Shown: positions 1-41,624 of the stretch, piece by piece
How positions within the stretch are numbered: position 1 is the first letter of the stretch
Layout of the letters: the number at the start of each line of letters is the position of its first letter
Virus record (IMG/VR): IMGVR_UViG_3300020472_000058
Location: 1 to 41,624 of that record
DNA length: 41,624 nucleotides
Strand: one strand, 5' to 3'
Origin: a virus
Lineage: Duplodnaviria > Caudoviricetes
Made by a program: the position numbers and the translations under genes
The notes under the pieces: generated by a model
The model's database searches: none
The model's input: the letters and a program-made list of their open reading frames with translations, nothing else
Told to the model about the DNA's origin: nothing

Positions 1-39
1 TGTTCCTGCGTAGTCTGCGATTATACGAGCTTTACTCAT
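1..39 (-). CDS. 5' fragment of a further tail-fibre-region protein (MSKARIIADYAGT...), truncated by the window edge
   Basis: ATG at 39 overlaps the stop of the upstream micro-ORF (ATGA); frame is open to position 1. Confidence 0.55.
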   Translation of the reverse strand, partial: MSKARIIADYAGT

Positions 40-95
40 GTGTTATTACTCTCATTAGAATTGTTAATTGTTTTTGATGCTCCGATATAACTCAT
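36..95 (-). CDS. 19-aa micro-ORF MSYIGASKTINNSNESNNT, possible relic of a tail-fibre gene
   Basis: SD AAAGGA upstream of ATG at 95; ATGA coupling to the next gene. Confidence 0.45.
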   Translation of the reverse strand: MSYIGASKTINNSNESNNT

Positions 96-105
96 GTTTT
101 ATCCT

Positions 106-693
106 TTACACTGTACCAATATAAGTACCCCAAAATTGGGTTTCATTAATAGCAAGATTTTGTGTATCGTTTTCGTTATGGTCAACCCAAAGTGAGACAT
201 AATCATTAGTATCTAATTGAATAATTGCTGACCCACTCACGCCTTGTGTGTAATTTGAAGCGAGATAAGAAAATTGTTGATTAAATGCGTAAATATTAGT
301 AGCAGTATCTACCCCATTTCTACGAAGTGCACATCTAAGCCTTTCAGACGTATCTAACTGAGTCAATACCACACTATACCCACATAAATAAATACCTTGA
401 ACTGTTGGTGTGAATCTGCCTGAAGCATAATGGCCTAATGAATCAAAATTTTCTACCCATGTTCCTACCGCACTAGCTTCAGTCCAAGAATTATTTGGAA
501 TTGCACAGTCAGCAACACTATTGTAAGCTGAAAAAGCATGAATCTTTTTGGTTACTCCTGTACCTATAGTTCCTGCTGTTACAGTACCTAATGAAATATT
601 ACCAGTTGAGGTAGCTACTGTCATTCTTGTTGCATCTTGGTCATCTTTTATCAGTAGATTACCTGACGTTGGTTTTATTATTAAATCTGCCAT
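106..693 (-). CDS. Tail fibre / receptor-binding protein with C1q/TNF-like C-terminal domain
   Basis: AFSAY...GRFTPTVQGIYL...SGSAIIQLDTNDYVSLWV...FWGTYI is a C1q-like pattern; lies in the fibre cluster. Confidence 0.7.
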   Translation of the reverse strand: MADLIIKPTSGNLLIKDDQDATRMTVATSTGNISLGTVTAGTIGTGVTKKIHAFSAYNSVADCAIPNNSWTEASAVGTWVENFDSLGHYASGRFTPTVQGIYLCGYSVVLTQLDTSERLRCALRRNGVDTATNIYAFNQQFSYLASNYTQGVSGSAIIQLDTNDYVSLWVDHNENDTQNLAINETQFWGTYIGTV

Positions 694-696
694 GTG

Positions 697-1002
697 TTAC
701 TCCTTCGGAAATTTGGTTTTAACAGCTTCTACTGCTTCGGCATGAGTAGTAGTGCTATTCTTCATGTCCTTATAAATCATATCTAACTGATCGCCTACTG
801 AGGGATAGGCTACTGCCCTTTGTCTTGCGTAGGCTTGTGCCTCAAATTCTGCCTCAATACGTTTTACTTCTACATCTATTTCTTCTTGAGATGGCGGATC
901 ATTTTCGTCATCTTTCCAATCAACTATTTTTTCACCGATCATTGTGAATTTAGAATTTGGCCTTAAATTAGAATGTGCCTGTATCACATTTTTCTCACTC
1001 AT
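697..1002 (-). CDS. Small tail-fibre-associated / assembly chaperone-like protein
   Basis: YARQRAVAYPSVGDQLDMIY...VKTKFPK motif typical of small genes following fibre genes in aquatic phages; ATGA overlap with the fibre gene. Confidence 0.6.
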   Translation of the reverse strand: MSEKNVIQAHSNLRPNSKFTMIGEKIVDWKDDENDPPSQEEIDVEVKRIEAEFEAQAYARQRAVAYPSVGDQLDMIYKDMKNSTTTHAEAVEAVKTKFPKE

Positions 1003-3602
1003 GCTGCTACCTCTGTAACTGTAAAAAGTGCATCTTGGTTATGGATACCATAATGCCAATAACCATGAACACCTGTGTCATTATCAGGTTCTCTCCTTAT
1101 TTTTATCCCTAATTTAACAGTAGTCCCTGCGGGAAGATTAGGAGAATATAGGTAAGTATAAGCTGATTTAAAACTTATATGGAAATTAACATTAGAATAT
1201 TCATGGCAATCGTGGGCTTGAACATTTCTTATAAATGTATCAGTCCCTGAATCGTAAACTCTCCATAATTCCCCAACACACCCATAATTATTACCACCGG
1301 GATTGAGATGTCCAAGAGTCACTCCTTGAATTAATAATTTTGAATTTAATTGTTTTGTTGTAATTGTTGCAGTTAGTACATTAGTATCTCCTGCAGAACA
1401 AGTTTCGACTAATGTTACAATAGAAGAACCCTGACTGTTAGATTCAACAACCTGCAAAACACTACCAGTAGGGAACGTAACCCCACTCCCTAAAGTTCCT
1501 GAAGTAACAGTTCCAAATCCTGTAATTGCTGGACTACCAGTAACAGCACTTCCCAATTCCCCTGTCATCCCTGACAAAGTGGTTTGCGGATCATTCATCA
1601 ACCTTCCAGACTCAATAGTACCTGAACCAGTAATCGTTCTAGCAGAAGAATCATTCGTAATCACTACATCTGAATCTGCAATCGTGCCTAGTGCTAAGTG
1701 TTTTGTTACATTAATATCTCCTGTAAGAGTATAGGAATCATTTAAAAGTAGTTTCTCAGTTGAATAAGTACCAGATAAGTTCTTAGTAGTTTCTGACTGA
1801 GTAATACCTTCATTTAATGTTACTGTGGCATTATTAGTAACTGTACCATTATGAGTAACTGCTGAACTGAATGTACCTCCATTAGAAGCACTAACCATGT
1901 CTGCGGTTGTAAAGGGCTTAAATGCTAATACGGAAATTTCATCGTTGAGAACTGCTCCCGTAGTTAGGACAATACTTGATCCATTAGTTGCAGTATAATC
2001 AGTACCATCTTTAAGCTGGACACCATTCATAAAGACAATGATATTGCTTTGAATATATGAGAGTGTTCCTCCTACATCCGCAGTTCCTGTATAGGTCTTA
2101 TTTGATACTTGTGTTGAAGTAGTTACAAACTTGTATTCAAGTAAGCTTGTATTTCCTGCGGAGGTTGCAGCTATCCAGTTAGCACCATCATAAATCCTCA
2201 TTTCATTCTCTTGTGAATTAAAATAAAGATTTCCGCTTATAAGTGCATCACCATCATTGTTTGCTGCTGGTCCTCCTGTAGTACTATTAAATGCTCCGTA
2301 AACTCCTGACCCTTGAAATACAAGTGTTTGTGGACTTGGACTAGCTGCTCCAAAGGCATTTGAGATTACTATAGGAGAAGTAGTTTGACTTCCAATAATA
2401 TTAGCTCCTACTGGATAACCTGTTCCTGTAGAAGTAAGTTCTTGACCTATGGTTACTGATCCTGAAGATGTTCCTGTAAACGCAATGGAAGATGAGTCCT
2501 TTGACCATGATGCTCCTGTTAGGGTTACTGCATCCGCACTACTTTTATCACTCCTCATTGAACCAAGATAGACATCTGAGAAGTTGTCATAAACTTGTGC
2601 AACTGCTGTTGCGCTATTCTTAGCTTCTGTAGCTGAGTTTTGGGCATCTGTAGAGTAGTGCAAAGCTGATCTAGCTGTTGAAGCTGCACCAGGAACTGCT
2701 GTGTTGTGTGCAGTAGTAGCCCAACCCTTTGCAGAACCTCCTGTTGTATCTGCACTTGCTGAGATATCCTGTGCATAAGCTTTTGAAGAGTATCCTTCAC
2801 CTGAATCAACCTCTGCACTTCCTGCGTTAGTTGCCCATTCCTTTGCTGATCCAGTTGACGGAGCGTGAGTTCCTACTACAGAAGCGTGAGCTTTTGCAGA
2901 GTGACCTAAATCACTACCAGTTCGGGTATTATCAGTATATACTTTTACTTGTCCATCTACTTTCTGCGCCCAATCTGCTGCTTCTAATTTGTAATCCTCA
3001 GTATCTTCTTTGTAACCTAATGTAGTAGTTTTATATCCAACAATGGTGGCATCGTGTGTTTCTAACTGTCCTACGTTTACTGCATCGTTATCATTTACTC
3101 CATCTGCTACATCTTTAATAACCTTACTTGAACCATCCCATTTATCATTTGCATCTACTACTATCCCTTGTAGAGCTATATCAATCGCTTCCTGAGCTAC
3201 ATGGAGAGTCTGGTTAGTAGAATCATCCAGATCTTGTTCTCGTATTACTGATCCAGGTGCAAAGTCTACCTGAGCTAAATAACGATTTGAGATACGTTTT
3301 ATAAGTACTTTTTGTCCTCCAGAAATATTACTTACTAAATGAACTTTAGTAGGATTAGTTAAACTATCAACGTAGAAACCATGTGCATTGGGAGATTGAT
3401 TTCCAGCATCAGTCGCATTAGCAACAGAACCATCTCCTTCAAGCAGGACTCCATTAGCATAGACCTCTAAGGTTTCCCCATTTGTACTATCAAATTTAGT
3501 AGTTGGAGCAGAAGAGGAGCCAGCATTCAACGCATAGTTATTATTATCATTATAATTTAACTCCTCGTAACTAAACGGTCCGAGTCCTTGTGCTGTTGGC
3601 AT
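999..3602 (-). CDS. Tail fibre protein (gp17-like)
   Basis: N-terminal T7-type adaptor (VDFAPGSVIREQDLDDSTNQTLHVAQE), then IKDVADGVNDNDAVNVGQL, SAKEWA-type repeats and VFMNGVQL..DY domain; follows gp16. Confidence 0.88.
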   Translation of the reverse strand: MPTAQGLGPFSYEELNYNDNNNYALNAGSSSAPTTKFDSTNGETLEVYANGVLLEGDGSVANATDAGNQSPNAHGFYVDSLTNPTKVHLVSNISGGQKVLIKRISNRYLAQVDFAPGSVIREQDLDDSTNQTLHVAQEAIDIALQGIVVDANDKWDGSSKVIKDVADGVNDNDAVNVGQLETHDATIVGYKTTTLGYKEDTEDYKLEAADWAQKVDGQVKVYTDNTRTGSDLGHSAKAHASVVGTHAPSTGSAKEWATNAGSAEVDSGEGYSSKAYAQDISASADTTGGSAKGWATTAHNTAVPGAASTARSALHYSTDAQNSATEAKNSATAVAQVYDNFSDVYLGSMRSDKSSADAVTLTGASWSKDSSSIAFTGTSSGSVTIGQELTSTGTGYPVGANIIGSQTTSPIVISNAFGAASPSPQTLVFQGSGVYGAFNSTTGGPAANNDGDALISGNLYFNSQENEMRIYDGANWIAATSAGNTSLLEYKFVTTSTQVSNKTYTGTADVGGTLSYIQSNIIVFMNGVQLKDGTDYTATNGSSIVLTTGAVLNDEISVLAFKPFTTADMVSASNGGTFSSAVTHNGTVTNNATVTLNEGITQSETTKNLSGTYSTEKLLLNDSYTLTGDINVTKHLALGTIADSDVVITNDSSARTITGSGTIESGRLMNDPQTTLSGMTGELGSAVTGSPAITGFGTVTSGTLGSGVTFPTGSVLQVVESNSQGSSIVTLVETCSAGDTNVLTATITTKQLNSKLLIQGVTLGHLNPGGNNYGCVGELWRVYDSGTDTFIRNVQAHDCHEYSNVNFHISFKSAYTYLYSPNLPAGTTVKLGIKIRREPDNDTGVHGYWHYGIHNQDALFTVTEVAA

Positions 3603-3622
3603 TGTTTATTCCTTTTTTACTA

Positions 3623-6600
3623 TTATAATTTATCTTTTTCAAATAAGGGAGGATTTCCTGTTCTTTGAATTTCTGCATTTACCCAATATTCCATAAATTC
3701 TCCATTTCTTTCTCTCATCATCATTTCTTGCATACCCATTAAACGATTTTTTTGTAACAAAAGGTCAATTTGATCTTTTAACATCTCTTTTTCAAATCTT
3801 CCTTCAGGAGTATTTTCAAATTCTCCTAGTCGTTGTCTCAAAATAATTTCATCCCAATATGGACCACTAAAAGTTTGTTTGTTTAACTGTCCTGTTAGTA
3901 CTGCCCAATCATATTTTTGTTCTGGATTAAGAGAATAATTTGTGCCTGTGTCCCATTCCTCAGTTTTTTCATAAGGAATTTCAAAACCCATTATAAGATC
4001 TCCAGTATTGGTTCTATCTTGAACTTCAGGAGAAAATGGAATTGCTAAGATTTTTAAAGCTCTTACAAGTTTATCATGAGTTTTAGAAGGAAAATATTTT
4101 ACCATATCCCCTTCAGGACCAACTACAGCATGTAGATCTTGACCAATAGTAGGATACTTAGGATCACCATATTTTTTAGCTCCTATAGAACGATGTATTA
4201 TTCTTCCTACCATATTATCAGGTGGGTCCCAAGAAATAATAGAAACTCTTGTTGCTTGCTCATCTATTTGATTAAAAAATTTCAGTATCTCATTAATACT
4301 ATGTCCTTTTATAGGAGATGAAAGAGGTGCTTTTTGACCTCGTTGATCTTTATAGGTTTGATCTTCCCAATAAACAGTACCAGGAACTCTTCCAGTTTCA
4401 GGAATATTCTCACCCATAGAAACATTCATTTTCTTAGCATCTGTTTCTTTTTGATATCTGACTCCTCCTTCTCCAATTTTTCTTACATTAGCCCTTGCAC
4501 TAGATAAAGCACTAAGTCCTGGATTTAAAAAACCATAAAACTGAGAAACTTCTTTTCCAGGATTCCATTCATAACCGAAACCTGGAATTAGATTTTGAAT
4601 GGTTTCTCTAGCTCCTTGAGCCATCGGTAAATCTAATACAAAATCTGCTAAAGCTCTCCTAAAATTAAGAGTTATTTCTTCCATTTCTCGTATACCTTCG
4701 GCTCTTTCTGTACCTTCCATCTTCATAATGGCTTCATAAGCTTGTGCTTCTCTTGTAGCAAAAATTGCTCCTAATACAAGAGGTGATTTAGCCATATCTA
4801 AACGTTCTAAAGGTAAATGAGTTATTTCACCAGTTTTAAGATCCCTCATGGTTATTGTAGGTCCATAAGGTTTTCCTGTGACTAATTTCATCTGTTGTCC
4901 AGTACGTTTAGCAGCATCTATACCTTCCATATAGACTTCTTTTTCATCATCATTAAGCCACTTAGCTCCTAGTCCCCAACCAGCCCACAATAAAAGACTT
5001 CCTGAAGTTATCTTAGCCATAGTTTCTTGTCTAAAAGCTTCATTATTTATAAACTTACGTCTATTTGGTCCATTGAAAAGAGTTGTAGCTATTTTACCTA
5101 TACCTCTTTCAGTCAATGTCTGCTTATAAATATTTGCCATTGTTCTAATGAAAGAGAATTTACTTGCTGCATAAGTACGAACTAAATTCTCACCTATATT
5201 TGCAGGAATATTTGGATTATTACTTACCTTATTTTTAAAATCTTCAGTAGATTGAACTGGTTTCCAAGCTTGTTCCTGCATTAAACCTGTTTTCCTACCT
5301 TTTGTAGCCATTTCAGCTATATCAGGAGGTAAGTTCTTAACTACATTAAAGGATTCTTCTACAAGTTCTTTTGTTGAAAAACTATCTGCGGATTCCGCAC
5401 CTTTCTTTGCACTATGTTTTCCTCGTAATATTTCCTCAGCCCTCTTTGTAGATTGCATGTGTATTTCTGCTCTTTCAAGAATTGTTCCAAAGAAACCATC
5501 TTGAGCCATAATTAAACGAGAGTTGAAGCTAGTTATAAATCCTGCACCATTCACTAAGAATTTAAAAAATTTTACTCCATGACCTTTTAGCCCTACTTCT
5601 GGAAGTTCAAATAATTCATCAAGAATATCTGCATTTAATCCTTTAGCCATGACCCATTCACCAATCTTTTGATTAGAAGGTCCAGCCATCTTTATCATTT
5701 CATGGGCATCTCCTGAGGCTCCACCAAGTTTAAGAGTTTTTGCTGTCTCTATTCCTTGTCCATAAGCAGATCTCTTAACAAGTTCTTCACCTGTTTCATC
5801 AGACATACCTTTCATCTTTTTAAAATATCCTGTACCTCCAAAGACTTCTAAAAGAGCCTGAGCCATTCCAAACTGGTAGGCATTAGCCTGAGACATAGTT
5901 ATGCCTTTTCCTGCACCTAGTATAGGTTTTCCAGTTTTTTTATATAGTAATTTTGCAGCTGTGTTCCAAGAAGCAGCTATATAATTTTCAAAGGTTTTTG
6001 CTGCTAGGTATGTAGTTAATCCAACAGGAACAGCAGCTAGGGTCTTAGGACTGCTTAACAAGCCTCCTATAGCAATACTTTTAAGAGCTTCAAATCCATA
6101 AGCTAATAATCCTTTTTTCTGATTAAGTGCTCTCAGTAAAGCTTCAGGACCTTCATGAGCAGAAACAGCTTGAGCTATAGTAACAAAAAGTTCTTCTCCT
6201 TGAAGTCCTCCATCTTTTGCAGAAGTAATAATAGCATCCATAAGACCTTCTGTTCCTCCTACAGAAATCTTTCTTGCTTCCAAAGCTCTTGCAACATTTC
6301 CTGCTAGTTTCACATCTGCTTCTAATACATCCATTAATTTATATGTATTAGTATAAAATTCTAATAAAGCTTCTTTATATACAGGATCTTTTGCTTTTAA
6401 TTCCCCACTAAGTACTTTCTGTTTTAGATTTGCAACATTATCTGCAGCCATCCTGAATGGTACAGTTTCTTCAATAAGATATTGTCGTAAAGCCAACATG
6501 TATCCTGGAAGAGTATCTGATCCCTGTGCATATTCTTGAAGATATTTAATAGCATTCTCCTCACCTCCTAATAAATGCTCTAAATCACCACGAATCTTTG

Positions 6601-8389
6601 CAGCATCCATCACAGTTTCAGGATGAGATTTTATTGCATTTGCATAATGTTTATTAAATACTTCTCCTAGTTCAGCTATGGATTGTTTCCTATTTTCACC
6701 AGAAATATTTTTTAAATTATAAAGTGAAGGAAAGTAATCACTCTTACCAGCCATAATTTCATCATAACTTACTCCATCCTCAATCCCCTTCATAACTTTA
6801 TTAATACTATCTGACCATTCTCTTTTTGTACTTTTCTTTTTAATCAGGAAAGATTCAATATCCTCATGTTTAATAACTGGTTGTAATATATCATCCTCCA
6901 TTTTAAGCCCTTGAGATTCAAGCATCTCTTTAACTGCATTCTTCTCACGGACTTTAACTCCTACTGCCTTACCACCTTTTGCTAATATATTTTTTCTTCC
7001 TTCTTTAACAGAAGCTTTCTCTATTTGTTCTTTAGCAATATTCTGAATTCTTAGAAGCTCTTTAGTCTTGATTGGTTGTGGTCCACCAAGATCTAATCTC
7101 ATAGCTTCTTCTACAGGAAAATTCCTAAAGATACGATCAAAATATGTTGCTCCGTATGCTAAGGCTTTTTGAGCTTTTTCTTTAGAACCTTTTACTGCTG
7201 GTCTAGAAGCATGCCAAGCTCCTTTTCCTGTAAGCATGACTAGAGGAGCAATTGTTGATAATCCAACTCCTGTATATACTGAGTCTACAAAGGATTTAAA
7301 GCGTTCTTCAAATATATTATCATCAGGACTACCAGCTATTTCATCTACCATATCTGATTTTACACCCATCATTTGAAGAGCAGTTGCTAATCTTTCCTGT
7401 GGTGTAGTTATAGCTGTTCCTCCTAAAACTTCCTTAGCAGCCATTCCTCCACCAGGAGTCTCTAACATTGCTGCTATTCTTGGATATAAAGACTTAATAG
7501 GTACAGCTACAGAACTATAAATAGCTTTTCCTGTAGCGTATGCCAGACCAAATTCTCCTCCTGATAATGCTAATTGTCCTAAGATTGTTTGAGGTTTATC
7601 TGCAGGAGGTAAATAGTAATTACTAGCTTCATAAAAAGCATTATCTAAATCTTTTGTAACTTTTATACTTGGAGAAAGAAGAGTTCCCATTGAGGCTTGG
7701 TCTGTCATCCAGACTCCTAAATCTGTAATTTTAGCTACACTATCAACAAGACCTTTTCCTAACATATAAGGAGCATCTATAAAGATCTCTTTAAAAGTCT
7801 GACCTGTAGCACTCACAGCATCCATTGCAAAAGTTTCAACAGGACGTTCTCGTTTGTTCCACTCTCTTCCTAAGAATTCTTTGAATGTATCAGCAACTGG
7901 ACTTACAGGACGAGGATCTTCTCCACCAATAGAATCAGGAATAGCATAAATATCTGGAAATACTTCTTTCAAAGGATTTAAGAGATTGGCAACATCCACA
8001 TCTTCAAATACTCCTCCATCCCTAAAATCTCCTTGTTCTTTATAAAAATTATTAATGAGATTTGTTGCGTGATGTGCTCCATTAGGATGTTCAGAGATTT
8101 TAAACATAAGATTTAGAAGATCTTGTTCTTTATCTTTAGCTGATCTTTCTTCAGAATCATATCCTCTTGATTCCAGAGATGCCTGATAAAATTTATCTTC
8201 TACTTGTTCTCCTACTTCTTGTTGAAACTGTTGTTCATTATAAACATTCTCAGGAAGATTTTCTAATACATCTTGTTGAGGAGTTAAGGATGGTTGAGAA
8301 GTCTCCTCAGCTACTACAGGATCTTCAATTAGTACCTCTGTATTTTCTTCTTCTTCTTCAGGAAGAATTTCTTCCATTTCTTCACTCAT
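3623..8389 (-). CDS. Internal virion (ejection) protein, gp16/IVP-D position
   Basis: 1588 aa helical-looking protein between the gp15-like gene and the fibre; call rests on synteny. Confidence 0.7.
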   Translation of the reverse strand: MSEEMEEILPEEEEENTEVLIEDPVVAEETSQPSLTPQQDVLENLPENVYNEQQFQQEVGEQVEDKFYQASLESRGYDSEERSAKDKEQDLLNLMFKISEHPNGAHHATNLINNFYKEQGDFRDGGVFEDVDVANLLNPLKEVFPDIYAIPDSIGGEDPRPVSPVADTFKEFLGREWNKRERPVETFAMDAVSATGQTFKEIFIDAPYMLGKGLVDSVAKITDLGVWMTDQASMGTLLSPSIKVTKDLDNAFYEASNYYLPPADKPQTILGQLALSGGEFGLAYATGKAIYSSVAVPIKSLYPRIAAMLETPGGGMAAKEVLGGTAITTPQERLATALQMMGVKSDMVDEIAGSPDDNIFEERFKSFVDSVYTGVGLSTIAPLVMLTGKGAWHASRPAVKGSKEKAQKALAYGATYFDRIFRNFPVEEAMRLDLGGPQPIKTKELLRIQNIAKEQIEKASVKEGRKNILAKGGKAVGVKVREKNAVKEMLESQGLKMEDDILQPVIKHEDIESFLIKKKSTKREWSDSINKVMKGIEDGVSYDEIMAGKSDYFPSLYNLKNISGENRKQSIAELGEVFNKHYANAIKSHPETVMDAAKIRGDLEHLLGGEENAIKYLQEYAQGSDTLPGYMLALRQYLIEETVPFRMAADNVANLKQKVLSGELKAKDPVYKEALLEFYTNTYKLMDVLEADVKLAGNVARALEARKISVGGTEGLMDAIITSAKDGGLQGEELFVTIAQAVSAHEGPEALLRALNQKKGLLAYGFEALKSIAIGGLLSSPKTLAAVPVGLTTYLAAKTFENYIAASWNTAAKLLYKKTGKPILGAGKGITMSQANAYQFGMAQALLEVFGGTGYFKKMKGMSDETGEELVKRSAYGQGIETAKTLKLGGASGDAHEMIKMAGPSNQKIGEWVMAKGLNADILDELFELPEVGLKGHGVKFFKFLVNGAGFITSFNSRLIMAQDGFFGTILERAEIHMQSTKRAEEILRGKHSAKKGAESADSFSTKELVEESFNVVKNLPPDIAEMATKGRKTGLMQEQAWKPVQSTEDFKNKVSNNPNIPANIGENLVRTYAASKFSFIRTMANIYKQTLTERGIGKIATTLFNGPNRRKFINNEAFRQETMAKITSGSLLLWAGWGLGAKWLNDDEKEVYMEGIDAAKRTGQQMKLVTGKPYGPTITMRDLKTGEITHLPLERLDMAKSPLVLGAIFATREAQAYEAIMKMEGTERAEGIREMEEITLNFRRALADFVLDLPMAQGARETIQNLIPGFGYEWNPGKEVSQFYGFLNPGLSALSSARANVRKIGEGGVRYQKETDAKKMNVSMGENIPETGRVPGTVYWEDQTYKDQRGQKAPLSSPIKGHSINEILKFFNQIDEQATRVSIISWDPPDNMVGRIIHRSIGAKKYGDPKYPTIGQDLHAVVGPEGDMVKYFPSKTHDKLVRALKILAIPFSPEVQDRTNTGDLIMGFEIPYEKTEEWDTGTNYSLNPEQKYDWAVLTGQLNKQTFSGPYWDEIILRQRLGEFENTPEGRFEKEMLKDQIDLLLQKNRLMGMQEMMMRERNGEFMEYWVNAEIQRTGNPPLFEKDKL

Positions 8390-8398
8390 GAGTAACCT

Positions 8399-11300
8399 TT
8401 ATAATGTTGAAGTAGCATAAGATGGTGTAGATATAGTAATATATTCTTCATCTGTATCATCTCCTATACCTTTAATTGCATCCCAAGTTATACTTGCCCA
8501 TCCTTGAGGATTTTCATTCAATCCTGAGCTTACTACTGATATTGCACCAGTTGAAGGAGTGATGATATAACTTGTTGTATCATTTTCAAGAGCTTTAAAA
8601 ATTTCAGATTCTTGTCCTTCTTCAGATACGTCAGATGATTTTTTAGCTTTAGGTTTAGGATTAGTTTTTCCTGAAAGTCTGTTTTTAACTTCTTCTTCTG
8701 TTTTTCGTTTTTTATCAGCTTTCCAAAGCTCCATTAATGATAGAGTATCCATAGAATATCGTCTAATTCTTTCATTAACCTTAGGACCTAATGGATGGTT
8801 ATCATCTGGATAATATTTAGTATATTTTTGAGCTATTTCATAAGCTTTTGCTAATTGTTCTTGTGGTTTAGCATTTTTTAATGATTCAGCTATACTAGCA
8901 AATTCCTGATTAAAACCTTGAGATAAAGTATCATATAATTTTCCATCTTCATTAACAGGAAGAAACATTTTATTGTTAGTGAACTTAGTTAAATGTCCTG
9001 CAAATATAGACCTGATATGATTCTCTCCTGCTGCAAATGCAGGTTTTGTTTTAACTTCTCCAAATCTTAGAAGTTCTTTAATTATACCTCTTTCCTTATT
9101 GAAATCACCAGTACTGAGATTTCCTTTTAAATACTCTGTTTCAATAAGATTTATATTTTCTTCAAGAATTTTTGTTCTAGGATCTCCTGAAAGAGCACCA
9201 GCTTTTTGTTGAAGAGTATAAGATCTAGTAATAATTCCAGCTTTAGAGACTCTTTTGGAAGGATCAGTTTTTTCTTTTATACTGACTTGAAGTTTTCTCA
9301 GATAATTATCTTGTTCTACTGCACTAAATACATTTGTAGGTTCTAATTCTACTCCATCTACAGTTCTTTTTTCATGTGTAGCCTCTCCGAAAATATCTAT
9401 AATGTCTTGAACTGCTTCAGCAGCAGTACGAGGATTCCCATCTGAATCTTGAAGTGGATTTTCTGTTATTTCTCTAATAGTATTTAATCCTTCTGTTTTA
9501 AATTTTTCTCTTGATTCTTCAACTTTTTCATACTCTTTTATCAATCTTTTTTTATCATCGGATATTTCTTTTTCTGTGCGTTGTGCGAGTATGGATGCGT
9601 AAGTATCTTGGAATCTTTCAGAATGATCAATATTAATACCTAGTGTTCCACCCTCTTTTATTATCGTTTCAAATTTGGTTTCAAAATCCTTTTGTGCATC
9701 TTCTAGGTTCGTTAAGGCTTGATCTACAGTTATTTTTCCTTCAGCACCTTCTGGAAGTGAAACCAATCCCACTATATCAGTTAAAGATTTCTCTACAGGT
9801 TTAAGCTTTTCAGATAATCTAGTTCTATATTCATTTTCTTTTATTAAATCAGCTTTAAGTCTATCAAAATCTCCAGTTTTATTTTTTCCTGCTGAAATTA
9901 GATTTAATAACTGAGTTTTTTGAGGACTACCTTCTATCCATTTATGGGAAGTTACTTTGTTTTCTAAGGCTTGCCATTGACTAGCTGTTTTTAACTCACC
10001 TCCAGTACCTTTAGCTGTTAAGTCTTTAAAAAGTTTTGTATGTACTTTTGTATCATTTTGAATATGTTCTTTTTTCTGTTGAGCAGCTATTAACGTATTA
10101 AATTCAGTAGTTAGTGTATTAGCATGTTCATCAACAATTTCTTCATCAGCTTTTATAGTAGCTAGTTTATTTAATAAATCTTTTGAAGAAAGAATTTGTC
10201 CTTTATCATCTCTTATTTGTGATCTATATTCACGAGTTTTTGTGCTACTTGTTTTTTTATTTTTATTTTGTTGAATTGTTTGGTCAGATTTTGTTATAGC
10301 TTGCTGATCTTTTACTATTTCTCTATCCTGATCTAATTCATCAAACCTTGCTTTAATCGCTGCATGTTTCATTACTACAACTGCAGGATGAGCATTAGTA
10401 TCTTGGTTAATCTTAGTTCTTTCTTTTTGTAATTGATCTACATTATATTCAGAAATGTCAGAAATAAATTCTTTTTTCATTCTAGTGCCTATTGCACTTT
10501 TAGAAATATCGAATTCTGTATGATGAGGATCTAATTCATTTATAGCTTTTGTTAGGTTACTACGCATCTCATTATATTCCTTACTCATCTTTCCTGTAGC
10601 AAAAAATTCTTGATTAGATTCAAGATTAGCTCTTGCGGTAAGTAATGCCTGTATTTTAGTTGGACTTCCTGTTGTTGTTGTTTTTCCATGCTCATCAGTC
10701 TGAATCTTAACACCTTCACCTTCACGTTGATGAGAAATAGTATGATAATCTAAAGCAGCTCCAGAATTTATTAAAACTCTATTAGAATTTTCTTTTGCTT
10801 TAGTTACTAAGTTTTTATTATAAGATTCTGTAGCTTTCTTTTCCTGTTTTAATAAAGCAGATTTTTTCTTCATTGCAGCACCAACAGCTTTAAACCAAGC
10901 AGGACCTACATCTCTTCTCTCATACATCAGTTTTCCAGCTTTTGCATTTTTACCAGTAAAAGCATCTATCAATTTAAATACAGGATCATCAGAAGATTCA
11001 GCATTAAGTAATTTACTATTAATATCATCTATTAATTGTAGTTGAACTGCATTTCTATCATGAATTCTTAGAACTTTTCCATCTGCTCCTTTAAGGTTAC
11101 TTCCTTCTGGACCTAATACAGAAATATGCTCAATTAAAGCATCAATGGATTCTGGACTTCCAAGATCAGTAGTAGGATTATCTCCAGTCAAATGAGTATC
11201 TATTCCTGATTGAATATTCCTTTGTTGTAATTCATCAACATGTCCTTGTTTTCTTAGAGCAACCATAGAAAGATATTTATTATCATTCAAAGGTACTTTC

Positions 11301-12064
11301 TTTAAAGCTTCTCCTAATTGTGGAAGACCTACAAAATGTTCTTGTGCTCTTTCTAATTTATATAACTCTAATTTTGCTGTGGCATACTTAGTAAAATCAG
11401 TTTCTCCTATGTGTTGCCCAGTTTCAGGATCTTTATCTCCTCTTTGTAACTCCCATTCATCATATACTTTATCAACTAAATTTGGAGCTACTGCATCCCA
11501 ATCTGCTTGTTGTTTTTTAAGGACTCCTTCTGTTCTTTTTTGTTGATAAGCATTTTTTAGGAACTCATCTTGGGACTGTTCTTTAGTTAGATATTTTCCT
11601 GATTTAACTGTTTTAAGCCGTAGATCTCCTTGATCTCTCTTCCATGTTCCTAGTCTCTTGTCTCCAGCAGCTCCGCTATTCCATCCTGCTCTACTTTTAT
11701 CAGGGCCATAAAATTCAGAAACGTACTTACTTCTTTTTTCTTCTGATAATTCCTGCCAAGACTTTCCACCTCCTGTTTCAGTATATAATCTTTCTGCTTC
11801 TACTCTTGCTTCATTTTCTTTTCTTGTTTTTTCCTGTCTAGCAAAAGCTTCATCAGCTTTTTTCTTAGCTTCTGCTCTAGCTGCCTGATTCTTCTGAGCA
11901 ATAGCCATATTCCCCATAGACTGTCCCATACCTTCTAATCCCTTAGCAAAGGTCATGAGTTCATTAGAATAGCTTAGATCTGCTTGTCTACGTTCTAACT
12001 GAGGAACTGCAGCACTTTTATCATATCTTCCTGTGTCGAAACTTGCTGTTGAATATTCTGCCAT
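8399..12064 (-). CDS. Internal virion (ejection) protein, gp15/IVP-C position
   Basis: ~1220 aa charged protein after gp14; start moved to ATG 12064 with GGAG SD; synteny. Confidence 0.7.
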   Translation of the reverse strand: MAEYSTASFDTGRYDKSAAVPQLERRQADLSYSNELMTFAKGLEGMGQSMGNMAIAQKNQAARAEAKKKADEAFARQEKTRKENEARVEAERLYTETGGGKSWQELSEEKRSKYVSEFYGPDKSRAGWNSGAAGDKRLGTWKRDQGDLRLKTVKSGKYLTKEQSQDEFLKNAYQQKRTEGVLKKQQADWDAVAPNLVDKVYDEWELQRGDKDPETGQHIGETDFTKYATAKLELYKLERAQEHFVGLPQLGEALKKVPLNDNKYLSMVALRKQGHVDELQQRNIQSGIDTHLTGDNPTTDLGSPESIDALIEHISVLGPEGSNLKGADGKVLRIHDRNAVQLQLIDDINSKLLNAESSDDPVFKLIDAFTGKNAKAGKLMYERRDVGPAWFKAVGAAMKKKSALLKQEKKATESYNKNLVTKAKENSNRVLINSGAALDYHTISHQREGEGVKIQTDEHGKTTTTGSPTKIQALLTARANLESNQEFFATGKMSKEYNEMRSNLTKAINELDPHHTEFDISKSAIGTRMKKEFISDISEYNVDQLQKERTKINQDTNAHPAVVVMKHAAIKARFDELDQDREIVKDQQAITKSDQTIQQNKNKKTSSTKTREYRSQIRDDKGQILSSKDLLNKLATIKADEEIVDEHANTLTTEFNTLIAAQQKKEHIQNDTKVHTKLFKDLTAKGTGGELKTASQWQALENKVTSHKWIEGSPQKTQLLNLISAGKNKTGDFDRLKADLIKENEYRTRLSEKLKPVEKSLTDIVGLVSLPEGAEGKITVDQALTNLEDAQKDFETKFETIIKEGGTLGINIDHSERFQDTYASILAQRTEKEISDDKKRLIKEYEKVEESREKFKTEGLNTIREITENPLQDSDGNPRTAAEAVQDIIDIFGEATHEKRTVDGVELEPTNVFSAVEQDNYLRKLQVSIKEKTDPSKRVSKAGIITRSYTLQQKAGALSGDPRTKILEENINLIETEYLKGNLSTGDFNKERGIIKELLRFGEVKTKPAFAAGENHIRSIFAGHLTKFTNNKMFLPVNEDGKLYDTLSQGFNQEFASIAESLKNAKPQEQLAKAYEIAQKYTKYYPDDNHPLGPKVNERIRRYSMDTLSLMELWKADKKRKTEEEVKNRLSGKTNPKPKAKKSSDVSEEGQESEIFKALENDTTSYIITPSTGAISVVSSGLNENPQGWASITWDAIKGIGDDTDEEYITISTPSYATSTL

Positions 12065-12066
12065 AT

Positions 12067-12627
12067 CTAACTCCACTCACTATCCATTTTTGCATCAAAA
12101 GATTTGGAATCCATATAAGCTTGTCCCAATCCCATAGCAAGTCCCATCATTCCAGGTCCTTTCTGATAACTCATTCCACTTATCTGAGCTTTTGCATCTA
12201 AGAAGGCCATATCCATTCCTTGTTGTATATCACGATCTCTATAATCTAGCTGAGAAGCTTTCATTTCCATGTCCTTTAGAAATTTATTATGACCTTTTAA
12301 AACACTATTCTGAGCTTGACGGAGTAATCCATCTGTACTCTGTCCTTGTGCTAATCCTGAAGCTTTTATTGCTGAAGCAACTTTCATCTTTTCTAAAGCA
12401 ACTGACACACCAGCATCAGCTTTGATGTCCAAATTACGCCTACGCATAATATCGGTATCCGCAAATGCTTGTCTAGCCTGTGCATATTGAAGATTTAATC
12501 TCTTTTTAATTGCTAATTTCTGCCTATAAATAGCAGCATTTTGAGCAGCAGCCGCAGCTTTCTGTCCCATGTGACCCATGACTGTGGAAGCACCCTTCAT
12601 GATCATCATAGCGCTAAATGGGTCCAT
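12067..12627 (-). CDS. Internal virion protein gp14/IVP-B-like
   Basis: 186 aa, Ala/Gln/Gly-rich, hydrophobic ends, ASGLAQGQS motif; T7 synteny. Confidence 0.75.
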   Translation of the reverse strand: MDPFSAMMIMKGASTVMGHMGQKAAAAAQNAAIYRQKLAIKKRLNLQYAQARQAFADTDIMRRRNLDIKADAGVSVALEKMKVASAIKASGLAQGQSTDGLLRQAQNSVLKGHNKFLKDMEMKASQLDYRDRDIQQGMDMAFLDAKAQISGMSYQKGPGMMGLAMGLGQAYMDSKSFDAKMDSEWS

Positions 12628-12636
12628 ATATTTTCC

Positions 12637-13113
12637 TTAATCGTTATATTTTATAAATTTAATAAAAGGTATTTTTAAATATCCGTAATATCTGACAGTA
12701 TTTGGGAAATAAAATCCCAAATGTTTCAACCAAGTTTGAGACTCTGTATTCCTCTGATCCACATAATTCTCTAGATGTGGATATGTCTCATTCATTTCCT
12801 TTATCCAAGATCTTGAACACTTCAGAAAAGTTCTGAGGTTCCTACGTTTCCAATCCCTTAGATAGTTGGTACTAAGTAACCAAGGACTTCCAGAACCATT
12901 TGAATTTAGTCCTACTCCTCCTATTCCAAGAAGGTAATCCTTGTCAAAGTAACAGACTAAACTATCGCTATTTAATATCGACTGTGTTACTGCAGTTTTT
13001 GGATCAACTCCGTTACTGGCAAACACTTCATTTATATCTGCCTGACACATATCGTCTGCTAAGAGATCAATATAATGAGGTTCAAAAGGTTTTGTATAGT
13101 TTCTATAAAACAT
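12637..13113 (-). CDS. gp13 / internal virion protein A-like, GNAT-like (DUF2833-type)
   Basis: D..EV.A...GSPWLLST...LENYVDQRNTESQTWLKHLGF motifs; lies between gp12 and gp14. Confidence 0.8.
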   Translation of the reverse strand: MFYRNYTKPFEPHYIDLLADDMCQADINEVFASNGVDPKTAVTQSILNSDSLVCYFDKDYLLGIGGVGLNSNGSGSPWLLSTNYLRDWKRRNLRTFLKCSRSWIKEMNETYPHLENYVDQRNTESQTWLKHLGFYFPNTVRYYGYLKIPFIKFIKYND

Positions 13114-13118
13114 ATACG

Positions 13119-16079
13119 TTAGACTCTTCTAGACCTTTGATGTAAGAATCCTTCCCATTCTGCGGATTGAAATGAACAAGGAAGATACTCATTATTTTCT
13201 ATAACTATATTGCAGTTTGCTGCCTTAGACATTACACCTCCTTTAAAGGTTCCTGAGAGTAGCTTATATTGTCCAAAAGATGATGTATTGGTTATCATTC
13301 CACTAAATGTCTTTTCGTAGTTTTTACGAGGAGTTATAGAGGTTGTTCCGTTGTTACCATCACCAATCAGTATAGTCCCAGGATCTACATTAATCTTTAA
13401 GTTAAAGAATCCTGTCCTACTGTAGAGTAAGTTAATGTTTCTAATCTGTAGCTTTGCTGTTTGGGCTGGTTGTTCATTCTCTTTGTGGATGAACCTAGAG
13501 AACTCGTATTCAAAGTTAAATGGAATTCCTGCGTATACAGCAATTTTAGATGTGGCTAAACTTGTTCCATCAGCTAAGGTTCTTCCATTTGCTAAGTATT
13601 CATTAACTTCTGCTATTGTACTAAGCTTTCTCGCATTGTCTGTTACAAATACTATATTACTTGGAAGAAATACTAATGTAGTATTGGAATTACTTGCAGT
13701 TGCATTAGCTGAGAGTTCAAATGTAGTTGTATTTGTAATGGATGCTACAGTTGTTTCTGCAGGGATTCCTGTTCCTAATACTTTCATTCCTGCTAAAATT
13801 CCTGTGGTACTGTCCATAGTAACTGTGGCATCATTATTGGTAGTATCACATGTAGCATCTTTGTAGTAAGGCATGTCAGCAGTTACAGTTTGGTTGTGTG
13901 TAAGTTTAACTCTCCTATCCAAAAGTACTGCTGTCTCATCTTCCATAACTGCTTCTGCAGAATCTAAACTAAGATTTATATCTTCCAGATAAAGTCCATC
14001 TGCTCTCTTTACAAGAAGCTTCATGGTTGATCCTAAGAACGCACAGTTCAGAATATCTCCATCAAACTCCCAATGGCTCCAAGAGTTCTGGAGCTTCTCC
14101 TGACCTTGCCAGAAGTTCTTATATACATAAATCCTTTTCTTATCGTCATCACTCAGGACTGCTACCATTTGATCATTAGAACTAACAACCAGTTTAGTAA
14201 TATTACCTTTTATATATTGAGGTACATGTGCAGTAATGTCTGTTGCATCGTTGGCATCTGCAGTTCCCATGTCTACAAAGTACTCTCTTACTCCTGAGTA
14301 CTCACCACGTTCAAAAGGAAAGTAAACAAACTTACCAGAAGATACTGGTGCAGCTTGGGAGGTACTTTCAAACTGAGTTACAACATCTACAGAAACTGAG
14401 CTAGGAGTAAATCCTTCTCCTTCACTACTTAAACTGAATTGTTGAAAGTCTGAAAAGAGTAATAAGCTTTTGTTAAAGGCTGCAGCGTGTGTGAGGATTG
14501 AGACTTGGTTGTTGGATACAGAGATGTCAATGGGATTACCATCAAGAGCAGTCATCACAGAAATAGGAAAGAAATTATAGTAGTTTCCTGCTTCTGAAAA
14601 GATTATGTTCTCATCACTTAGGATTCCGAATCTATTCTGGTGGAAGGTAATATCATTAATCTTACCTCCTGTAAAGGATGGAAAGGAATTAGAGGTATCA
14701 TCTCCTGCTTTCCTAGAGGACCAACCAAACCTAGCTGGCGCACCATGAGCAGCAACCGTTTCTTTTACTGCTTCAAATAAAAAATACTTATTAGGAGTAG
14801 TTTGAGTGTCATATAGTCTTATTAATCTATGTGGCATTGTAGTAATATCAAACCCTGTCTTTATACCTCTTCCTAGAGTTTCTTTCCATACACCTACACC
14901 TTCATCATCTTCTTCATATTTCACAAAGAAATCATCTTGAGATCCTCCTGCGTTACCTACTACCTTTACTATGTAACCTACAGGAACATTCCTTCCTGGT
15001 AATCCTGAAAAAGAAGTTACTTCATCTTTTATTCCTACTAAAGCTGCTCCACCTTTGGAGTCTTGAACTTCTATTGAAAATGTAGCTTTACATTTTATTG
15101 ATATTACACTTCCTGAAGCATCATCCATAGAAATAGAGAAGTCAGAATCTGCAGAAGCTATTGCATCTAAACCAGCTACATAATCTCCTGTATCACCACC
15201 TGATGACACCCCATTTTCATTCCTATCTGCTATACATCTCCAACCTCCAAAACCTTCTGCAGGAGTTCCTGTAGTATCAAAATCATCCCAATGAGTATCT
15301 GTATTAGGATATGTAGTAGTATTTGTTTGTCCTTCTTTTAAATACTTAGCAATAATAGGAGTACCTATATGAGTCTGATTTAGTCCTACTTGTGAAGAAG
15401 GAGTTTGAAGTCCTATTTTGTAGGTTGTTCCTCCTTTTACTATCTTTATTACATACTTACTAGAATAATCTCCTGCCTTTACAAATATCAAACCTTCGTC
15501 TGTGTACGCACCAGTAATTTCTGTAGAGCCAGTAGAAGAAAGGTAGTTACTTGTACCTTCTCCTGAAACTACACCATTTGATCCTGCTTCAGTTACAGTT
15601 TTAGTTTTATTAATAAGGAAGGTGGTATCTGCTACAGTGGTGGCTACTATGTTATCTCTAACTCCTCCTGAAGTGGCTAAGGTATCAAGGTATAGTAAAT
15701 CAGAAGTTTCAAGATCATGATTAGATGAACCTGTTAAAGTAGCGTTTGCCACAGGCTCAGTTTTTACAGGAATAGAAGTACCTTCCTGATCATATATCTT
15801 TAAAGTTTTTGCAGTACCAGAAGCTGTTCCACTAGCTCTAGTAAGAACCATTGTATATTCTTCATTCCTATCTCTCCGAATAGTATGAACAAATGTATCA
15901 TCTACTAATGTATCTGTAATCTTTTTCTTATGCTCAGTTCCAGGTCTTTTCTCTAAACCTCTAGCAACTGTACTAAAACCATTTACCTGTCTCTCACATT
16001 GAGAAGGTAATCTAATCTCAGGAGGTTGCTGAGAAATTCCATTTATTAAATTAGGAATAGAAGAAGAAACTAAAGGCAT
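13119..16079 (-). CDS. Tail tubular protein B / nozzle (gp12-like)
   Basis: MPLVSSSIPNLINGISQQP...GLEKRPG, FHQNRFGIL and WSHWEF motifs. Confidence 0.93.
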   Translation of the reverse strand: MPLVSSSIPNLINGISQQPPEIRLPSQCERQVNGFSTVARGLEKRPGTEHKKKITDTLVDDTFVHTIRRDRNEEYTMVLTRASGTASGTAKTLKIYDQEGTSIPVKTEPVANATLTGSSNHDLETSDLLYLDTLATSGGVRDNIVATTVADTTFLINKTKTVTEAGSNGVVSGEGTSNYLSSTGSTEITGAYTDEGLIFVKAGDYSSKYVIKIVKGGTTYKIGLQTPSSQVGLNQTHIGTPIIAKYLKEGQTNTTTYPNTDTHWDDFDTTGTPAEGFGGWRCIADRNENGVSSGGDTGDYVAGLDAIASADSDFSISMDDASGSVISIKCKATFSIEVQDSKGGAALVGIKDEVTSFSGLPGRNVPVGYIVKVVGNAGGSQDDFFVKYEEDDEGVGVWKETLGRGIKTGFDITTMPHRLIRLYDTQTTPNKYFLFEAVKETVAAHGAPARFGWSSRKAGDDTSNSFPSFTGGKINDITFHQNRFGILSDENIIFSEAGNYYNFFPISVMTALDGNPIDISVSNNQVSILTHAAAFNKSLLLFSDFQQFSLSSEGEGFTPSSVSVDVVTQFESTSQAAPVSSGKFVYFPFERGEYSGVREYFVDMGTADANDATDITAHVPQYIKGNITKLVVSSNDQMVAVLSDDDKKRIYVYKNFWQGQEKLQNSWSHWEFDGDILNCAFLGSTMKLLVKRADGLYLEDINLSLDSAEAVMEDETAVLLDRRVKLTHNQTVTADMPYYKDATCDTTNNDATVTMDSTTGILAGMKVLGTGIPAETTVASITNTTTFELSANATASNSNTTLVFLPSNIVFVTDNARKLSTIAEVNEYLANGRTLADGTSLATSKIAVYAGIPFNFEYEFSRFIHKENEQPAQTAKLQIRNINLLYSRTGFFNLKINVDPGTILIGDGNNGTTSITPRKNYEKTFSGMITNTSSFGQYKLLSGTFKGGVMSKAANCNIVIENNEYLPCSFQSAEWEGFLHQRSRRV

Positions 16080-16714
16080 TATGAGTATAAGATTCTTTGA
16101 GATTTTATAAAGGAAGTAGCTCCTGCACCATTGATACTCCGATCTAATGCACGGAAAGTATCGTAATTATCAAATATATTGAAATCGGCTGACTGAGATT
16201 GTGATTCTCTTAACGCAACTAAGGCTGCTTGTTCATCTTTAAATTGTAGTTGTGTCATTTCTCCAGAGCCTAATATGTTTTCTTGGAATTTTCTTCCTGC
16301 TCTGAGGGTGATATATCGTCTAGCAACTTCAGGAAGTTCTTCAAACTCTAGGAGTACAATCATATCTACTTCAACATCTCCTGAAAATTCGTATGTATTC
16401 TTAGTTCTGTCATAGAGTTTCTGATTCCTCATAACAATATCTGTATTATAATCTCTTGTTAGAGTTACAGTATCTACATATAGACAGTTGGAAGGAACAT
16501 TAATATGATTCACTGAATTTCTACTTAGTGTGTATCTTATATCAGTATTAAATGCCCATCCTGCGGTTTGAACTTCTCTGGAAACTGTGTCAAGAGTAAG
16601 GGCAGCTATCTCAGCTTCCTGAAGACCAGAATTCATTGTGTTTACTGGTGCTTCTCCAATACCAATCAGCATTGAATTAACAGCATCTAGTTTGGATGTA
16701 AGTGATATAGCCAT
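16079..16714 (-). CDS. Tail tubular protein A / adaptor (gp11-like)
   Basis: LDAVNSMLIGIGEAPV...GWAFN...LPEVARRYI; true start MAISL at 16714 because the upstream part of the called ORF is the hairpin region. Confidence 0.92.
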   Translation of the reverse strand: MAISLTSKLDAVNSMLIGIGEAPVNTMNSGLQEAEIAALTLDTVSREVQTAGWAFNTDIRYTLSRNSVNHINVPSNCLYVDTVTLTRDYNTDIVMRNQKLYDRTKNTYEFSGDVEVDMIVLLEFEELPEVARRYITLRAGRKFQENILGSGEMTQLQFKDEQAALVALRESQSQSADFNIFDNYDTFRALDRSINGAGATSFIKSQRILYS

Positions 16715-16735
16715 TAGGGAATATTTGGAAGGATT

Positions 16736-16817
16736 AAAAAGGTGTAGAGGAGGATGGAGAACTACTTTTTCCCCCTCTACGAAAATGGGACACGGCAAGA
16801 GGATTAACCGCATCCCA
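16736..16817 (-). terminator. Tandem stem-loops after the capsid gene (T-phi-like terminator / candidate small RNA)
   Basis: Two 11-bp stems (16786-16796/16807-16817 and 16744-16754/16770-16780); all 4 DNA mismatches are G.U pairs on the minus-strand RNA; each stem is followed by a U-run. Confidence 0.8.
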
Positions 16818-16829
16818 CAAGAGGTATTA

Positions 16830-18017
16830 TTAGTTGTGCGATGCTGACAACGCTACTGCCATTGCTGGCCTTAGTACGTTGTGACCCATTGCATACTTAG
16901 CAACTAATAGAGTACCTTGACGTTGGATCTGATACTCAGACTCAACGGAAAGATCCATCAGTTTCACAGTTGCAACTGCATCTTTACTCATTACAATCGC
17001 ACGGACTTTATTAGCTTCCGCTTGAAGGTTTACTGAGGATGTACCGTCAAGTCCACCAACTGCACCTGTATTACTACCATCATTAACTACACCATTATAA
17101 GTAGCTGGAAGGTTATAATGAGCTTCTCTTCCAGATTCAGGAGAAGCTAGAGGTGCTGCGCCTGTAGTAAGGGCAGGGTTTGCTGTTGAGAACAGACTTC
17201 CTGTCCATGCAGAACCAGTATCAGAACCCATGTGAGGTGTTCTAACAAGTGGAATTCCTGCAATCGTAGGCATATCTAGATCCTTTACAGATCCTCCACC
17301 ACCAACATCACGATTGAACATCAAGAGTTGTGAAGCGGTTTCTTGGTTGGTTCCAGCTTTAAACATGTGGTAGTACAAGTCAGAGTTAATGACACATACT
17401 AGATCGTCTAAAGGCGCACCAGCAGCTTCTAAGATCCGCTTTGCTTCAATTACACCTTCCATAAAGTTTACTGCTTTTTTGGAATTAGCGTAATTGGTAT
17501 CTGAATATTGTACGTTTGCTGTGAAGTCTTCATCATCCCAACCAACATAGTCCTGAACCATTTTACTAGCTCGTTGCTTGTTTGTTGTTAAGGCAGCTTT
17601 TACCGCCATACGGAGGATGTTCTGATCTGCAGCTTTTGCAAGACCATAAGAAGCTTCGTTAGTGTAGACTGAGCGAATATCATAATGAGCCATTGCTTCA
17701 TCAATATTTGGAATAAATTGATGTGCAATTAAGAGGTCATCAATCGTTACTAATCGCTCTGTGTGCTTGGCTGCCACATTTGGAATGATTTCATTACCTG
17801 GAGTGTGATAAGCTGCAGCACGATTCTTACCTGTCATGATGAACTGTGCAGATTTTCCATTCTTAATTGAACGAACTCTACAATGATCCATCATAATGTT
17901 CTTGGTCTGAAATGCGGTCATTACTTCACCAGCATATAGCTTTAGGAATAGACTCCTAGCACTACCAGTAGCATTGACCTGACCAGAACGATGACCAGTA
18001 TAATTAGTTGCTGACAT
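16830..18017 (-). CDS. Major capsid protein (gp10-like)
   Basis: LFLKLYAGEVMTAF, RSIKNGKSAQF, ITIDDLL-like VTIDDLL and AKYAMGHNVLRP motifs. Confidence 0.96.
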   Translation of the reverse strand: MSATNYTGHRSGQVNATGSARSLFLKLYAGEVMTAFQTKNIMMDHCRVRSIKNGKSAQFIMTGKNRAAAYHTPGNEIIPNVAAKHTERLVTIDDLLIAHQFIPNIDEAMAHYDIRSVYTNEASYGLAKAADQNILRMAVKAALTTNKQRASKMVQDYVGWDDEDFTANVQYSDTNYANSKKAVNFMEGVIEAKRILEAAGAPLDDLVCVINSDLYYHMFKAGTNQETASQLLMFNRDVGGGGSVKDLDMPTIAGIPLVRTPHMGSDTGSAWTGSLFSTANPALTTGAAPLASPESGREAHYNLPATYNGVVNDGSNTGAVGGLDGTSSVNLQAEANKVRAIVMSKDAVATVKLMDLSVESEYQIQRQGTLLVAKYAMGHNVLRPAMAVALSASHN

Positions 18018-18158
18018 ATTTTCCTTTAATTGTCATTGAGAAATTATGCTATTTTACTAGCACGTTAATACGAACCCTCGTATCTCTCTACATACGACAA
18101 CTAAGGTTATCCTCCTCAGAGGGCAATAATTGTTCTTAATGTGGGTAAAATTCTTGGG

Positions 18159-18974
18159 TTACATTAGGTTAGAGGATTCTATTTTACTAGCTATCTCTTC
18201 CCTATAAACAGGGTCACTCTGGTATCTAGGATCTTTCATTGCTTCTGTCATTTGCGCTAATGACGAAAACGATCCTGAACTTGATTTACCAGTTGTTCCC
18301 TGTATAAGATTAGGCATACTTCCGTTTGCCAATTGGTATTGAGCGTTGAGAGACTTAATAGCAAATAAGCTATCATTCTTATTAGAACTCTCTAACGCTC
18401 TGTTGAATGAATCTATTTCATTTTCAGGTAGATTATCTCCTGCCCATTTCACTAGTTCTTGGTAGTTCTTTTCACCACCTACAGAATCATACGCAGTCTC
18501 TGTAAGCTTATCAGAAATAGCTTCTTGACCTTGTATCCATGAGTCAACCATCTCAGTAGACATACCTTTACTTTGAAGTTCTGTATATGACTCAGGAGAT
18601 AGACCTCCTTTCTCTGAATACTCTACTGCGTATTTATTATAATCTAACCCTGCATTTGCTAAGGTTTTTTGAGCTTCATTTATTTGGGATTGTTGTTCTT
18701 CGGAAATAATTGGAGTCTGCGGAGGTGGTGTAACCTCATCGTTGCTCGCTACAGACTCCGAATTGGATGACATCTTCCTTTCTAATTCCTTATATGCCTG
18801 TGCCATATCTTCTGGACTACTGAATTTTTCAGGTAACCAACTCGGATTTCCGTCTTCTCTTTCTACTGCATTTGCTTCTTCTGCAAGATTGACCATCTCT
18901 TTCTCATACTCAGGCGTACCTTCTACTGGAGGTGGAGCTTCTTCATGAGTACTAATTTGTGTAAGTTCTGACAT
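18159..18974 (-). CDS. Capsid assembly scaffolding protein (gp9-like)
   Basis: PSWLPEKFSSPEDMAQAYKELE, VGGEKNYQELVKWA and AMKDPRYQSDPVYR motifs. Confidence 0.93.
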   Translation of the reverse strand: MSELTQISTHEEAPPPVEGTPEYEKEMVNLAEEANAVEREDGNPSWLPEKFSSPEDMAQAYKELERKMSSNSESVASNDEVTPPPQTPIISEEQQSQINEAQKTLANAGLDYNKYAVEYSEKGGLSPESYTELQSKGMSTEMVDSWIQGQEAISDKLTETAYDSVGGEKNYQELVKWAGDNLPENEIDSFNRALESSNKNDSLFAIKSLNAQYQLANGSMPNLIQGTTGKSSSGSFSSLAQMTEAMKDPRYQSDPVYREEIASKIESSNLM

Positions 18975-18996
18975 ATATTTCTCCTCTTATATAAGA

Positions 18997-20616
18997 TTAG
19001 TTATTCATTTCAGGTGGTGGTGCTTGAGACATTCCATCGTTCACACCTTTCATCATTTCTGGAGTAGCTTTTTCAACTATCCTACCCATCATTTGCTGAT
19101 TCTGCATTGCCTGTTGCTGTTCCATTGCTGCCTGTTGTTCTACTTGTTTCTGTTCTTCAGATTTTATAAGTCCTTCTGTATCAATTCCAAGTGATCCTGC
19201 AAGTCTATCAATGTAATCAGAGATATTTAACTCTGCCATTGCCTGTTCACCAAGAGGTGCTAGGCTCTGTAGAAACTGTCCAAGTTTATTAAGGTCTTCT
19301 CCTCTACCAAGAGCTTCTACTCCTGTAACAATAAGAGGTTTCAATCCATCACTAGGTAGCTTAGGTATTTTCTTTTCCTTACCCATTTTGTGCATTAGGA
19401 TTTCTACTAATGGAAGCTGAAACTCCTGAGAAAGAATTGCATAAACTCCTCCTAAAGCTATCTCAAGTTCCTGTCTTGCCATCCTAATTTCTTCTGCAGT
19501 TACTCTCTCTGCATCCCTTCGGATAGAGCTATTCATTAGAAATACTCTAGAGAGTCTTGTCTGAAGCATCTGTATAGTTTGCTGTGCTATATTAAAGTCC
19601 TGAGACTTTCCAAGCTGAAGAGAGGATACGTCATTATCATCTCCTGTAACTATTGCTCCATTCGGAGACTCAGCAAGTGTCTTGATTCTTGTGGTTCCAT
19701 TAGGTCTTACAAGAAATAAAACTTTTGCTGCTGCTGCAGAACCTTCCACAATAGACTGAGTAAGAGACTCAAGAGACTTTAGATCTCCTAAGTATTCTTC
19801 TACATATCCTCGTCCATAGTCCTCACCGTCCATGTGAGTGAATCTGAGAGCGATGAAAGGAGTCTTGGTTTTTGTGAAACTTCCTTCTGATCCTGGTACT
19901 GTCTGACCTTCTAACTCTTGGTGTACCTTCCAGTTCTTTCCTGTCCACCTAACACAAGTATAAAGGTCTAGGTCTTTTAAATTACTTTCGGATTCAGGAT
20001 CTGTTATAACTTCTTTTGCACGTTCAGGAAGAGACAATGGAGAAAGGGATTCTTTTGTGATGATCTCTAAAGGATTACCCATAGAATCACGCTTAACAAC
20101 ATACCTATCTAATCTAAAAACTCTTATCTGTCCTTCTGGTGGAAGATAAATCAGTACGTTTCCAGCTACTATAAGTTGTTTTAAGGCTTCTGAAATAGGT
20201 ACTCGTAGACCTCTAACTTCGATTTCCTGCATGACCATGCGTTCAATCTTTGCTAGTCCTTCTTCAGCTTCGGATCTTTTCTCTGCTAAGAGGGCTTCTA
20301 GTTCTGCGTTGTCTACAACTAAACGAAAGAAAGGTGCGTTAGGTGGAAGCAAAGAAAGTAAAAGTTTAGAACTTAAATTGTTTACTCCTTCTGCTCCTAT
20401 AGATTGGAATGGTGTGAATAGTTCTGAGGTGGATGAGTGATCCTGTTCTGGTAAGAGACTTGGAATGGTAAATAAAGAAGCTTCTCTTCCTCTTCGTAAG
20501 TATTCTTCTCTTTCTCCTTTGTATCTATCGTAACGAGCTTTTACTTCTCCTTCTTTAACTTCATAAGCATCAGGATTAATTTCGGTTTTTGTTCTTTTCT
20601 TTTTATTATATTCCAT
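18997..20616 (-). CDS. Portal / head-tail connector (gp8-like)
   Basis: QSIGAEGVNNLSSKLLLSLLPPNAPFF, GEDYGRGYVEEYLGDL and RDAERVTAEEIR motifs. Confidence 0.96.
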   Translation of the reverse strand: MEYNKKKRTKTEINPDAYEVKEGEVKARYDRYKGEREEYLRRGREASLFTIPSLLPEQDHSSTSELFTPFQSIGAEGVNNLSSKLLLSLLPPNAPFFRLVVDNAELEALLAEKRSEAEEGLAKIERMVMQEIEVRGLRVPISEALKQLIVAGNVLIYLPPEGQIRVFRLDRYVVKRDSMGNPLEIITKESLSPLSLPERAKEVITDPESESNLKDLDLYTCVRWTGKNWKVHQELEGQTVPGSEGSFTKTKTPFIALRFTHMDGEDYGRGYVEEYLGDLKSLESLTQSIVEGSAAAAKVLFLVRPNGTTRIKTLAESPNGAIVTGDDNDVSSLQLGKSQDFNIAQQTIQMLQTRLSRVFLMNSSIRRDAERVTAEEIRMARQELEIALGGVYAILSQEFQLPLVEILMHKMGKEKKIPKLPSDGLKPLIVTGVEALGRGEDLNKLGQFLQSLAPLGEQAMAELNISDYIDRLAGSLGIDTEGLIKSEEQKQVEQQAAMEQQQAMQNQQMMGRIVEKATPEMMKGVNDGMSQAPPPEMNN

Positions 20617-21278
20617 TAACCTATCCTTAATGATTTCCTAGCTCTACCTTTACTTTTATTTACTGCTAGTTTTGAGGCACTTTTATTTTTTATCTTTCCT
20701 TTACGGCTCATTTTTTCAACATCTACTTTATTTTGTCCTCCTCCTCCTCCTCCAGTAAGAGTAGATAAACCATCATTCAAAGTTGTGGCTAATCCAGAAA
20801 GACCATCACCTACAGTATCCTGAAATTTATTTAAAAGATTTTCTGTGGTTCCGCCTATTTTAAGATCTTTTAAAGTTGTTAAAGCTCCTGATCCTGCTCT
20901 TCCTGCTTCTTCTCCGATTGCTTCCATTCCAGTACTAAGACCTTCTGCAGTAACATCTGTAATTTGATCTGTTGCATTTGTTATAGGATCTACAACAGTG
21001 GTTTCAAGGGCATCAACAGCATCAGTAGCTATTTCTCCTGCTGATGATAGAGGTTCTGTGACTGCTCCCAAAACCTCTTGTGCTCCCTGACTTGCAGTTC
21101 CAGTTGCTGTACTCGCTATTCCTGTGGCTGCTGTGCCTATACCTGAGACACCTGAAGCAATACCTGAAGCAATACCACTACAAAGACTAACTTCTCCATC
21201 ATATTCAAAAGATTTAGAATCTGTTTTTACTAGTTGACCATCTAGCCACTTATAATTTATTTCTGTATATATTTTCAT
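20616..21278 (-). CDS. Putative small ejected virion protein (gp7.3 position), Gly/Ala/Thr-rich with basic C-terminus
   Basis: Directly upstream of the portal with TAATG overlap; ends KGRARKSLRIG. Confidence 0.6.
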   Translation of the reverse strand: MKIYTEINYKWLDGQLVKTDSKSFEYDGEVSLCSGIASGIASGVSGIGTAATGIASTATGTASQGAQEVLGAVTEPLSSAGEIATDAVDALETTVVDPITNATDQITDVTAEGLSTGMEAIGEEAGRAGSGALTTLKDLKIGGTTENLLNKFQDTVGDGLSGLATTLNDGLSTLTGGGGGGQNKVDVEKMSRKGKIKNKSASKLAVNKSKGRARKSLRIG

Positions 21279-21279
21279 T

Positions 21280-21753
21280 TTAATTTAAGGGGAAATAGAA
21301 CTGGTAACGAGTAACAACATTAGTCCATTCTTGGGTTTCCTTTGCTAACTCTGCAAAGTAATCTAAATTACTAATACAAAACATACCTACACATTTATTT
21401 TCTCTGGCAAATTTTGTAATAGTTTTATAAGCTTCAAAATATCTTTTTGAAACTGTGTCTTTATCTACATCTTTAGTACGAGTGGAAGAGTATAATACTA
21501 AAGTAGATCTTCCTGTAAATTCACAGGTCTGAAGTTGTGTAAGTACAAGATAATCCTCATCTCCTTCTATCCAAAGGTGCATAGTATTACTGAAAGGATT
21601 CATTAACCTTTCGTATACACCTTTATACAACTGTTCCCTCTCTTCATCTGTGAATTGATGTTCCTTACTTAAACTCTCAAAAGCCATTTCAAGATAAGGT
21701 CTATACTTCTTCCAATTCTCTTTGATCTTTCTTTGTGAAACAATCTTTAACAT
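21280..21753 (-). CDS. Hypothetical protein, possibly GNAT-fold
   Basis: 157 aa with AAGAGGA SD; pattern LWI...LVLTQL...LVLYS...ITKFARENKC resembles small phage acyltransferase-like proteins. Confidence 0.45.
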   Translation of the reverse strand: MLKIVSQRKIKENWKKYRPYLEMAFESLSKEHQFTDEEREQLYKGVYERLMNPFSNTMHLWIEGDEDYLVLTQLQTCEFTGRSTLVLYSSTRTKDVDKDTVSKRYFEAYKTITKFARENKCVGMFCISNLDYFAELAKETQEWTNVVTRYQFYFPLN

Positions 21754-21770
21754 TTATCCTCTTAAAAAGT

Positions 21771-21926
21771 TTATACTGTTGGTCTTCTAATTCTTAAATT
21801 CATTCTTTTCTTACGAGCTTTATTAGATACAAATCGTGGATCTTGAGTTGTTAAACCTTGACCAGCTTTTGCTTCCATTTTTTCTGGTTCAACATCTCTA
21901 GGAGTGCTTCCACTATTCATACACAT
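21771..21926 (-). CDS. 51-aa gp6.7-like virion protein (MCMNSGSTPRDVEPEK...RKKRMNLRIRRPTV), missing from the ORF track
   Basis: Manual translation; GGAG SD; Met-Cys start and basic LRI tail as in T7-like gp6.7/7.3; fills the gap between neighbouring genes. Confidence 0.7.
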   Translation of the reverse strand: MCMNSGSTPRDVEPEKMEAKAGQGLTTQDPRFVSNKARKKRMNLRIRRPTV

Positions 21927-22095
21927 CTTCTATACTCTCCTTATAAGTAGCTTGAATAATATTAATTACATCTTGTTGTCCTTGAAGAAATCTAATCTCT
22001 TCAATAGTACAGACTTTATCATTAGGTAACTTATTAGGAAAAGTTTCCTCTAGCCAATCTAAAAGATCCTCAGAAATATTATAAATTCCTACCAT
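21913..22095 (-). CDS. Small hypothetical protein (gp6.5 position)
   Basis: AAGGAG SD; LLDWLEETFPNKLP...GQQDVI motif; first gene after the late promoter. Confidence 0.7.
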   Translation of the reverse strand: MVGIYNISEDLLDWLEETFPNKLPNDKVCTIEEIRFLQGQQDVINIIQATYKESIEDVYE

Positions 22096-22121
22096 TTATC
22101 TCCTTAAAATGTGTACCCTTT

Positions 22122-22140
22122 CTTCTAGAGTGTTGGTTTT
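22122..22140 (-). promoter_or_regulatory. Phage RNAP promoter (late/structural)
   Basis: AAAACCAACACTCTAGAAG; core ACACTCTAGA recurs in intergenic DNA at 30222 and 38354 and resembles SP6 GACACTATAGA. Confidence 0.75.
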
Positions 22141-22183
22141 GTATATACTAAAACAAAGAAGTACACATTAATAACTGAATTTA

Positions 22184-24115
22184 TTATACAATTTCACATG
22201 CTCCCCCTGAGCAGGAAAGCTCTTGGGAAGCTATAGTATAATCATCCTTTTCGTAGTCAGAAAGTTTGCTCCAATCAATATGCGGAACTTTCTTTTTCAG
22301 TTTTCTATATTCTTTTTCTGTGCAATCCTGATAAGGTGCTTGAGCATAAACATGATCAGAATAAGGAAGAAAAGATACTCCAGAAATAGAATCAAAATTC
22401 CTATAGACAAATGCTCCTACTTCTAACCATTCTTCTTCTCTTACTGAGATAGTTTGGGAGACTTTATGTTCAGTAAATGCTTCAGAATAAACAGTATGTA
22501 ATACTAACTGATCTATTGCTGAGAGATCATTCCTACATAAAGCGTGTGTTGGGGATGCCATAGGAAAGGAAAAGACTGCACCTGTCTCAGGTTTAATTGT
22601 GTCATCTTCAACTGGAACTCCTTGATCAATCATCAACTTAGTAATGGGATCTTTTTTATCTCCTCGTACTGTCCTTATATAGAAAGGACTATGGCGAGTG
22701 TGAATTCCTGATGCTGAATCTACTAACTGACTGACAGTTCCACTAGGTTTGATTGCAGTAATAGCAGAACTAGGATTAATTTTTAAATTAATTGCTGTTT
22801 CTGTATTTGCAAAAGCTGCAATGTTTTTTAATGTTTCAAGATTTTCTGAAAGCTCATCAACTTCCGTAGGAGATACCAAGTCATGTCCATTGGTAAGCTC
22901 ATTGTCCATGATCCCTGTAAGAGAAACTCCAAGTAATCTTTCCTCTTCACAGTTGGTCTTCCACTTGTTTGAGATATATCTAAAGCTAGTTAAGGTACTC
23001 TGCCAAGTGCCAAGAATTGCTGCTAACCTTATCTTTCTCTGTATGTCCTCCCAACCATCATCGGCTCTTACAACTGCTTCGGTAAGGTTACAAAATTCCT
23101 TAGATCGTAGTATGATCTCAGAGCAGGGATTAGTTCCAAAGTCATCCAGAGCTTTCCTGCGATCTCCTAACTTTTCGGTATGTTTCTTAGCGTTTGCAGA
23201 AGAAAAGATTCCTCGTTCACCTGACTTAGATGTGTAAAGGCTTCTCCACTCCTTCAGGAAGGTTCCGATGTCTGGTTTGGTGTGGTAGTTTGCTGAATTA
23301 TTCGCAAGGTATCGTTGTGCATTCTCATATCCAAACTCACCAGATTTACAGGATCTTACCTCATCATCTCCAAGGTCTGAAAGAGACAGTAACGCACTTC
23401 TTCGTACTCCTCCTACCACTATACACTCTGCGATTTTACAGACTATATCATGACACTCCAAAGGACGTAGTTTCCTAGCTTTAGCTTTTTGGAACTTCTC
23501 AATAGTAAATTTAAACAAAGCATCCAAAGGTTCTGGACCACTAGCTCTTCCTCCAAAGGTTTTCAAGACTGACCCTGCAGGTCTAACTGCACTTAAATCC
23601 CAAGTTGGAATTAATCCTGACCAAAGAAGAGAGGTTAGTTCCTTGAACGCTTTTGCCCATCCAAGTTTAGAATCTCGTACTCTGATAACTGTGTCGGTAG
23701 GATACAAGTTAAAAGGTACTACTGGTAACTGATTAACATGCCTAGATTCAACTGAAAATCCTACTCCAGTTCCATTCATAAGAACGTATAGTATTTCATC
23801 AAACGCTCTTGTCGAGTCTACTGCAGTATAGGCACAGTTATAACCAGCAATGTTCTCCTTCTTCAAAGCTGGTCCTGCTGTCATTAGGCATCTCATTGAT
23901 GGCATGACTTCAAGATTAAGTACTGCTTCCTGTAACTCAATCCTGAGCTTTTTCGGAACTTTATAAGAATAATTATCTAAAAGATGTTCTTCAAAGAAAT
24001 TAAAATATCGGCTAACTGTTTCTCCCCAATTTTCTCTCCTCTTCTCCTCTGGTAACCATCTGGAATAACGACTGAGATGTATATACTCCTGATATTGTGT
24101 AGGTAGTTTACTCAT
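22184..24115 (-). CDS. nrdJ: Class II (B12-dependent) monomeric ribonucleoside-triphosphate reductase
   Basis: SRYSRW, PSMRCLMTAG, YNC, GTNPCSEI and TAIKPSGTVSQL motifs, C-terminal CSGGACEI; no R2 subunit gene nearby. Confidence 0.9.
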   Translation of the reverse strand: MSKLPTQYQEYIHLSRYSRWLPEEKRRENWGETVSRYFNFFEEHLLDNYSYKVPKKLRIELQEAVLNLEVMPSMRCLMTAGPALKKENIAGYNCAYTAVDSTRAFDEILYVLMNGTGVGFSVESRHVNQLPVVPFNLYPTDTVIRVRDSKLGWAKAFKELTSLLWSGLIPTWDLSAVRPAGSVLKTFGGRASGPEPLDALFKFTIEKFQKAKARKLRPLECHDIVCKIAECIVVGGVRRSALLSLSDLGDDEVRSCKSGEFGYENAQRYLANNSANYHTKPDIGTFLKEWRSLYTSKSGERGIFSSANAKKHTEKLGDRRKALDDFGTNPCSEIILRSKEFCNLTEAVVRADDGWEDIQRKIRLAAILGTWQSTLTSFRYISNKWKTNCEEERLLGVSLTGIMDNELTNGHDLVSPTEVDELSENLETLKNIAAFANTETAINLKINPSSAITAIKPSGTVSQLVDSASGIHTRHSPFYIRTVRGDKKDPITKLMIDQGVPVEDDTIKPETGAVFSFPMASPTHALCRNDLSAIDQLVLHTVYSEAFTEHKVSQTISVREEEWLEVGAFVYRNFDSISGVSFLPYSDHVYAQAPYQDCTEKEYRKLKKKVPHIDWSKLSDYEKDDYTIASQELSCSGGACEIV

Positions 24116-24452
24116 TCTTTCCCCTTTCTCTTTCAATTAAAAATTCAATGTATGTTCTTGCTTTTAACAAATCGTTTATACCTCCTTTGTGTTGGTATCT
24201 AGAAACATATTTAATTACGTTTCCTTCCAAGAAATCCAATTCATTCTTGGTTATGTATTCGATGGGTTGGATAGCGAATCCAACCTTGTCGTAGTGTTTA
24301 GGATTAGTTACTTCTTCATTCTCAAGCCTAAGCCTTTTGATGTTCTCCTGATCATTTCCAACTTCAATATATTCTTGCTTCCATGCATCCCATTGTTGGG
24401 TAGACTTAGAAGACCTTTCTCTTTCTAATTTATCTAAATCGTAGTTACTCAT
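24108..24452 (-). CDS. DUF3310 / gp1.7-like protein
   Basis: VTNPKHY...IQPIEYI...GNVIKYVSRY..KGG..DL.KA..Y motif. Confidence 0.85.
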   Translation of the reverse strand: MSNYDLDKLERERSSKSTQQWDAWKQEYIEVGNDQENIKRLRLENEEVTNPKHYDKVGFAIQPIEYITKNELDFLEGNVIKYVSRYQHKGGINDLLKARTYIEFLIERERGKNE

Positions 24453-25207
24453 ACATCCCCTTTCCATAAATTAACTGTGCTTTGTTCACGATTATAATCA
24501 GTTGCTCTAAGTATTCTTGCCATACGAGCATTTAAAATAGCATCTTCTTCTGTTAATCCTGCTTTTTCAAATCTCTTTACTACAGTTTTCCAGAGATCCT
24601 CACCTTTTTTCTGTGCATCCTGTAGTAATTTTTCTGCTGTTACTTTACCTACATTAGGACAGCCTTTATAGTTATCAACTGCATCTCCTTTTAAAGTTTG
24701 AGAAAAGAAATTAAAATCTGCTTCCTTCTTAGAGATAGGATATATTTTTTTATGTTTTAAATCCCAATGTAATCCTGGAATAGTTAATAAATCTTTATCT
24801 TCACTAACTATAATATATTCATCAGGCTTTCCACTCTCACAGGTAGCAATAATTCCAATGACATCATCGGCTTCTAGGTTAGGAAGCTGCCTAAAAGGAT
24901 AAGTATCTTTACAGTATTCCAAAGCCTGTGTAAAACATAAAGGTTTTCTTCCTCCTCTTCGATTGGCTTTATACTCTGGATTTACTTCCTTCCTATAATT
25001 TTTTTTATCAGAGAAACAAAGAATGCTTCTGTCTGCATTAATTTCATCAACTAATAAATCAACCTGATCATCAATAATAGTTTTAACTTTATTAAGATCT
25101 GCCCATAGTACCCATTGGTCATCTCCCCAATTAACTTCTTCTTCTGCTACTCGACAAGCTTTATAAAGAAGTATGTCTGCATCTATTACTGCTATTCTTT
25201 CTATCAT
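24449..25207 (-). CDS. 5'-3' exonuclease (gp6-like)
   Basis: IDADIL, YKANR, LEADDVIGI, SEDKDL and GDAVDNYKGCPNVGK motifs. Confidence 0.93.
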   Translation of the reverse strand: MIERIAVIDADILLYKACRVAEEEVNWGDDQWVLWADLNKVKTIIDDQVDLLVDEINADRSILCFSDKKNYRKEVNPEYKANRRGGRKPLCFTQALEYCKDTYPFRQLPNLEADDVIGIIATCESGKPDEYIIVSEDKDLLTIPGLHWDLKHKKIYPISKKEADFNFFSQTLKGDAVDNYKGCPNVGKVTAEKLLQDAQKKGEDLWKTVVKRFEKAGLTEEDAILNARMARILRATDYNREQSTVNLWKGDV

Positions 25208-25215
25208 ATATCCTC

Positions 25216-25740
25216 TTAGAGTTGTGGTGGATTGTTATAAGTTTCAGGATCAGTCAAATCGTATGCGTAATCCTCGTACATTTCTAAAGTTAAACTGTTA
25301 CCTATTATTTCATCGAAAGGAATTATATAAATCTTCGGGAATTTTACCATAAATAAGAAATTAAAATCACTTTTAGTATATGGAAATTTCCTAGATTTAC
25401 CTCTATATTTATCTCCGTTTTCTCGTTTTAAATATATACGATCTCCTTTTTCAGTTGTCTTAACTTGAATAGTAGACCATGATGTCCCTTTATTTATAGC
25501 AAAGTCACAGCTACTACATGAATTAGTAGGTTCAAATACATCGTAGTTCCATCTATGTAATATGTAACGTACAAGATCTTCCCCTGCTAACCCTATAGTT
25601 TGATTTACTTTCCCTTGTTTAATGGGTTTCTCCCCAATTATTTCCGATGGAGTATTCTCCTGAGAGTGGGATTCTGAGTCCAAATCTAGTCCCAGTAATG
25701 GTAATTGCCTCGACACAAATTCTACCGATTTGTTCTGCAT
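25216..25740 (-). CDS. PD-(D/E)XK endonuclease, likely a free-standing homing endonuclease
   Basis: G.AGE...CDFAI...IQVKT...YTKSDFNF pattern; TAAGGAG SD before ATG 25740; overlaps the last 122 nt of the polymerase gene. Confidence 0.7.
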   Translation of the reverse strand: MQNKSVEFVSRQLPLLGLDLDSESHSQENTPSEIIGEKPIKQGKVNQTIGLAGEDLVRYILHRWNYDVFEPTNSCSSCDFAINKGTSWSTIQVKTTEKGDRIYLKRENGDKYRGKSRKFPYTKSDFNFLFMVKFPKIYIIPFDEIIGNSLTLEMYEDYAYDLTDPETYNNPPQL

Positions 25741-27352
25741 AGTTCTCCTTAACTGTTAGTTGTACCTCATCGTGAACAAACGCTACCTGATTATAATCCT
25801 CTCCACGTTTGAACCCTTTTTTATTAAGTAGTGAATGAATTTCCACTACCCATTGTTTACAAATTATTGCTCCTGCTGATTGAAGGAGTGTGTTTAAAGC
25901 TGCATGCTGAGATCTAACAGGAACAAACCTACCATCTAATCCTTTAATGGCTCCTTGTTCTACTGCTTTATCTTGAACAGCTTTTCTTAGTGATTTTAAA
26001 GCTGGTAATTGAGAAAGAAATTTAGTCTTTAATAATTTCCCTTCCTTCCTACCCTTCCCAACGATCTCACCAATCTTTTGATCTCCCGCACCATACAGAA
26101 AACCATAAATGAATGTCTTGGCTTGATCTCTCGTAGCCAAACCAGCTGCTTCCTGATTAACAGTATGTATATCTTCCTCCAAAAGTTTCTTGCCATATTC
26201 GCCATTGTCATACCTAGCAAGATAATGCGATAGACAACGCAACTCAAGGCCAGAGACATCAACGCCCAATAGTTTCTGTCCTCTATTCGCAGTAAATAAA
26301 GAGCGACAATCTTTCCCATAGGGTGCATTTGTATTCGGAACTTGAGCGAGGTTTGGGTTTGAGTGAGAACACCTTGAAGTCGATGCTCCCATCGTATTGA
26401 CTCTCCCATGCAATCTCCCATTTTTTACGAGTTTTAGCCATGCTTGATCCCCTTCTGCAAGTTGACCAATGCGTTTATTTAACATAAGATATTCAGACAT
26501 TAACTTAGCTTCAGGATAGTCTAACTTTTTGAGAATAGTCTCATCAATTTTAGCTTCTCCTGTTGGTGTGAACTCTTGCGGTTTCCAGCCTCTGAGTTCC
26601 TTGAGTCTTTTTGCAATGTGTTGTCGTGAATTAGGATTGAACTCAATAATTTTAACTTTAGAATACAATTCATTACGTCTAAGTCCCTCGTTAATGAGCC
26701 ATGATCCAAAAACTTTTTTAAGTTTTGTTTCAAGTACATCCCTTTTACTTGCCAGTTCTGAATATAATTTAACAGCTTTTGTTTCATCGAAATTAATTCC
26801 ATAATACTCCTGCTTGTTACAAATGTTGGCAATCTGATGCTCTAATTTAACGGAATTCTTACTAGGCAATCTTCCCCTAAAATTTTTCCATAAAATATCC
26901 GTTAGTTCGACATCTTGAATACAATAGTCGATCATCTCCTGAGATAGTTCTTCAAAAGCATTTTCGGAAACTCCATATTCCCCTTTAAGGTTTTCAAGCC
27001 TATATCCCCAAGCTTTTAAAGAGTGGGAACCAAAGTATTTAGGTTCAAGTCTCCTAACTTTGATATCCTCTGATCTTAGATCCGCATGTATTAATCTACT
27101 AAGAATTAACGTATCGGTAACTTGGGATATTGGTATTTTAAAACCATATAATCTCCTTAAAACTTCCAAGTCAAATCCTAGAATATTATGTCCTATGATC
27201 TGACCAGTTTTAAGTACCTTTAAAGAGTCCTCAATTTCCTCTTGTTTTGTGGCTACTGTGATTGAATCATCAATCTTATACACAAGACAATGTACTTTTG
27301 AGACTGTATCTAAAAGTCCATCAGTTTCTATGTCTAGTATAATATTTTTCAT
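25619..27352 (-). CDS. Family A DNA polymerase (gp5-like)
   Basis: Exonuclease DIETDG and HNILGFD; motif A DVSGLELR; motif B AKTFIYGFLYG; motif C VHDE. Confidence 0.96.
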   Translation of the reverse strand: MKNIILDIETDGLLDTVSKVHCLVYKIDDSITVATKQEEIEDSLKVLKTGQIIGHNILGFDLEVLRRLYGFKIPISQVTDTLILSRLIHADLRSEDIKVRRLEPKYFGSHSLKAWGYRLENLKGEYGVSENAFEELSQEMIDYCIQDVELTDILWKNFRGRLPSKNSVKLEHQIANICNKQEYYGINFDETKAVKLYSELASKRDVLETKLKKVFGSWLINEGLRRNELYSKVKIIEFNPNSRQHIAKRLKELRGWKPQEFTPTGEAKIDETILKKLDYPEAKLMSEYLMLNKRIGQLAEGDQAWLKLVKNGRLHGRVNTMGASTSRCSHSNPNLAQVPNTNAPYGKDCRSLFTANRGQKLLGVDVSGLELRCLSHYLARYDNGEYGKKLLEEDIHTVNQEAAGLATRDQAKTFIYGFLYGAGDQKIGEIVGKGRKEGKLLKTKFLSQLPALKSLRKAVQDKAVEQGAIKGLDGRFVPVRSQHAALNTLLQSAGAIICKQWVVEIHSLLNKKGFKRGEDYNQVAFVHDEVQLTVKENYAEQIGRICVEAITITGTRFGLRIPLSGEYSIGNNWGETH

Positions 27353-28980
27353 TAGAAGTCCTCCTTATTCTCCTTTTCAAATCCATAAGATTTAGCTTCA
27401 TCAGGTGAAGCAGTAACTACCATTCTTCCTGTCTCCTTAGAATAATGTAAGGTATCTGCAACTCCAGTTTCTCCTGTCCATCGGTTTTTCAGAACTCTGA
27501 TAGTTGTGAGGTCTGGATTCTCCTCGTCTTGTTGGTTTCTTTCACAACCAATTACTATGTCAGAGAGTTGAGCTATCCCATGAGAACCTCTTAACTGGTT
27601 CAAAGTAGTTCTAACTCCTTCTTCATGACCTTTATCTCCTGTAGGTCTGCGTAAGTGAGATACAAGAATTAAAGAACATTGAACTTCTTCTACCAAAGAA
27701 CGTAGTTTAGTCATCACAAAGTCTAACATTCTCCTTTCATCTCCTCCTTCTAAACCAGAAAGAATTATAGTAAGATGATCCAAGATAATATGAGTGCATC
27801 CTACACCTTTTACAAGGTATCTTATCTTGTTAAAGAGATGGTTGATCTCCATGCTTCCCCAATGATCGTAGAGGAATAGGTTTCCTGTGCCTAGTACATT
27901 ATCAAATCCACTCTTTAATTCTTCTGGAGTATGATCCACACTTTGTAGATGAATAGGCTTGTTAAGGTATAATCCTATGAAACCAAGCGCAGTCCTCTTA
28001 GTATTTTCCTCAAGTGCAAGATATCCCACTTTCTGATCCTGAAGCATCAGTGAGTATGCTATTTCTCTACAGACTTGACTCTTACCTACTCCTGAACCTG
28101 CGGTGATTGTAATGATCTCGCCTTTACGAATACCCTGAGTCATGTTATTCAATCCATTGAAAGGATAAGGCATTGAATCTGTTTCTACTGTGGTACTAAC
28201 GAGATCCCATAGGTCTTTCCCATCAATGATACCATCAGGTCTATAGCTTTTTGCATTCCAGATCTGATTGATAATTTCTGCACCTCTTCCTGCTTGTATC
28301 ATCTCATTAGGATCTTTAAGCGGAAGTGTAGCAATTTTTACTTTTCCTGGACTAAACAACTGAACGCAATCATCCACAGCTTTTTGACCTGCATCATCCT
28401 GATCGAACATCAGTATAACGGACTCAAAATTTTCTAGGTATTCTAAGTCGTTCTGAATAGCCTTCCTTGCTCCTGCTGCTCCAGTTGGGATACTAACCAC
28501 AGGCCATTTGTTTCCTTGCGCCTGAGAGACAGACATGGCATCTATTTCACCCTCGCAAATGGTGATCATCTTGCCTTTTTCCCACAAGTGTTTTCCGTAA
28601 AGTCCTGCTTCTTTAGTATCTCCTATAAAAAGGAAATCTTTGTTAGGAAACCTGAGTTTCTGAGCTACTACATGCCCATCTTTTTTATAATTAGCAATCT
28701 GAACTTTTTTACCTTTTACTTCACCAATTTGGTAAGACCATTTACTTACAGTAGCTTTAGTTAAAGCACGTTTTTTGAGTGCTTCTACTTCTCCTTTAAT
28801 AAAATCCATACTATATTTCTCCTCTTGTTTAATGTTCTCCTTAGTGTCTCCTTGTTGTCTATAACCGCAACCTGGAGTAAAACACCAACCATGCCCATCA
28901 TCATAGACAGCTAAGTTATCTACAGAACCGCATCTAGGACATGGAGCATGGGAGATGCAAGTAGATTCTTGTTCTCCCAT
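27352..28980 (-). CDS. Primase/helicase (gp4-like)
   Basis: Zn ribbon CPRC...CFTPGC; TOPRIM EGEID and FDQD; Walker A AGSGVGKS; LRGS...QLSD. Confidence 0.96.
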   Translation of the reverse strand: MGEQESTCISHAPCPRCGSVDNLAVYDDGHGWCFTPGCGYRQQGDTKENIKQEEKYSMDFIKGEVEALKKRALTKATVSKWSYQIGEVKGKKVQIANYKKDGHVVAQKLRFPNKDFLFIGDTKEAGLYGKHLWEKGKMITICEGEIDAMSVSQAQGNKWPVVSIPTGAAGARKAIQNDLEYLENFESVILMFDQDDAGQKAVDDCVQLFSPGKVKIATLPLKDPNEMIQAGRGAEIINQIWNAKSYRPDGIIDGKDLWDLVSTTVETDSMPYPFNGLNNMTQGIRKGEIITITAGSGVGKSQVCREIAYSLMLQDQKVGYLALEENTKRTALGFIGLYLNKPIHLQSVDHTPEELKSGFDNVLGTGNLFLYDHWGSMEINHLFNKIRYLVKGVGCTHIILDHLTIILSGLEGGDERRMLDFVMTKLRSLVEEVQCSLILVSHLRRPTGDKGHEEGVRTTLNQLRGSHGIAQLSDIVIGCERNQQDEENPDLTTIRVLKNRWTGETGVADTLHYSKETGRMVVTASPDEAKSYGFEKENKEDF

Positions 28981-29068
28981 ATTTCCTCTTTAAATTGTGA
29001 ACCAGTAACTAACAGTTAGGACAATGAGATACTTCCCTCTGCGTCACTACATTTACATAGTTACTGGT

Positions 29069-29440
29069 TTATTTTTCATGAATCCATAAGTTAGGTATTA
29101 TTGATTCGGCATATAAAAATTCATATTTCTCACACCATTCTTGGCAAGTATACCTTCCTCCTTGAACTTTACTTTTAAGTTTTCCAAAAATAAATCTAAT
29201 ATCTAGCTCAGGATGTTGCTGTCTAATCAGTCTATGTTTTCTCTGATCCTCAGCCTTGAACCATCCCTTAACTTCTATCAGTATACCATTAGGAAGCAAG
29301 AAATCAGGTTGATATTTCTTTGGAACCTCATAACCTATTCGGTGCGTTTTAGGTTCAAAGATAAAACTAACTCCTTGCTTTTCCAGATAGTCTGCTACCG
29401 ATCCTTCTAGATTAGATCTATAACGATTAGAAATCGTCAT
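29069..29440 (-). CDS. Endonuclease I / Holliday junction resolvase (gp3-like)
   Basis: YRSNLE...YQPDF..PNGILIEVKG...HPELDIRFIF; start trimmed to the ATG overlapping the end of gp2.5. Confidence 0.92.
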   Translation of the reverse strand: MTISNRYRSNLEGSVADYLEKQGVSFIFEPKTHRIGYEVPKKYQPDFLLPNGILIEVKGWFKAEDQRKHRLIRQQHPELDIRFIFGKLKSKVQGGRYTCQEWCEKYEFLYAESIIPNLWIHEK

Positions 29441-29984
29441 CATCCTCAGAATCTGAAGTGACAAAAGGATTCTCCGTAGGTTCTTCAGAAGTAAATCCTT
29501 CTTCCTTTTCAAATCCTGAAGTTTCTCCACCATCGTACTCAACGAGATCCAAAACCTGAACTGCATTAAAGTACATAGTAACTCCTGACTTTCCATTTAC
29601 AGTATACTGTATTGGAGAGTAAGAAACCTTAACAGTTGATCCCCAACCGATATCCACATTACACGGCTTCATCTGAGAATCTACTACCATGATCTTAACA
29701 TCACGAGATTCCCCATTTCTACCTTTGATTGAGGCTTTCTGCTTGAACTTAAAGACGATATCATCACCATCTTCTTTGTATGGAAGAAACTCAGATGCTT
29801 TTTTACCTGAAGAAGCAACTTCATCTGCAATCCACCCATCAATTTTTTCCATCCAATCTTTTGCTTGTTTTGACTTAGCAGAAAGTAAAAGGTTAATCTG
29901 AAACACATCATATTCAGGATGTGGTCTTTTAACATTAACCCATTTACATTTTGCTTTTGGACTTACAAGTTTTTGTACTGCCAT
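29427..29984 (-). CDS. Single-stranded DNA-binding protein (gp2.5-like)
   Basis: FKFKQK, IGWGSTVKV and AVQVLDLVEY motifs; acidic tail ending in F (SEDDDDF). Confidence 0.92.
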   Translation of the reverse strand: MAVQKLVSPKAKCKWVNVKRPHPEYDVFQINLLLSAKSKQAKDWMEKIDGWIADEVASSGKKASEFLPYKEDGDDIVFKFKQKASIKGRNGESRDVKIMVVDSQMKPCNVDIGWGSTVKVSYSPIQYTVNGKSGVTMYFNAVQVLDLVEYDGGETSGFEKEEGFTSEEPTENPFVTSDSEDDDDF

Positions 29985-30005
29985 ATTGTTCTCCTATATT
30001 ATATA

Positions 30006-30206
30006 TTAATATTGATTAGATGAGAATTCACCTAATATTTCTTTCTGTATTGGATCTAATCCATCTTCTATTTCCTCCTTTTTTAAAAATAGGTTAATAA
30101 GATATTCTGGATCTATTCCAGAATTGTTAAGTTCAATATAAATATCTACAGGTAAAGGTTCTCCTGATTTTAATATCTCTATTGCTTGATATTCAAGTTG
30201 TTCCAT
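30006..30206 (-). CDS. Small acidic hypothetical protein
   Basis: AAAGGA SD; GEPLPVD...GID motif; first gene after the middle promoter. Confidence 0.65.
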   Translation of the reverse strand: MEQLEYQAIEILKSGEPLPVDIYIELNNSGIDPEYLINLFLKKEEIEDGLDPIQKEILGEFSSNQY

Positions 30207-30219
30207 GATTTCCTTTCTA

Positions 30220-30238
30220 TATCTAGAGTGTCGAAAAA
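30220..30238 (-). promoter_or_regulatory. Phage RNAP promoter (middle/replication)
   Basis: TTTTTCGACACTCTAGATA immediately after the RNAP stop codon. Confidence 0.75.
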
Positions 30239-30243
30239 GAATT

Positions 30244-32685
30244 TTAACAGAAAAAATAAGGTGAATTTAACACCTCATAAATATTAAGGTTTCCTAGTTT
30301 TGGAGGTTCTGGAACTTCATCCAATACTTCCAAAGCAGCTTCCCGAAAATCACCTAGAACATCATTCTTAGAATAAATATCTACAAATGCTTCTCGTAAA
30401 AGCTTTGCAAGTTCAGGAGTATTTTTCGCATGCGTTCCATAACTATCATGGATCATAGCATAGCTATTAATCTCCTTCTTGTTACATAGATGCACAGTCA
30501 GGGTTAGTGCTGAGGCATCTAAACTATGCACAAAATTAGGTGCTGATCCATTTATAGATCTATGAACATCTATTTTTTTCTTATCCTCCTCATGAATTAC
30601 AGGTGTTAATAATTTACCATCAATGGTAGTTTCAATTCTCCTCCATTTAAAAGCTTTATAATGCTGATAAATATATAAACCAGTAGGAGTTTTCCAAATA
30701 ACAGGATAACCCTTTTTAGAAAGCTCAGAACTAACATGTCTAATCCATGTCATTGCTTCCTTAGCAGAAATTATAACTTCTCCAATAGCACTCCAAACTA
30801 AGGTAGTAATCCAGTTTATATACTTAGAAAGCTTCTCACCTTCAGGTATATCAAACTTCTCACCTTTCCTGAGTTGATCTTTCACATACTCTTCTACATA
30901 CACCATAGCAGAGAACCTAGTCCCACCATAAGGGACTACCATTACTGGTCTTTTTGTCATCTTACGATTTATTAAGCCAGATTCAAGCCACTTCTTAGCT
31001 ATTGGACAGTCAGTAGCTAGTTTTTCAGTTTCCCGAAATACCACATCAGCAACTTCCTGATAAATGTCCTGTGGAATAGGTTCATTTGTTAAGTTTGTTG
31101 CTTTACCTCCAATAGGACATCTCAACATAGCTGAATAATGCTGTAAACCATTGTTAGAGCCATCTAAAGCTATCGGGAGATAGCTGAGTACCCCTAAGCC
31201 ATTTCTTTTCAATGTAGCCCATTCTGAGCAGAATGCAAAGAATATCCAAGCATCATCAAATTGAGTCCACCAATCATAGTCAAGACCAAGTTCTGCTGAC
31301 TTTAGAATGTGTTCCTCATTATCTAAGACCCATTTGATTCTTTCAGTAAAACTTACTTTGTCTACTCCAGCGCAATTAGCTCCATGAATAGCCAACCAAT
31401 CTGCCTGTTCTTGGGTTTCAATTGGTAATCCTTCTCCAAATGTTAGAAGAGACTTAGCATATTCAGTACCTTGGGGAGTTAGAAAACTACTTACTGTGTA
31501 TTTTCTTCCCCTAAAATCTGCTTGGTAAGGAAAATAAATCTGATCAAAGTTTTTAAATTTTCCTGCAAGATTTAAAGTCCTCATGAATTGTAGGATCTGG
31601 CTCTTTCTTCTTATATTTTCTTCATAAACTTGGGTAGCTTTCACTTTCCAAGCTTTGAATTTGAGTTTTGTCTCCTCATCCATGTCCTGTTTCTTTAAAT
31701 CCTTCGGAAAATCACGAGGAGGTAGCTCCATCTCATTCCTATCAGGCATAGATCCTATTATTCTGCCCTGCTCCCATGCTTTTTCCATAACATCAAGAAC
31801 TTTTGTATTAACTTTCCACTTAGTTTCCTGTAGAGAATTAACACATTCAAATTCCATATCCATGTTACTAAATGGAAGGTCAGTCTTAACATTCTTATGC
31901 GTTTCTTTAATAAATGGTAATCTATGTGATAAATAACCTCCATTTGAAGGATTAGTCCACTTTTTCGGAGTCGTTACCATTGGTAAGTAAGCAGGAGAAA
32001 GTAGCTCTCCTTGATTAATTATATCCTGAATCATATCTAATGTTTCCTGAGTTGGTACAATAGTATATGAAGAATACTTTTTTCCTTTAGATCTAGTAGA
32101 TCCTAGTTTAATTAATCCAGTTGACCTAATTATTAGATCTATCATCAACTGTCCTACTTGTGTTTTCTCTACATGAGTCCAAACAGGGATCTCTTCTCCC
32201 ATTTTATAAGAAGCACTACGGATTAGACCATACCTTCGATAATGTCGAGATGCAGATATTTTTCCTATCTTTTCCACAAGCATACGAAAATATTTTTTGT
32301 CTTGATTTTCCCAAAGATTAAATCTTACCTGATCCGATAAAGCCTGTCCGATCTGATGGGAAAGATTCATGAGTTTTTGGGAATGTGAGATTCCATCCAT
32401 TATGGCTCTTAAAGATATAAAAGATGCCACATCATTTTCTAACATTGCTAGGAAAGGTGAACTCGCTTTCATTCGACCTGGTTTTGAAACCTCCTCATTT
32501 ATGTGAGTGTGTATGGCTTTACTCAGAGTGGTAACAGTTTTCTTCATAAGTAAGATGCCATGTAAGGTAATGGATTCTGTACCTCTTTGTTTAGCTTCTC
32601 TTACTTGCTTCTGGAACTTTTCAATTCCAGTATAAACCATTTCTTCCTCTAAAGATTTCTGAATCTCAAATATATTTCCTTCCAT
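30244..32685 (-). CDS. Single-subunit DNA-directed RNA polymerase (gp1-like)
   Basis: DFRGR, DGSNNGLQH, RKMTKRPVMVVPYG, APNFVHSLDA and IHDSYG motifs; YFFC C-terminus. Confidence 0.97.
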   Translation of the reverse strand: MEGNIFEIQKSLEEEMVYTGIEKFQKQVREAKQRGTESITLHGILLMKKTVTTLSKAIHTHINEEVSKPGRMKASSPFLAMLENDVASFISLRAIMDGISHSQKLMNLSHQIGQALSDQVRFNLWENQDKKYFRMLVEKIGKISASRHYRRYGLIRSASYKMGEEIPVWTHVEKTQVGQLMIDLIIRSTGLIKLGSTRSKGKKYSSYTIVPTQETLDMIQDIINQGELLSPAYLPMVTTPKKWTNPSNGGYLSHRLPFIKETHKNVKTDLPFSNMDMEFECVNSLQETKWKVNTKVLDVMEKAWEQGRIIGSMPDRNEMELPPRDFPKDLKKQDMDEETKLKFKAWKVKATQVYEENIRRKSQILQFMRTLNLAGKFKNFDQIYFPYQADFRGRKYTVSSFLTPQGTEYAKSLLTFGEGLPIETQEQADWLAIHGANCAGVDKVSFTERIKWVLDNEEHILKSAELGLDYDWWTQFDDAWIFFAFCSEWATLKRNGLGVLSYLPIALDGSNNGLQHYSAMLRCPIGGKATNLTNEPIPQDIYQEVADVVFRETEKLATDCPIAKKWLESGLINRKMTKRPVMVVPYGGTRFSAMVYVEEYVKDQLRKGEKFDIPEGEKLSKYINWITTLVWSAIGEVIISAKEAMTWIRHVSSELSKKGYPVIWKTPTGLYIYQHYKAFKWRRIETTIDGKLLTPVIHEEDKKKIDVHRSINGSAPNFVHSLDASALTLTVHLCNKKEINSYAMIHDSYGTHAKNTPELAKLLREAFVDIYSKNDVLGDFREAALEVLDEVPEPPKLGNLNIYEVLNSPYFFC

Positions 32686-32837
32686 TAAACCTCCTCTTTA
32701 GTGATTTTTATTGTGTTACCTACCATTATATTGTAAGCAACGATGATAAGAATAGTAATGACTCCAGACAAGAATCCGAAACCAAATATGCTAAAAAATA
32801 CCAAGATGTCAGGTAATATTAAAAACCATCTACCCAT
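32685..32837 (-). CDS. 50-aa membrane protein (MGRWFLILPDILVFFSIFGFGFLSGVITILIIVAYNIMVGNTIKITKEEV), missing from the ORF track
   Basis: AGGAG SD; TAATG coupling to the RNAP start; long hydrophobic stretch. Confidence 0.6.
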   Translation of the reverse strand: MGRWFLILPDILVFFSIFGFGFLSGVITILIIVAYNIMVGNTIKITKEEV

Positions 32838-33964
32838 AATCTTTCTCCTATAGCTTTAATTACAGGCACAGTAACGCTATTTCCAGCCATTTTAAACAGT
32901 TGGGTATCTGATATCCCAAGTTCTCTTCCCTTGTGATATAGAGAGTCTGGAGCGCCCTGTAACCTAAAGAACTCTAAAGGTGTGAGTCTTCGTAAGACTT
33001 TACCATCAAATATAGACTGTTCTATATTTTTCCTAGTAGTTAAAGTTCCTACGACTGACTCTTTTTTAGGAACGATCTCTTTTCCTCGTCTTGGAGAGAA
33101 ATCCTTTCCTGTTTTTGCTTTGTGTTCCCTTCTTATTTTCTTTGCTTCCTCTGATCGTACTTCCGTAAGAACAAAGGGTTGTCTACTACCACCAGAACAA
33201 GAGTTAATAGTAGGTGAAATTCCTTTGTCAGAATAAATCCGATCATTGGAATGTTTAGGTTTATTTAATTGAAGTATTGTCATTCCAGAATGATTTCCTC
33301 CTGTGTGCGCTCCTCCACTTATTGTTCTAGCAACTGCGGTTTTTGCTGACTCCGACTTGCAAGTGTGCGAGTTAGCTTCTCCCACGAGAGGAAATACTTT
33401 GGGTCTGGGTTTTCCTCTAAGATATCCGATAACGAACACTCGTTCTCTGTTCTGTGGAACTCCGAAATTCTTGCTGTTACAAGTTTGCCATTCCGCATCG
33501 TACCCCAATTCTGAAAGCCTGTTGAGCATGGTACTAAAGATTTCTCCTTTCCATTTGCCAGACGATAGAACTCCTTTGACTTGTTCAAGAAAAAGAATGC
33601 GAGGTTTTTTAAATTGTATGATTTTGCAAAAGTGAACAAACAAGTCTCCGCCACATTCCGTTTGATCAAAGGGATTTTCTGTCCTTTTTCCAGCGATACT
33701 GAACGCAGGACAGGGTAGACCTGCACAGGCAATGTCGAAATCTGGCAGGATACTTGGGTCTTCTGCAATTTTTCTGATGTCTCCGTAGTTTTTGTTCTCA
33801 TAATTTCCTCTATTGCTATAGTTATCAATTAAGGCAAACTCTTCAGCAAGCCAATTACTCCATTTATCAACTTCTGCATGTCCTACTTGTTTATGTCCTG
33901 CTTGTTTCATGCCTAATCCAAACAGGTCTACGCCACTTGCGAATGAAAAGAATGTTGATTCCAT
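32819..33964 (-). CDS. C5-cytosine DNA methyltransferase (main / alpha polypeptide)
   Basis: Motif I variant FASGVD, IV GLPCPAFSIAG, VI variant EQVKG, VIII PQNRERVF, IX RRLTPLE..RLQG, X AGNSV. Confidence 0.92.
   Translation of the reverse strand: MESTFFSFASGVDLFGLGMKQAGHKQVGHAEVDKWSNWLAEEFALIDNYSNRGNYENKNYGDIRKIAEDPSILPDFDIACAGLPCPAFSIAGKRTENPFDQTECGGDLFVHFCKIIQFKKPRILFLEQVKGVLSSGKWKGEIFSTMLNRLSELGYDAEWQTCNSKNFGVPQNRERVFVIGYLRGKPRPKVFPLVGEANSHTCKSESAKTAVARTISGGAHTGGNHSGMTILQLNKPKHSNDRIYSDKGISPTINSCSGGSRQPFVLTEVRSEEAKKIRREHKAKTGKDFSPRRGKEIVPKKESVVGTLTTRKNIEQSIFDGKVLRRLTPLEFFRLQGAPDSLYHKGRELGISDTQLFKMAGNSVTVPVIKAIGERLWVDGF
33319..33801 (-). CDS. Nested +1-frame ORF, putative methyltransferase beta polypeptide (160 aa)
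   Basis: Own SD (GAGGA-AATT-ATG at 33801); WGTM.NG...SEFHRTENECSLSDILEENPDPKYFLS resembles a C5-MTase segment. Confidence 0.7.
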   Translation of the reverse strand: MRTKTTETSEKLQKTQVSCQISTLPVQVYPVLRSVSLEKGQKIPLIKRNVAETCLFTFAKSYNLKNLAFFFLNKSKEFYRLANGKEKSLVPCSTGFQNWGTMRNGKLVTARISEFHRTENECSLSDILEENPDPKYFLSWEKLTRTLASRSQQKPQLLEQ

Positions 33965-34447
33965 TTAATCCTCCTTTTGAAACCATTTAGGTTGTTGGGT
34001 GTATTTCCACTTACACATATATGCCTTGTCTATATTATAGTAGTTACGATATGCTTGCACAGTATCGTCAGACTTGTAATGGTCTGGCATACATTGTGGT
34101 GGACTTTTAAAACCTTTGATACCTATGTTTTTAGGCGCTTCAGACAGAGCATGTAAGAGCCTTGATGTAGCATGAACTTTTGTATATCTTTTGGTATACT
34201 CAGCACATAGATACTTAAATAGCCGAAAAGTATAATGGTAATGATCGTACGACTCTCTAACCCATACTGCACTTGGATGGTTCTTATGGGTAGCCTTGTA
34301 CAATTCTTCATTCTCCTCATCACCATCTAAGATGCGATGTGCTGTACTCAGTAGTTGAGCATACTCAAGTATCATTTTGACAACATGCTTGTCGCAATGA
34401 GCTTCAGCACAAGTTTTTGTGTTAGTGTCTAAATAAAAAATGTTCAT
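33965..34447 (-). CDS. Pyrimidine-dimer DNA glycosylase / DenV-like family protein
   Basis: MNIFYLD...HCDKHVVKMILEYAQLLSTAH...THKNHPSAVW...EYT.RY...AYRNYY; GGAG SD before ATG 34447. Confidence 0.8.
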   Translation of the reverse strand: MNIFYLDTNTKTCAEAHCDKHVVKMILEYAQLLSTAHRILDGDEENEELYKATHKNHPSAVWVRESYDHYHYTFRLFKYLCAEYTKRYTKVHATSRLLHALSEAPKNIGIKGFKSPPQCMPDHYKSDDTVQAYRNYYNIDKAYMCKWKYTQQPKWFQKED

Positions 34448-34467
34448 TTTGTTCTCCAATTTAAGTT

Positions 34468-34553
34468 TGGTGAGGAAGGTAGGATTTGCACCTACTATGT
34501 CATTCGACATCTGATTTACAGTCAGATTGCTTATCTAGATTGCATACTTCCCC
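34468..34553 (-). tRNA. tRNA-Tyr (GUA) with encoded CCA and atypical D and T loops
   Basis: Acceptor GGGGAAG/CTTCCTC-A-CCA; anticodon arm TCTGA-CTGTAAA-TCAGA; long variable arm TGTC-GAAT-GACA; T arm GTAGG-TGCAAAT-CCTAC. Confidence 0.88.
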
Positions 34554-34600
34554 AATTCGCACCCGCCCTATCCCGAACTTACGTTCTCGCACAAATTTAA

Positions 34601-34852
34601 CTATACTACTTGATATACATACACATCAAATTTATTAGCTTCAGCTTTGATGGTATGATCTGGATGATGACTTCTAGCACCTCTAAACCTTGTTCTTAAT
34701 ATAATTTTTTGATGTTTGAAAAATTTCCGAACAGCTTGTCTTACTTCAACTAAATTTTCCTCAGAAAATTCTATCCCTTTCAAAATAGAACGATAACCTT
34801 TTGAATTTTTTAACGCTTCAAAAACCATTGCACTTAATTCTGACTTTTCCAT
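34601..34852 (-). CDS. Early hypothetical protein
   Basis: AGGAG SD; 83 aa; RFRG.R...A..FDVY motif. Confidence 0.7.
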   Translation of the reverse strand: MEKSELSAMVFEALKNSKGYRSILKGIEFSEENLVEVRQAVRKFFKHQKIILRTRFRGARSHHPDHTIKAEANKFDVYVYQVV

Positions 34853-34876
34853 CTTATTCTCCTAAAATAAAGTTAA

Positions 34877-34911
34877 TAAAAACACATTCCATTCTGAATT
34901 GAATGAAATGT
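34877..34911 (-). terminator. Possible intrinsic terminator or processing hairpin in the early region
   Basis: 11-bp AT-rich stem (34884-34894/34901-34911, one G.U on minus strand) followed by GTTTTT. Confidence 0.35.
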
Positions 34912-34941
34912 AACTATAGACGATAATAAACATAAAAGCTT

Positions 34942-35064
34942 TCATCGTCTGTTTAGAAAGGAATCATACGATTCTTCGTACATCCTCATCTGGTCAATAT
35001 CTTTCCGTCTTGATTTCTCAGGATTGATATCTACAATTACTTTTGGCTTGTTCTCTTCTTTCAT
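34942..35064 (-). CDS. 40-aa early hypothetical protein (MKEENKPKVIVDINPEKSRR...)
   Basis: Manual translation; ATGA overlap with the upstream gene. Confidence 0.5.
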   Translation of the reverse strand: MKEENKPKVIVDINPEKSRRKDIDQMRMYEESYDSFLNRR

Positions 35065-35324
35065 GTCCTTATCTTTTTCCATTTCCAATCCTCCACGCTT
35101 TTTTGTTTAAACATTACTGGAATATCTAAAGTTCCAATTATGAAATCATCTAAAACTTCAATACTCAAAGTTTTAGTTCCTAACACTTTTGCAAACTTCT
35201 TTCCTAGTTCATTGGTAGGATAGTAACGAACATTTCCAAATTCTATCCGTTCCTCTATTTCTACTTCTTTGTATGCTGGATGTCCTTCATCAGGTCTTAA
35301 ATCCTTCCATTCTGTAATACTCAT
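35061..35324 (-). CDS. Early hypothetical protein
   Basis: GGAGG SD; ATGA coupling; FGNVRYYP.NE...FA...GTKTL motif. Confidence 0.7.
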   Translation of the reverse strand: MSITEWKDLRPDEGHPAYKEVEIEERIEFGNVRYYPTNELGKKFAKVLGTKTLSIEVLDDFIIGTLDIPVMFKQKSVEDWKWKKIRT

Positions 35325-35536
35325 TTTTTCCTCCTTCGTTTTTTTGCTGTTCCATTAGTTATCTCAACAGGCATTGTGACTGTCATAATACCTTTGAGAT
35401 CATGTTCAACTATTGTGCTTGGGAATTGCCTATCTAGCCTATCCCCTTTGTAAACTTGAATGTCTCTAACTTTTCTAGAGTACAGTTCCTGTGCTAAGTC
35501 AATTACTACCTTAACAAAAACTTCATTATCTTTCAT
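35321..35536 (-). CDS. Early hypothetical protein
   Basis: GAGG SD; ATGA coupling on both sides. Confidence 0.6.
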   Translation of the reverse strand: MKDNEVFVKVVIDLAQELYSRKVRDIQVYKGDRLDRQFPSTIVEHDLKGIMTVTMPVEITNGTAKKRRRKK

Positions 35537-35733
35537 ATAGCCTCTTCTAATGATAGTTTAACAAATGATTTATTATAGGCTCTTTGTGCTCTATTGAACA
35601 TCTTTTTAAAGCCCTTCATAGATGCGTTATTCCTTGTTCTGTGACAGTATTTGTTCTCCACTCTTTCATACTTAAACTCTGAATTAGCTCTTGCTAGTTT
35701 AGAATTTATTTTACTGTACTTCATCCGTTTCAT
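35533..35733 (-). CDS. Early basic hypothetical protein
   Basis: GGAG SD; 66 aa. Confidence 0.6.
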   Translation of the reverse strand: MKRMKYSKINSKLARANSEFKYERVENKYCHRTRNNASMKGFKKMFNRAQRAYNKSFVKLSLEEAI

Positions 35734-35752
35734 TTTGATCTCCGATTAATTA

Positions 35753-36475
35753 TTAATCAACTACAAAACCTGTTACATCTTTTTTCGCTTCACCCTTCGC
35801 TTTCAATCCTACCACAACACCCTTAGGATCTAAAAATCTAAGATCTGTGTCATCTCCATTGAAGACTGTATGTCCTGCGTATGTCTTAGGCAGTTTATCT
35901 CTAAATACCACAGCAACATTATTTCCTTTTGCTACCATTTCCTGAACATCTTGCTCTGTGTGAAGTTCTGATTTTGAGTATGTTAAATGATAATTACTTG
36001 TTTTTGGTTTACGATTCCAATCTTTAGTATAATCATAAAATTGGACATCTTTATGTTCATGCATTATACTCTGATTATTTTTCCCTTGTTTTATGTTTTG
36101 GTATGGTAAATCGCTTGTTCCGTTTAATCTGATACAAGTTAAAGCTTTGTTTTTAGCTGATTTGCGTTTAAGCTTTTCTATATCTTTATTTAATTGATTG
36201 AAATACTCTTTCCTTGATTTGAGAAATAGCATTGTTTTTCTCAGTCTTCCCTTTTGAACATTTGACATCTTCCCACGCCCTGCAGAGTATAAACAAGCTT
36301 CTCTACAGGCAGGACTTGAAGACCCGCAGACATTCTTTCCTGATATACTAGCTGGAGCAAAATATACGATTCCAGTTAAAGCTTTTTCATAGTCTTCTAA
36401 AAACTTTTCTACGATATCGGATAAGTTACTTTTAATTGTTTTTGCATTATTTGATCCATCAGATAAAATATTCAT
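35753..36475 (-). CDS. GP88-like Cys-motif protein (radical-SAM-like fold suspected)
   Basis: CGSSSPACREAC, IRLNGTSDL, FYDYTK, NYHLTYS and GDDTDLRFLD motifs. Confidence 0.7.
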   Translation of the reverse strand: MNILSDGSNNAKTIKSNLSDIVEKFLEDYEKALTGIVYFAPASISGKNVCGSSSPACREACLYSAGRGKMSNVQKGRLRKTMLFLKSRKEYFNQLNKDIEKLKRKSAKNKALTCIRLNGTSDLPYQNIKQGKNNQSIMHEHKDVQFYDYTKDWNRKPKTSNYHLTYSKSELHTEQDVQEMVAKGNNVAVVFRDKLPKTYAGHTVFNGDDTDLRFLDPKGVVVGLKAKGEAKKDVTGFVVD

Positions 36476-36495
36476 ATTTTCCTCTTATTTAAGAT

Positions 36496-36666
36496 TTACT
36501 GTATCACTGTGAAGACTAGAAATGCTGTCATTAAGAAATTAGTAACCACCATCAAACCAAGACTAAATTGTAGTATTTCAGATTCATTCTCTTTTTTATA
36601 TTTATTCATTAGTTCTGAGAATACTGTATTTACTTGATCAGATTTTATTGTGTATGTCTTTTCCAT
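36496..36666 (-). CDS. 56-aa early protein with C-terminal transmembrane helix, missing from the ORF track
   Basis: GGAG SD; MEKTYTIK...LQFSLGLMVVTNFLMTAFLVFTVIQ. Confidence 0.6.
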   Translation of the reverse strand: MEKTYTIKSDQVNTVFSELMNKYKKENESEILQFSLGLMVVTNFLMTAFLVFTVIQ

Positions 36667-36702
36667 TTAGTTCTCCGTTTTTGGGTTATTAGTTATATTT
36701 AA

Positions 36703-36960
36703 CTATTCTCCACGAATAGTTTTAAAAACTCCTTTTATATTCCATTTTTCAGGATTAAAATTTGGGTTATCTTCATAGAAAAGTTTACCCAACATATTGT
36801 GAGCATAAATAATTCCATCCAATGTATCAAGATTTCTTATATCTTCTTTATTCCATTTATTTTTACTATAATCTAAATCAACTGAAAGTTCATCAATTAA
36901 CTTTTTTGTGTGTTTGTAAATTTCTTCATAATGTCTTTTAGTAAATTTTGGATTATTCAT
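36703..36960 (-). CDS. Early hypothetical protein
   Basis: GGAG SD before MNNPKFTKRHY; F..DNPNFN..KW motif. Confidence 0.7.
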   Translation of the reverse strand: MNNPKFTKRHYEEIYKHTKKLIDELSVDLDYSKNKWNKEDIRNLDTLDGIIYAHNMLGKLFYEDNPNFNPEKWNIKGVFKTIRGE

Positions 36961-37027
36961 TTTGTTCTCCATTTTAGGTTTGAGTTTGGGAAGCTTTTAC
37001 ACTTCCCGATTAGTTAGAATTATAGGT

Positions 37028-37252
37028 TTATTTTGACTCATATTGTTTATTCCAGAATTTATCATTTATTTTCTCAAACAGTTTTTCAGTTTTTTCAATT
37101 TCCGCTAATCCCTCATCTCCGGTTAGTAATCCATCAGCTACTTTATGGATCATTTCAGCTTGAATATTTTTTAGCTCATCTTTCAAAATTTCTCTTAATG
37201 TGTGTCGAGAATCTAATTCTATATGAAATTTTACTTTTTCTGATTTAGTCAT
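37028..37252 (-). CDS. Early hypothetical protein
   Basis: GGAG SD; has its own upstream sigma70 promoter. Confidence 0.65.
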   Translation of the reverse strand: MTKSEKVKFHIELDSRHTLREILKDELKNIQAEMIHKVADGLLTGDEGLAEIEKTEKLFEKINDKFWNKQYESK

Positions 37253-37291
37253 AATGTTCTCCGTTTGGGTTTGAATTAGTTGATGTCACTC

Positions 37292-37319
37292 AGTATAGCG
37301 TTTAGTTCAGCTTTGTCAA
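37292..37319 (-). promoter_or_regulatory. Host sigma70 early promoter
   Basis: TTGACA-N16-TATACT in intergenic DNA. Confidence 0.7.
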
Positions 37320-37327
37320 GTCAAATA

Positions 37328-37537
37328 TTAATTATTTTTTAACTTAGCTTCAAATGCCTGAATCTCAGCTTTTGTGTACACTTTACAAGCTCCATTATTT
37401 TTCCTAGATCTAAAAGCTTGTTTTGGGTTTTGATGATAACTTTGAAAAGCTTTTACGTTTTTGACTTCTTGAGAGTATTCACTCTTTCTTACATGTGTTT
37501 CATCTTTCCAGATTCGGCTTGTTATTTTCTCATTCAT
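37328..37537 (-). CDS. First early gene, hypothetical
   Basis: GGAG SD; downstream of the sigma70 promoter at 37577-37605. Confidence 0.65.
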   Translation of the reverse strand: MNEKITSRIWKDETHVRKSEYSQEVKNVKAFQSYHQNPKQAFRSRKNNGACKVYTKAEIQAFEAKLKNN

Positions 37538-37576
37538 GATTCGCTCCGTTTGGGTTAGTGTTCGGTTTGAGTCATT

Positions 37577-37605
37577 ACCCTATCAAATAGTAGACATCTT
37601 GTCAA
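37577..37605 (-). promoter_or_regulatory. Host sigma70 early promoter
   Basis: TTGACA-N17-TAGGGT with extended -10 TGn. Confidence 0.55.
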
Positions 37606-37863
37606 ACTAAAAATGAATTAATTTCATTTAATTGCATTAAATACTGATATTATTGAAGAAATTAGATGTAAAACAGAGAAAATTGATTGATTTGATATAT
37701 ACAAAGTCCTACAAACGTGTAGTTTATCGGAAATGACAAGGAAAGACTGTGGTCTATGTGATAGTATATATTTGACATAATATTGCAATACAGAGCGATT
37801 TAATGCTGTTTATAGCGATTTTAATGGTTTTGAGAAAAAACACAGATAGAAAAGACAGACAAG

Positions 37864-38154
37864 CTCAGAAATTCTCAAGATGATTCAATATATACTCAAT
37901 CAACTCAGAAATTCTCAGGAAATCTCAGAAAAAGTTTGAATCCGTTTGGTATAAAATATGGAATTGCAAAGTTCATGCCAAAGTTTCCTGAGAAATCCTG
38001 AGATTTATTAGTAGCTACTAACTTTTGCTGTTAGCCTGTGGAGCAGTCCTGAGATCTGTAGCACTAATTTTAAAAATTAGCCAATGCTAATAAAATGGAT
38101 CGCAGGAATTGAATGGGGTAAAAGCTCCAATCACTATCGATTACACTATCTCAG
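37864..38154. repeat. Cluster of short CTCAG/CTGAG repeats in the genome-end region
   Basis: CTCAG at 37864, 37904, 37914, 37924, 38150; CTGAG at 37988, 37998, 38049. Confidence 0.7.
37965..37981 (-). promoter_or_regulatory. sigma54 (-24/-12) consensus promoter
   Basis: TTGGCATGAACTTTGCA = TGGCAY-N5-TTGCA with exact GG-N10-GC spacing, facing the early genes. Confidence 0.55.
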
Positions 38155-38273
38155 AATTTTTCTGAAAATATCCTGTTCCTTCTGAAGTAGTCAATTCTAA
38201 AGTTGTATTTCTTCCGTCTAAACTTAGTCTTTACTTTATGTATCTGACTACCTCTGTTTTTGATTCCTGCCAT
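38151..38273 (-). CDS. Possible 40-aa very basic peptide (MAGIKNRGSQIHKVKTKFRRKKYNFRIDYFRRNRIFSEKF)
   Basis: AGGA SD; lies downstream of the right-end phage promoter. Confidence 0.35.
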   Translation of the reverse strand: MAGIKNRGSQIHKVKTKFRRKKYNFRIDYFRRNRIFSEKF

Positions 38274-38351
38274 TGGTGATTCCTGTCTTTAAAGGTTCAT
38301 CTATATCCGAAGTCTAAGAAAGAGGGAACAATATGTATTATAACCAGCCCA

Positions 38352-38370
38352 TATCTAGAGTGTAGGAATT
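38352..38370 (-). promoter_or_regulatory. Phage RNAP promoter after terL (phiOR-like)
   Basis: AATTCCTACACTCTAGATA pointing into the terminal region. Confidence 0.7.
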
Positions 38371-38389
38371 GTTTATTATGTTAAGTTAA

Positions 38390-40072
38390 TCACATCCAAG
38401 TAGGAAAAGAATTTATGTTTTTATTATCATTTAAGACACCATTCACAAAGTTTTCAATCTCTATATCGAATAGTTCTTCCTTTCGTGTTTGTATCTCCAT
38501 CTCAGCATCCGCTGCCATAAAGTCAACCCAGTATTGGACTGCCATCTGTAAAGCATCAAGTCTATCGTCATGGATCAAAGCTCCTTTATCCTTTGTAACC
38601 CTTGTCATCTGATGAAAGAGCATATAACGAGCTTGAGTTTCTACAGGATAATCTTGAACTGTCTTATAATCCTTTTCAATGACTTTAGGATCAATCACAA
38701 GCCTATGTTGGTTCATGACAGGTTCTAAGGTATCTATAATCCTTTTCTCTTTCTGAACATTACTTCTTATTTCTTCTATAGTAACATTGTGAATCTTCCG
38801 TAACACAGGTTTCAGGAGTTCCATGAACATCCCATCTCCAAAGTTAGATTCTATCAGGATCAGGTTTACTTCATTACGTTTAGCGATTACTGAGAGTGCC
38901 TGGAGGTTATCGTCTTTGTATCCTCCTCTGAGTCCTCCGCACTCTGTAACATATAAGTAACCATTCAGCATCTTCACTACTGCATATCCAGTTTCATCTT
39001 TTCCTCTTCCGCTTGGATCAATAGAAAGAACTGAACCATTATAAGGTATCCAATCTCCCAGTTTAGTCTCAGGACTATAGAAGAAGTCTCCTGGAAGACC
39101 AACATTAGGAAGATCCACTAACTTATTCCTTGGATCTCTAGTCCATACTGGTTTCTCAGGAGCCTTATCAGAGTCCACACCCATTACGATGAGATCTGAA
39201 AGCTTCAATGGATACTTATCTGCATCCGAAAGGCTTGTATCTAGTTGGAACTGGAGAGCAAATCCTGACCTACCATAAGAAAGTTCTCGCTCCAATAGGT
39301 CTTCGGCATCAAAGCGTAATGGATCAGTAGGATCTCCAACAGTATAACCACGATCAATCCTATCTTGAATAAAAGGTGCAAGCTTGTTTGAATATCTAAT
39401 AACTTGTTTTTCGTCAGGATACCTACTAGGCCAGATCCTAACTTCATAACCTCTTTCAGGAAGTGTTTCATAAAGACTCATTTCTGTTTGTGGAGTACCA
39501 AGATAGACAATTGATCCGTCAGGTTTTAGTACTGCATCAAATTCTTTTACTGCTTCTGAAAGTTTATCTCGCATTGTCTGAGTCATTGAGTTATTTGGAA
39601 CCTCAACATCGTCAGCAACTATTATATCTGCTCTGGAACCTGAAAGTTGTCCAGTAATTCCTACAGACTTCACACTTGGACTATGACTAGCTTGGCAAGG
39701 ACCAACATCAAATGCTACCTTACTCTGTCTTTGTCCTTCTCTAGATTTTAGGTGGTGTAGAATTGGTAATTCATTTATCAATCTCTGTGTAAAGGTTGAG
39801 AAGTCATCTGATCTAACTTTACTTGCGGAAACCACTAGAACTTTAGTCTCAGGATCTAGTAATAATTTCCAACAAACAAATGCTGAGGTGATATAACTTT
39901 TCCCAACTCCTCTGAACGCTTCAATGACTGCTCTCTTAGGAGCGTTTTGAAGATATTCAGCCATATCGTACTGAACAGGAGTTGGATTAGGTAGACTAAG
40001 GTGTTCCCAAACTAGAAAAACAAAGTTCCTAAAGTCCAAAAGAGGATTTTCAGGTTCTTTTTTCTTTTTCAT
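38390..40072 (-). CDS. terL: Terminase large subunit (gp19-like)
   Basis: AFRGVGKS, GSRADIIVADDVE, LGTPQ, IDPSGRGKDETG and HDDRLDAL motifs. Confidence 0.96.
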   Translation of the reverse strand: MKKKKEPENPLLDFRNFVFLVWEHLSLPNPTPVQYDMAEYLQNAPKRAVIEAFRGVGKSYITSAFVCWKLLLDPETKVLVVSASKVRSDDFSTFTQRLINELPILHHLKSREGQRQSKVAFDVGPCQASHSPSVKSVGITGQLSGSRADIIVADDVEVPNNSMTQTMRDKLSEAVKEFDAVLKPDGSIVYLGTPQTEMSLYETLPERGYEVRIWPSRYPDEKQVIRYSNKLAPFIQDRIDRGYTVGDPTDPLRFDAEDLLERELSYGRSGFALQFQLDTSLSDADKYPLKLSDLIVMGVDSDKAPEKPVWTRDPRNKLVDLPNVGLPGDFFYSPETKLGDWIPYNGSVLSIDPSGRGKDETGYAVVKMLNGYLYVTECGGLRGGYKDDNLQALSVIAKRNEVNLILIESNFGDGMFMELLKPVLRKIHNVTIEEIRSNVQKEKRIIDTLEPVMNQHRLVIDPKVIEKDYKTVQDYPVETQARYMLFHQMTRVTKDKGALIHDDRLDALQMAVQYWVDFMAADAEMEIQTRKEELFDIEIENFVNGVLNDNKNINSFPTWM

Positions 40073-40184
40073 ATAGGATTTAGGCTAAAATTATAGGAAT
40101 AGTTCTGAGAGTGCTCAGATCGCTCTGTATGAGAAGGAAAGGTTTAAGTGATATGAATGGGTTAGTGGTGGTATCTTTTGTTAA

Positions 40185-41321
40185 TTAGGATACTATTTGA
40201 AGATCTTTTTTTCGTCTTTTTCTATTTTTTGAGTACAAATCATCATTTTCAAGGAATGTTCCTTTATTATCTGTAGCAGATTTCACATTTCCTTTATTAA
40301 ATAGGATAGCTTCAGTATAATCACTTTCTCCATGAGGAACACTCTGTTGAAGAACACCATCATATCCTAAACTTTGGAAAAATTCGGTAAGTTCTAATCC
40401 ACTATCTAAAGAATGTAAATATCTTTCAACTTCCATAGGAGTTTTAAGAAAAACAGCTTCAGTTTTTATTTTTGAAATATCTGTACTATGATTAGGATCG
40501 GTAGGATCAAGAGCTTCAAGTCCCATTCGTAATCTTGTTAGACCTTCAGAAACAATTTGAGAATCTTCTTCATTCATAGCAAATGAATCCATTCCCACTT
40601 CTCCTTCTGGAGAAACAAGTCTCAAGGGATTATACATTCGTAAATAAAGCTTATGAACATTTGAATCTTTTGTAAATTCTCCATCCTGTCCTTTCATGTA
40701 TTTAGGAAACTCACTTTCTATAGTAGAAGTGTATACACCTTTAAATTCAGATCTACTTGCAGTTTTAGATGGATCTAAAGTCCCTTTTATTTTATATGGA
40801 GTTCCATGTCCAAATGCAACTGGTCTACCTTTTTTATCTACAATTAAACCTTGCTTACCTTCTTCATTTTTTCCCCACAAATCTAAATTAAGTCTCTGTA
40901 GAATTGGATCTTTTATGACTACTTTTCCTGTGTTCGTAGAGAAAGCTTGAATAGGAACATCATGCCATCTTTTTGTTTTCTTATTAAATGTAGCTCTTTT
41001 AGGATCTGTATGGTAATCTCTTATTGCTTTTTTTTCGTGTGGTCTAGTATCCCTTATAAAATCTCCTTCTTCATTAGTAATAACTTGTTCTCCTGCTTTA
41101 GGAGGATTTATTACGGATACACCTATTCTTCCTAAAGGAGTAGCTTTACCTAGACTTTTTACTGCTTTTGCAGGAAGATTTTTTACAAATTCAGGTAAAT
41201 TTTGACCACTAACTACTGTTTCTTTACGAGGATCTACTAATGCATCATTAGCTAATTCTGGATGATTTTTCCAAAAAAGATCTTCTTCTGTTGTTGGAAT
41301 TTTTAAATCTTGTCTGCTCAT
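40185..41321 (-). CDS. ADP-ribosyltransferase-like protein (ART-PolyVal-like C-terminal domain)
   Basis: GRPVAFGHGT...GVYTS...LYLRMYNP...GYDGV...EAILFNKGNVKSATDNKGTF; ATGA-coupled to terS. Confidence 0.68.
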   Translation of the reverse strand: MSRQDLKIPTTEEDLFWKNHPELANDALVDPRKETVVSGQNLPEFVKNLPAKAVKSLGKATPLGRIGVSVINPPKAGEQVITNEEGDFIRDTRPHEKKAIRDYHTDPKRATFNKKTKRWHDVPIQAFSTNTGKVVIKDPILQRLNLDLWGKNEEGKQGLIVDKKGRPVAFGHGTPYKIKGTLDPSKTASRSEFKGVYTSTIESEFPKYMKGQDGEFTKDSNVHKLYLRMYNPLRLVSPEGEVGMDSFAMNEEDSQIVSEGLTRLRMGLEALDPTDPNHSTDISKIKTEAVFLKTPMEVERYLHSLDSGLELTEFFQSLGYDGVLQQSVPHGESDYTEAILFNKGNVKSATDNKGTFLENDDLYSKNRKRRKKDLQIVS

Positions 41322-41545
41322 GACTTAAATGAATTATAAGAAAATTTATCATCAGAGGAAAATGGCATACTCTTCATAAGTTCTTCTAAAGAGTTACCAT
41401 CTGTAGGAAGACAGGTAATATTATTGTCCTTAAGGAACTTTACAGCTACTGCCAGATCTGCTGGTTTTGCTTCTCCTGATTTGATTTTTGTTAGTAGGTC
41501 ATCTGCTACTGCATCAAAAAGAGATTGTAGTACTTCTTCTTTCAT
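41318..41545 (-). CDS. terS: Terminase small subunit (gp18-like)
   Basis: LL.KIKSGEA..ADL.VAVKFLKDNNI...L...MPF motif. Confidence 0.88.
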   Translation of the reverse strand: MKEEVLQSLFDAVADDLLTKIKSGEAKPADLAVAVKFLKDNNITCLPTDGNSLEELMKSMPFSSDDKFSYNSFKS

Positions 41546-41548
41546 ATT

Positions 41549-41596
41549 TTAATTACATTTACAAGGGTTACATTTACAATCTTTACATTTACACAT
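41549..41596 (-). CDS. 15-aa Cys-rich peptide MCKCKDCKCNPCKCN (21 aa if started at 41614)
   Basis: AGGA SD; stop lies 3 nt before the terS ATG; six Cys in three CKC units. Confidence 0.55.
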   Translation of the reverse strand: MCKCKDCKCNPCKCN

Positions 41597-41624
41597 ATTT
41601 ATTCCTATAGTCATTAATTGCAGC

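Follow-up and report, generated by a model that had tools for sequence, protein, structure and literature searches.

A double hairpin downstream of the capsid gene of a T7-like phage, with loops complementary to ribosome-binding sites of genes upstream of the capsid

The 3′ untranslated region of the major capsid gene in a T7-like phage folds into a genuine RNA structure on the strand of the capsid mRNA, and the two C/U-rich loops of this element are complementary to ribosome-binding sites (RBSs) of the phage’s own genes. By analogy with bacterial RNAs that carry C-rich loops, this region probably masks the RBSs of genes ahead of the capsid and represses their translation. The phage is known from a 41.6-kb virus record, analyzed here over its whole length (41,624 nucleotides, hereafter ‘the window’), with a T7-like gene set in which every gene is on the minus strand: RNA polymerase, SSB, primase/helicase, DNA polymerase, exonuclease, ribonucleotide reductase (RNR), portal, scaffold, capsid, tail and terminase. 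The closest annotated capsids have less than 40% identity to that of the window. In a marine metatranscriptome, contigs from RNA libraries match the window at 99%. A host search found no gp11 relatives in species genomes, and the one host clue from the tRNA, a single 21-nt match, was uninformative.

Two further features of the window are recorded for completeness. A 378-aa ORF between the terminase genes (40185-41321) carries an ART-PolyVal ADP-ribosyltransferase domain (E 4e-10). The capsid 5′ leader (18018-18161, minus) shows a small hairpin, then GATAAC, then a branched long stem that ends about 10 nt short of the start codon; the leader is similar in clades A and B (defined below) and has no match in Rfam. 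This leader structure may control the translation of a capsid gene that lacks a Shine-Dalgarno (SD) sequence, or may contain the late promoter.

The post-capsid element

The spacer between gp10 and gp11 measures 116 nt from the capsid stop (16830) to the gp11 start (16714), and it holds two hairpins on the mRNA strand. In order of transcription, the features are as follows.

16830..18017, minus: major capsid gene gp10 (PHROG 267), with an AAGGAA or SD-less RBS
16819..16829, minus: unpaired linker, rich in A/U and C/U, that follows the double stop and contains a third CCUCUU
16785..16818, minus: hairpin 1, a 12-bp covarying stem with four G.U pairs and a 10-nt loop, UAAUCCUCUU, at 16806-16797
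16744..16780, minus: hairpin 2, 11 bp with one G.U pair and the loop AAAAGUAGUUCUCCA at 16769-16755
16715..16743, minus: C/U-rich, then A/U-rich tail without a conserved U-run, serving as the SD-less gp11 leader
16079..16714, minus: tail tubular protein gp11 (PHROG 446), its true start at 16714 taken from homologue starts and lacking an SD

Loop 1 has its core, UCCUCUU, at 16803-16797 with a YUNR motif just before it, and loop 2 has the core GUUCUCC at 16762-16756. A first-pass annotation of this DNA had described two 11-bp stems assigned to the minus strand by four G.U pairs; the strand and stem 2 are as described, while stem 1 is one pair longer and the G.U pairs number five. The folding z-score is -5.9 for the minus strand (0/200 shuffles) and -1.4 for the plus strand, and hairpin 2 has a folding energy of -18.8 kcal/mol. 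Loop 1 is predicted to be unpaired with a probability of at least 0.79 and loop 2 is open apart from two positions. Conserved stems presenting unpaired C/U-rich loops are the feature that typifies the RNAIII, RsaE and 6C RNAs.

To follow the element across phages, loci were collected by homology to the capsid and gp11, blind to the spacer, and 119 had both genes. Both loop motifs are found in 44 of these (31 distinct). The proposal that the loops are conserved in relatives holds for all 36 of the 36 gp11 relatives at 64% identity or above. In the remaining 75 loci the loop pair is absent, and most have one stem followed by a U-run. Pattern scans added members to the group that carries the element (clade A), but they require the loops and are therefore unable to test loop invariance. 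True matches in these scans lie in the capsid-gp11 spacer; matches outside that context form no double hairpin and were treated as chance.

Among 40 distinct cores, 9 of the 11 pairs of hairpin 1 change on both sides, a count reached by none of 500 shuffles and compared with 1-2 in slid controls. The alignment of the same cores has 118 G.U and 0 A.C in 480 cells, which fixes the strand as minus. Together with the plus-strand z-score, this count also rules out a CsrB/RsmZ-type protein sponge presenting GGA loops on the plus strand. In hairpin 2, pairs 8 and 10 of the upper stem covary above an invariant 7-bp base (GUAGAGG/CCUCUAC). The loop cores, UCCUCUU and AGUUCUCCAU, are invariant in clade A. 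A YUNR motif, which is short and common by chance, is present in loop 1 of 37/40 cores with its N position variable, and none was seen in loop 2. The third CCUCUU noticed by the annotation after the capsid stop (16824-16819) is there in the window, but varies in relatives and often reads CCUUUU.

The element occupies the position of the class I terminator T-phi after gene 10 of T7, where outgroup phages have a plain stem and U-run. It differs from T-phi in its two stems, its large invariant loops and the lack of a conserved U-run after hairpin 2: at most three T occur in the 8 nt directly after this hairpin in 28/40 cores, short of what a terminator would show. Between 4 and 6 T follow hairpin 1, where weak termination could occur. 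An intrinsic-terminator scan restricted to loops of 3-8 did not flag the element. One contig, among those assembled from 8 RNA runs, bridges the element (16694-16929).

Covariance models of Rfam 15 identified only the tRNA in the whole window, with a best E of 8.9 near the element, and no family reached the gathering threshold on four relative loci including clade B. When 90 sources were scanned with a covariance model of the element itself, 8 gave a hit, each time the post-capsid copy only, and the next best match had an E of 0.11; no second or divergent copy appeared among those sources, clade B not being included. Judged on these searches, the element belongs to no catalogued family and is best classed as a variant of the C-rich-loop RNAs that pair with RBSs, one whose comparative support is unusually strong.

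Ribosome-binding sites that match the loops

Identifying the 7-mers complementary to the two loop cores (AAGAGGA for loop 1 and GGAGAAC for loop 2) allowed us to list the predicted targets in the window.

18982..18988, minus: scaffold RBS AAGAGGA, predicted loop-1 target
21757..21763, minus: RBS of the 157-aa gene 21280-21753 (the ‘21753 gene’), predicted loop-1 target
25211..25217, minus: exonuclease RBS, predicted loop-1 target
25742..25748, minus: RBS of ORF 25216-25740 (weak PD-(D/E)XK match), predicted loop-2 target
28820..28826, minus: RBS of an internal in-frame primase/helicase start, predicted loop-1 target
28984..28990, minus: primase/helicase RBS, predicted loop-1 target
29988..29994, minus: SSB RBS, predicted loop-2 target
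32692..32698, minus: RNA polymerase RBS, predicted loop-1 target
33965..33973, minus: DNA methyltransferase RBS, predicted target, a 9-nt complement of UUAAUCCUC
34451..34457, minus: RBS of a pyrimidine-dimer-glycosylase-like gene (start 34447), predicted loop-2 target
36480..36486, minus: GP88-like gene RBS, predicted loop-1 target
36670..36676, minus: early ORF RBS, predicted loop-2 target
36964..36970, minus: early ORF RBS (start 36960), predicted loop-2 target
37256..37262, minus: early ORF RBS, predicted loop-2 target

All RBS matches named by the first-pass annotation are present to within 0-2 nt; the 9-nt methyltransferase match is among them, but one of its bases would pair with a base of the stem. 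On the minus strand of the window AAGAGGA occurs 16 times, 6 of them at starts (7 counting the internal primase start), and GGAGAAC 14 times, 6 of them at starts; the others are intracoding.

Several of these sites have features of their own. The internal in-frame ATG of the primase/helicase gene is preceded by a AAGAGGAGAA RBS (28826-28809, minus), an arrangement also seen in two other genomes (G003, G005) and comparable to gene 4A/4B of T7. A tRNA-Tyr(GUA) at 34468-34553 lies immediately upstream of a GGAGAAC RBS and is also present in G003, G004 and G007. The 21753 gene belongs to no known family; its nearest named clusters are GNAT acetyltransferases (scores 0.90-0.93), which serve as a lead only.

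We compared 7 element-bearing with 7 element-lacking records (G011 is 70% and G009 87% complete), with genes and starts called by a simple script. A site was scored when the 7-mer fell between -18 and -2 relative to a start codon no more than 25 codons from the first one. The commonest start-codon 7-mers in the element-bearing genomes are AAGAGGA (36) and GGAGAAC (29), against 9 and 5 in the controls. Either 7-mer precedes 62/180 ORFs upstream of the capsid and 0/126 from the capsid onward, which bears out the claim that the capsid and the genes downstream of it lack both words; in the element-lacking genomes the counts are 10/246 and 4/171. Within clade A, AAGAGGA accounts for 36/149 and GGAGAAC for 27/149 genes upstream of the capsid, with 0/95 from the capsid onward. 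A shortage of SDs in late genes is not the explanation, since the split persists among RBSs with a GGAG or GAGG core (62/112 upstream, 0/26 from the capsid onward); the loops are thus not equally complementary to RBSs on the two sides of the capsid start, one of the checks that the annotation had set.

The 62 matching genes represent 33 families, and by family count AAGAGGA and GGAGAAC rank 1 and 2 of 828 SD-like 7-mers. Internal ATGs are preceded by each 7-mer in only 2 of 1140 cases. The GGAG core is followed by AAC in 29/85 RBSs of element-bearing genomes and 5/117 of element-lacking ones, and this AAC falls outside the pairing with 16S rRNA. In this sense the complementarity between the loops and the RBSs of a particular set of genes exceeds chance. 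Outside these genomes, AAGAGGA is itself an SD of moderate frequency, at rank 4 by family in 9 control records. Late coding regions contain 23 AAGAGGA (35.6 expected) and 12 GGAGAAC (10.4 expected), the latter without avoidance, and middle coding regions have GGAGAAC in excess (20 versus 8.2 expected).

The choice of genes does not follow the early/middle versus late divide that the annotation had proposed. The scaffold and 21753 genes, both in the late region, are the most constant loop-1 targets, which puts the boundary at the start codon of the capsid gene. Across all loci, matching sites occur in 18/31 distinct RBSs of scaffold, 10/11 of the 21753 gene and 6/7 of SSB, compared with 0/27 of capsid and 0/24 of portal; as for the early/middle genes said to be targeted, the RBSs of DNA polymerase (0/5) and RNR (1/12) are rarely exact matches. 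At the 21753 gene, just 2 nt separate GAGG from the start codon in 4 of the 5 genomes listed, which is short for an SD and suggests that the word is kept for another partner.

The constancy of the scaffold and 21753 sites is also what would be expected of control in cis only, as in icaR, where the loops would fold back on RBSs of the same transcript and set head-protein stoichiometry, leaving the early matches as a by-product of a shared RBS style. Middle and late transcripts of T7 extend to the terminator after gene 10, a further point in favor of this reading. A more distant clade (L024-L037, capsid 33-35%) points the same way: after the capsid stop it has CUCCUCUU, ahead of a plain terminator (L025:11009-11097), and the scaffold RBS reads AAGAGGA in the 4 loci listed, perhaps an independent, scaffold-directed version of the arrangement. 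Pairing with the scaffold RBS is not a general rule of T7-like phages, as it is absent in most distant loci. We nevertheless regard control in cis only as unlikely. Among genes up to and including RNA polymerase, a site is present in 32/65 for clade A and 11/66 for clade B, in many unrelated families, and the loop-2 target GGAGAAC is found in 0/31 scaffold RBSs.

Within clade A, loop flanks and RBS flanks give no clear signal of covariation. In one lineage an A-to-U change in loop 1 fits the scaffold RBS, but the usual loop persists in other lineages whose RBS is similar. Most targets also do not explain the invariant AU after GUUCUCC or the invariant stem base.

A sister clade and a recombinant genome

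A natural contrast comes from clade B, the sister of clade A, represented by 17 distinct spacers from 26 loci collected by gp11 homology (for example L439:9908-9984). In 17/17 of these spacers the post-capsid RNA is a long stem with the terminal loop CCUUCCU and an internal tract, UCUCUUCC, and in 11/17 a U-run comes after the stem. This RNA has an AGGAGG/CCUCCU stem and UCUCCAU in common with hairpin 2, and a basal stem in common with clade C; on these grounds the clade B element is probably in part homologous to that of clade A.

The RBSs differ along with the loops. The clade B motifs were chosen after the spacer and 6-mer counts had been seen. The 149 upstream ORFs of clade A carry AGGAAGG 0 times and GGAAGAG once, whereas 165 upstream ORFs of clade B carry AGGAAGG 34 times, GGAAGAG 7 times, AAGAGGA 5 times and GGAGAAC once. 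AGGAAGG is the commonest start 7-mer of clade B, in 8/8 records (several of them partial), ranks 2 of 828 by family, and occurs at 2/91 ORFs downstream of the capsid. GGAAGAG, the word for the second loop, is weakly used (7/165, rank 26). Orthologous genes show the same exchange: scaffold has AAGAGGA in 6/6 cases in clade A and AGGAAGG in 7/7 in clade B, exonuclease has a motif of its own clade in 6/6 and 6/6, and RNA polymerase has AAGAGGA in 3/5 (one start is mis-called) and AGGAAGG in 4/5. SSB has no matching word in clade B.

The 21753 gene has itself been exchanged between the clades, with the junction at its RBS. The copy in G018 is 91% identical to that of the window yet carries AGGAAGG, so that each clade has its own site. 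The RNA contigs likewise depart from the window at 21756 and continue as B-type upstream sequence. Clades that exchange genes should share a host, and the difference between them is therefore unlikely to stem from host 16S tails that differ.

A further genome, G004 (L258, L259), has clade-A late genes and the clade-A element joined to a B-type early module that is 83-93% identical to the clade B group, and A-type matches number only 1 of 25 ORFs in the cross-clade comparison and 1 of 27 in the comparison of element-bearing records. The DNA polymerase tree puts G004 in clade B and the gp11 tree puts it in clade A, with A and B as sisters; it is either a recombinant or a chimeric contig.

On this evidence loops and RBSs have changed jointly between the sister clades, the covariation that the annotation had proposed to look for, although A versus B is one phylogenetic contrast. 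Conservation and the cross-clade swap together exclude the chance matching that the annotation had warned of. Its core idea, that the loops complement the phage’s own RBSs, comes through each of the computable checks it had set out, as far as sequence can judge; the interpretation as a whole is partly supported.

Clade D has a small hairpin with the loop AACCUCUA ahead of a plain terminator (L469:9919-9997). As a candidate for a third swap of loop and RBS it was rejected as unsupported, with matching RBSs in 0/45.

There are other possible explanations for these patterns. The loops may act as a general anti-SD sponge in which host mRNAs are the main targets, serving host shut-off, with the phage sites secondary. 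They contain CCUC/CUCC, and G004 retains the element with almost no targets of its own. Duplex energies, calculated without regard to accessibility as the best of the two loops against a canonical 16S tail, bear on this point: in control phages the loops pair with generic SDs about as well as the 16S tail does (means within 1.0 kcal/mol), while in six element genomes the mean loop-RBS duplex is stronger than that with the tail by 1.8-2.8 kcal/mol. A shuffled-loop null for these energies was too weak, being beaten in 4/7 element-lacking genomes as well. The loops differ from canonical CCUCCU, and the phage sites follow them at positions outside the SD and swap between clades with mutual gene exchange, which makes a host sponge very unlikely as the main function.

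Pairing may also be real and have another effect, with RBS-bearing RNAs tuning termination or read-through into the tail genes, or with pairing that stabilizes or activates the targets. More distant relatives have a plain stem and U-run terminator at the element’s position, a U-run follows the clade B stem in 11/17 spacers, and strand invasion could open the invariant base of stem 2, whose 5′ arm AGAGGR can pair with loop 1. Another effect of this kind is quite unlikely in our view. Clade A lacks the U-run after hairpin 2, the energy of that hairpin outcompetes the 6-bp alternative, and RNAs whose C-rich loops cover SDs inhibit translation in the cases that the cited reports describe (PMC3868564, PMC4152353).

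We consider it highly improbable that the element is an ordinary terminator or a barrier to 3′ exonucleases with a protein-binding loop, next to RBS words that arose separately through a strong SD style or as a RegB-like nuclease site. This account would need three independent coincidences, for two loops in clade A and one in clade B, with top-ranked RBS words, and loops of 10-17 nt are unlike the short terminator loops of outgroups. Its merits are the T7 gene-10 terminator position and the excess of GGAGAAC inside middle coding regions. In addition, GGAGAACAAAA fits the consensus GGAGRAYARAA given for RegB sites (PMC3014915). The ORFs of the window that were scanned include no match to a RegB- or Hfq-like family; for RegB-like nucleases this covered 44 ORFs against PHROGs and 22 against Pfam, where many ORFs had no match.

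Proposed mechanism and relation to known systems

In the mechanism that we favor, repression by the capsid 3′ UTR, each loop would form 7-8 bp with a matching RBS in the cell and block initiation. The active species could be the entire capsid mRNA or a 3′ fragment processed from it. It would act in trans on early genes, as argued by the 32/65 clade-A genes with a site up to RNA polymerase; on middle genes and scaffold its action would be in cis or in trans. Starts with AAGGAA, or A/U-rich starts without an SD, would let the capsid and tail genes escape. In T7, no late RNA is more abundant than the capsid message, and the proposed timing, in which repression sets in once capsid mRNA is abundant, rests on this T7 biology. 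Such repression would be expected to move ribosomes to virion proteins late in infection and to cap the scaffold-to-capsid ratio.

Repression as the outcome is suggested by analogy to several bacterial RNAs. RNAIII and RsaE of Staphylococcus aureus contact target RBSs with C-rich hairpin loops and inhibit translation (PMC4152353). As in that account, the element has C-rich loops directed at RBSs, two loops and several predicted targets, and RNAIII is also an mRNA. Unlike these RNAs as described there, it lies in the 3′ UTR of a phage capsid gene and measures about 75 nt, uses two private RBS words in place of the generic UCCC, is predicted to target the phage’s own genes, and has no sequence or Rfam match. 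The 6C sRNA of Mycobacterium tuberculosis likewise has twin hairpins with C-rich loops, which are reported to bind many mRNAs without a chaperone (PMC6486639), but it is described as a stand-alone chromosomal sRNA with C-runs, and the element has no Rfam hit. In the icaR mRNA of S. aureus, an anti-SD motif in the 3′ UTR pairs with the SD of the same gene and blocks initiation (PMC3868564). The element shares the 3′ UTR location and complementarity to SDs and departs from the icaR case as reported in that its own gene’s RBS avoids the match (capsid 0/27) while other genes carry it.

Among phage regulators, the endoribonuclease RegB of T4 cuts early SDs and so frees the translation apparatus for later genes (PMC3014915). 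The predicted outcome here is the same, an inactivation of SD-marked early messages, but RegB in that description is a protein made early that cuts, and here an RNA made late would mask. Phage sRNAs are few and, in the sources cited, mostly lack shown targets (PMC10914365, PMC4933390, PMC5737381, bioRxiv 2024.10.31.621285). PreS of lambda is Hfq-dependent and acts mainly on host genes (10.1101/2024.10.31.621285), and sRNA1/2 of PAK_P3, which have no shown targets, arise by processing of 3′ UTRs and are abundant late in infection (PMC4933390, PMC10914365). They resemble the element in being phage-encoded RNAs, and neither is described in the cited text as matching a phage-wide RBS code. A search of largely open-access literature found no description of such an element, and the strings tried in the searchable supplements of PMC10690425 were not found.

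These observations may be brought together as a private and rewritable address code, a wider reading for which our confidence is evenly balanced. Clade-specific 7-mers in RBSs would be the addresses and complementary loops on the capsid mRNA the keys, and both would have been rewritten jointly as the sister clades diverged. The predominant late message would then shut down early, middle and scaffold translation without a protein regulator, and genes that cross between clades would take the resident address. The code possibly extends to matching host messages.

In T7-like phages, late redirection of ribosomes and a scaffold level below that of capsid are usually ascribed to promoter strength. 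The element would offer a mechanism at the RNA level for both, testable with two short RNAs and reporters, and the loop-RBS pairs of clades A and B amount to a natural compensatory-mutation experiment. If the proposal is true, phage regulators would gain a new class, with RNA in the part that RegB plays in T4, and the element would provide orthogonal pairs of RBS and repressor for synthetic biology.

What the first reader, a model, noticed from the sequence alone, without database searches (positions are those of the whole stretch)
33319..33801. Dual-frame, two-polypeptide cytosine methyltransferase in a lytic T7-like phage
Seen: a 160-codon +1-frame ORF fully nested in the MTase gene with its own SD. 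The nucleotides encoding motif VIII (RERVFVIGYLRGKPRPKVFPL) also encode SLSDILEENPDPKYFLS, an L.DILE...KY.LS segment that normally follows motif VIII in single-chain enzymes and is absent from the main frame. Known precedent: M.EcoHK31I alpha and beta, where beta is encoded in an alternative frame. Here the main chain keeps a motif IX-like segment and has odd motifs I (FASGVD) and VI (EQV instead of ENV). Inference: a heterodimeric anti-restriction MTase expressed before the RNAP.
Basis: partly seen in the sequence, partly recalled or inferred. Interest (0 to 1): 0.7.

Follow-up and report, generated by a model that had tools for sequence, protein, structure and literature searches.

The report
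Two-frame, two-chain phage cytosine methyltransferase
A second 160-residue gene, read one base out of step inside this marine T7-like phage's DNA cytosine-methyltransferase gene, is kept by selection and is a relative of the small chain of the known two-chain enzyme M.EcoHK31I, so it likely supplies a missing piece of an enzyme that would shield the phage DNA from host restriction; the layout is already known from other phages.

Summary
Observation confirmed. The nested +1 ORF (33319-33801, minus strand) has its own SD-ATG, is stop-free against about 7 expected stops (P 7e-5), and suppresses silent change in the main gene about 3.5-fold. Among 152 scored relatives chosen through the main chain, 114 carry the L.DILE..KY.L segment in an open +1 frame, 30 carry it in frame with a closed +1 frame, and none has both. 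The nested protein is homologous to the M.EcoHK31I beta chain, in the same frame and 22-nt register. A predicted complex scores 0.79 against 0.00 for controls. Unlike EcoHK31I, motif IX is on the main chain, as in pneumococcal phage MM1 ORF13/ORF14. That overlap is annotated and in print, and this scan noted the layout before (122 findings, at least 121 other genomes). So this is a new member of a known kind. Particular here: the early region of an integrase-less T7-like phage, a clade-specific degenerate SAM pocket (AxGxDL, EQV), and three TRD-like modules. One module is cleanly absent, in frame, in natural variants and sits on the beta chain in other phages. Activity, need for beta, targets and timing are untested.

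The parts
32819..33964 (-). Alpha chain: C5 DNA cytosine methyltransferase, 381 aa, motifs I-X, orphan (no restriction gene seen beside it)
   Evidence: PF00145 E 1.3e-57; TIGR00675 191 bits, cut-off 100.65; model matches M.HhaI, Z 28.6, rmsd 2.0 over 230 residues
33970..33975 (-). AGGAGG ribosome-binding site of alpha
   Evidence: sequence
33319..33801 (-). Beta chain: nested +1-frame ORF, 160 aa, homologue of M.EcoHK31I beta and MM1 ORF14
   Evidence: (phrog_16143, E 4e-18)
33806..33811 (-). AGAGGA ribosome-binding site of beta, GAGG 5 nt before the ATG; the bases also encode alpha R52-G53 (RGNY)
33923..33943 (-). Degenerate motif I, alpha 8-14 (FASGVDL; family consensus FxGxGG)
33710..33715 (-). 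Catalytic Pro-Cys (motif IV), alpha 84-85, intact
   Evidence: invariant
33578..33586 (-). Motif VI, EQV instead of ENV (catalytic Glu127 kept)
33487..33519 (-). Beta 95-105 (the N-W-G strand), predicted to pair with alpha strand 156-163
   Evidence: predicted; W99, G100, G105 nearly invariant
33385..33432 (-). Beta 124-139 L.DILE..KY.LS linker, encoded by the motif VIII bases; predicted to contact alpha 166-170, 244-250 and motif IX (323-335)
33389..33454 (-). Motif VIII of alpha (171-192), dual-coded with the beta linker
33269..33373 (-). TRD-like module M1 (alpha 198-232)
   Evidence: found in 12 of 176 dual-frame alphas, 3 outside the close clade; TRD role inferred
33167..33274 (-). TRD-like module M2 (alpha 231-266), resembles the M.HhaI RIYS..GI..TL segment
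   Evidence: 47 of 176 alphas; TRD role inferred
33007..33172 (-). TRD-like module M3 (alpha 265-320); absent in frame (net 159 nt) in natural variants; on the beta N-terminus in 5 other loci
32840..32998 (-). Motifs IX and X on alpha (323-375)
30244..32685 (-). T7-type RNA polymerase, two genes downstream (context)
   Evidence: PF00940, PF14700
37292..37319 (-). Best sigma-70-like promoter match (11 of 12) in the early region; link to the MTase not shown
   Evidence: overall number of matches is no higher than in shuffles

Best explanation
The gene encodes two proteins in two frames, and these likely assemble into one C5 cytosine methyltransferase that would methylate the phage's own DNA early in infection to protect it from host restriction. 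Shown: both frames are open and under selection, beta has its own conserved SD-ATG, and beta carries the L.DILE..KY.L segment that single-chain enzymes have in frame after motif VIII. A single chain cannot be made by a frameshift, because motif VIII and this segment use the same bases. Inferred: beta is translated by internal initiation on the alpha mRNA. Predicted: beta adds a strand to the edge of alpha's sheet (beta 95-105 on alpha 156-163) and lays the linker across motif IX and the recognition region, which would complete the small domain. Inferred: catalysis is on alpha (Cys85, Glu127, Arg173, Arg175 kept), SAM is still the donor despite the odd motif I, and the three TRD-like modules give more than one target, as in Bacillus phage multispecific enzymes.
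For: Stop avoidance, P 6.9e-5. Four-fold sites of alpha differ at 0.106 in the overlap against 0.386 after it and 0.281 before it, among 7 close genes; window against L005 3 of 59 against 31 of 65, Fisher P 4.6e-8. The constraint runs along the whole of beta (0.13) and is strongest over the linker (0.06). Start kept: a 9-codon insert in alpha brings a new SD-ATG, and the older ATG is ACG in the window. Complementary distribution 114 / 30 / 0 of 152. Fixed 22-nt register in the window, MM1, an alphaproteobacterial plasmid and the EcoHK31I-type locus. Beta profile against EcoHK31I-type beta: probability 97.8%, E 9e-13, 93 columns. In M.EcoHK31I, removing the beta starts abolished protection and adding beta back was the test of complementation (PMC2836561, passages). 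Predicted complex 0.79, best control 0.00; that mark was reached by 116 of 157 solved and 2 of 215 mismatched pairs; runs agree in at least 48% of contacts; beta pLDDT 44-46; the pass may partly reflect likeness to solved single-chain C5 MTases. The genome strongly avoids several C-containing palindromes, which fits heavy restriction pressure. Early-region position upstream of the RNAP.
Against: No expression or activity data; the one RNA contig lies outside the overlap and is not shown to be RNA. Three near-invariant motif I positions (F9, G13, G14 in the family) and N128 are changed, and the clade has a long stem (0.91), so activity or cofactor could differ. In EcoHK31I beta also holds motif IX, so its requirement there does not prove that a beta without motif IX is needed. 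One relative (L252) has a stop inside the beta linker. The 152 loci are not independent: many are near copies, and 9 of 11 single-chain rows in the tree form one clade. The query alignment was built from beta-bearing genes. A terminator-like hairpin (34883-34912) lies between the best promoter match and the MTase.
Confidence: 0.72

Rival explanations
1. Beta is made and binds alpha but is accessory: it tunes stability, level or specificity, and alpha, which has all ten motifs, works alone.
For: Alpha has motifs I-X and folds like M.HhaI without beta. Beta lacks motif IX, unlike EcoHK31I beta. L252 has a stop in the beta linker with an intact alpha.
Against: Alphas without an in-frame linker keep an open +1 frame in 114 of 117 usable cases, and 2 of the 3 exceptions are shorter intact betas. 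The linker is kept in frame in single-chain enzymes. Strongest silent-site constraint is over the linker.
Confidence: 0.13
2. The two-chain protein in this clade no longer makes ordinary 5mC: the changed SAM pocket makes it a site-blocking DNA-binding decoy, or lets it use another donor.
For: AxGxDL or CxGxDL with EQV is confined to this T7-like clade: 7 of 122 motif-I-readable genes, against 108 with FxGxGG and ENV. Long stem branch. A second dual-frame MTase in the same phage group (L011) also has an odd motif I.
Against: Cys85, Glu127, Arg173, Arg175, Glu31, Asp62 and Asn362 are kept. CxGxEA occurs in another dual-frame gene (L264). The CmoX marks (SPPC, Arg at the motif X position; PMC12783734, passages) are absent. 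No CmoA-like gene was seen among the 24 window proteins scanned with Pfam.
Confidence: 0.1
3. The +1 ORF is a shadow of alpha's conserved codons and is not translated.
For: A beta profile scores about 30-75 bits even on the stop-riddled +1 frames of single-chain genes, so profile hits alone overstate the family.
Against: P(open) 7e-5 given the alpha protein. Single-chain relatives average 6.1 stops (minimum 1) over the same span, dual-frame ones 0.04. Silent-site suppression and a kept start. The homologous EcoHK31I beta is a proven protein.
Confidence: 0.03
4. One chain is made by programmed frameshifting from alpha into the beta frame.
For: Three database proteins are alpha-N/beta-C fusions (P0008, P0010, P0017), one switching at a T-rich stretch.
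Against: Such fusions lose motif VIII (and more), and they switch at different places. Motif VIII and the linker share bases, so no single pass gives both. Beta has its own SD-ATG.
Confidence: 0.02

Closest known systems
Streptococcus pneumoniae phage MM1 ORF13/ORF14 (NC_003050.2); also S. thermophilus 5093-group phages and Tn5252, as described in PMC5601072
   Same: Small ORF annotated as DNA methyltransferase wholly inside the MTase gene, +1 frame, 22-nt register, motif IX on the large chain, no motif IX on the small one; beta 43% identical over 79 aa.
   Different: MM1 is a temperate streptococcal phage with canonical motifs I and VI; here an integrase-less marine T7-like phage, early region, AxGxDL and EQV, different TRD-like modules. 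I saw no test of the MM1 pair in what I read.
M.EcoHK31I (YGGCCR), alpha/beta C5 MTase; compared through an E. coli locus (L266) that matches a published primer exactly over 31 nt and agrees by eye with the gene-end primers
   Same: Beta nested in +1; homologous N-S-G / ECTLSQVLE / FLN core at the same 22-nt register; alpha 30% identical over 176 aa.
   Different: EcoHK31I beta also carries motif IX and its alpha lacks it; it is part of a restriction-modification pair; beta starts later (alpha codon 104 against 55). L266 was not checked base by base against the original record, and one primer codon differs.
M.AquI (alpha I-VIII, beta distal variable region plus IX-X; PMC3404938, passage)
   Same: Two-chain C5 MTase. 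Five loci of this family (L048, L059, L119, L136, L140) have IX-X on the beta frame, and mycobacteriophage Kampy gp78/gp77 is split in that way.
   Different: In the window alpha keeps the variable region, IX and X; beta is fully nested. M.AquI's sequence was not compared.
Multispecific Bacillus phage MTases (SPR, SPbeta, phi3T, H2; tandem TRDs, PMC8936443 passage)
   Same: Orphan phage C5 MTase with tandem T-L/T-I modules in the variable region; 28% identical to the SPbetaL5 enzyme over its length.
   Different: Those are single chains with the linker in frame; multispecificity is untested here.

Membership tests
MM1 ORF13/ORF14-type dual-frame C5 MTase (filed here) | Small ORF wholly nested in the +1 frame of the MTase gene | tested here: met
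MM1 ORF13/ORF14-type dual-frame C5 MTase (filed here) | Small protein homologous to ORF14, linker at the 22-nt register | tested here: met
   43% over 79 aa, E 5e-17; register
MM1 ORF13/ORF14-type dual-frame C5 MTase (filed here) | Motifs IX and X on the large chain, post-VIII linker missing from it | tested here: met
M.EcoHK31I (strict layout) | Beta in an alternative frame inside alpha, homologous core | tested here: met
M.EcoHK31I (strict layout) | Motif IX on beta and absent from alpha | tested here: not met
   motif IX is on alpha here; so it likely works like EcoHK31I but is not filed under its exact layout
M.EcoHK31I (strict layout) | Both chains required for methylation | not testable with these tools
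   only a predicted complex
C5 DNA MTases (PF00145) | Profile match above cut-off and HhaI-like fold | tested here: met
C5 DNA MTases (PF00145) | Catalytic PC, motif VI Glu, motif VIII RxR, motif X GN | tested here: met
C5 DNA MTases (PF00145) | SAM-binding motif I able to bind SAM (canonical FxGxGG) | tested here: inconclusive
   reads AxGxDL; central Gly11, Glu31 and Asp62 kept; binding untested
M.AquI-type split MTase | Small chain carries distal variable region and motifs IX-X | tested here: not met
Multispecific phage MTases (SPR/SPbeta type) | Several separable TRDs in tandem | tested here: inconclusive
   three modules with independent distribution, one lost in frame in variants; TRD function inferred
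Multispecific phage MTases (SPR/SPbeta type) | Methylates more than one sequence | not testable with these tools
   no methylome
CmoX carboxymethyltransferase | SPPC motif and conserved Arg350 | tested here: not met
   GLPC and GNS here

The most novel reading that the evidence does not exclude
A two-frame, cassette-programmed multispecific methyltransferase. Recognition modules can ride on either chain: M3 sits on alpha here and on the beta N-terminus in five other loci, so it would act in trans there. Within this one marine T7-like population M3 is gained or lost as a clean 53-codon cassette, switching which restriction systems the phage resists. The whole family (EcoHK31I, MM1-type, AquI-like) would be one dual-coded core whose TRDs and motifs IX-X move between the two frames.
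Probability: 0.4. Interest if true: 0.62.

Novelty: new member of a known kind. Interest (0 to 1): 0.38.

Why it matters
Many phage and mobile-element 'single-gene' C5 methyltransferases are probably two-chain enzymes, so codon-optimised synthesis of the annotated gene would silently delete a subunit. This copy ties the untested MM1-type layout to the biochemically proven M.EcoHK31I by homology and register, and shows that the part shared by both small chains is the post-motif-VIII linker, not motif IX. It offers a natural with/without-cassette pair for assigning a target to a TRD. It also places a likely self-methylating enzyme in the early region where T7 and T3 keep Ocr and SAMase (recalled, not from a call). 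The basic architecture is not new.

Tried and rejected
Shadow ORF and programmed frameshift: rejected (see rivals). CmoX-type carboxymethyltransferase: marks absent. Beta folded alone gave a poor model (mean pLDDT 51, pTM 0.23), confident only at about 121-151, so it was not used for a fold search. The beta profile found nothing meaningful in PDB sequences, and no Pfam family fits (best 2 of 49 members at E 0.013). The beta alignment could not be used to scan genome contigs; the alpha alignment was used instead. Target inference from k-mer depletion was inconclusive: CCGG 4 against 26, CASTG 12 against 74, CCWGG 40 against 106, GGATCC 0 against 21 and CG 0.38 of expectation are depleted, but there is no clear C-to-T product excess, and host restriction explains depletion equally. 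Promoter and terminator scans were not above shuffles; no repeated phage promoter or terminal repeat was among the 20 largest repeat families shown. Host not identified: best RNAP matches among isolated phages are 35-37%. Six RNA runs held at most 0.10 of the words; one was laid and gave one 253-nt contig outside the overlap, no evidence of expression. The tree could not root or order single- against dual-frame states. The original EcoHK31I paper (PMC306636) is not held, and the MM1 and Tn5252 papers were seen only as cited in PMC5601072. Searches showed no family-wide study of this layout and no report of it in T7-like phages; the library lacks most subscription papers and bioRxiv supplements, so this is weak.

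Full report
Setting. The window is a complete 41,624-base virus record. It has a T7-type gene set on the minus strand: RNA polymerase, ssDNA-binding protein, endonuclease I, primase-helicase, DNA polymerase A, portal, capsid, tail fibre and T7 terminase. Most public DNA runs that hold the stretch are labelled marine. The MTase lies in the early region, two genes upstream of the RNAP. A relative's integrase finds no match in this record or in 2 other records at least 90% complete, but that relative (L009/G003; MTase 82%, RNAP 71% identical) has one between MTase and RNAP. So this phage is likely lytic, in a group that has temperate members.

The observation. Alpha is 32819-33964 (381 aa; PF00145 E 1.3e-57). 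Beta is 33319-33801 (160 aa), starting 163 nt into alpha, behind AGAGGA-AATT. Beta hits phrog_16143 'DNA methyltransferase' (E 4e-18) and no Pfam or NCBIfam model. Alpha aligns to M.HhaI at motifs III-VIII, at a RIYS..GI..T segment and at motifs IX-X, and its model matches HhaI at Z 28.6, rmsd 2.0 over 230 residues. It lacks the L.D.L..KY.L segment that the single-chain SPbetaL5 enzyme has in frame after motif VIII; beta 123-153 aligns to that segment.

Is the nested frame selected? (i) Given the alpha protein and the phage's codon usage, 7.1 stops are expected and P(none) is 6.9e-5 (7.6e-4 with uniform codons). (ii) Among the window and 6 close relatives, four-fold sites of alpha differ at 0.106 inside the overlap, 0.281 before and 0.386 after; the RNAP control is 0.41-0.46 for the same pairs. 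By bins the value is 0.13 along beta and 0.06 over the linker. Pairwise counts are not independent; by columns it is 16 of 43 against 38 of 52, P 8e-4. (iii) The start is kept. L004, L005, L007 and L023 have GGAGG-AAATT-ATG at the NYG of motif III. The window, L001 and L003 have a 9-codon insert with a second SD-ATG, and in the window the older ATG is now ACG. (iv) Of 18 loci found with alpha alone, 15 have the full open beta frame, 1 is cut by the contig end, and 2 are interrupted in both frames by an HNH-like ORF. (v) Of 159 loci found with an alpha alignment, 7 were skipped by my motif parser and 152 scored: 114 have the linker in an open +1 frame and not in frame, 30 have it in frame with 1-12 stops in +1, and none has both. 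Of the other 8, 2 were unusable, 3 are single-chain with an in-frame linker visible only by eye, 2 have shorter intact betas, and 1 (L252) has a stop in the linker. Caveats: the alignment came from beta-bearing genes, many loci are near copies, and most single-chain controls are one clade. (vi) None of 12 variant bases listed inside the overlap in public runs makes a stop in either frame, each taken alone (the tables were cut to the best-supported rows).

How common. Beta matches 199 isolated-phage records, nearly all under a single annotated MTase gene among the 40 listed, and 93 plasmids. About 1,700 IMG/VR stretches hold its patterns (estimate), and 512 clusters at 50% identity match at E 1e-30 or better (3,404 at 1e-3). 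The looser counts are inflated, since the profile also scores about 30-75 bits on closed +1 frames. The layout occurs in Bacillota, archaea, CPR and Alphaproteobacteria records.

Relation to known enzymes. Phage MM1 has ORF14 annotated inside ORF13, 43% identical to beta over 79 aa, same frame and register, motif IX on the large chain. PMC5601072 (section 19 read in full) describes this 'total overlap' in 5093-group phages and cites MM1 and Tn5252. For M.EcoHK31I I read passages and the supplement of PMC2836561 and a passage of PMC3404938. A primer from that supplement matched 81 of 5,426 E. coli genomes. One locus, L266, has a 309-aa alpha, a nested 176-aa beta and a neighbouring endonuclease, and its gene ends agree by eye with the published primers. 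Its beta aligns to our beta profile at 97.8%, E 9e-13 (pairwise 30% over 66 aa), in the +1 frame with the same 22-nt offset between motif VIII and the linker. There motif IX is on beta; here it is on alpha. In the zinc-finger fusions of that paper, activity fell sharply at deletions 69-70, which is the L-E of the shared linker motif (mapping by eye). So the window's gene is a homologue of EcoHK31I with the MM1 layout. Across 176 distinct dual-frame loci, motifs IX-X were found on alpha in 156 and on beta in 5, which links this layout to the AquI-like split.

Mechanism. Shown: two selected frames with separate starts. Predicted: the chains bind. The complex scored 0.79, 0.76 and 0.79 against 0.00 for three controls; the mark was reached by 116 of 157 solved and 2 of 215 mismatched pairs; runs agree in at least 48% of contacts; beta's own pLDDT is 44-46; likeness to solved single-chain MTases may help the score. 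The interface puts beta 95-105 on alpha strand 156-163 and beta 120-138 on alpha 166-170, 244-250 and 323-335. These are beta's most conserved residues. Inferred: internal initiation makes beta from the alpha mRNA, and beta completes the small domain. The catalytic residues are intact. Motif I (AxGxDL) and EQV are confined to this T7-like clade, 7 of 122 readable genes, which has a long stem, so SAM handling may differ; CmoX marks are absent (PMC12783734, passages). Inferred purpose: self-methylation against host restriction, by position and by precedent. The genome also avoids many palindromes. Targets cannot be read from the sequence.

Recognition modules. Alpha's variable region has three T-L/T-I modules with separate distributions: M1 in 12, M2 in 47 and M3 in 9 alphas of 176 (a strict cut-off; L011 has M3 by eye), and M3 also on the beta N-terminal extension in 5 loci. 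In public DNA runs a joint replaces 33007-33172 by 7 bases, a net loss of 53 codons that removes exactly M3 in frame. It was seen in 4 of 7 DNA runs laid; two of these look like one data set filed twice, and one has only 30 bases on the short side. The form with M3 is in X3, X6, X7 and X8. This fits exchangeable TRD cassettes like those of multispecific Bacillus phage enzymes (PMC8936443, passage); the TRD role itself is inferred.

Verdict. Real, well supported, and a new member of a known kind. This scan has noted the layout in at least 121 other genomes, though not this protein. What is particular here is the T7-like early-region setting, the degenerate SAM pocket and the natural cassette polymorphism. 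Interest 0.38; 0.62 if the cassette model is shown.

Noticed in passing
L017/L018 2440-4353: The dual-frame MTase is interrupted right at motif VIII, in both frames, by an HNH-like ORF (3457-3867), possibly an intron; a second HNH-like ORF (2544-3011) lies in the third frame inside alpha's N-terminal insert. Labels are by eye.
   Followed up: no
L009 5520-6924: A close relative has a tyrosine-integrase-like gene and a small regulator-like gene between the MTase and the RNAP: a probably temperate member of this T7-like group.
   Followed up: partly
L011 2980-4107: A phage whose RNAP is 88% identical to the window's carries a different dual-frame MTase (43% identical) that shares modules M2 and M3 and also has an odd motif I; its beta C-terminus resembles that of L023, suggesting recombination inside the dual-coded stretch.
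   Followed up: partly
window 1-41624: Strong CG depletion (0.38 of expectation) and near absence of CCGG, CGCG, CASTG, GGATCC, GTTAAC, CATATG and CCATGG.
   Followed up: partly
window 40185-41321: A 378-aa protein with an ART-PolyVal ADP-ribosyltransferase domain (PF18760, E 4e-10) next to the terminase genes.
   Followed up: no
window 33965-34510 and 35753-36475: Early region also holds a pyrimidine-dimer glycosylase-like gene (PF03013) abutting the MTase start and a Gp88-family gene.
   Followed up: no
window 22184-24136 and 106-693: B12-dependent (class II) ribonucleotide reductase-like gene, and a C1q-domain protein beside the tail fibre.
   Followed up: no
L101 864-1449 (Lactococcus phage 4268): Alpha stops just after motif VIII and beta after the linker, with no IX-X ORF seen in the stretch listed: a probable relic that still keeps both frames open.
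   Followed up: no
L099 1432-2572 (mycobacteriophage Kampy gp78/gp77): The annotated gp77 frame is open well upstream of its called start and overlaps alpha with a W..F.G..P.SGM stretch like the beta core: an AquI-like member, perhaps mis-started.
   Followed up: no
P0008, P0010, P0017: Database proteins that are alpha-N/beta-C fusions at different points; probably frameshift errors or pseudogenes.
   Followed up: no
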